From: an uncultured Bacteroidota bacterium
Lineage (GTDB): Bacteria > Bacteroidota > Bacteroidia > Chitinophagales > Chitinophagaceae
Assembly: GCA_903913355.1 (NCBI GenBank)
Contig: CAIWKU010000376.1
Span: forward strand, 1 to 37,799
Direction of reading: 5' to 3'
DNA: 37,799 nt
A program made the translations under genes and the position numbers. Position 1 is the stretch's first letter; every line of letters begins with the position of its first letter. The notes below the pieces were generated by a model that saw only the letters and a program-made list of their open reading frames with translations, searched no databases and was not told where the DNA came from. This document shows positions 1 to 37,799 of this stretch, one piece after another.

Positions 1-2759
1 ATATTGTATACCTAGGCACTGGAGAAACAGAGTTTCGGGGGAATATTATGTAGGGCGATGGGGTATATAAATCTATCGATGGAGGTAAGACCTGGAAAAA
101 TATAGGTTTAAAAAATACACAATCTATCTCAAGAGTGCGTATTCATCCTACCAATCCTGATATCGTATATGTATCCGCATTAGGACATGCATTTGGACCA
201 AACGAAGAAAGAGGCGTTTTCAAAACTATGGATGGCGGTAAAACATGGAAAAGAGTTTTATATAAAGGAGATAATGCAGGCGCAGAAGACCTGGTGATTG
301 ATCCCAATAACCCCGATATCATATTTGCTACCATTTGGCAGGTATACCGCACTCCTTATAAGATGTGGGCAGAAACCGGAGTCTCTGCTTTATATAAATC
401 TGTGGATGGCGGTGAAACCTGGACAGATCTTACCAAAAATGAAGGAATGCCTAAAAGTCCGGTAGGCAAAATTGGCGTAACCGTTTCTCCTGTTAAACCG
501 AATCGGGTTTGGGCCATTATTGAATCGAATGAGGGCGGACTATATCGTTCAGATGATGGTGGTAGTTCATGGAAAATAGTGAACAACGAGCGTAAATTAA
601 GGCAAAGGGCTTTTTATTACTCCCGTATAGTAGCAGATACCAAAGACAGTAATACGATTTATGGATTAAATGTAAATTTCTATAAATCCACTGACGGTGG
701 TATTAGTTTTAAAACAGAAATCAAGCCTCCACATGGAGATAACCATGATTTATGGATTGATCCGGAAAATCCAATGCGCATGGCAACATCCAATGATGGA
801 GGAGGTACCATTTCTGTGAATGGAGGAAAAACCTGGACAGATGAAGATTTTCCAACGGCTCAATTATATCATATTACTACTACAACCGACTTCCCTTACC
901 AGGTTGCAGGGGCGCAACAAGATAACAGTACAGTGGTAGTGCCTAGTGAAGACTATTGGTATAAGTCTCTCAATACAAATTCGATCAAACCAGGAATTGG
1001 CTTTGCCTATTCGATTGGTGGAGGCGAGAGTGGATATATTGCTCAGGACCCTAAGAACCCGGATATTTTTTATGCAGGAAGTCAGGGCGCTTTATTAACC
1101 AGGTTTAACCGGGCTAACGGAGAAATGCGTGATGTACAAGTATATCCCAGGTTCTTTTCCGGAGAAGAAGCAAAAGTATTGCCTGAAAGATGGCAGTGGA
1201 CATATCCTATTGTTTTTTCACCGGTAGATCCGAAAAGATTATATACCTGCTCACAACATGTATGGATGACCACTAATGAAGGCCAAAGCTGGGAAAGAAT
1301 CAGTCCGGATCTTACCTATGCTGATACCGCAACTTTAGGAATAAGTGGTGGATCTATCACCCGTGATATGAATGGTCCCGAAATTTATGCTACGGTATTT
1401 GCACTCGCTCCCTCTTATCAAAATGTAAATATCCTTTGGGCAGGATCTGATGATGGGTTGGTACATATTACAATGGATGGAGGAAAAACCTGGAAAAATA
1501 TTACTCCTCCTGATATGCCAAAAAATACAAGGGTAAGTATCATCGAAGCCTCTCATTTTGCAGCAGGCACAGCTTATGTGGCTGCTAAAAGATATCAGAT
1601 GGATGACAGAACGCCTTATATATGGAAGACCAACGATTATGGTGCACATTGGAAAAAAATTATCCAGGGCATTCGTGCCGATGATTATGTGCATGCAGTA
1701 AGAGAAGATATTACGCGTAAGGGATTACTATATGCCGGAACAGAACATGGGGTATGGGTTTCGTATGATGCCGGAGAATCCTGGCAAACTTTGCGACTCA
1801 ACCTGCCTGATGTTCAAGTATCAGATATTGCGGTAACGGAAAAAGATATTGTAATCGGCACACATGGAAGATCCATGTATGTATTGGATGATGTATCTCC
1901 GATAAGAGATAAAGTTTCCGGATTAAAACCCTCTGCGCCTTATCTCTTCAAGCCCTATTATGCTGTCAGAAATGTTCAAAAAGCCGTTTTTCAATATTAT
2001 CTACCTAAAGAAACGTCTGATCTTACGATTGAGATTTTTGGGAAAGATGGAAAACAGATTCAAAAATTTATAGGAGTGGCTCCCAAATCACCTAAAGACA
2101 GTAGTATTTCCGATGAAGATGAAGAGGATAGAAAAGCGCCTCCGCCAACCAGTAAAGCAGGCCTGAATAAATTTGAGTGGGATTTAAAATACCCTGCAGC
2201 TACTTCATTTAAAGGTATGATTCTCTGGGGTGCGAATAAAAATGCAGGCCCTTTGGCCCTACCTGGTATGTATATAATTAAATTGACCACTGCAGGTAAA
2301 ATCCTAACAGATTCTTTTGAAATCAAACTCGATCCGAGAATCAAAGATGTTACAAGGGCTGATCTGGAAGAAAAATTTACACTGGCTATGCAAATCAGAG
2401 ATCAAACCAGCAAAGCAAATGAAGCAGTAATACGAATCAGGGAAGTAAAAGAGAAAATAAACAAAGAAGGTATCTCTGAAAAAAACAAAGCACTGTTCAC
2501 TCAATTAACCAATATAGAGGAAAACCTTTACCAGGTAAAAAATCAGAGTTCTCAGGATCCATTGAACTTTCCGATTAAATTAAACAACCGACTGGCAGCA
2601 TTGGAAAGAGTGGTTGAATCAGGCGAGTATAAACCTACCAAAGGCTCTTATACTGTTTTTGCAGAATTGAAAAAGGAATTAGCTATACAATTGTCGCTTC
2701 TGGCAAAAACGCTTACCTCTAAAGAGGCTGCGAATTATCTGAGTGCAGACAAGAAATAA
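1..2759 (+). CDS. VPS10/sortilin-like BNR (Asp-box) repeat glycosyl hydrolase, 5'-partial, interrupted by an in-frame TAG at 51-53 (possible pseudogene or sequencing error)
   Basis: Many SxDGGxTW Asp-boxes (TMDGGKTW, SVDGGETW, SDDGGSSW, STDGGISF), plus HGDNHDLWIDP, QLYH, GGGESG and THGRS motifs. Frame +3 reads IVYLGTGETEFRGNIM*GDGVYKSIDGGKTW from base 3, so the gene begins before the window and the ORF-track start at 135 is internal. Confidence 0.88.
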
Positions 2760-2764
2760 TATCC

Positions 2765-2801
2765 AAATAAGGGTACTGAATACAATTCCGTACCCTTATT
2801 T
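2765..2801. terminator. Probable bidirectional intrinsic terminator between convergent genes
   Basis: Perfect 12-bp inverted repeat aaataagggtac (2765-2776) / gtacccttattt (2790-2801), lying just after the stop at 2759 and overlapping the convergent stop at 2796. Confidence 0.7.
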
Positions 2802-3971
2802 AATTTGTATTAAGTCTGTTTTTGCAATGATTTCTTCCAATACTTTATACAATCTATCAAGGTCATCCTGGCTATTAAATGCATTCAGTGAATACCGTAT
2901 GTATATATCATTCTCCTGTTTCATTACCGGTACTTCTATTTGATAATTCTCAAAAAGATGCTTTTGCAAAACAACCGGGTTCGAAGTAATTACCGGAATA
3001 CTGATCATTTGACCGATAAACGCATCAGTAATCGGACTTATCGGATTAGACTGGAGTAATGTATAAAACCGCTCCGCATTTTTCTGTACCAACGCCCTGC
3101 ACGCAGCCGCAATATCAGGCCAGTTGTTTTCTTTCATAAATGCTACCGCCTTGGGCACGGTTAAAAATGCAGAAAAATCCCGGGTACCCTGCATTTGATG
3201 ATAATCTAAAAAACGGGAGTGGGAAGGGGTAGCACTTTCATACCCCCAACTGATCAACAGCGGATCGAATACATCCTGAAATTCCTTTTTAATATATAAA
3301 AATGAGCAGCCTTTGGGCGTCATCATCCACTTATGACAGGCTCCGGTATACATATCTGCACGAAGTTTGGAAAGGTCAACAGGTACATGACTGGGAGCGT
3401 GTGCTCCATCAACAATCGTAAGTAACCCTTTTTGTTTGGCAATTTCACAGATCTCTTCTACCGGTAATATTAACGCGGTTGCACTGGTAATATGGCTGAT
3501 AAAAATCGCTTTTGTTTTACTGGTGAGACCTTTAAAAAAATCATCTATCAGTTTTTCTTTTGAAATTATCGGCAGACTAATGGGCTGCCTGATATATTTT
3601 GCCCCAGCTTTCTTACAATAATAATTCCATATCCTGTCGCAGGCACCATACTCTATATTAGTGCCAAGAATTTCATCGCCCGCTTGTAATGGAAAACTTT
3701 TAGCGATAATATTTACAGCATAGGATGGATTGGTAACAAATACGATATCATCTGGATTACACTGTATATATCCACCCAACGCTTCCCTGGATTGTTGTAA
3801 GTATTTTTGGCCATTTACTGTTATGTATTGAACAGGTTCGTATTCAAGCTCTAATTGCCATTTTTGATAATCCTCAAATACTGGTCTTGGACAGGCGCCA
3901 AAAGATCCAAAATTCAAATAAGTGATGTCTGGGTTGAGCAGAAACTGAGATTTGAGTGATGCGTTTTGCAT
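2796..3971 (-). CDS. PLP-dependent class V aminotransferase (isopenicillin N epimerase/CefD-like or C-S lyase-like)
   Basis: YLNFGSFGACP, VDGAHAP and the PLP-lysine motif GACHKWMMTPKG, plus GTRD. Start taken at ATG 3971 (MQNASLKSQFLL). Confidence 0.85.
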   Translation of the reverse strand: MQNASLKSQFLLNPDITYLNFGSFGACPRPVFEDYQKWQLELEYEPVQYITVNGQKYLQQSREALGGYIQCNPDDIVFVTNPSYAVNIIAKSFPLQAGDEILGTNIEYGACDRIWNYYCKKAGAKYIRQPISLPIISKEKLIDDFFKGLTSKTKAIFISHITSATALILPVEEICEIAKQKGLLTIVDGAHAPSHVPVDLSKLRADMYTGACHKWMMTPKGCSFLYIKKEFQDVFDPLLISWGYESATPSHSRFLDYHQMQGTRDFSAFLTVPKAVAFMKENNWPDIAAACRALVQKNAERFYTLLQSNPISPITDAFIGQMISIPVITSNPVVLQKHLFENYQIEVPVMKQENDIYIRYSLNAFNSQDDLDRLYKVLEEIIAKTDLIQIK

Positions 3972-4013
3972 AATAAATAGAATACGGTTTTGAATAATCA
4001 ACTACCTGGTAAT

Positions 4014-4757
4014 TTACCCGTTAACTGGCAGATATTTATCTGGATATATTTTCTCGATTTCGCCAATAATTTTACGCATCAAAGCAGCACATTGATCATA
4101 CCTGTCCAACACTTCCTGGGGATTTGCTAACATGCTACAGATATTATATGCTTCATCATTTTTAATAAGAGAAAGAATATTAGAAGTGCTATCGGTTAGC
4201 CTCCTTTTATTTTTCAAAATATAATTGAATAGTTCCTTTTTTATTCCCAAATAAGCTTTCGTGCTGGCAAGTAAAGCTGGTATGCTTTCCTGATAGAGGT
4301 CCATAATATCGTTTTGCAATACTTTGTCTTCAATGTTCCCTATTTTACCGGAAGATTTAAACCCCTCAAATCTGCCATCATTCGGATTGAGCTCGGTAGT
4401 GTTGAATATATTATAAGCGTACTTCTGAACTGAATCGCGATTAAGCACTTCATTCATTTTTACTCCGGAAATATAACTAAATGCATGTTTCTGACCCAGA
4501 TAGGATTTTTTGTCTTCTTCCATTTCTTTCAGGTCATGTGCCAGATCTTCCCGAAGACCCTGCATAAATTCTTTAACTTCTTTCTGCTCATGCTTATGCT
4601 CACTCCAGCTATGAAACCAGATCGAAAGTGTTACTGCAAATACAATGATCAGGATCTCAAGAACAAATTCCTGTAGCTTATGCAGAAAGGAATGCTCTTT
4701 ACTATTCCAGATGGAATATATTTTTTTAGTGTGTTTGGCTACCTCTTCTTCTGCCAT
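4014..4757 (-). CDS. Bacteroidota membrane-anchored hypothetical protein, DUF6090-like
   Basis: EILIIVFAVTLSIWFHSWSE transmembrane segment followed by helical LREDLAHD and FEGFKSSGKIGNI, as I recall for DUF6090 proteins. Confidence 0.65.
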   Translation of the reverse strand: MAEEEVAKHTKKIYSIWNSKEHSFLHKLQEFVLEILIIVFAVTLSIWFHSWSEHKHEQKEVKEFMQGLREDLAHDLKEMEEDKKSYLGQKHAFSYISGVKMNEVLNRDSVQKYAYNIFNTTELNPNDGRFEGFKSSGKIGNIEDKVLQNDIMDLYQESIPALLASTKAYLGIKKELFNYILKNKRRLTDSTSNILSLIKNDEAYNICSMLANPQEVLDRYDQCAALMRKIIGEIEKIYPDKYLPVNG

Positions 4758-4863
4758 TAGGTTCTGGTTAAGGGATGATTGATTTAGCTAATATAAAATA
4801 AAATTATAGACTTATCTGCTAATTGAAAGATCCAGAAAGCGTTGCTTAGATGTATTGAATAAT

Positions 4864-4891
4864 AAAGCCTTACCGTTTAGGGTAAGGCTTT
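4864..4891 (-). terminator. Intrinsic terminator downstream of the M14 peptidase
   Basis: 11-bp perfect stem aaagccttacc / ggtaaggcttt with a 6-nt loop, 17 nt past the stop at 4909. Confidence 0.7.
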
Positions 4892-4908
4892 ACTGTTAAT
4901 CGGGTTAT

Positions 4909-7716
4909 TTATTTATACAACTCATTAAATAAAAATTTGAATGTTCCATGCGTCTGTGCCCTAAAAGTAATTTCCGGTCCGAATGCATACAACTTCCCTT
5001 CTCCAACTTTCGCTACAAATGCCGAAACCCCATCCTGTAAATATGCCTGTCCCCAGGCCCATCCACTGCGCAAGGGTTTATTATTTGGAAACCAGGCCAA
5101 TGGTTTTACGATTCCTTTTGCATTGGCTTCGGGGGTAATTGTAAACACAGGACTTGCATCAAAATAAACATCTGTTTCAGCGTGCATACCCCATGTAGAC
5201 TGGTCTGTAGTATCTACACTCACGCGCAAAACACTTCCGGGGATATAGAATTTTTCTCCAGGTAATTTCTTTTCCTGTCCATTCACCATTTCCACCAAGG
5301 CATCTTTTACCGGAACATGTAAATGGTATGCGAGATTGGTACTGCTTCCAATGGTAACAATATTACCACCGGCCTCAATAAATTTTTTAAGTTCAGGTAT
5401 TGATTTCTCAGGAGAGATTCTTCCTAACCTCGCTCTGTATTCTTCCGGTACATCTTCCGGTTTTATTTCATTTCTTCCAAACCCGGTTCCTGCCGCTCTG
5501 GCTGCATTATTGTTTACGGTTACAGCAGGAATAGCTCCTCCAACAAAAATGATCACATCATATTTTGAACGCAAATTGCCTGTATCAATATCTTTGGCGT
5601 AAATAATATCTACAGGAAAATGGTATTGTTCCATAATATACCTAACCCAGCCTGATGACATTGACCCGCCATAATTATCCCAAACAGCTACTTTTGCTGA
5701 ATTGATTTTCTGCAAAGATGCAGGCCGCTTATTAATTCCATTTGCGGTCACACCTGCTTCTGAGATTGCTTTTTCTATAATTGACTTTGTTTTGGGAGAA
5801 GCAGGAACAAAGAAGGATCCGATGGCAGCATCAGAGCCCTTGACAGAATCTGTCAAACGATATACTTCAATTCCGGCTTTTAGAAGATCATTGGCAACTG
5901 TAAAGGATTTGTTGGCCCTTGCATCAACCAGGTAACCCTTCGCATTTACTTCACCCTGTATTTTTCCACTTACATGCTGTAACTCGCCATAAGGAATCTT
6001 CTCAAAGGGTCCATCAAAATTTTCTAGTACCCGATCAAACTGTATACCCATGGTATATGCAAGTGTCCATCCTGCAGCATCATAAGGAGCAACAGGCGGG
6101 CCACCTGGATACAGAAAATCATTGGGGTGATCCTGTGGTTCAAACAGATCAATCACATGCGGTCTGAATGCCTGATTGGTTTTTACTATATAAGAACCTG
6201 CTGGATAATTTTTATTTCCTACTGTAAATGAACTGGTTGCTTTCTGTATAAGTATGCCCGTTCCAATCAATGCATTAATGAATCGGGTAGCCGTTGAAAA
6301 ATCTTTTTGATCTGATGGAATAATATACCCCCTCGCATCTCTCAATCCCGGGTTTTTCATTACCGTATCATAAAATTTAACAGGAATAAAATTCTCTCCC
6401 CTAAGTGCCGTTGCTGCAGCATTGGCTGAATCGGTAATGGCGGCTCTTCTTGCCGGAGTGGCCGTTTTAGCTGATTCCTGGTATAATTCGTTTATCTCGT
6501 TAATTCTTTTAGGCGATAATGTCCAATAGTCTTTTTCACCTCTTTCGATCGAGTTTTTGCCCATCTTATAAATATTATACAATAGCTCATCATGGTATCG
6601 CTGGGCATAATTCAATACCGCATAATTCAGCGATACAGAATAATCAATAGAATTTTTAAAATACCATTTTTGTGGTGTTACCGGAAAAGGGGTTGCACCA
6701 TTAGGTATCAGGCGTTGTGGTACCAGTGGAATATTGGAAGGTGTAGGACTTCCGATAATTTCTGTTAACAGCCCTACCATATTATGAAAATAGGTAGTTG
6801 TTCTCAAACCTCCATTATACCATGTTGAGTAAACCGATCCTGCACGTTCGGTATAACCGGGTTTGCCTTCTACATTTAATCGATTAATCATGGCGGCACC
6901 TACTGCATCAAGACTGGTTATTACCAGCGGATCAAAAACATAATTGAATGGGTCGCGATACGGCGGACCAGCAACAACAGATCCTGCGGGCCCGGCCTGG
7001 TGGTGATTGTACATGATCTGTGGGATCCATTCTACAAATAACTGTTTACAAATATTTTGTGTCTCTTTCAGATTCAACATATAGAAATCGCGATTATTAT
7101 CATGACCCGCATATTTCTCATATAACCTCGGTAATTGATCCGTTGTTCTCTTCTCTTCTTTTGCCTGACGCATATACCAATTAGAAACCAGCTCTTGTCC
7201 ATCCGGGTTGGCATGCGTCATTAATATAATTACCTGATCCAGTATCCGCAATGTTTCCGGATCCTTCCTGCTGATCAATTCATAAGCAGTCTGAATAAGC
7301 TGGTGCGCCCCTACTACTTCTGTAGCATGCAAGCCCCCATCAATCCAAACAATTGATTTTCCTTCGGCAGCCAATGCATGCGCCTGCTCGTCAGTCAGTC
7401 CTTCTGCATGAGCCAGTTTTTGGGATATTTCTTTATAGCGATCTAATTTTTTTAAATTCTCAGGTGAACTTACAATCAGCATCAATTGGGTTCTCCCTTC
7501 TTCTGTTTTTCCAATCTCAACCAGCTTTACTCTGTCTGAAGCTGCCGCCAATTTTCTGAAATAGGCTTCTGTTTGGGTATAATTGGCCAATTGGTAATTA
7601 TCTCCAATAGAAAAACCAAAATGCTCTTTTGGCGTAGGGATATTTTGCGCAAATGATGAATTGGCAAAAAAGAAACAAAAGAAAATAAAGAATACAATGG
7701 GGCTTTTACGTAACAT
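4909..7716 (-). CDS. Secreted M14 family zinc carboxypeptidase
   Basis: Signal peptide, Zn motif GLHATE, NPDG, HDNNRD, MYNHHQ and LLTE, with a C-terminal class-I amidotransferase-like region. Confidence 0.9.
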   Translation of the reverse strand: MLRKSPIVFFIFFCFFFANSSFAQNIPTPKEHFGFSIGDNYQLANYTQTEAYFRKLAAASDRVKLVEIGKTEEGRTQLMLIVSSPENLKKLDRYKEISQKLAHAEGLTDEQAHALAAEGKSIVWIDGGLHATEVVGAHQLIQTAYELISRKDPETLRILDQVIILMTHANPDGQELVSNWYMRQAKEEKRTTDQLPRLYEKYAGHDNNRDFYMLNLKETQNICKQLFVEWIPQIMYNHHQAGPAGSVVAGPPYRDPFNYVFDPLVITSLDAVGAAMINRLNVEGKPGYTERAGSVYSTWYNGGLRTTTYFHNMVGLLTEIIGSPTPSNIPLVPQRLIPNGATPFPVTPQKWYFKNSIDYSVSLNYAVLNYAQRYHDELLYNIYKMGKNSIERGEKDYWTLSPKRINEINELYQESAKTATPARRAAITDSANAAATALRGENFIPVKFYDTVMKNPGLRDARGYIIPSDQKDFSTATRFINALIGTGILIQKATSSFTVGNKNYPAGSYIVKTNQAFRPHVIDLFEPQDHPNDFLYPGGPPVAPYDAAGWTLAYTMGIQFDRVLENFDGPFEKIPYGELQHVSGKIQGEVNAKGYLVDARANKSFTVANDLLKAGIEVYRLTDSVKGSDAAIGSFFVPASPKTKSIIEKAISEAGVTANGINKRPASLQKINSAKVAVWDNYGGSMSSGWVRYIMEQYHFPVDIIYAKDIDTGNLRSKYDVIIFVGGAIPAVTVNNNAARAAGTGFGRNEIKPEDVPEEYRARLGRISPEKSIPELKKFIEAGGNIVTIGSSTNLAYHLHVPVKDALVEMVNGQEKKLPGEKFYIPGSVLRVSVDTTDQSTWGMHAETDVYFDASPVFTITPEANAKGIVKPLAWFPNNKPLRSGWAWGQAYLQDGVSAFVAKVGEGKLYAFGPEITFRAQTHGTFKFLFNELYK

Positions 7717-7867
7717 TAGCGGGTAGTTTGGTTGTATGGAATTGAAATTAGTAGGAATACTAAATGTAAATAATTTCCAGTCACGTTTTTAAAAAACGGG
7801 TCAAAAGGGAGTCAAAATCGGTACAATCTGCTGAATGCTGAGATATTTGAGAACTGTCTGAAAAGAA

Positions 7868-8617
7868 TTACTTGGCCTTTTTCTGAAGATAATAATTAAC
7901 AAAGTCAAGGAACGAAAGAACTTCCGTATCATTCTTTAGTTTATTCTTATTTTGCTTTACCCAGTCTTCCATAGCGCTATCCGGATGCACGATTTCATAC
8001 ACTGCTTCTTTATTAAGTACTTTCAGTGTATTTACCTCCGCATTATTTGTAAGTGCATAATAGGTTTTTGAAAAAAAGGAAGAAACAGATTTCCCGGCTA
8101 ATGCATCATACGGGGCGGTTGTGATCAATGATTTTTTCATTTCCAGCAGCCGATACCTGCCATCATTTAATACCCGGTAATAGGCCAGACCCTTATTTCC
8201 AATAAAATCAGGGTATGCCTCAAATATAGATAACACTTTGGTGCTGTCTTCTCTTTGTAAAAAGACCAGTTTTTTTATAAGACTGCCATCTGTAACCAGC
8301 TCTGTACCGCTATTATCTAAATAGTGAATTTGATTTGTATAAAAATTGAGTTTTACACTTTTTAGTTTAACAATAGAGCCGCCACTTAAATATAAAAAAG
8401 CCGGAGCCCATTTATCATTCCAGAAAGGGCTTCCTTCAATATCTGCATAATTCATCAATTCGGCCTTCTTGGAACCAATAGCAGCAGGATCGTAAAATTT
8501 TACCCATCCAAAACTGGCACCTCCCTGTGACCCACTAACTACATCCAGTACCGCCTGTTGCCCATTTGCTGATAAAACGCCAATAAAAGAAAGAAAGAGA
8601 ATCAAGAATACCTTCAT
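7868..8617 (-). CDS. Secreted Bacteroidota hypothetical protein
   Basis: 249-aa ORF with a signal peptide. GSPFWNDKW...LNFYTNQI and C-terminal KQNKNKLKNDTEV resemble common Bacteroidota hypotheticals. Confidence 0.75.
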   Translation of the reverse strand: MKVFLILFLSFIGVLSANGQQAVLDVVSGSQGGASFGWVKFYDPAAIGSKKAELMNYADIEGSPFWNDKWAPAFLYLSGGSIVKLKSVKLNFYTNQIHYLDNSGTELVTDGSLIKKLVFLQREDSTKVLSIFEAYPDFIGNKGLAYYRVLNDGRYRLLEMKKSLITTAPYDALAGKSVSSFFSKTYYALTNNAEVNTLKVLNKEAVYEIVHPDSAMEDWVKQNKNKLKNDTEVLSFLDFVNYYLQKKAK

Positions 8618-8688
8618 ATTGTTTTGTTTTGCATAATTAAGTTAACAAAAAGAAACAGTTTGATCTATTAATTTTTACTTAATCAGCA

Positions 8689-8713
8689 AAAACCCGCCAA
8701 ATAAGCGGGTTTT
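8689..8713 (-). terminator. Intrinsic terminator downstream of the CoA transferase
   Basis: aaaacccgc / gcgggtttt stem with a 7-nt loop and a U-run on the minus strand. Confidence 0.7.
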
Positions 8714-8768
8714 GTTACGCTAATAAAATTGAGAAACTATTTGCTCCAATCAGTAAACTGATAAAGCA

Positions 8769-10064
8769 TTAAGATGGCAGGAATATTTTAAATCTTTCAA
8801 AACAGTATTTAGTAAGCAGCTCTCTGTCATCGGGGTGAGAAATATTAATCAGTGACTGGGCTCGCTGACGCAGGTTTTTTCCAAATAAAAAAGTGCTGCC
8901 ATATTCTGTAACCACATAGTGCACATGTCCACGGGTAGTTACTACACCCGCGCCTTGTTTAAGACAGGGTACAATGCGGGGAACTCCTTTAGCGGTTCGA
9001 CTACTCAGGGCAATAATGGGTTTTCCCCCTTCACTTAGTGCAGCCCCGCGCATAAAATCCATCTGGCCACCGATACCACTAAATTGCATTTCTCCAATAC
9101 TATCTGCACAAACCTGACCTGTCAGGTCAACTTCAATTGCACTATTGATAGCAATCACTTTGGGGTTACGGCGAATTACATGCGGATCATTTACATAATC
9201 AATATCCAGAAAGGAAAAAGCAGGGTTATCGTTCAGGTAATCATATAATTTCTGACTACCCACTGCAAATGACGTGACTGTTTTATTCGGGTGAATTTTT
9301 TTCTTTTTGTTATTGATCACATCAGTTTCTACCAGATCAATGATTCCATTACTCAACATTTCGGTATGCACACCCAGGTCACGATGCCCACTCAGGTATT
9401 TAAGTACCGCATCAGGAATGGTGCCAATACCCATTTGTATCGTACTTCCATCATCTATCAACTCGGCAACATTTTTACCAATGGTCATTTCTGTTTCACC
9501 TACTTTTTTTCCGTAATCTTCTTCATAAGCTTTGGCGGGATGATATACCATTTTTGCAAACCTGTCGGTATGTATCATTCCATCCCCATGGGTTCTGGGA
9601 AGATCCGGATTAACCAATGCGATTACTGTTTTCGCGCTATCTACGGCAGAGCGGGCAATATCTATGGAAAGACTGAGCGAGCAATATCCATGACTATCCG
9701 GAGGTGAAACATGTACGATGGCAACATCAATGGCCAGTATCTTTCTTTTAAACAGATCGGGAATATCACTTAAGAAAACCGGCACAAAATCCGCTCTTCC
9801 TTCTGATACAGCCTGACGAACAGAAGGTGAAACAAAAAGGGAATTTATGTGAAAGGCCGACTGGTAACCGGGCTTATCCAGTTCAATATCTCCTTTAAGG
9901 GTTATAGAAACCAGTTCTACATCTTTCAGCCTGTCTTTTTCCTTGGCCAACTCATGCAAAAGATATATCGGTGTACAACTTCCTCCATGAATAAATACAC
10001 GCTGCCCACTTTCAATAACAGAGAGTGCTTCTTTTGCGGATACATAAGTAAAAGGGTGCGTCAT
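8769..10064 (-). CDS. Acetyl-CoA hydrolase / 4-hydroxybutyrate CoA-transferase family protein
   Basis: IQMGIGTIPDAV, LGVHTEM (catalytic Glu), INSAIEVDLTGQVCADS, SGIGGQMDF and YVVTEYG. Confidence 0.93.
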   Translation of the reverse strand: MTHPFTYVSAKEALSVIESGQRVFIHGGSCTPIYLLHELAKEKDRLKDVELVSITLKGDIELDKPGYQSAFHINSLFVSPSVRQAVSEGRADFVPVFLSDIPDLFKRKILAIDVAIVHVSPPDSHGYCSLSLSIDIARSAVDSAKTVIALVNPDLPRTHGDGMIHTDRFAKMVYHPAKAYEEDYGKKVGETEMTIGKNVAELIDDGSTIQMGIGTIPDAVLKYLSGHRDLGVHTEMLSNGIIDLVETDVINNKKKKIHPNKTVTSFAVGSQKLYDYLNDNPAFSFLDIDYVNDPHVIRRNPKVIAINSAIEVDLTGQVCADSIGEMQFSGIGGQMDFMRGAALSEGGKPIIALSSRTAKGVPRIVPCLKQGAGVVTTRGHVHYVVTEYGSTFLFGKNLRQRAQSLINISHPDDRELLTKYCFERFKIFLPS

Positions 10065-10292
10065 TGGGTGTTTTTTTATTTTGCAAGATTGATTATTTTA
10101 AAAAAGCTAAACTATGAGATTGGTCATACAAAAAACTGATGCTCAATAGAAACAGGTAGCATATTCCTGTTTATCTCCCTTCTTTCAAAACTACCTGATT
10201 CTTATCTATACGCGTAATTATTACGTAACTTTATATCCGGGGCCTATCTGCAACTATCCGATAAACCCTTATTGCTAACTATCATTGTGTTT

Positions 10293-10586
10293 ATGAAAAA
10301 GTTTATTCAGGTTTTGTTGGTTGCCGGTATCATGTTAATAGGTATTCTGGGCATAACCAACCCCGGACATAAACTATATAAAATGTTTGATGGTGTGGAA
10401 GGGAAACTGATTCACAATTATTTTATTTACTCCGTTTACCAACAGTATGCCAGCTTTACGGTAAGCAAAGATGGGAAGTCCAGGATTTACAGGAGATATA
10501 TTGGTATTGCCATGGACTATTATGAAATCAGCCCCCTGGTTGAAAAAATAGAACCGCCTTCGCCAACACAGCCTGAATTGAAGTAA
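10293..10586 (+). CDS. Small membrane-anchored hypothetical protein (possibly DUF4359-like)
   Basis: N-terminal hydrophobic helix ending in ITNP, then NYFIYSVY and YIGIA. Same strand as and 28 nt upstream of the MgtC gene. Confidence 0.6.
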   Translation: MKKFIQVLLVAGIMLIGILGITNPGHKLYKMFDGVEGKLIHNYFIYSVYQQYASFTVSKDGKSRIYRRYIGIAMDYYEISPLVEKIEPPSPTQPELK

Positions 10587-10614
10587 TCTATTTCTAAAAA
10601 ATAAAATCAGAAAT

Positions 10615-11253
10615 ATGCATTTTGATGTTGAAATTCTGCTTCGCTTTCTATTGGCAGCATTATGGGGCGGGATTGTTGGCTCTGAAAGACAATACAGAAG
10701 TAAGTCGGCCGGATTTCGTACCATGATCATGATATCTATGGGAGCCTGCTTTTTTACCATCATGTCTATCCAGATTGGAGGTCCTGGCAACCCCGACAGG
10801 ATTGCTTCCAATATTGTTACAGGAATCGGATTTCTGGGTGCCGGTGTTATTTTTCGTGGTGAGAACAGAATCAATGGTATTACCACAGCAGCTACCATCT
10901 GGGCGGTTGCAGCAGTAGGTATGGGTATAGGAGCTGGTTACTATTTCCCTGCCGCAAGTGCTTCTATTCTTATTCTCTTTGTGCTGGCTGTTTTACCCTA
11001 TTTTGAAAATATCATCGAAAGACTAAATCAGTCGAAAGTGTATTCTATTGCCTGTCCTTTTTCAGAAAACACGACTACCCGCTATGAAGAAATTCTGAAA
11101 ACCCATAGGCTTAGATATAAACTGACCAAACAGCTGAAAGAAAATTCCCTAATTTCCATTACCTGGGAAACGGAAGGACACGCCAAAAGCCACGAATCCT
11201 TTATTGCTGAAATGATGAAGGATGGTTTCTTAGAAAAATTCGAGTATGTGTAG
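10615..11253 (+). CDS. MgtC/SapB family membrane protein
   Basis: GSERQYRSKSAGFRT, DRIASNIVTGIGFLGAGVI and GITTAATIWAVAAVGM, with a C-terminal ACT-like domain. Confidence 0.93.
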   Translation: MHFDVEILLRFLLAALWGGIVGSERQYRSKSAGFRTMIMISMGACFFTIMSIQIGGPGNPDRIASNIVTGIGFLGAGVIFRGENRINGITTAATIWAVAAVGMGIGAGYYFPAASASILILFVLAVLPYFENIIERLNQSKVYSIACPFSENTTTRYEEILKTHRLRYKLTKQLKENSLISITWETEGHAKSHESFIAEMMKDGFLEKFEYV

Positions 11254-11305
11254 TAAGTAAATTCCAGTATAGAAATTCCCGTAATCAGCAATGATTTACA
11301 AAACC

Positions 11306-12538
11306 TCAGAAAACTTCACCCAAATTGGCAAAAATTCCTTGTGAACCATGTAGCCCCCATCCATAATCTAATGCAATAAACGTTTTTGAAAATTTATTCA
11401 ACTTAACCCTGATTCCTAAACCGTACCCGGGTAAAACGGTTTGAAACTGTTTACTTACCGGTTCGGTATAACTCTGTGCATTCAAAAAAACGACTGCACC
11501 AAACATCCGGTTCCTGCTGATATTCATCCGGTATTCAGATTCACCATATATCAGGTTCTGTCCACGAAATCGTCCTTGTATATACCCCCTGCCCATATTC
11601 AAATAGGTATCGCTGGCTGTACTTGCCAGATTCAAATACGGTGCTTTACCCGTGATATTAAACCAGTCATAAGTCCAAAAAGCCAAGGTATTCTTTGATC
11701 CTTCTGGAAAATGAATATATTTTCTGGCATCTATCAATAATGATTGCCAGTTTTGATCGCTGCCTAAAAAGGTAAAATTATTCCTGAGTACAACGTTCGC
11801 ATAATAGCCCGGTTGAGGATTAATTGAATTTCTTCGGGTATCGTACAAAAAATTAAGCGTAATTCCTGAAGCAACTGATTTTTTTGAGAATCCATATTTC
11901 TGAAAATCAGTAACCACTCCAGTAGGGGGATCTACTTCCTGTATATTCCAATAATAATCCAGATCATACCCCATACCCAGATAAAGATCTGGTGAAATTA
12001 CTTTCATATATGCCTGATACAATCTGACATAGTTATAATCAATCGTATATTGATTAGCAACAGTTGTCATTCCGCCAAGTCCATAGGTAGATTGTGGAAA
12101 TTTTTCGTAATGCCAGTCAGTAAGGATATTGGCCTTATTACCTTTGGTCCAAATACTTCCTTCAATAGGAACAAAAAATTGTTTTTTCTGTGTATAGTTT
12201 ATACTTGTAAGAAAGCTGGAAATATTTTCATCAGACCGATCGCTTGTATAAAAAGCAGTATTGGCTACGATTTCAGCAGCAAATCCTGTTTGTAAAGTGT
12301 ATTGTGCGGCTGGTAATACTGAAGTATGAAACTTACCAATCCTGGATTCGCCGGCATCGGTTCTCGGTGGCGCATGGGGCCTGATTACTTTTTGAATGAT
12401 ATCGAGCAGATCTATTTCATTTCCTTTTATGAGACTATCCGCAGCAATTTTGCTCAAGGAGTCCTTTGAAATGTTTGATTGAGCATTTGTTTCAAAAAAT
12501 GAACCCACTAAAAAAAAGAAACATGTTAGATATTTCAA
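11306..12538 (-). CDS. BamA/TamA (Omp85) family outer-membrane beta-barrel protein without evident POTRA domains
   Basis: YDTRRNSINP, the loop-6-like motif MGRGYIQGRFRG and C-terminal ANLGEVF. Start is uncertain; TTG at 12538 gives a signal peptide. Confidence 0.8.
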   Translation of the reverse strand: MKYLTCFFFLVGSFFETNAQSNISKDSLSKIAADSLIKGNEIDLLDIIQKVIRPHAPPRTDAGESRIGKFHTSVLPAAQYTLQTGFAAEIVANTAFYTSDRSDENISSFLTSINYTQKKQFFVPIEGSIWTKGNKANILTDWHYEKFPQSTYGLGGMTTVANQYTIDYNYVRLYQAYMKVISPDLYLGMGYDLDYYWNIQEVDPPTGVVTDFQKYGFSKKSVASGITLNFLYDTRRNSINPQPGYYANVVLRNNFTFLGSDQNWQSLLIDARKYIHFPEGSKNTLAFWTYDWFNITGKAPYLNLASTASDTYLNMGRGYIQGRFRGQNLIYGESEYRMNISRNRMFGAVVFLNAQSYTEPVSKQFQTVLPGYGLGIRVKLNKFSKTFIALDYGWGLHGSQGIFANLGEVF

Positions 12539-12674
12539 TGTGACTGTCTTGTATAAGATTATAAGATGCAATGTAACTTTTGCTTTGCTATCAAAAAAGA
12601 GTTAATGGTATTTTAAGCCAAAGTGAAATTTTAAATAGTCAATCTCATCATTTCTAATGAGAAATGAGTATAGT

Positions 12675-13946
12675 TTAAAAGGATAATTGAGTAAATTTTT
12701 CGATTTTTTTGGGTGGCCAGTAATCATAAGGAAGCAAAGTGGCCATGGTTTCCCACCATGCCCAGAATTTTCGTGTTTTTAAATCATGTGCTCCAAAATA
12801 AAAACCATTATACAATACAGAAATTGTATGCTGATTCCATAAGGATATTTCAGATACAGGGTGCTCATCAAACCGATGTTCCCTCGAAATCCGTTTATAT
12901 TCCAGAGGTGCTTTTTTGAGTAAATAGGTTACCTGTAAAGAGTCTTTAAAATACATTCCCGCCGTTGAAGAATCAATTGCAAAACCGATACTGTCTGCCG
13001 GCACAATGGCAAAACTGATAATAGAATCGGGTTGTAGTAATGCTTTTTTATATACGGAAGTAGAGTCTATCAGTTTTGTAGAATCAATTACCTGCTGCCC
13101 TTTCAATACCTGCCATTTACTAACTGTTTGTACAATTGTATCCGGATTGGCTTTGAATATTTGTCTCGCCTTCTCTTTTATACTGTTTTGAACTTTTGCA
13201 AGGCTTCTCATTTCAAAACCCTGTTTTTCCAACTGATTGGTAAAAAATGTTCTCATAAAATGCATGACAGACCCTTCATAAACATCTTTCCTTCTTTCCT
13301 GCCATTTTCGGATTTTGGCGCCTGATTTGCCCTGCGACATATCCTTAAAAAGTGGATAACCATTTAGCACCAAAATATGCGTATTATAATCATACTCAAA
13401 TTCCTCCATTTGATATTGAATGGTATATCCCAAAGATTCATTCACAATTACCAGTGGACTGTTCGCAAATGCGTTTAGGGTATTGCTATGACTACTTTTT
13501 CGAAATCGGATGACTTCCGGATTGGTTAGTGTGCAGCCTGTAGAATAAAAAGAAGTGCCAATAAAATTATCAAGAAAAAACTGTCCGTATTTTTCCCAAC
13601 CACCTTTCTCAATTGGGTCTAGTACAAGGTCGGGAAGTCCGGCGGTTTGTGGTTTCAGAAGAATCGTCATATCCCCTGAAATCTTATCCGAACGCATCAG
13701 TTGCGTGTACGTTCCAAAACCTACTAAAGAAACAATCAGCTCAAAACGACCTTGTGGTATTCTTTTTAGTCGGAATCGCCCGTCTGCATCTGTTGTTACG
13801 CCAAAAGAAGTATGACTCAAAAAAACCGCTGCTAGTGGAACTGGCTCTTTGGTATCTGCATTGATCACTTTTCCAGAAATCGTGTATTGAGATTGAGCTG
13901 AAAAAGCGTAAACAAATAAAAGCAAAAACAAGCAAGTTCGTTTCAT
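12675..13946 (-). CDS. Secreted protein with an N-terminal carboxypeptidase regulatory-like (CarbopepD_reg_2) domain
   Basis: Signal peptide, ISGKVINADTKEPVPLAAVFL...TDADGRF...VSLVGF, NESLGYTIQY, YEGSVMHF and terminal LLPYDY. Confidence 0.85.
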   Translation of the reverse strand: MKRTCLFLLLFVYAFSAQSQYTISGKVINADTKEPVPLAAVFLSHTSFGVTTDADGRFRLKRIPQGRFELIVSLVGFGTYTQLMRSDKISGDMTILLKPQTAGLPDLVLDPIEKGGWEKYGQFFLDNFIGTSFYSTGCTLTNPEVIRFRKSSHSNTLNAFANSPLVIVNESLGYTIQYQMEEFEYDYNTHILVLNGYPLFKDMSQGKSGAKIRKWQERRKDVYEGSVMHFMRTFFTNQLEKQGFEMRSLAKVQNSIKEKARQIFKANPDTIVQTVSKWQVLKGQQVIDSTKLIDSTSVYKKALLQPDSIISFAIVPADSIGFAIDSSTAGMYFKDSLQVTYLLKKAPLEYKRISREHRFDEHPVSEISLWNQHTISVLYNGFYFGAHDLKTRKFWAWWETMATLLPYDYWPPKKIEKFTQLSF

Positions 13947-14137
13947 GTTATTTCCACTCTTGGTTTTTAAAAGATAAGAAAAACATCTATTTCCGGTATA
14001 CAGATAGAAAAATAAAGTAGTTCTTTAACAGAATAGAGAAATTATTTTCCTTTTCCCTCAGTCGGTTACAGGAAATCATAAACATAATATTTTATCACAT
14101 CTTCCAAAAAATCAGTCGAATATCCTAAATTACTTCC

Positions 14138-15436
14138 ATGTCAACCCCTACCTTAAAACGCACCCTTACTCCCGCATTACTTTGGGGACTGGGCGTGGGT
14201 TATGTAATATCCGGGATGTATTTTGGCTGGAACCTCGGACTTGAAAAAGGCGGTGTTTATGGTATGGCCATCGCCACATTTTTTGTAATCATTCTGTATA
14301 CCTGTTTTAGTTTTTCATATGCTGAGCTTGCCTGCGCCATTCCTAAAGCAGGAGGTGCTTATGATTATGCGGAAAAAGCTTTTAAAAAGGACCTGGGTTT
14401 TATTGCCGGAATCGCACAAATCATTGAATTTGTATTTGCACCTCCTGCCATTGCCATTGCCATTGGCACGTATTTCAATCTGGCTTTTCCGCAAATACCC
14501 GTTATTGCCGGAGCCATAATGGTGTATTTGTTTTTTACGGCATTAAATATTTACGGAGTAAAAGCGGCAGCTGGTTTCGAATTAGCTGTCACCATTTTAG
14601 CAGTTGGGGAACTACTCTTATTTGCAGGATTAACATTACCTCATTTTTCTACTACACAGTTTGTCCATAATGCATTCCCACATGGCTGGGCTGGGGCTTT
14701 TGCTGCATTACCCTTTGCCATCTGGTTCTTTCTGGGAATAGAAGGCGTGGCCAATGTTGCCGAAGAAAGCCTGAATCCACAAAAAGATATTGTAAAAGGA
14801 TTTGGTTGGGCCATCCTCACTTTGGTAATTCTTTGTTTATTGGTATTCATCGCTTCAATAGGTGTTGGTGGATGGGAGAATATCGTTTACCTGAAAAACG
14901 GCGAAAGCTCCGATTCTCCGCTGCCATTGGCGCTCGGCAAATTATTTTCTCCCGATCATGTATATTATAAATTGCTGATTGGGATCGGTTTATTTGGATT
15001 AATCGCTTCTTTTCATGGATTGCTCTTAGCAAGCGGAAGAGCCAGTTTTGAATTTGGCAAAATTGGCAATGCTCCAAAACTATTGGGCGCTATTCATCGG
15101 AAATTTCAAACACCCGCCAATGCGTTAATCTGCAATGCGGTATTGGGGATAATCATTGTATGTACTGGCAGAACAGCTGAAATCATTGTTCTCTCTGTAT
15201 TTGGTGCAGTTACCCTGTATATAATTTCTATGCTTTCGCTTATCCGACTTAGAAAAAATGAACCAACCCTAACACGCCCTTTTCGGGTTCCCTTCTATCC
15301 GTTTACTCCCATCATTGCATTGGTACTGGCCATATTGTCTTTAACAGCCCTATGTTATTACAACGCTTTTCTGGCCATTTTATATTTTGGCTTATTGACA
15401 ATTTTTTACCTGGCATTTAAATTATTCAAACGATGA
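14138..15436 (+). CDS. eat: Ethanolamine permease (APC superfamily, EAT family)
   Basis: LWGLGVGYVISGMYFGWNLGL, ELACAIPKAGG, LPFAIWFFLGIEG and GLIASFHG are EAT-family signatures; about 12 transmembrane segments. Confidence 0.85.
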   Translation: MSTPTLKRTLTPALLWGLGVGYVISGMYFGWNLGLEKGGVYGMAIATFFVIILYTCFSFSYAELACAIPKAGGAYDYAEKAFKKDLGFIAGIAQIIEFVFAPPAIAIAIGTYFNLAFPQIPVIAGAIMVYLFFTALNIYGVKAAAGFELAVTILAVGELLLFAGLTLPHFSTTQFVHNAFPHGWAGAFAALPFAIWFFLGIEGVANVAEESLNPQKDIVKGFGWAILTLVILCLLVFIASIGVGGWENIVYLKNGESSDSPLPLALGKLFSPDHVYYKLLIGIGLFGLIASFHGLLLASGRASFEFGKIGNAPKLLGAIHRKFQTPANALICNAVLGIIIVCTGRTAEIIVLSVFGAVTLYIISMLSLIRLRKNEPTLTRPFRVPFYPFTPIIALVLAILSLTALCYYNAFLAILYFGLLTIFYLAFKLFKR

Positions 15437-16791
15437 ATACTCAGTCTATCTTCAATTATGTAAAACAACATCCTTCCGGGAGGGTTAAGATTGCGGTATC
15501 GGATATTGATGGAGTACTTAGGGGAAAGTATATTTCTGCCGAAAAGTTTTTATCAGTTGCCGAAACAGATATGGGTTTTTGTGATGTGGTATTCGGATGG
15601 GACATGAACGATGCTGCTTATGATAATGCCAGTTATACCGGATGGCACACAGGCTATCCGGATGCAAAATTGAAAATCATTCTCAGCAGTTTCCGTAAAA
15701 TACCCTGGGAAAATGATACTCCCTTTTTTCTGGGTGAATTCATTGATGCAAAAGGAAATCCACTGGCTATCTGCCCCAGACAGGTATTACAAAAAGTAAT
15801 CGCACAAGCTTCCAAAGCCGGATACAACGCAAAGTTCTCTCAGGAATTTGAATGGTTTAATTTTGCAGAAACCTCTCATTCCTTTGCAGACAAAGGAGGC
15901 AGAAACCTTACCCCGCTTACACCCGGCATGTTTGGGTATTCCATATTACGCAGCACAGAACGAAATGATTTTTTTTCGGACCTTTTTGATCTCCTGAAAA
16001 AATTTGATATCCCGTTAGAAGGCCTGCATACTGAAACCGGTCCCGGTGTGTATGAAGCGGCTATAGCTTTTGGAGATATCCTCAGCTCCGCAGACAGGGC
16101 CGTTCTTTTTAAAACAGCAGTGAAAGAAATAGCCGGCCTAAACGGAATCATGGCCACATTCATGGCAAAATTCAGCGAGAATCTACCAGGATGTAGTGGG
16201 CATGTTCACCAATCTTTATGGGATAAGCGTTCCCAAAATAACCTGTTTCATGATGCGAAGGATAAACAAAGGATGAGTCCATTAATGAAGAATTATCTGG
16301 CCGGGCAATTGCATTGCCTACCACATATTCTACCCATGGTGGCCCCAACCATTAATTCGTATAAGCGTTTGGTGGAGGGTGCATGGGCTCCTACTACTGT
16401 TACTTGGGGTTTAGACAACCGAACTGTTGCTTTACGTGCGCTAACAGAAGGGAAAAAATCATGTCGGCTTGAAACCCGTGTAGTAGGTAGTGACACCAAC
16501 CCCTATCTGGCCATGGCTGCTTGTTTAGCCGCCGGTTTGTATGGGATCCGAAAAAAATTAACACTCAAACAACCTGCAACAGCAGGTAATGGATACCAGG
16601 ATCTATCAAATGGTCGGTTTCCAAAAAGTTTGGATGAAGCTACCCAGTTGATGAAAACATCTGCCATTGCAAAAGAATTATTCGGCGAGGTTTTTGTACA
16701 ACATTTTACCCAAACCCGTGAATGGGAGGTAAAGCAGTTTGCCAAAGTAGTTACTGACTGGGAGCTAAAACGTTACTTTGAAATAATATAA
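15433..16791 (+). CDS. Glutamine synthetase-like gamma-glutamyl-amine ligase (GlnA4/PuuA-like)
   Basis: DIDGVLRGK, EFEWF, HTETGPGVYE, PGCSGHVHQSLW, NSYKRL, WGLDNRT and RLETRVVGSDTNPY. ATGA overlap with the permease. Confidence 0.88.
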   Translation: MNTQSIFNYVKQHPSGRVKIAVSDIDGVLRGKYISAEKFLSVAETDMGFCDVVFGWDMNDAAYDNASYTGWHTGYPDAKLKIILSSFRKIPWENDTPFFLGEFIDAKGNPLAICPRQVLQKVIAQASKAGYNAKFSQEFEWFNFAETSHSFADKGGRNLTPLTPGMFGYSILRSTERNDFFSDLFDLLKKFDIPLEGLHTETGPGVYEAAIAFGDILSSADRAVLFKTAVKEIAGLNGIMATFMAKFSENLPGCSGHVHQSLWDKRSQNNLFHDAKDKQRMSPLMKNYLAGQLHCLPHILPMVAPTINSYKRLVEGAWAPTTVTWGLDNRTVALRALTEGKKSCRLETRVVGSDTNPYLAMAACLAAGLYGIRKKLTLKQPATAGNGYQDLSNGRFPKSLDEATQLMKTSAIAKELFGEVFVQHFTQTREWEVKQFAKVVTDWELKRYFEII

Positions 16792-16830
16792 ACTTCTTTC
16801 TGATTGCTTGTCATATCCTTTTTTTGCGCT

Positions 16831-16838
16831 TAGGTTTG
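16831..16838 (+). promoter_or_regulatory. Bacteroidota sigma70 -7 element (TAnnTTTG), possible internal promoter
   Basis: TAGGTTTG in the 142-nt gap upstream of the Fe-ADH gene. Confidence 0.45.
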
Positions 16839-16933
16839 TATGAGCGTTATCCTGTCATTATTTGATAGTTAGGTCAGGATGCTAACTGTTTGCCACTAGA
16901 AACACCAGTTATTGATTAAACACATTATTGATT

Positions 16934-18073
16934 ATGCCTGTTTCACAATTTAATTTTCCAACGATTATCCGTTTTGGTGCGGGTGCTGTAGAGGAACTAC
17001 CTGCTTATTTAAAAACCAATCAGTTACAAAAACCCTTGATTGTTACAGATCCTACTATTGCAGGATTGTCTTTCTTTAAAAAAATTGTAACGGATCTTTC
17101 TGCGAAAGGATTTTTAGTAACTGTATTTCACGATACTCATAAGAACCCGGTTAAATCTGATGTATATAAAGGAACAGAGGTCTTCGATTTTTCAAAATCG
17201 GACTGTATCATAGGTATTGGGGGAGGCGCAGCGATTGATGTGGCCAGGGCAATTTTGTTACGTATCAATCACCGTGAAGATCTTTTCAAATATGACGACC
17301 TGATTGGCGGTGATATCTATGTTACGAATGAAGTGCCGCATTTTATTACCATTCCTACTACTGCGGGAACAGGAAGTGAAGTAGGCAGGTCGGCGATTAT
17401 TGCTGATGATGACACCCATCAGAAAAAAATATTGTTCTCTCCAAAATTGCTAGCTAAAATTGTTTTTGCGGATCCTTTACTTACCATGGACCTGCCTCCA
17501 TTTATCACTGCTGCTACAGGTATGGATGCCCTAACACATAATATGGAAGCATTTCTCGCAAAAAATTATCATCCGATTTGTGATGGCATTGCCCTTGAAG
17601 GAATCCGACTAATAGCGGGCTCATTAGAACAGGCCGTGAATGCCCCAACTATCTCCTCACGTTCAGATATGTTACTTGCTTCGATGATGGGGGCGATTGC
17701 GTTTCAGAAAGGATTGGGTGTAGTTCATTCTCTGGCACATCCTATGTCTGCATTGCTGGATACACACCATGGTTTAGCCAATGCCGTGAACCTTCCATAT
17801 GGTATGCGCTTTAATATTAGCGGGTCAGAAGAAAAATTTGTAAGAATCGCACGTGCATTGGAGTTGAAAAATGAAAGCGGCGAGGGCGTTGTGGAATATC
17901 TTTTTGATCTGAACTCGCGCGTTCATATACCTAATAAACTAAGCGAAGTGGGTGTTGAATCAAAACATATTGAAACACTCGCAGATCTTGCATTTGCAGA
18001 TTTTGCGCATCCCAATAACCCTAAGCCGGTAACGCGTGCTGATTTTAAAACACTTTACGAATCTGCACTATAA
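16934..18073 (+). CDS. Iron-containing alcohol dehydrogenase
   Basis: GGGAAIDVAR, PTTAGTGSE and the metal ligands DALTH, HSLAH and HHGLAN. Start at ATG 16934. Confidence 0.93.
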   Translation: MPVSQFNFPTIIRFGAGAVEELPAYLKTNQLQKPLIVTDPTIAGLSFFKKIVTDLSAKGFLVTVFHDTHKNPVKSDVYKGTEVFDFSKSDCIIGIGGGAAIDVARAILLRINHREDLFKYDDLIGGDIYVTNEVPHFITIPTTAGTGSEVGRSAIIADDDTHQKKILFSPKLLAKIVFADPLLTMDLPPFITAATGMDALTHNMEAFLAKNYHPICDGIALEGIRLIAGSLEQAVNAPTISSRSDMLLASMMGAIAFQKGLGVVHSLAHPMSALLDTHHGLANAVNLPYGMRFNISGSEEKFVRIARALELKNESGEGVVEYLFDLNSRVHIPNKLSEVGVESKHIETLADLAFADFAHPNNPKPVTRADFKTLYESAL

Positions 18074-18076
18074 ATC

Positions 18077-18778
18077 ATGACAAAAAAAATAACCATAGGT
18101 ATTACAGCATCAGAATCGAGATTTCAAAATTATCTTGACTGGATTCAGGGAGACAATGCAAATATTGAATTGATTACCCTTTCCTATGAAACACAGAATA
18201 CAGATGATGTAAAAAGATGCCAGGGTATTCTGTTATCTGGTGGTGTAGATATAACACCCGCTTTTTATAATAGCCAGAGAATCCGCTATCCGAATATGCC
18301 CAAAGAATGGAATAAGGAAAGAGATATTTTTGAAATGAAGGTTCTTCAGCTATCTATCGAAAACCAATTACCAATACTCGCTATCTGTCGCGGATTGCAA
18401 TTACTCAATACTTTTCTGGGCGGAACACTGATTCCTGATTTGGAAGAATCGGGCAAACAAGATCACAAAAGAAAAGAGGATAAAGATGGTCTTCACACTA
18501 TTACTATTGCTGAAAATAGTTTGCTGTTTTCAATTACCGGTAGTTTATCCGGAGAAGTGAATAGTGCACACCACCAGGCCATTGACCTGGTTTCAGATAG
18601 CCTGGTAGTAAATGCGGTTTCAACGGATGGTGTTATTGAAGGCGTTGAATGGAAAGACCCTGACAATAAATCTCCACTGCTGGGTGTGCAATGGCATCCC
18701 GAAAGAATGGATGATAAAAAAACAAATCCTCTTTCTGAAAATATCCTTAGCTGGTTTTTATCAGAAGCAAATCAATAA
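18077..18778 (+). CDS. Gamma-glutamyl-amide hydrolase, peptidase C26 / PuuD-like class I amidotransferase
   Basis: LSGGVDI, catalytic ICRGLQ, NSAHHQ and QWHPE. Starts 3 nt after the ADH stop. Confidence 0.9.
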   Translation: MTKKITIGITASESRFQNYLDWIQGDNANIELITLSYETQNTDDVKRCQGILLSGGVDITPAFYNSQRIRYPNMPKEWNKERDIFEMKVLQLSIENQLPILAICRGLQLLNTFLGGTLIPDLEESGKQDHKRKEDKDGLHTITIAENSLLFSITGSLSGEVNSAHHQAIDLVSDSLVVNAVSTDGVIEGVEWKDPDNKSPLLGVQWHPERMDDKKTNPLSENILSWFLSEANQ

Positions 18779-18782
18779 CTGT

Positions 18783-20147
18783 ATGAAAATTTTTAATCCG
18801 GCTACAGCTGAACTGATTACTACACTTGAGGCAGATACGGCAGAAAGTCTCTCTGAAAAAATACGCTTGCTTCGTCTTGGTCAAAAAGAATGGTCGGCCA
18901 CCGATCTGGCTGTCAGGATTACCATCCTTCAGCGGTATGCCCTGCTGCTTTCCAAAAATATCGAAGCGCTCTCTGCGATCTTAAGTTCTGAAACAGGCAA
19001 ACCTTTACAACAATCGGTTAATGAGATCAAGGGAGCCTGTGCAAGAATTGACTGGCTTACTGCTAACGCAGAAAAATATTTACGCCCGGAATGGATGGTT
19101 GAAGAGGGAGGCACTAAGGAAAAAATCGTTTATGAACCCTTGGGAGTAGTGGCTAATATCTCTGCCTGGAATTATCCTTATCTGGTGGGTACTAATGTTT
19201 TTATACCCGCATTATTGGCAGGGAATGCTGTGTTATATAAACCTTCAGAACTAGCCAGTCTTACCGGTTTACAGATTCAAAAATATTTACACGAAGCAGG
19301 TGTTCCGGCAAATGTATTTCAGGCAGGGATTGGTGCAGGAGATCTGGGAGAAATGATTTTAGAAGAAAAGCTGGACGGATATTTTTTCACCGGTTCTTAT
19401 AAAACCGGTAAGCATATTTATGAGAAAGTGAGTAAATATATGGTGCCCTGCGGACTGGAACTAGGTGGTAAAGACCCTTTATATGTAACAGATGATATTA
19501 CCGATATTGCCGCTGTTGCAGCCGGTACTGCTGATGGCGCGTTTTATAATAATGGACAGAGTTGTTGTTCGGTAGAACGTATTTATGTACATGAAAAAGT
19601 ATACGATGCCTATCTGGATGCATTTCTAAAAGAAGTGGCTTCTTATCAGATAGGTTTGCCAACCGAAGAAAATGTATATATCGCTGCACTTACCAGAAAG
19701 GAGCAGGTACAGCTCTTAATGGCACAGGTAGCAGATGCAGTAAACAAGGGGGCTTCGGTTGCCTTGGGGGGTAAACAACTAAACAGGGCTGGCAATTATT
19801 TTGCGCCTACCGTGCTGGTAAATGTGACACATGATATGGAGGTTATGAAAGAAGAATCTTTCGGACCCATTATCGGAATCATGAAAGTTAGCGGTGATGA
19901 GGAAGCCGTCCGGCTCATGAACGATACGGAATATGGACTAACCGCTTCCGTTTATTCCAATAACCAGTCAAGGGCTGCCCGGATTGAGGAGCAACTAAAT
20001 GTGGGTACAGTTTACTGGAATTGTTGTGACAGAGTTAGCGCTGCCCTACCCTGGAGCGGAAGAAAACATAGTGGATTTGGCAGTACTTTATCTCACGCCG
20101 GATTACGGGTATTTACCCGGCCCAAAGCCTGGCATCTAAGAGGCTAA
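18783..20147 (+). CDS. NAD(P)-dependent aldehyde dehydrogenase
   Basis: SAWNYP, KPSE, FTGS, LELGGKDP, GQSCC (catalytic Cys) and EESFGP. Start taken at ATG 18783, 4 nt after the C26 stop. Confidence 0.94.
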   Translation: MKIFNPATAELITTLEADTAESLSEKIRLLRLGQKEWSATDLAVRITILQRYALLLSKNIEALSAILSSETGKPLQQSVNEIKGACARIDWLTANAEKYLRPEWMVEEGGTKEKIVYEPLGVVANISAWNYPYLVGTNVFIPALLAGNAVLYKPSELASLTGLQIQKYLHEAGVPANVFQAGIGAGDLGEMILEEKLDGYFFTGSYKTGKHIYEKVSKYMVPCGLELGGKDPLYVTDDITDIAAVAAGTADGAFYNNGQSCCSVERIYVHEKVYDAYLDAFLKEVASYQIGLPTEENVYIAALTRKEQVQLLMAQVADAVNKGASVALGGKQLNRAGNYFAPTVLVNVTHDMEVMKEESFGPIIGIMKVSGDEEAVRLMNDTEYGLTASVYSNNQSRAARIEEQLNVGTVYWNCCDRVSAALPWSGRKHSGFGSTLSHAGLRVFTRPKAWHLRG

Positions 20148-20275
20148 TAGGTAATTTAGATATGTATTTACGATAATATTTTTCATATTAATTATTTATT
20201 AACTATTTTCCTTTTACTGGCTTTTGGGTTACTTTTTTATAAAAAATGGTATAAAGGGGAACTATTACGTGTAAA

Positions 20276-20566
20276 ATGATACAAAAAACATACTACAAAA
20301 CGAAAGATTACGCAAAAATCAAATTTTCTTTCACTGTTGAAAATGCCAGTAGCATCGATATTTTTGGTCTGAATGGAGACTGGAAAACCCCGATTTCACT
20401 CAGTAAAAAGAAAGATGGCAGCTTTAGCGCCGATGTATCCTTACCCAAAGATTCCCGCCACGAGTTCAAATACCTGGTAAATAGTACAGAATGGTTTAAT
20501 GATCCATCTGCTGATGGAGAGAGCCAGAATGAGTTTGGCGGAACCAATAGCGTGCTCAGCATCTAA
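20276..20566 (+). CDS. Isoamylase early-set / CBM48-like glycogen-binding domain protein
   Basis: GLNGDW, LSKKKDGSF, HEFKYLVNSTEWFND and NEFGGTNSVL. Confidence 0.85.
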   Translation: MIQKTYYKTKDYAKIKFSFTVENASSIDIFGLNGDWKTPISLSKKKDGSFSADVSLPKDSRHEFKYLVNSTEWFNDPSADGESQNEFGGTNSVLSI

Positions 20567-20678
20567 AAATTATCGTTACTAATTTTTGTCTCTTAGCATT
20601 TTCTGAAAACTTCTGATCAGGCTAAGGGGCATTCTTATGCCTGTCAACGTCTGGAATCTGCGATTTTAAAAAAAATCC

Positions 20679-20686
20679 TATTTTTG
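20679..20686 (+). promoter_or_regulatory. Bacteroidota -7 promoter element for the MATE gene
   Basis: TATTTTTG matches TAnnTTTG and lies about 165 nt upstream of ATG 20851. Confidence 0.45.
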
Positions 20687-20850
20687 GTCCGCAAGAGTTC
20701 ATCCATAACAAGATCTTCCAGTTCAATTTACCGCCAATGAGCAGTGTATCCGTGCCCGGGTTATAATTCATCCCGGCCATTCCCGACATCATAATTACAA
20801 CAGACTGGCTGTTGTAATAACTGCTTATTTCATCATCTAACTATTTTCTC

Positions 20851-22245
20851 ATGACTACTTATCCAAACGATAAGCGTTCCCGAAATATATTGTCCTATTT
20901 CAAAGAATCCCTGAACAGCGAACACCAGGACTTTACACAAGGGAGCATACAAAAAGCCATATTCATGCTGGCCGTTCCCATGATCCTGGAAATGTGTATG
21001 GAATCTGTTTTTGCGGTGGTAGATATCTTTTTTGTAACCAAACTGGGTGCCAATGCAACGGCAACCGTTGGCTTAACAGAATCTATCCTAAGTATTTTAT
21101 ATTCTCTCGCTTTTGGTTTAAGTATGGCAGCATCGGCCATGGTAGCCAGAAGAGTAGGGGAAAAGAATTATTCCGACGCGGCAAAATCCGGCGCACAAGC
21201 CATTTTTCTGGCAGGGATCATTAGTCTGGTCATTAGCCTGATAGGAATATTTTTCTCAGATAAGTTACTGGCATTAATGGGTGCCAATGCAGCCATCCTT
21301 TCTATCGGAAGTTCTTATGCAAAAATTATGCTTACCGGAAATATCGTGATCATGCTCTTGTTCCTGATCAACGGTATATTTCGCGGAGCGGGTGATGCTG
21401 CTATTGCCATGCGTAGTTTATGGGTGGCCAATCTTTGTAATATCATTCTTTGTCCCATTATGATTCATTTTTATGGATTACCCGGCGCAGCCATTGCCAC
21501 TACTATTGGCAGAGGCACAGGCGTCTGTTACCAGGTATATCATTTGTACAATAAAAAAGGAATTATCAATATTCTTCGCCGCTATTTTATACCTAACCCT
21601 ATTATCCTGAAATCTTTATTGAATATTGCTTCTACTGCCACGCTTCAGTTTCTGATTGGTTCCGCCAGTTGGATTGCAATGGCCAGAATCATTTCGGGTT
21701 TTGGCAGCAATGCGATTGCGGGATATACCATTGCGATTCGTTTACTGATCTTTTTTCTGATGCCTGCATGGGGATTGAGCAATGCAGCGGCTACCTTGGT
21801 TGGACAAAACCTGGGCGCCCATCAACCCGAGCGTGCAGAAAAATCGGTATGGACAACCGCTAAATACAATGCGATTTTTATGGGTTGTGTGTCTTTACTT
21901 TTTATTACTTCTGCCGAATTTTTTGTGGGATTATTGACAAGCAATACAGAAGTAATCAAAACAGCGGTGATTGCCTTACGCATTGTAAGTTGCGGATATA
22001 TTTTTTATGGGGTGGGTATGGTGATGATGAACGCATTCAATGGTGCCGGAGATAGCAAAACACCTACCTGGATCAATCTGTTTTGGTTCTGGATATTTCA
22101 GATTCCTTTTGCGTATCTGTTAAGTGGCTATACCAGTCTCGGCTCTACGGGTGTATTTGTGGCGATAGTAGTAACCGAAACATGTATAACCATCAGCAGT
22201 GTTATCCTGTTTAAAAAAGCAAAATGGAAAACGGTGAAAGTATAA
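20851..22245 (+). CDS. MATE family efflux transporter
   Basis: LAVPMILEM, VDIFFV, RGAGD, GLSNAAATLVGQNLGA and NGAGDSKTP; about 12 transmembrane segments. Confidence 0.94.
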   Translation: MTTYPNDKRSRNILSYFKESLNSEHQDFTQGSIQKAIFMLAVPMILEMCMESVFAVVDIFFVTKLGANATATVGLTESILSILYSLAFGLSMAASAMVARRVGEKNYSDAAKSGAQAIFLAGIISLVISLIGIFFSDKLLALMGANAAILSIGSSYAKIMLTGNIVIMLLFLINGIFRGAGDAAIAMRSLWVANLCNIILCPIMIHFYGLPGAAIATTIGRGTGVCYQVYHLYNKKGIINILRRYFIPNPIILKSLLNIASTATLQFLIGSASWIAMARIISGFGSNAIAGYTIAIRLLIFFLMPAWGLSNAAATLVGQNLGAHQPERAEKSVWTTAKYNAIFMGCVSLLFITSAEFFVGLLTSNTEVIKTAVIALRIVSCGYIFYGVGMVMMNAFNGAGDSKTPTWINLFWFWIFQIPFAYLLSGYTSLGSTGVFVAIVVTETCITISSVILFKKAKWKTVKV

Positions 22246-22320
22246 TCATTTGAGTTCCCCTTTTGTATAGAAAGCATAAAAATCCGTTGATTCAACCGGA
22301 TGCCATACCCTGTTTCCACT

Positions 22321-22328
22321 TACATTTG
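22321..22328 (+). promoter_or_regulatory. Bacteroidota -7 promoter element
   Basis: TACATTTG, 16 nt upstream of ATG 22345. Confidence 0.55.
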
Positions 22329-22344
22329 TATTTAATCAATTAGA

Positions 22345-23310
22345 ATGCCTGTATTACCCAAACCTGATTACCAACCACCTTCCTGGCAGTTTAATGCGCA
22401 TATACAAACGATTTATCCGAGTGTTATGCGGAAAATTAAATTCGCGTATGACAGAAGAGAAAGACTAGACCTGCCGGATGGCGATTTTGTTGATCTGGAT
22501 TGGAAACAACACAAAGGCAATAACCGGAAACTGGTTATCATTACCCATGGTCTGGAAGGAGATTCGAACCGACATTATGTAGTGGGTACTGCAAAAGTGT
22601 TTTTTCAAAATGGATATGATGCCTTAGGATGGAATTGCAGAAGTTGCAGTGGCGAGATCAATCGTCTGGCTCGCTTTTATCATCATGGCGATACGAGCGA
22701 TCTCAGGAAAGTGATTGATCATGCAATTCATACATACGGATATGAAGAGATCGTATTAGTAGGCTATAGTATGGGAGGTAGTTTGAGTTTGCGGGTATTA
22801 GGAGAAGATCCTTTATCGGTTCCTGCCCAAATCAAAAAAGCCATTGCCTTTTCTGTTCCCTGCGATTTATTATCGAGTGTTCAGTTATTATCAAAGCCCC
22901 ATAACACCTTATATAATGCACGATTCCTTCGAAAACTAGGCAAAAAGATAAAAGAGAAAGAAAAAAAATTCCCCGGCCAAATCAGTGCAGAAGGGTATGA
23001 TAAAATCAAACATTTCCTGGATTTTGATAATCGCTATTCTGCCCCCTTGCATGGTTTTACAGATGCAATTGATTTTTATACCCAGGCCAGCGTAAAACCT
23101 TTTCTCAAAAATATTCGGGTGCCTTCTTTATTGGTACAGGCATTGAATGATACGTTTCTGTCGGAGGAATGTATCTGTTACGAAGAGGCAGAAAACAATC
23201 CATTTCTTTTTTTGGAGACACCCGAGAAAGGAGCGCATTGCGGATTTATGCTGCCCGGCAGCGAATTCTCCTGGGCCGAATTGAGGGCCCTGGATTTTGC
23301 TATCAGCTAA
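22345..23310 (+). CDS. YheT-family alpha/beta hydrolase (esterase)
   Basis: NAHIQTI, LPDGDFVDLDW, HGLEGDS, nucleophile GYSMGG, ALNDTF and GAHCGF. Confidence 0.9.
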   Translation: MPVLPKPDYQPPSWQFNAHIQTIYPSVMRKIKFAYDRRERLDLPDGDFVDLDWKQHKGNNRKLVIITHGLEGDSNRHYVVGTAKVFFQNGYDALGWNCRSCSGEINRLARFYHHGDTSDLRKVIDHAIHTYGYEEIVLVGYSMGGSLSLRVLGEDPLSVPAQIKKAIAFSVPCDLLSSVQLLSKPHNTLYNARFLRKLGKKIKEKEKKFPGQISAEGYDKIKHFLDFDNRYSAPLHGFTDAIDFYTQASVKPFLKNIRVPSLLVQALNDTFLSEECICYEEAENNPFLFLETPEKGAHCGFMLPGSEFSWAELRALDFAIS

Positions 23311-23342
23311 CTCGTATTCGGGTTTCAAATCAGCAACCTTTC

Positions 23343-25517
23343 TCAATTCCGTTCTTTATCGAAATAGGCAATGGCCATTTTAATATCTCCATAACTGATA
23401 TTATCCGGAAGATTATCTTTTAGGTTTCTTAGACCCATTCTTCCAAAGCGTTCAACTGCCTGCTTAATCAGTTGCTGCTTTTCTGGTGATACCATGGTAT
23501 CAATATCCAATTCTCCGGTTCCAATATAATAACTCAAATGCGACTCGATTGTATTCAAAGACAATTGTCTTTCTGTTGCAATATCTAACATGGATTTACC
23601 TTCCCTGTATAAATCATAACTAAGCCGCTTAGTATCCGAAGCGCGCTCCTTAGGGGCGGGACCGCGCTTTACAATCTTTTTTGTTTGCTTGAATTCGATG
23701 CGTGTTCCGATACCTCTCTCCATACAAAACTCCTGTATGATCTCTAAAAAGGGGCGCCCATATTTCTCAATTTTAAAAGCACCAAACCCGGATATTTTTG
23801 GCAGATCATCTGCCGTAAGCGGAAGATAGGTGGCCAGATCGAGTAAAGTACTATCACTAAAAATCAGATACGCCGGTACATTTTCTTCATGTGCTATTCT
23901 GTTACGCAACTTCTTCAGGTTTTCAAACAAATCCTTTTCATACGCATGCTGCTGGTAAATAACAGGCTCTTTCACAATATTCACCTGAACAGGGGCCGAC
24001 AGGTATACTTTCTCTCCTTTGAATAATACGCCATCGCTTTTTGCTGTTAATTGCAAAACCGGAAACTCTGTATCGGTTGGCTGCAGATAACCATATTGCA
24101 CCAGCTCCTTTACATAATGTAACCACTCTTCTTTGGGCTTGTCTTTACCAATACCATACACCGATAACTGTTTATGCGATTCCCTTATTTTCTCACTATT
24201 ACTTCCTCTCAAGATATCTACTATATAGCGCATCCCGAATCCCTGTTTGATTCGATATACCGCACTTAATATTTTCTGGGCAATAATGGTGCAATCTTCT
24301 AAATCCTCCGGCTTACTCAAACAGGTATCACAGCTTCCACAATAGTCCGGGGCATCTTCTCCAAAATAATTGAGCAGGTATTTTCTGCGGCATTTTTTGG
24401 TTTCGCAAAACTGTACCATCTGGTCCAGTTTTTTCAGTAGAATTTTTGTCTGCTCCGGATTATCTTCTACCTGAGCAAACCCTTTTAGTTTCATCACATC
24501 TCCCGCACCAAAAAATAAAACAGCTTCACTATGCAAACCATCACGCCCGGCTCTTCCCGTTTCCTGGTAATAGCCTTCCATGTTCTTGGGCAAATCGGCA
24601 TGAATTACAAAACGTACATTACTCTTATTGATGCCCATCCCAAATGCAATGGTAGCCACCATGATTCGGATATCATCTTTCAAAAATTTATCCTGTCGCT
24701 CATCTCTTACCAACTTGTCCAATCCGGCATGATAGGCTTCTGCTAGAAATCCATCCGCTTTCAGATCATTTGCCAGTTTATCGGTAGCAGCCCTGCTCAA
24801 ACAATAAATAATACCGCTGTCTTCAGCATGTTCAGAAAGATACTCGGTAATGGCTTCGTAATATCCCCGCTTAGGTTTTACATAATAATAAATATTGGGG
24901 CGGTTAAAGCTATTTTCAAAAACACGATACTGTGTCAGATGAAGCTGCTGAATAATATCATTTCTCGTAAGCGAATCTGCCGTTGCGGTTAATGCGATTA
25001 ATGGGATAGCAGGAAAAAAATCTTTTAATTGACTCAAGCCACGGTACTCCGGTCTGAAATCATGCCCCCACTGACTAATACAATGCGCTTCATCAATCGC
25101 AAAAAGCGAAACCTTTATCTCCTGTAGAAACCGAAGAAACTGCATATCTTCTGCAATCAGTCTTTCCGGTGCCAAGTATAATAACTTAAGTTCATTTCTT
25201 CTCAACTGCCCCAATATAAAAGATTGCTCTCCTCCGGATTGGGTACTATTCAAAAATGCAGCACTTACACCACTTAATACCAAGGCATCTACCTGGTCTT
25301 TCATTAACGCGATCAATGGACTAACCACGATCGTAACCCCCGGTAAACATAATGCGGGAACCTGGTAACAAAGACTTTTTCCTCCGCCGGTAGGCATTAA
25401 TACAACGGCATCTTTGCCGCTTAATAAATGCGTGATGATCTCTTCCTGGTTATGCCTGAATTCGGTATAGCCAAAAACAGATTCGAGTATATGATGTGGT
25501 GATTGACTGCTTCTCAT
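23343..25517 (-). CDS. recQ: ATP-dependent DNA helicase RecQ (helicase core, RQC, HRDC, C-terminal HTH)
   Basis: [52 protein letters not shown], Zn cysteines CRR...CGSCDTC and [13 protein letters not shown]. Start taken at ATG 25517. Confidence 0.97.
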
Positions 25518-25655
25518 GCCCTGATAATCTCTTACAAACCCTTGCTTTTGATAAAAGCACAATATACCCCGGTTCTTGTATTTACAAACAGGTATTTACA
25601 CGCAATATTAGGAGGAAATAATTCAAAGGTTCCGCAAGAATTGCAGATAGTAAAA

Positions 25656-26591
25656 TTAGAGAATCGTTTTATCCATTTTCGACATCCGAACCGTTTTCTC
25701 TCTTCGGATCGTTTCTGTTCCTTCTGTCGGAAAATCTTCGGCCTGTAATGCTATGCGTCGGGTAATATCATTCAGGGAGGAAAGTCGCTGAACCGTATAG
25801 GGTATGGTGTCCAGTCCCGAAACAAATTTTAATATATATGTATAGATCCCTACGATATTACCAGCCAGGATGGTGTTTCCCATTACCCGATGTGTCAATA
25901 CCAGTGAAATCGCAATGATTCCCATTACCATAAATTCCATGATCCCAAAATTCCAGGCTTCCTGGTCACTGATCCGGATCTGCCAGTGTCGCAGGTTATT
26001 AAAATGTTTGAAGATGGCTTTTTTATCGCCCGATGAAATGATATCTACCTGCTGTTCCAGTTCATCATTCTTGAGCCGGTTCAATCGTTTCATTCTTTTT
26101 CCATAGATATAACTGATGCCCATTACCGGAAGTAAAATGGCCAGACATAATAATACCACCGACCGGTCATAGAAATACAATAACACGATGGAGCCCAGCA
26201 AATTGTATAATGCCTCAATTACATACACCAGATCAAACTCAAGAAAATCAACAAACTCCCGAGCCAGTGTAGAGTGTGCACTTAGTTTAGATACTTCCGA
26301 TTTATCAATTCTGCGTGATAAAAAACGGGTTACCAAAGACGTATAAATGGCCGAATAGGTTCTGGTATCATAGCGATGTCGCAATGTACCTACAATCAAC
26401 CATGCCAGATGTACGCCGGATAATACAATCAATCCGCGATAGCTTCCTTTTATCAGGTCATTGATTGCTTCTCCCAGAAAAAATGGGCGCAATAAAGATC
26501 CAAGCATCTCTAAAGAAAACAATACATAAGTAATCACCAGCTGGGTGCGGTGCTTTTGCATTAGTTTTCGTATGATCTCAAATCTTGACAT
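25656..26591 (-). CDS. Stand-alone ABC-transporter-type six-transmembrane domain protein (ABC_membrane_3-like), no ATPase domain
   Basis: LRPFFLGEAINDL, RHRYDTRTYSAIY, LAREFVDFLE and LKNDELEQQV. No Walker A/B motif in its 311 aa. Confidence 0.75.
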   Translation of the reverse strand: MSRFEIIRKLMQKHRTQLVITYVLFSLEMLGSLLRPFFLGEAINDLIKGSYRGLIVLSGVHLAWLIVGTLRHRYDTRTYSAIYTSLVTRFLSRRIDKSEVSKLSAHSTLAREFVDFLEFDLVYVIEALYNLLGSIVLLYFYDRSVVLLCLAILLPVMGISYIYGKRMKRLNRLKNDELEQQVDIISSGDKKAIFKHFNNLRHWQIRISDQEAWNFGIMEFMVMGIIAISLVLTHRVMGNTILAGNIVGIYTYILKFVSGLDTIPYTVQRLSSLNDITRRIALQAEDFPTEGTETIRREKTVRMSKMDKTIL

Positions 26592-26727
26592 AAGGGAAGC
26601 AGTTCCTGTTTATTCTGATGGCAATTTTAGTGCAAGGTCTAACCCAAGTAATGGATTGCACAAATATTTAACAGTCCCCGAATTGTTAAGGGAGGAGTAA
26701 GTTAACCTATTAAAAAGGGAGCTTCGT

Positions 26728-28164
26728 TTAAGAAATGGTAAAGATTTCCCGGGCAGTTACAGAATTGCCTGTTTTTCCGGTGATAAGTCCTCTACAACCC
26801 GGCGCCCCACAGCGGCATTGGAAGGGTTCCATATGTTCATCCAGAAAACTTGCATAATCAAGTGTCAGTTCCTCACCGGGCTGTATCGGCCTTAACGCTA
26901 TCACATTCAATCCGTTATACCCGGTATTGGGCTCACAGCAATGGTTTTGCGGTGCCCAGGCCGATGGGTCATTATCCCAAAGCAGGAATACTTCATTGCT
27001 TAACGGGTAGGCATATCGACGAAATACCTGTTTTTCGGCCTCAGACCAGTTTTCTTCTACAAAACGGCGGGTAACCAGTCTTTGTGCCATTTGTTCCCCG
27101 TGGAACAGGATTTCGCCGGCAGCGATTGCCTTTTTGGCATAAATACCATAACCGGCAATGGCGTTTCCACGCATTATATATTTTTTTTGTACCCGCTCGT
27201 GACGGGCAATTCCTTCTGCAATCATGTGTCGTAAAAAGTCGGCCTGACCAATTCCATCCTGTTGCAATATATAATCGGCTGATCCTTCGTATCCATCACT
27301 ATAAAAAACCGAGCAGGTAAAATTGATCTCCAGAAAATACAATTCTCCTTTTGCATTCATCCTGAAATCGAGACGGCCATAACCCACCCCATTAAACGCA
27401 GTAAAGATTTTTTGTGCAGATTGACGTAATAGATTGTCGATTACCGGATCATTACAGGGAATATTCGCATCGGGATGTAATTCGGAAGTTTTCAGCGAAT
27501 AGGTTTTAAAATGAAACCCTTCCGGGAAAATATATTCAATGGGTTTAAATGCAGTTACCGTTTTACCATCTGCATTGGCAGCCACCAAAACAGTAAATTC
27601 TCTTCCATCTATATATTCTTCCGCAAGCAGCTGGTCGTAATTTTCCAGTAAAGCATTTACTTTGGCCAATAGTTCTTCCTGGGTATGCACCAGGGATTGA
27701 TCATCTATTCCCAAACTATCTCCCGCTTTGGCTGGTTTTATAAAAACAGGGAATGATAAAAGAGAAACTACGGCATTAATATCTTCTGTTTTTTCAATCA
27801 ATACATACGCCGGTGTTTTTACGCCTTCGCAATACGCAACATATTTCATCAGCTCTTTCGGAGGGTCGTATAACAGCATAGAAGGCCCGGTATACGGCAG
27901 GCCCAATAATTCTAAGGTATAGATCACATCAATAGAAGGCACTTCCCATTCCAGATAGCCTTCGCAAAGGTTTACAAAAATATCATAGCCCTTATGCTGT
28001 AGTGCTTTTAATTGCTTGTAGGTAGTTAATTTATTGAGTGAGATATGGTCTACCTGGTGTTCGGGTAAAAGTGCAGAAAGATTACGCGGAGGATCGTAGT
28101 ATTGGTAATCAACGGCGGTGGTTGAATAATCAGGCTGTAACACACAAACTTTCATAATATTCAT
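26728..28164 (-). CDS. Fusion protein: D-Ala-D-Ala-ligase-like ATP-grasp domain + SET/post-SET methyltransferase domain
   Basis: ATP-grasp: LGLPYTG, FIKPAKAGDSLGI, EEYIDGREFTV, YGRLDFR, LEINF. SET: GYGIYAKKAIAAGE, QNHCCEPN, GEELTLDY, post-SET CRCGAPGC. Confidence 0.88.
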   Translation of the reverse strand: MNIMKVCVLQPDYSTTAVDYQYYDPPRNLSALLPEHQVDHISLNKLTTYKQLKALQHKGYDIFVNLCEGYLEWEVPSIDVIYTLELLGLPYTGPSMLLYDPPKELMKYVAYCEGVKTPAYVLIEKTEDINAVVSLLSFPVFIKPAKAGDSLGIDDQSLVHTQEELLAKVNALLENYDQLLAEEYIDGREFTVLVAANADGKTVTAFKPIEYIFPEGFHFKTYSLKTSELHPDANIPCNDPVIDNLLRQSAQKIFTAFNGVGYGRLDFRMNAKGELYFLEINFTCSVFYSDGYEGSADYILQQDGIGQADFLRHMIAEGIARHERVQKKYIMRGNAIAGYGIYAKKAIAAGEILFHGEQMAQRLVTRRFVEENWSEAEKQVFRRYAYPLSNEVFLLWDNDPSAWAPQNHCCEPNTGYNGLNVIALRPIQPGEELTLDYASFLDEHMEPFQCRCGAPGCRGLITGKTGNSVTAREIFTIS

Positions 28165-28262
28165 TGATGAGTTGATCGAAACAACTCTTTGTTTTAGATT
28201 TTCCCTAAACTGAGTCTGCGTATAAACTTACGAATTGACCACAATATCCTGTTTAAAGATCT

Positions 28263-29384
28263 TTATACATATTCTTTTTTTCTGCGGAAAGCATCATTGA
28301 TAATTTCCGTAATCAGGTCAGAGAAAGTGCATCCGCTCATCCTAAGTATCGCACCGATAGACGTATAGTTTTCATCTTCACTGATACCGCATTGTGCATT
28401 TACTTCCAATACAAATAGTTTACCGCTTGCTTTATCCATTCGGATATCTACCCTTGTGTAGCCCGTTCCCTTTACAGCAATATACGCATCCAGACTAATC
28501 TGTTTGATGGCTTTATGGAGAGATGGGTCGGGTAATTGGTATTGATAAAAATCAGCTTCTTCCGGCATGGGTGTCTCTTCTTCATAGATTTCCCATAAAC
28601 GGTCAAAGGATAAAAATTTTTCCGTGTCTTTTAAAGAAGAATGAAATACTCTTTCAACCGGTGTATATATTTTACATAAGTCAGGTTCAGTATAAGAGCC
28701 AACAATCATTACGGTAAACTCAGGACCATCAATAAAAGATTCTGCAATAATGCCATCAGCCGCCAGGTTCCATCCCCGATACCCTTCAAACATACGTTCC
28801 ACCTGGTTAGCTAATTCATCTGTTGTATGAACTACATTTTTAACACCCACGCCCATACTTCCTCCGGAAACAGCCGGTTTTACAATTACCGGCGACCCCA
28901 ATTTTTTGATAATTGTATGAAGATCCTGATCCCTGGTTTGAATGATCTCCCAATTAGGCGTTGCCACTCCGGCTTTTTCAAAAGCCTGTTTCATAGGAAT
29001 CTTGGAAGTCGTGATCCGATAAAAATATTCATCCGAACCCGTATATACCATTCCTTTTTGCTCTAGTAACTGTACAACTGACACACCGGGTGTTCCATTT
29101 ACTTCGTCGCCATCACATAAATTCAGAACCAGTGGAAAATTTTTCAACTCTTCCTGCTCGGTCAATATTTTATCAATAATGATGGGATAATCTTCCAGTG
29201 TTACCGGTTGCCATTGCCAGGCAAGACCCAATTGCTGAAAAGTTTTTTCATACTCAGCAATGCTTTGTGAAAAATCATAATAGTAATCAATATTATCATC
29301 CTGTGTAACCAGGTAAGGGGCCAATACCCATACTTTCAATGCAGCCAAAGGAACAGAGGGAATAAAATCAACTGGGAGCGACAT
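28263..29384 (-). CDS. D-Ala-D-Ala-ligase-like ATP-grasp amide ligase (not a canonical Ddl)
   Basis: VYTGS, SKIPMK, IVKPAVSGGSMGV, ESFIDGPEFTV, YTRVDIR and LEVNAQCG. Lacks the Ddl N-terminal GGxSxEHEVS motif. Confidence 0.85.
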   Translation of the reverse strand: MSLPVDFIPSVPLAALKVWVLAPYLVTQDDNIDYYYDFSQSIAEYEKTFQQLGLAWQWQPVTLEDYPIIIDKILTEQEELKNFPLVLNLCDGDEVNGTPGVSVVQLLEQKGMVYTGSDEYFYRITTSKIPMKQAFEKAGVATPNWEIIQTRDQDLHTIIKKLGSPVIVKPAVSGGSMGVGVKNVVHTTDELANQVERMFEGYRGWNLAADGIIAESFIDGPEFTVMIVGSYTEPDLCKIYTPVERVFHSSLKDTEKFLSFDRLWEIYEEETPMPEEADFYQYQLPDPSLHKAIKQISLDAYIAVKGTGYTRVDIRMDKASGKLFVLEVNAQCGISEDENYTSIGAILRMSGCTFSDLITEIINDAFRRKKEYV

Positions 29385-29389
29385 GTAAA

Positions 29390-29887
29390 TTATTTCTTCG
29401 TTCGTTTTTGCAACTGCTCGTGAATAAAATCGGTTAGTCTGTATTGGGCCGCTTCTGTTTCGGAAAGATGCGCGGCGCCTTTAATTCTATGCAGACAATT
29501 ACTGCTGCTGCAATAACAGTCAAATGGCTGAACCATATCCCATTCGGTAGAAGGATAAAAGAATAACAATTCATCCCCCGGTTGTATTTCTTTTAATGCT
29601 ACCAGTTCCATCGTAGTGGTATTAAAAAAAACATTGGGGTTACAGCTATGGTTGATGTATTGTAAAAACTCGGGTTGTAAAGTAATATGCCTGTTCTCTC
29701 CTGTTTGAACCGTCAGATAGGTTGGCAATTCCAATACCTGGTCCGCAGCAAAACAGCAGATGGTTTCTTCCTTATCAAAAAAAGCAGTCGCGTGTAATGA
29801 TTTTTCGCCTGTAACGGAGTTTTGCATAATGTCAGCAAAACCGTGTTTGCTTAGCATAGTATATGCCGTTGTAAGTGCTTTTATCAT
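29390..29887 (-). CDS. Stand-alone SET domain methyltransferase with post-SET cysteines
   Basis: YINHSCNPN, GDELLFFY and CYCSSSNC. Its stop lies 5 nt upstream of the ATP-grasp start. Confidence 0.88.
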   Translation of the reverse strand: MIKALTTAYTMLSKHGFADIMQNSVTGEKSLHATAFFDKEETICCFAADQVLELPTYLTVQTGENRHITLQPEFLQYINHSCNPNVFFNTTTMELVALKEIQPGDELLFFYPSTEWDMVQPFDCYCSSSNCLHRIKGAAHLSETEAAQYRLTDFIHEQLQKRTKK

Positions 29888-30232
29888 AATGCTTTGAATG
29901 GTGTTAGTGGAATAAGTTTAAATTTCAATAAAATAAAGAAGCTTATTAAATTTCTAAGCCTTTAATACTCCACATTTCAGCCTTAATTGTTAACAGATTT
30001 GGCAATCAGTAACAGAAGTAAAACAATATTCCCCCATTTCATTTTTAACTGCTTTATAAGATAACTCAGTTTGTTTTATAAAAATTGGGTGTTTTAACGG
30101 TTGTCTGGTTTTGTTCCCATCATTAATTTAGTAATCCGATTATGCGTAGGTATATCCATTAATCATAACTGGTTAGTATAAAATACCCCCCAATGGATAC
30201 TTGATTAGTTGGCTCTGTAATTATCTGTTATC

Positions 30233-30260
30233 TGATAAAATGGCCCCCAACATTTTATCA
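30233..30260. promoter_or_regulatory. Perfect 10-bp inverted repeat (putative operator or 5' hairpin) upstream of the response regulator
   Basis: tgataaaatg-N8-cattttatca, ending 23 nt before ATG 30284. Confidence 0.4.
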
Positions 30261-30283
30261 TCTTGGTTACCAAAACTGCTGGC

Positions 30284-30946
30284 ATGCTAAACAGAAAAAT
30301 CAAGTTGCTGATTGCTGATGATCATTCGGTATTCAGAACCGGTTTAAAAACATTTCTATCACAGATACCCCATTTGGAAATTGCCGGCGAAGCCGGAAAT
30401 GGTCAGGATTTGATGAAACTGGCGATAGATCTTAACCCCGATGTGATCATAACCGATCTGGATATGCCAGTCATGAGTGGCATACAGGCAACTAAGGAAT
30501 TATGTAAACGGATACCCTATTGCCGGGTAATTGCACTTACCGTTCATGCCCGGGAAGAATCTATTCTCCGAATGCTGGAAGCAGGTGCCCTGGGTTATGT
30601 GTTGAAAAGTGCCGACACAAAGGAAATTGTTGAAGCAATAGAATCGGTTGATCTGTATAAACCCTTTTTCTGCAAAGCCATTTCCGAAATGCTTACCACC
30701 ATTATTACCCGCGATTTTAAAGTACCGGTGGCAGAAACGGTTTACCTAACTGAAAGAGAAAAGCAAATCGTACAATTAATTTGTCATGAACATACCAGCA
30801 AAGGTATTGCGCATATACTTTGTCTTAGTAAAAGAACGATAGAAGGGCACAGAAGGCGGATCATGGATAAGGTAGGCGCAAAAAGTATCGCAGGGGTTAT
30901 TGCTTTTGCGTACGAAACGGGAATATATAAAAAGCCCGTTCCATAA
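30284..30946 (+). CDS. NarL/FixJ family response regulator (REC + LuxR HTH), orphan in this window
   Basis: IADDH, phospho-acceptor TDLDMP, ALT and YVLK; HTH LTEREKQIV...LSKRTIEGHRRRIMDK. Start at ATG 30284. Confidence 0.93.
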   Translation: MLNRKIKLLIADDHSVFRTGLKTFLSQIPHLEIAGEAGNGQDLMKLAIDLNPDVIITDLDMPVMSGIQATKELCKRIPYCRVIALTVHAREESILRMLEAGALGYVLKSADTKEIVEAIESVDLYKPFFCKAISEMLTTIITRDFKVPVAETVYLTEREKQIVQLICHEHTSKGIAHILCLSKRTIEGHRRRIMDKVGAKSIAGVIAFAYETGIYKKPVP

Positions 30947-30963
30947 TGAATGGGAAATTAAAT

Positions 30964-30993
30964 CAGCAGTGAACCCGGTAAGGCTCACTGCTG
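30964..30993. terminator. Probable bidirectional terminator between convergent genes
   Basis: 9-bp stem cagcagtga / tcactgctg between the stops at 30946 and 31016. Confidence 0.6.
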
Positions 30994-31015
30994 CATGAAA
31001 AACAAATCTTAACTT

Positions 31016-31930
31016 CTAATAGCCCCAACCCTTCAGCACTTTCAAATCTTCCGCAGCACATTCCAATGGGGTTTTGGCCTGGTATGATTCCTGTTCTATT
31101 ATAAAATGCTGGGTTCCGTTTTGTTTAGCCAGGTCAACAATGGCTTTTACATTGGCTACACCGGTACCTAATATGGTGCTGTCAAAGCCATCATTCATTT
31201 CTCCTTTGCCACTGGATTTCATTTCGTCTTTTACATGCATGGAAATAAAACGACCCGGGTAGCGACTGATAATCTCGTACGCATTGGCCCCTGTTCCATA
31301 TAAATTGCCGATATCCAGTTGCTGTGTAACCAGGTTGGGATCTGTATACTGTAGGATGATATCAAATACTTTAATTCCTTCCAGACTTTGCGTAAACTCA
31401 AAATTATGGTTATGATACCCGAAACGCATATCCCATTTCCTGCATAATTCACCACATAAGTTAAAAACGATCATATATCGTTTCATGTCTTCTATATTCT
31501 TTCTAAGGGTTTCGTCGAACCAGGGACTGATCACAAATTGCTGGCCAACAGTTGCCGCATCTTCTACGGTATATTTCCAGGCATCCGTAAATTCTCTTTT
31601 TTGCTCATTCCAATGTTCTTTTCCCAATACCGTATGTCCGCTAAGCATTTTCAGGCCATGGTCCGTTAATACCTTTTTAAAGTCGGTGGCGCTAAATCCA
31701 TAAAATTTCCGGTTAACATAGTTAGCATGTTCTACATATTGAAAACCCATATCTGAAAGGGCTTTTAATGTACCCAGGGGATCTTTTTTCATTTCATCCC
31801 TAACAGTATATAATTGGATACCTGTAATGGTATTGGCTGCTTGTGAAGCAAACAATCTGCTTGAAAACAGTGTACTGCCTGCAAGGGCAAAAGCAGTATT
31901 CTGAAGAAAATGTCTTCTGGAACGATTCAT
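31016..31930 (-). CDS. Tat-exported sugar phosphate isomerase/epimerase (xylose-isomerase-like TIM barrel)
   Basis: Tat signal SRRHFL, GIQLYTVR, FGYHNHNFEF, LDIGN, HVKD and IIEQE. Confidence 0.9.
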   Translation of the reverse strand: MNRSRRHFLQNTAFALAGSTLFSSRLFASQAANTITGIQLYTVRDEMKKDPLGTLKALSDMGFQYVEHANYVNRKFYGFSATDFKKVLTDHGLKMLSGHTVLGKEHWNEQKREFTDAWKYTVEDAATVGQQFVISPWFDETLRKNIEDMKRYMIVFNLCGELCRKWDMRFGYHNHNFEFTQSLEGIKVFDIILQYTDPNLVTQQLDIGNLYGTGANAYEIISRYPGRFISMHVKDEMKSSGKGEMNDGFDSTILGTGVANVKAIVDLAKQNGTQHFIIEQESYQAKTPLECAAEDLKVLKGWGY

Positions 31931-31970
31931 GGTAAGCGATTTTATTGACTAATATAGTAAATATACACTT

Positions 31971-32019
31971 GCAGGTTGCAAGTTTGCGGTTTGGCGTTTG
32001 GGGTTGTGGATTCGAAGTT
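31971..32019. repeat. Degenerate heptamer tandem repeat, 7 units (NNNN[G/A]TT)
   Basis: gcaggtt gcaagtt tgcggtt tggcgtt tggggtt gtggatt cgaagtt. Confidence 0.65.
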
Positions 32020-32037
32020 ACGGGGGTAACTTGCAGT

Positions 32038-32508
32038 ATGAAAACGGCTACGGTTCAGGAATTGAAAAAGGAATTACAGGGGCATACAGCTTCGGAATTG
32101 CTTGAATTGTGTTTGCGGCTGGCCAAATTTAAAAAGGAAAACAAGGAATTACTTACTTACCTGCTTTTTGAAGCACATGATGAAGAAAGCTATATCATCG
32201 CAGTAAAAGAACTGGTAGATGAGGATTTTAGTGAATTACCAAGACCCAGTCTCTATCTTACTAAAAAAAGTCTCCGGAAAACACTACGCACCATCAATAA
32301 ATACATCCGTTATTCCGGTTCAAAACAGGTAGAAGTGATATTACTCACCTATTTCTGCAAACAACTCAGGAATTCGGGTATTCCGTATCAAAAATCAACC
32401 GTTTTGGCAAATTTATATGAAGGCCAGATCAAAAAGATACATGCCGCTTTGCTACTCTTACACGAGGATCTTCAATACGATTATCGGCAGGAACTGATGG
32501 GTTTATAA
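32038..32508 (+). CDS. Conserved Bacteroidota hypothetical protein
   Basis: MKTATVQELKKEL...LRLAKFKKENKELLTYLLFE...LHEDLQYDY. Start at ATG 32038; the upstream extension runs through the heptamer repeat. Confidence 0.8.
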   Translation: MKTATVQELKKELQGHTASELLELCLRLAKFKKENKELLTYLLFEAHDEESYIIAVKELVDEDFSELPRPSLYLTKKSLRKTLRTINKYIRYSGSKQVEVILLTYFCKQLRNSGIPYQKSTVLANLYEGQIKKIHAALLLLHEDLQYDYRQELMGL

Positions 32509-32661
32509 GCCAATTTACCTGTTCTTACAAGATAGAATTAACAGTCTCTATACCCATTTCCTTACGATATTTCAAAACCAAATTCGGTTTTCGCCTATAA
32601 ATACTGCACCTTTACACTGTTTTCGCTGGCCATTTTATTTCATTTAATACGACAAACCCCC

Positions 32662-33027
32662 ATGTACACGCAGATCTGGAGCAAATACCTACCCATTATT
32701 AAGATATTATTGAAAAGAACTTTAAATGGCGACCAGGTATTGGATCTGAACCGTATCGATTTCGAAAGAGCCGGTAGCGGACGTAAAGCGGGTTATAAAT
32801 TTACTATCGAATTTACCAAAGGCCGTGTGGCCAATATCATTAGCGGCTCTGCTTTGGCTTCCGATCTGGCTTTTGTAATGCTGGAAGATGCTGCTATCAA
32901 ACCCTTATTATTAGGTAATCACTACCTGGTTTCTCTGAATACCAAGTTTCAGTTGAGTTTGAAAAATGTTACCCCGAAAGAAGAGCTTTCCGAAAATGAA
33001 GGTGCAGCAAAAGAAACTGCTGAATAA
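32662..33027 (+). CDS. Conserved Bacteroidota hypothetical protein
   Basis: 121-aa ORF: MYTQIWSKYLPIIKILLKR...DFERAGSGRKAGYKF. Confidence 0.75.
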   Translation: MYTQIWSKYLPIIKILLKRTLNGDQVLDLNRIDFERAGSGRKAGYKFTIEFTKGRVANIISGSALASDLAFVMLEDAAIKPLLLGNHYLVSLNTKFQLSLKNVTPKEELSENEGAAKETAE

Positions 33028-33049
33028 GCCACTTTATTTCTTTACCTGA

Positions 33050-33823
33050 TTAGAAGATTCCTTTTACCATACCTCCATCCAGGGTAATGGTTTGACCAGT
33101 TATGTATTTACTAAACGGACTCAATAACCAAACAGCCAGGCTGGCAAAATCAGAGGCTTCGCCTAAAGCACCTACGGGTATATTGTGTATGGCTGATTTT
33201 CTAACTTCCTCGATGGGTTGACCAGTCTGTTCACTTTTCTTCTGGTATATCCGATTAATCGCCGCTGTATTATGTGAGCCGGGACCGAGTACATTACAGG
33301 TAATACCGGTAGAGGCAATTTCCTGGGAAAGGGTTTTTACCATTCCTACAACGGCCACCCGTAACGAGTTACTCAATACCAGGTTCTCGAGTGGTTGTTT
33401 TACGGAAGAGCTTTCAATATATACAATCCGTCCATAATGAAAAGGGATCATTTTAGGCACCAGTGCCTGGGTAATGGCCACTTTCCACCTGAGTAATTTT
33501 TTATACGCATCATCCCAATCCTCCAAACTGGTTTCCATTACTGTCTTAGCCGGTGGCCCACCTGCATTTACCACCATACCATGTACCTGTCTGTTACCTA
33601 CTGTATCCAGGATTTTTTGAATGATGGCTGATTCTGAAATATCACCTATCATGATCTCTATCTTCGAAGGCGCTTCCGATTGCAGGACTTTTAATTTTTC
33701 TTCTCCTCTTGCTACGGCTATAATATTCGCGCCCTCTTTTACTAAGGCCAATGCAATAGCCTGACCAAAACCTGAACTGGCGCCTCCCACAATAAATAAC
33801 TGGTCTTTGATTTGTAAATCCAT
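33050..33823 (-). CDS. SDR family oxidoreductase
   Basis: GASSGFG, NAGGPP, LSNSLR, NVLGPG and ITGQTITLDGG. Start at ATG 33823. Confidence 0.92.
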   Translation of the reverse strand: MDLQIKDQLFIVGGASSGFGQAIALALVKEGANIIAVARGEEKLKVLQSEAPSKIEIMIGDISESAIIQKILDTVGNRQVHGMVVNAGGPPAKTVMETSLEDWDDAYKKLLRWKVAITQALVPKMIPFHYGRIVYIESSSVKQPLENLVLSNSLRVAVVGMVKTLSQEIASTGITCNVLGPGSHNTAAINRIYQKKSEQTGQPIEEVRKSAIHNIPVGALGEASDFASLAVWLLSPFSKYITGQTITLDGGMVKGIF

Positions 33824-33958
33824 GCTTAAAATTAAGCAGTACAACTGATTGATTGAAATTAACTGTCTTAATTAATCCTCTTTGCTCATAAGTTTTCTCC
33901 TTCTGGTAAAAAATCGTAGCCTTGCCTAAAGAACGACTCATAAAACCCGAAATAAAAT

Positions 33959-34405
33959 ATGGCAAGCAGAAAAAAAGAACCCAAAACGCAATCTGTAACA
34001 TGGCATGATAACCATGTTGAAAATCTGACATTCGGACAAAAAATTGCAGATAGTGTGGCCCAGGGTATGGGTTCCTGGAGTTTTATAATCATACAAAGTA
34101 TTATTGTAGGTATCTGGATGTTGTTAAATGTTATTGGCTTCATTAACCACTGGGATCCTTATCCATTTATTTTACTCAACCTACTTTTCTCCACCCAGGC
34201 TGCTTACGCAGCACCCATCATCATGATGGCCCAAAACCGACAGAATGAACGCGATCGTGCTCAAGCCATGGCAGACTTTCAAACCAATCTGGATGCTAAA
34301 AAAGAAATTGAAGAATTACAGGTGCAGCTTACGCAGATAGAATTGGAGAAATTAGATAAGATCATTCTGATGCTGGAAAAATTAAACCTGCAGGGTAAAG
34401 ACTAA
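33959..34405 (+). CDS. DUF1003 domain membrane protein
   Basis: GSWSFII and WDPYPFILLNLLFSTQAAYAAPIIMMAQNRQ. Confidence 0.93.
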   Translation: MASRKKEPKTQSVTWHDNHVENLTFGQKIADSVAQGMGSWSFIIIQSIIVGIWMLLNVIGFINHWDPYPFILLNLLFSTQAAYAAPIIMMAQNRQNERDRAQAMADFQTNLDAKKEIEELQVQLTQIELEKLDKIILMLEKLNLQGKD

Positions 34406-34462
34406 ACGCTAACGTGTTTTGCTCATTAATAGATAGTAATTCAATTAATTGCTATGATTTTT

Positions 34463-34544
34463 CTTAGCGTTCACTGCGGTTCACTGCGTCCTTTGCGCTC
34501 CTGCTTTTAAAGCTTACCATTAGAAGCTGTAACGCAAAGGACGC
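34463..34544. repeat. REP-like intergenic element: short direct repeats plus a long hairpin
   Basis: gttcactgcg occurs twice in tandem. A perfect 12-bp inverted repeat gcgtcctttgcg (34486-34497) / cgcaaaggacgc (34533-34544) encloses gcttttaa / ttagaagc. Confidence 0.6.
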
Positions 34545-34622
34545 TATGACCGTATAAAAAATACTAGCACTCAACGTATCGTGCTATTTAAAAATAGTTT
34601 ACAGAGTACAATCCGTTAAATT

Positions 34623-35057
34623 TTATTTTTTTGACAACAGAATTTTATGAAACTTATTCAGTTCTGCAATTTCTTCTGCTGTCATTAATTCGTTGTTCTC
34701 ATATTTTGATTTGAGAAACAATACCCGTTTATGTTGGGGATACCGGCTTAGTATCTCAGAGATCAGCTTACCAATATTTTCATCTTTGGTATAAATGGGT
34801 GTGATTACTTCGACCGTTGATTTATGCCGGGTGGGCATTTTTAGGATGATGGCTTCGAGGGTACCCAGCCAGCTGGGAGAAATATCTTTTACATTCTGCG
34901 CTTTGGCTAATAAACCCTGTAATTGTTTTTTGCTCAAACTGCCTCTTTCTTCATATTGATGCATGAGGCTCATGACAAACAAAGCATCTGTATTATGCGC
35001 GTACACCGCATCCAATACTTTGGCAATGATATCTATGCCTGGTTTCTTTTTATACAT
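34623..35057 (-). CDS. Hypothetical protein
   Basis: SLMHQYEERGSLSKKQLQGL and YPQHKRVLFLK. Start taken at ATG 35057. Confidence 0.7.
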   Translation of the reverse strand: MYKKKPGIDIIAKVLDAVYAHNTDALFVMSLMHQYEERGSLSKKQLQGLLAKAQNVKDISPSWLGTLEAIILKMPTRHKSTVEVITPIYTKDENIGKLISEILSRYPQHKRVLFLKSKYENNELMTAEEIAELNKFHKILLSKK

Positions 35058-35152
35058 GTGTATACGAAGATAGTTGAATATCTTTTTTGTGGGGGAGAGA
35101 TTGGGCACACAAAGGCACGGTTTGTGTGGTGCTAAATAGGGCCCTCTAATTA

Positions 35153-36043
35153 TTAATTGTTAATTGCTTCATATCTCTCTCCTGCTTTGATGGCAATCGA
35201 TAATATATTCTGTTTGGGAGGTAAGGGGCATGTGGCAAATTCTGAGAAAGCACAGGGTGGATTAAACGCTTTATTGAAATCTACAATAGTTGTTGCTCCA
35301 TGCGCGGGTTTTTTTACATACATAAATCTACCGGCAGGATAGGTTTCTTTGCCGCTGGTGGCATCTCCAAAAATAATGAATAGCTCACCGGGAGATTCTT
35401 CGAGGGCGTCTAAGCGATAGGTTTGATTATTAATCGTGAATACCAGTTTTCCGGGCGTGTTTTGTTGATTGGTTTGTCCGAGTACATTGGTGATAGAAAC
35501 AAAAGCATTAGGTGCTTCTTCCAGATAAGCAGATACGCGCCAATTACTATCTACTGGATAACGGGGGATATCTGTAAATTTTGCTAATGCCGGGCTTTTC
35601 AAATCGCGGAAACGAATACCAATCTTATCATCTCGCTGAATAATATTCCATCTAAAATGATTCAATGCTAAAAACGGTACACGAAAATTGCCTTGTTGAA
35701 ATATCACGGCCTTGGTAATTACCGAATCTTTTTCCAATACAGTTACACCGGTTTCGGAAATCCAGGTAACGGTGGTCCCTTCCAGCATAAAACTACCCGC
35801 TTTTGCAGGCATATCGGAGTTACTAAAAACAATATCATTGGATGAAGCGCTTCCAAAACTGTTTTTACCCTGCTTCAGCCAAAATAACCCTGCCAGGTTT
35901 ACCCATCCATTTGGCGCTTTCAGGTCTTCAATACGTTTAGCATGCCAGGCATTGATCTGTTGCTCATAGCTGCTGTTTTTTTCTTGCGAAAAACCCGTTT
36001 GAAATAGCATGAGCAGGAATACTGCGGATAAAACTTGTTTCAT
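35153..36043 (-). CDS. DUF1684 domain protein (secreted)
   Basis: GWVNLAGLFWL, FGDATSGKETYPAGRF and DFNKAFNPPCAFSEFATCPLPP. Start at ATG 36043. Confidence 0.92.
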   Translation of the reverse strand: MKQVLSAVFLLMLFQTGFSQEKNSSYEQQINAWHAKRIEDLKAPNGWVNLAGLFWLKQGKNSFGSASSNDIVFSNSDMPAKAGSFMLEGTTVTWISETGVTVLEKDSVITKAVIFQQGNFRVPFLALNHFRWNIIQRDDKIGIRFRDLKSPALAKFTDIPRYPVDSNWRVSAYLEEAPNAFVSITNVLGQTNQQNTPGKLVFTINNQTYRLDALEESPGELFIIFGDATSGKETYPAGRFMYVKKPAHGATTIVDFNKAFNPPCAFSEFATCPLPPKQNILSIAIKAGERYEAINN

Positions 36044-36061
36044 TTTTTTACAATCAGCTCG

Positions 36062-36069
36062 CAAAGATA
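36062..36069 (-). promoter_or_regulatory. Bacteroidota -7 promoter element for the DUF1684 gene
   Basis: Plus-strand CAAAGATA reads TATCTTTG on the minus strand, 18 nt upstream of the ATG. Confidence 0.55.
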
Positions 36070-36107
36070 TAGGAATGCAATAGTATAGCAAAATAGTAGA
36101 GTATGTT

Positions 36108-36182
36108 GCCCTTGTTGGCCGCCTGACCAGCAACATTGATTATCTCTCGCCATTGTTGGTCGGGCGACCAACAATGGCGAGA
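36108..36182. repeat. Pair of REP-like palindromes (one perfect 18-bp inverted repeat, one degenerate copy); may also terminate the RND operon
   Basis: tctcgccattgttggtcg-gg-cgaccaacaatggcgaga (36145-36182) and gcccttgttggccgcctgaccagcaac (36108-36134). Confidence 0.7.
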
Positions 36183-36195
36183 ATAAAATAAACAG

Positions 36196-37302
36196 CTAAC
36201 TTTTTTTAATAGCCAGACTGGTTCCTGGTTTTATTTCATCCGTTGCTTTCTGTAACAGCGTATCTTTTTCGGAAAGGTTGCCAAAGATTTCAATTCTATC
36301 CGCCGTATTCATTCCGGTTCTGATATCCACCCATTCTGTTTTCCCTTGTTTAATACGAATCACAAATTTCTTTTCTAATGTAGTAGCTATGGCCGATGGC
36401 GGAACCGCAAAAGATGGGCTGGATCGGCCCAATGTAATCCGGGCATTCGCATACATGCCCGGCTTCAATTCGTTATTGCTATTATGATAGATAAATTCCC
36501 AGATCTCTGTACGGTTATCCTGGCTAACAACGCCGGCTTTACGACTCAGACTGGCCTTAAACGATTTATCTGGCTGCGCATCTACCGTAAAAACAATAAC
36601 AGAAGAATCTGCTACTGCGCCTGTGTACGCTTCGGCAACGGGTAGCCGTAATCTTAGTTGAGAAGTATTTTCAATGACCAATATCGGTTTTGTATTTCCA
36701 TTACCCACCAATACGCCTGCATCTGCATTTCTTTGCGAAACGGTTCCATTAAATGGTGCACGAATAATCAGATAGTCTTTCAGTTGGCCCAATGCATTTT
36801 GTTTTGCTTTCGCTGCCTCAACGGCGGAACTATCAGAACGCATTTGGTTCCTGCTTTTTTCTAATTCAACCGCAGCAATGGTACCGTTAACTTTTGCGGC
36901 ATTCGCAATTCTTTGAAAAGCATCATTACTGGCGGTATATTTTGATTTAAGCGATTGTACATCAGCTATAGCCTGTGTATAGTTTGCCATCATTTCCGGT
37001 GCTTCAATTACAGCCAGTAATTGTCCTTTTTGTACATGGTCGCCGATATCCACTTTTACTTCTTTCAGATAGCCGTTTACTTTTGCAAATATCTCCGCTC
37101 TTTCCAATGCGGTTAGTTCGGCAGGAAATACCAATGATTTATTTATTTTTTGCTTCTGCAAAAGAAAAATACTGGCAGAGTCTGGTTTGGGAGCACTGGC
37201 TTTTGCTGTATCCTTATTGGTGTTATTGCAGGCAGCCAGTAAACAAACTACTGAGATGGCAGCACCGGATAACCATATATGTTTACGATTGTTTCTGATC
37301 AT
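36196..37302 (-). CDS. RND efflux periplasmic adaptor (membrane fusion) lipoprotein
   Basis: Lipobox LAAC, AKVNGYLKEVKVDIGDHVQKGQLL, IRAPFNGTV, LKPGMYA and VPPSAI. Confidence 0.93.
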   Translation of the reverse strand: MIRNNRKHIWLSGAAISVVCLLAACNNTNKDTAKASAPKPDSASIFLLQKQKINKSLVFPAELTALERAEIFAKVNGYLKEVKVDIGDHVQKGQLLAVIEAPEMMANYTQAIADVQSLKSKYTASNDAFQRIANAAKVNGTIAAVELEKSRNQMRSDSSAVEAAKAKQNALGQLKDYLIIRAPFNGTVSQRNADAGVLVGNGNTKPILVIENTSQLRLRLPVAEAYTGAVADSSVIVFTVDAQPDKSFKASLSRKAGVVSQDNRTEIWEFIYHNSNNELKPGMYANARITLGRSSPSFAVPPSAIATTLEKKFVIRIKQGKTEWVDIRTGMNTADRIEIFGNLSEKDTLLQKATDEIKPGTSLAIKKS

Positions 37303-37799
37303 AATATTGGCTGTTTATATCATTAGGGTCCAGTGAATTATTTTGGTAAGCAGTACTATCTGTAAGAAGTTTATACACCTGTGGCAACAAAACAAGTGTG
37401 GCAATGATTGAAAATAACAATCCTCCTATTACGGCCACTCCCAAAGGTGCAGTAGGGTCACCACCTTCTCCAAAACCCAAAGCCATCGGCGTCATGCCTG
37501 CTATCATTGCCAAACCTGTCATAACAATTGGCCGCAATCGGTTCGCCGCTCCTGTTTGGTAAGCATTGGTCTCCTTCCTTTTCCGGTATTGTTGCGCATT
37601 GGTAATATATAATATGGCATTGGCCACGGCCACACCTACCGCCATGATCATTCCCAAATACGATTGAATGTTCAAGGTTTTCCCGGTTATCCATAAAAGA
37701 AATAAGGAGCCGGCAACTACAGCAGGTATTACGGATAAAACTGAGATAGATACCCGGAACGATTGAAAACTGATAGCCAATAAAAAGAAAATTACTACA
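37283..37799 (-). CDS. RND efflux permease (AcrB/CusA-like), C-terminal fragment; the gene continues beyond the window
   Basis: GVAVANAIL, RLRPIVMT, GMTPMALG and APLGVAVIGGL. The frame is open to the window edge and overlaps the adaptor start by 20 nt. Confidence 0.92.
   Translation of the reverse strand, partial: VVIFFLLAISFQSFRVSISVLSVIPAVVAGSLFLLWITGKTLNIQSYLGMIMAVGVAVANAILYITNAQQYRKRKETNAYQTGAANRLRPIVMTGLAMIAGMTPMALGFGEGGDPTAPLGVAVIGGLLFSIIATLVLLPQVYKLLTDSTAYQNNSLDPNDINSQYYDQKQS

Follow-up and report, generated by a model that had tools for sequence, protein, structure and literature searches.

Two SET-domain enzymes acting on a small molecule have been described: BurB of Burkholderia thailandensis (PDB 9l4t, 9l4v) and its homologue MSMT of Streptomyces mobaraensis. 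Both are methionine S-methyltransferases; BurB S-methylates free methionine, and these two are the only characterized small-molecule SET enzymes named in the reports on them (PMC12542666, PMC7496086). Their partners are a decarboxylase, a transaminase, a dehydrogenase, and a PKS-NRPS. ATP-grasp dipeptide formation, in turn, is the logic common to the L-amino-acid ligases BacD and RizA and to the anserine pathway, in which carnosine synthase is paired with carnosine N-methyltransferase. The latter methyltransferase is not known to be a SET enzyme. The combination of ATP-grasp dipeptide formation with methylation in the anserine pathway is described in PMC6920838. A SET-like domain and an ATP-grasp (TTL-like) domain share one chain in TTLL12, according to PMC3520985. 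An earlier note on the locus analyzed here knew of no characterized pathway with its architecture, and we also found none in the literature searched, two surveys likely to mention it lying outside that scope. PMC3980110, which reviews the SET proteins of bacteria, contains no mention of ligase, D-ala, or ATP-grasp.

A SET/ATP-grasp gene cluster and its distribution

The window, meaning the whole stretch of 37,799 nucleotides that was analyzed, contains the following features.

29390..29887, minus strand: SET1, a stand-alone, BurB-like SET methyltransferase (165 aa; Pfam SET)
28263..29384, minus strand: LIG1, a Ddl-fold ATP-grasp ligase (373 aa; Pfam Dala_Dala_lig_C)
26728..28164, minus strand: ligase::SET fusion ORF, LIG2 + SET2 (478 aa; Pfam Dala_Dala_lig_C + SET)
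27190..28164, minus strand: LIG2, N-terminal ATP-grasp domain of the fusion (residues 1-325), a LIG1 paralogue
26728..27189, minus strand: SET2, C-terminal SET/post-SET domain of the fusion (residues 326-478), of a separate SET subfamily
25656..26591, minus strand: optional ABC-type transmembrane domain (TMD) without ATPase (311 aa; ABC_membrane_3, PF13748)

The four genes are co-oriented, and their order and intergenic gaps (5, 98, and 136 nt from SET1 through LIG1 and the fusion to the TMD gene) match the ORF calls, as the earlier note had them. The TMD gene matches PF13748 without any nucleotide-binding domain in Pfam. The GC content is 0.409 for the cluster, 0.400 for the window, and 0.396 for the genome. 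Compared with locus L006, the three enzyme genes have dN/dS values of approximately 0.02 to 0.09; compared with L011, dS is saturated and dN is 0.05 to 0.17 for all four genes. The cluster genes are intact and under purifying selection.

Among 201 genomes of the window's family, all three enzyme genes were found in 52, two in 2, and none in 147 (fusion, 53 genomes; SET1, 53; LIG1, 54). SET1 never occurred without the ligases in this set (0/201). Across 401 genomes of the phylum, SET1 was present in 19, every one of which was among the 21 that carry the fusion, leaving SET1 without the fusion in 0/401. Related genomes are not independent, and fewer separate events underlie these counts than the figures suggest. 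Loss of linkage did not mean loss of the genes: SET1 is retained in G433 1.7 Mb away from the ligases, and in G586 and G587 the operon is divided into SET1-LIG1 and fusion(-TMD). Relatives also show five domain arrangements that differ from the fusion in the window, including LIG1::LIG2::SET2 (P0097), LIG2::SET2::SET1, SET1::LIG2, LIG1::LIG2, and a single chain with two ligases and two SETs (P0155). The three enzyme genes are a coupled module, retained or lost jointly across the family. Carriers in culture include Sediminibacterium soli and S. roseum (L026, L036). Joint presence and absence, retention when unlinked, and repeated fusion support the functional coupling of SET and ATP-grasp proteins that had been suggested from the window. 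The four genes do not form a fixed unit: a PF13748 gene is present in only 23/201 genomes (22/54 with the module versus 1/147 others) and absent from 32/54 module genomes. A second, unrelated ABC type, a full exporter subfamily, adjoins the module in genus g71 and in 5/34 metagenome groups.

The fusion extends beyond the family into other bacterial phyla and microbial eukaryotes, with relatives labeled as amoeba, glaucophyte, and green-algal proteins, one of them as Vermamoeba. No second ligase was found beside the fusion at 80 distant metagenome loci. The fusion is frequently alone, with no second SET, second ligase, or transporter (e.g., L117, L127, L130, L144, L148, and L150), and these lone genes sit in variable contexts. 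The ligase::SET fusion is the core of the module, and the membrane gene is optional. A full-length fusion was found in 0/72,556 plasmid records, and a viral scan gave one locus only, a lone ligase.

Searches of the surroundings yielded no precursor-supply genes recurring beside the module, no recognizable mur gene or racemase among the recurring neighbors, and no conserved candidate target gene nearby; one Pfam neighbor set comprised 91 ORFs near 35 representative loci, a subset of the neighbors. A divergent LuxR-type regulator (30263-30946) is present at 28/80 loci, mostly accompanied by TIM-barrel and RecQ neighbors, and was therefore read as local synteny. Promoter (13 versus 15.9) and terminator (6 versus 4.4) scans were at chance level, and a Bacteroidetes promoter pattern had 0 matches. 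The stretch had no listed RNA holder. A search for a precursor-peptide gene took in same-strand ORFs with ATG starts lying within 700 nt to either side of the module at 80 loci. The 474 flanking ORFs of 20 to 89 aa included no conserved candidate; the largest small-ORF family, found at 11 loci, resembles an antisense shadow of a neighboring gene.

Comparison of the ligases with Ddl

LIG1 and LIG2 are 27% identical to each other. They score 91.6 and 95.1 bits with TIGR01205, below its curated NCBIfam cutoff of 245.65, and far under the cutoffs of all NCBIfam Van models. In a quick IQ-TREE phylogeny (midpoint root, no bootstrap), the two ligases formed one paralogous clade of 43 rows (SH-aLRT, 99) apart from 14 Ddl/Van rows. 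The earlier note had ascribed K-P, R-x-D, E-x-N, and E-x-I-D-G-x-E to both ligases; the first three are present in both, but LIG1 departs from the last, reading E215-S-F-I-D-G-P-E222.

Module ligases share with Ddl the three-domain fold and the catalytic ATP-grasp residues. Equivalents of K97, K144, E180, E187, R255, D257, E270, and N272 (E. coli DdlB numbering) are conserved, so that the ATP/Mg and acyl-phosphate residues, all of these except K97, are retained. In contrast, E15, S19, H63, E68, and S281, invariant in 14/14 Ddl/Van sequences, are gone from the module ligases, the E15 and S19 columns lying within a poorly aligned stretch. These five are residues of the D-Ala subsite. The H63 position holds D in 11/11 LIG1 and D/E in 26/27 LIG2 sequences. 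LIG1 also has invariant acidic and aromatic stretches at Y35-Y-D-F38, N88-L-C-D91-G, and S259-F-D-R-L-W-E-I-Y-E268. The roles of Glu15 and Arg255 in Ddl follow PMC5717164.

The ligase fold matched Ddl best (Z, 30.6; rmsd, 2.4; 300 residues aligned). LysX (Z, 23.3), RimK (20.4), BacD (19.9), RizA (16.3), and the graspetide ligases (15 to 18) were more distant, and family searches gave only weak, partial matches to RimK. No TTL structure was within the top 50 fold matches. The parallel with TTLL12 drawn in the earlier note is one of domain architecture only. The genome of the window encodes a canonical Ddl elsewhere, as do 5/5 other module genomes tested. Database labels on module proteins include D-Ala-D-Ala ligase, VanC-type, and protein-lysine methyltransferase. 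Judging from sequence, the ligases, which differ from Ddl in forming a separate clade without the D-Ala-site residues and in being fused or linked to SET domains, are likely not makers of D-Ala-D-Ala, and both "D-Ala-D-Ala ligase" and "VanC-type" are probably misnomers for them. Tree, scores, and residues support their separation from Ddl.

Comparison of the SET domains with BurB

BurB was the best solved match for both SET domains. For SET1, the profile score against the PDB was 78.5 bits for BurB and 49.3 for the next entry, and the predicted fold gave a Z of 15.1 (rmsd, 3.5; 129 residues aligned; TM, ~0.7) compared with 10.1 for the next match. SET1 resembles BurB and MSMT in size, in a short i-SET with T-x-Q...H (T59-x-Q61...H67), and in the equally spaced Y-x-S-T-E loop (Y111-P-S-T-E115); N79-H80-S-C82 and post-SET cysteines 124, 126, and 131 complete its motifs. 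Identity to BurB is only ~25%, with differences at S88, L92, R133, and H138 of BurB. In a quick SET tree in which the SETs of bur-like clusters from Eleftheria and Sphingomonas stood in for BurB, these two paired at 98, with SET1 as their sister (joint branch SH-aLRT, 90). SET1 appears to be a sister subfamily of BurB/MSMT, and its partners are amide ligases.

SET2 lacks the BurB-type short i-SET and Y-x-S-T-E loop. It has a helical i-SET insert, similar in length to that of generic bacterial SETs, and conserved E357, W373, W403, H408, and Y437. A predicted complex of the fusion with SET1 scored 0.00, which counts neither for nor against association.

Both SETs carry NHxC, ELxxxY, and the post-SET CxCxxxxC, as stated in the earlier note; these are motifs of protein-lysine SETs. 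BurB shares the H-S-C, the Y, and the post-SET cysteines, and the motifs therefore leave the SET substrate undecided. The assignment of both SETs as N-methyltransferases, and with it "two N-methylations," proved unsupported, because the closest solved relative of SET1 is an S-methyltransferase. BurB holds Met via main-chain atoms, and sequence therefore cannot confirm SET1 specificity. A sulfonium product is possible from the sequence and the modeled fold.

Candidate products of the module

We propose, with a probability of about 0.6, that the module encodes a non-ribosomal route whose predicted product is a small di- or tripeptide that is methylated and differs from D-Ala-D-Ala. The ligases would join small amino-acid-type substrates via ATP-driven amide bonds, and the SETs would perform SAM-dependent methylation. 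SET1 may methylate a free amino acid, our single best guess being methionine to S-methylmethionine. LIG1 may take a cationic substrate, possibly S-methylmethionine, as suggested by the Asp at the His63 position and the invariant acidic/aromatic loops. In the fusion, LIG2 would form an amide and SET2 would methylate the product or a substrate, which would constitute the minimal, widespread step. The membrane protein, where present, would move the product. A small-molecule product is favored by the nearest ligase fold, Ddl being a small-molecule dipeptide ligase, and by the ABC membrane proteins, of two unrelated types, that adjoin the module. The specific version, in which a BurB-type SET makes S-methylmethionine, the paired Ddl-fold ligases incorporate it, and the second SET methylates again to give a sulfonium peptide, is tentative and rather doubtful.

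A lone fusion without a second SET, ligase, or transporter also fits a protein-modifying enzyme. The ATP-grasp domain could, like RimK, LysX, and TTL enzymes, attach an amino acid to a protein target, with SET2 methylating the tag or a nearby lysine and SET1 and LIG1 extending the tag. The variable context of the fusion, its eukaryote-labeled relatives, and the generic length of the SET2 insert agree with such tagging. However, RimK and LysX are less similar in fold to the ligase than Ddl is, SET1 is BurB-like, transport proteins recur next to the module, and no conserved target gene lies nearby, a search that covers linked targets only; we consider tagging unlikely. The kinship with Ddl could instead mean that the ligases supply peptidoglycan, or a different envelope polymer, with an atypical D-amino-acid dipeptide that the SETs methylate; of the three eukaryote carriers with names, two are from algal groups whose plastids have peptidoglycan. 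This is improbable given the lost Ddl/Van-invariant residues, the separate canonical Ddl in every module genome tested, the lack of a recognized mur gene or racemase among recurring neighbors, and the Vermamoeba relative.

The resemblance of SET1 to BurB in sequence and predicted fold would also suit a route of the BurB/MSMT type that leads to DMSP or to some other sulfonium solute in free form, with the ligases serving something else. Bacterial module loci held no bur-like decarboxylase or aminotransferase homologues, aldehyde-dehydrogenase matches occurred at 3 loci only, 6 to 8 kb off the module, and SET1 was not seen apart from the ligases in the 201 family genomes or apart from the fusion in the 401 phylum genomes, which makes such a route quite improbable. 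Finally, ATP-grasp enzymes adjoining ABC exporters are typical of graspetide clusters, in which a ribosomal precursor peptide is cross-linked. With no conserved precursor, a largest small-ORF family (11/80 loci) that looks like an antisense shadow, and graspetide ligases far below Ddl in fold similarity, we regard a graspetide-type system as very improbable.

For the preferred reading, a methylated di- or tripeptide, testing would be inexpensive, since all three enzymes are soluble and there is a concrete reaction, Met to S-methylmethionine, to try first. The module brings two additional SET subfamilies together with a distinct clade of Ddl-fold ligases in 54/201 genomes of a common bacterial family. 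If the sulfonium peptide proposal is true, such a peptide would be made by roughly a quarter of this family, by other bacterial phyla, and by some protists, a non-DMSP branch would be added to organosulfur metabolism, and SET domains would be tailoring enzymes for ATP-grasp products.

Co-occurrence of the SET and ATP-grasp genes

The four co-oriented genes described in an earlier note were confirmed in the window, with gaps of 5, 98, and 136 nt:

29390-29887, minus strand: SET1, SET domain protein, 165 aa
28263-29384, minus strand: LIG1, ATP-grasp ligase, 373 aa
26728-28164, minus strand: fusion of LIG2 (residues 1-325) and SET2 (residues 326-478)
25656-26591, minus strand: TMD, PF13748 membrane protein, ATPase-less according to Pfam, 311 aa

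The catalytic and SET motifs read in that note are present, except that its LIG1 pattern is off by one residue. SET1, LIG1, and the fusion have dN/dS values of ~0.02 to 0.09 relative to the compared locus L006, and the GC content of the cluster is at the genome level. Because the closest named fusion loci are from Chitinophagaceae, many of them Sediminibacterium, the window's family (f1) is probably Chitinophagaceae. Elsewhere in the window (14138-20147, plus strand), genes for an amino-acid permease, a glutamine-synthetase-like protein, an iron-containing alcohol dehydrogenase, and an aldehyde dehydrogenase form a run that we take to resemble gamma-glutamylation routes of amine use.

SET1, LIG1, and the fusion constitute a real unit, here called the module. 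Among the best 80 of 161 confirmed genome loci of the fusion, LIG1 was found in 78, SET1 in 67, and TMD in 30; where 2 kb or more of upstream sequence was available, SET1 was present at 65 of 72 loci. The predicted co-occurrence in other genomes was found: in an evenly drawn sample of 201 f1 genomes, the fusion was present in 53, SET1 in 53, and LIG1 in 54, with all three in 52 and none in 147. G486 had no SET1 match; in G556 the fusion is missing, but LIG1 there is cut off by the end of its contig. At the phylum level, 21/401 genomes carried the fusion and 19/401 carried SET1, all 19 being among those 21. The genes are retained even when unlinked: SET1 lies 1.7 Mb distant in G433 and on a separate contig in G536, G506, and G557, and a SET1-LIG1 pair is located apart from the fusion in G586 and G587. 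All of these counts are descriptive only, as related genomes are not independent.

Domain fusions agree with the co-occurrence. The best 150 representative proteins include LIG2::SET2::SET1 (P0126, P0132, P0133, P0138, P0165, P0200, P0222, and P0247), SET1::LIG2 (P0186 and P0218), LIG1::LIG2 (P0171), and a chain of two ligases and two SETs (P0155), the second ligase of which falls outside the LIG1 group in a 62-row quick tree. P0097 is LIG1::LIG2::SET2. Joint presence and absence in f1, retention when unlinked, and these fusions together back the functional coupling claimed earlier. Among 30 representatives looked up, most without a taxon, named sources were Streptomyces (P0135), Mesostigma viride (P0137), Vermamoeba vermiformis (P0134 cluster), and Cyanoptyche gloeocystis (P0170); Atlas clusters included Bacteroidota-dominated ones and one dominated by Acidobacteriota. 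In four proteins of 707 to 6220 aa (P0237, from a eukaryote collection, P0226, P0257, and P0265), a LIG2::SET2-like unit is interrupted by an insertion ahead of the SET part.

Minimal core and transport partners

The core of the module is smaller than the four-gene unit. Genus g71 (9 genomes) lacks LIG1 but has SET1 and the fusion, and several long contigs in the metagenome set (the best 80 of 318 loci, in 34 groups) carry the fusion with no second SET or ligase. In that set, which is biased towards LIG2::SET2::SET1 because this was the query, SET1 was fused in 10/34 groups and a SET1-like gene was adjacent in 1/34; a second LIG2-type ligase occurred in 2/34, and a LIG1-type gene in 0/34, many contigs being short.

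TMD was found in 23/201 f1 genomes, 22 of them module positive and 20 with TMD directly after the fusion, so that more than half of the module genomes lack it. The window TMD shows stronger conservation than the enzymes do (identity to its L011 counterpart, 93%; dN, 0.046). An exporter subfamily (32 to 47% identity across loci), with no BLAST match to the window TMD, lies near the fusion in 5/34 of the metagenome groups and in g71, where, in the five genomes read at length, a full ABC exporter and then a third small SET come after the fusion. Since both transporter types lie near the module and TMD is often missing, transport appears to be a recurrent yet optional partner, probably recruited at least twice. 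The third SET of g71 is minimal (118 aa; L103:10756-11112, with matching places in L102 and L104-L106).

Relationships of the SET domains and ligases

For both SET1 and SET2, the best PDB match is BurB of Burkholderia thailandensis. PMC12542666 describes BurB as converting free Met to S-methylmethionine, with Met held by main-chain contacts; free-Met S-methylation by BurB is also covered in PMC7496086. SET1 matched BurB at 78.5 bits (next, 49.3) in profile searches, at a Foldseek TM of ~0.7 (others, ≤0.6), and at a fold Z of 15.1 (next, 10.1; model pLDDT, 93). The two share a short i-SET and a Y-x-S-T-E loop, although identity is only ~25% and several SAM-contact residues differ. A 42-row quick tree placed SET1 as sister to, and outside, two bur-like stand-ins; the Eleftheria terrae SET (L226) served only as a stand-in for BurB. 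SET2 is a distinct subfamily with a helical insert, conserved E357, W373, and W403, and a small BurB margin (44.6 versus 38.4 bits). Because SET1 is BurB-like, the initial reading of two N-methylations, one by each SET, was not backed and has been altered.

Two plasmids hold other SET genes. In Eleftheria terrae (NZ_CP106953.1; L226:6866-11334), the gene lies within a bur-resembling cluster of PKS, TauD, aminotransferase, and aldehyde-dehydrogenase genes. In Streptomyces sp. SAT1 (NZ_CP016083.1; L234:2476-7426), a PGM1-related peptide ligase gene comes directly before a SET gene, after which lie genes for a lysine 2,3-aminomutase and a SidA-type monooxygenase. This apparent biosynthetic cluster thus pairs a SET with a peptide ligase a second time, in a form unrelated to the module.

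The module ligases are not members of Ddl/Van. They score 92 to 95 bits against a Ddl cut-off of 245.65, and a canonical Ddl is encoded elsewhere in the window's genome (contig C297) and in 5/5 other module genomes tested. In the ligase tree (the 62-row quick tree, rooted at the midpoint and without bootstrap, with some long branches flagged), LIG1 (11 rows; support, 95) shares with LIG2 a single clade (support, 99) that excludes the 14 Ddl/Van rows, so that the module ligases do not nest within true Ddl. Aligned to E. coli DdlB, both retain the ATP/Mg and acyl-phosphate residues; E15, S19, H63, E68, P275, and S281, invariant in 14/14 Ddl/Van rows, are replaced, the H63 position being Asp or Glu within an N-L-C-D/E-G motif. 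Invariant acidic and aromatic stretches of LIG1 at N-terminal and omega-loop positions would suit a cationic substrate, judging from sequence. The fusion model (pLDDT, 96) is nearest in fold to Ddl (Z, 30.6; rmsd, 2.4; 300 aligned), followed by LysX (23.3), RimK (20.4), BacD (19.9), and graspetide ligases (15 to 18).

Two further ligases were observed: one on a Thioflavicoccus mobilis plasmid (L111:2467-7948), with diaminobutyrate transaminase, SbnA, ornithine cyclodeaminase, and KamA genes, branches beside the module clade on a long branch; one on a viral contig (24% GC; L192:3375-4355), without a SET and near a class III aminotransferase, belongs to the clade, where its partner is the second P0155 ligase.

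Candidate chemistry of the module

The best reading, to which we assign a probability of roughly 60%, is a small-molecule pathway. In it, SET1 would methylate an amino acid in its free form, LIG1 and LIG2 would join substrates through one or two amide bonds, and SET2 would act on either the product or a substrate as a second methyltransferase. S-methylmethionine is the likeliest specific building block, a tentative proposal with odds of perhaps one in four. Protein tagging is much less probable than the small-molecule pathway, though the fusion standing alone in many lineages speaks for it. Synthesis of an envelope dipeptide seems improbable. A free sulfonium solute as the product is slightly more doubtful still, as bacterial module loci contained no homologues of DMSP-route decarboxylases or aminotransferases. 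A RiPP is the least likely, with no conserved precursor peptide found beside the module.

The small-molecule pathway would resemble the anserine route, in which an ATP-grasp enzyme makes the dipeptide and methylation tailors it (PMC6920838). Searches of one literature library for the module or its context found no description, in keeping with the earlier note, whose author knew of no characterized pathway of this architecture; supplementary tables could hold an earlier mention. Iyer et al. 2009 or Aravind et al. 2011 may list SET/ATP-grasp associations. The module is a well-founded and widespread candidate for an orphan pathway, and one open to a concrete test.
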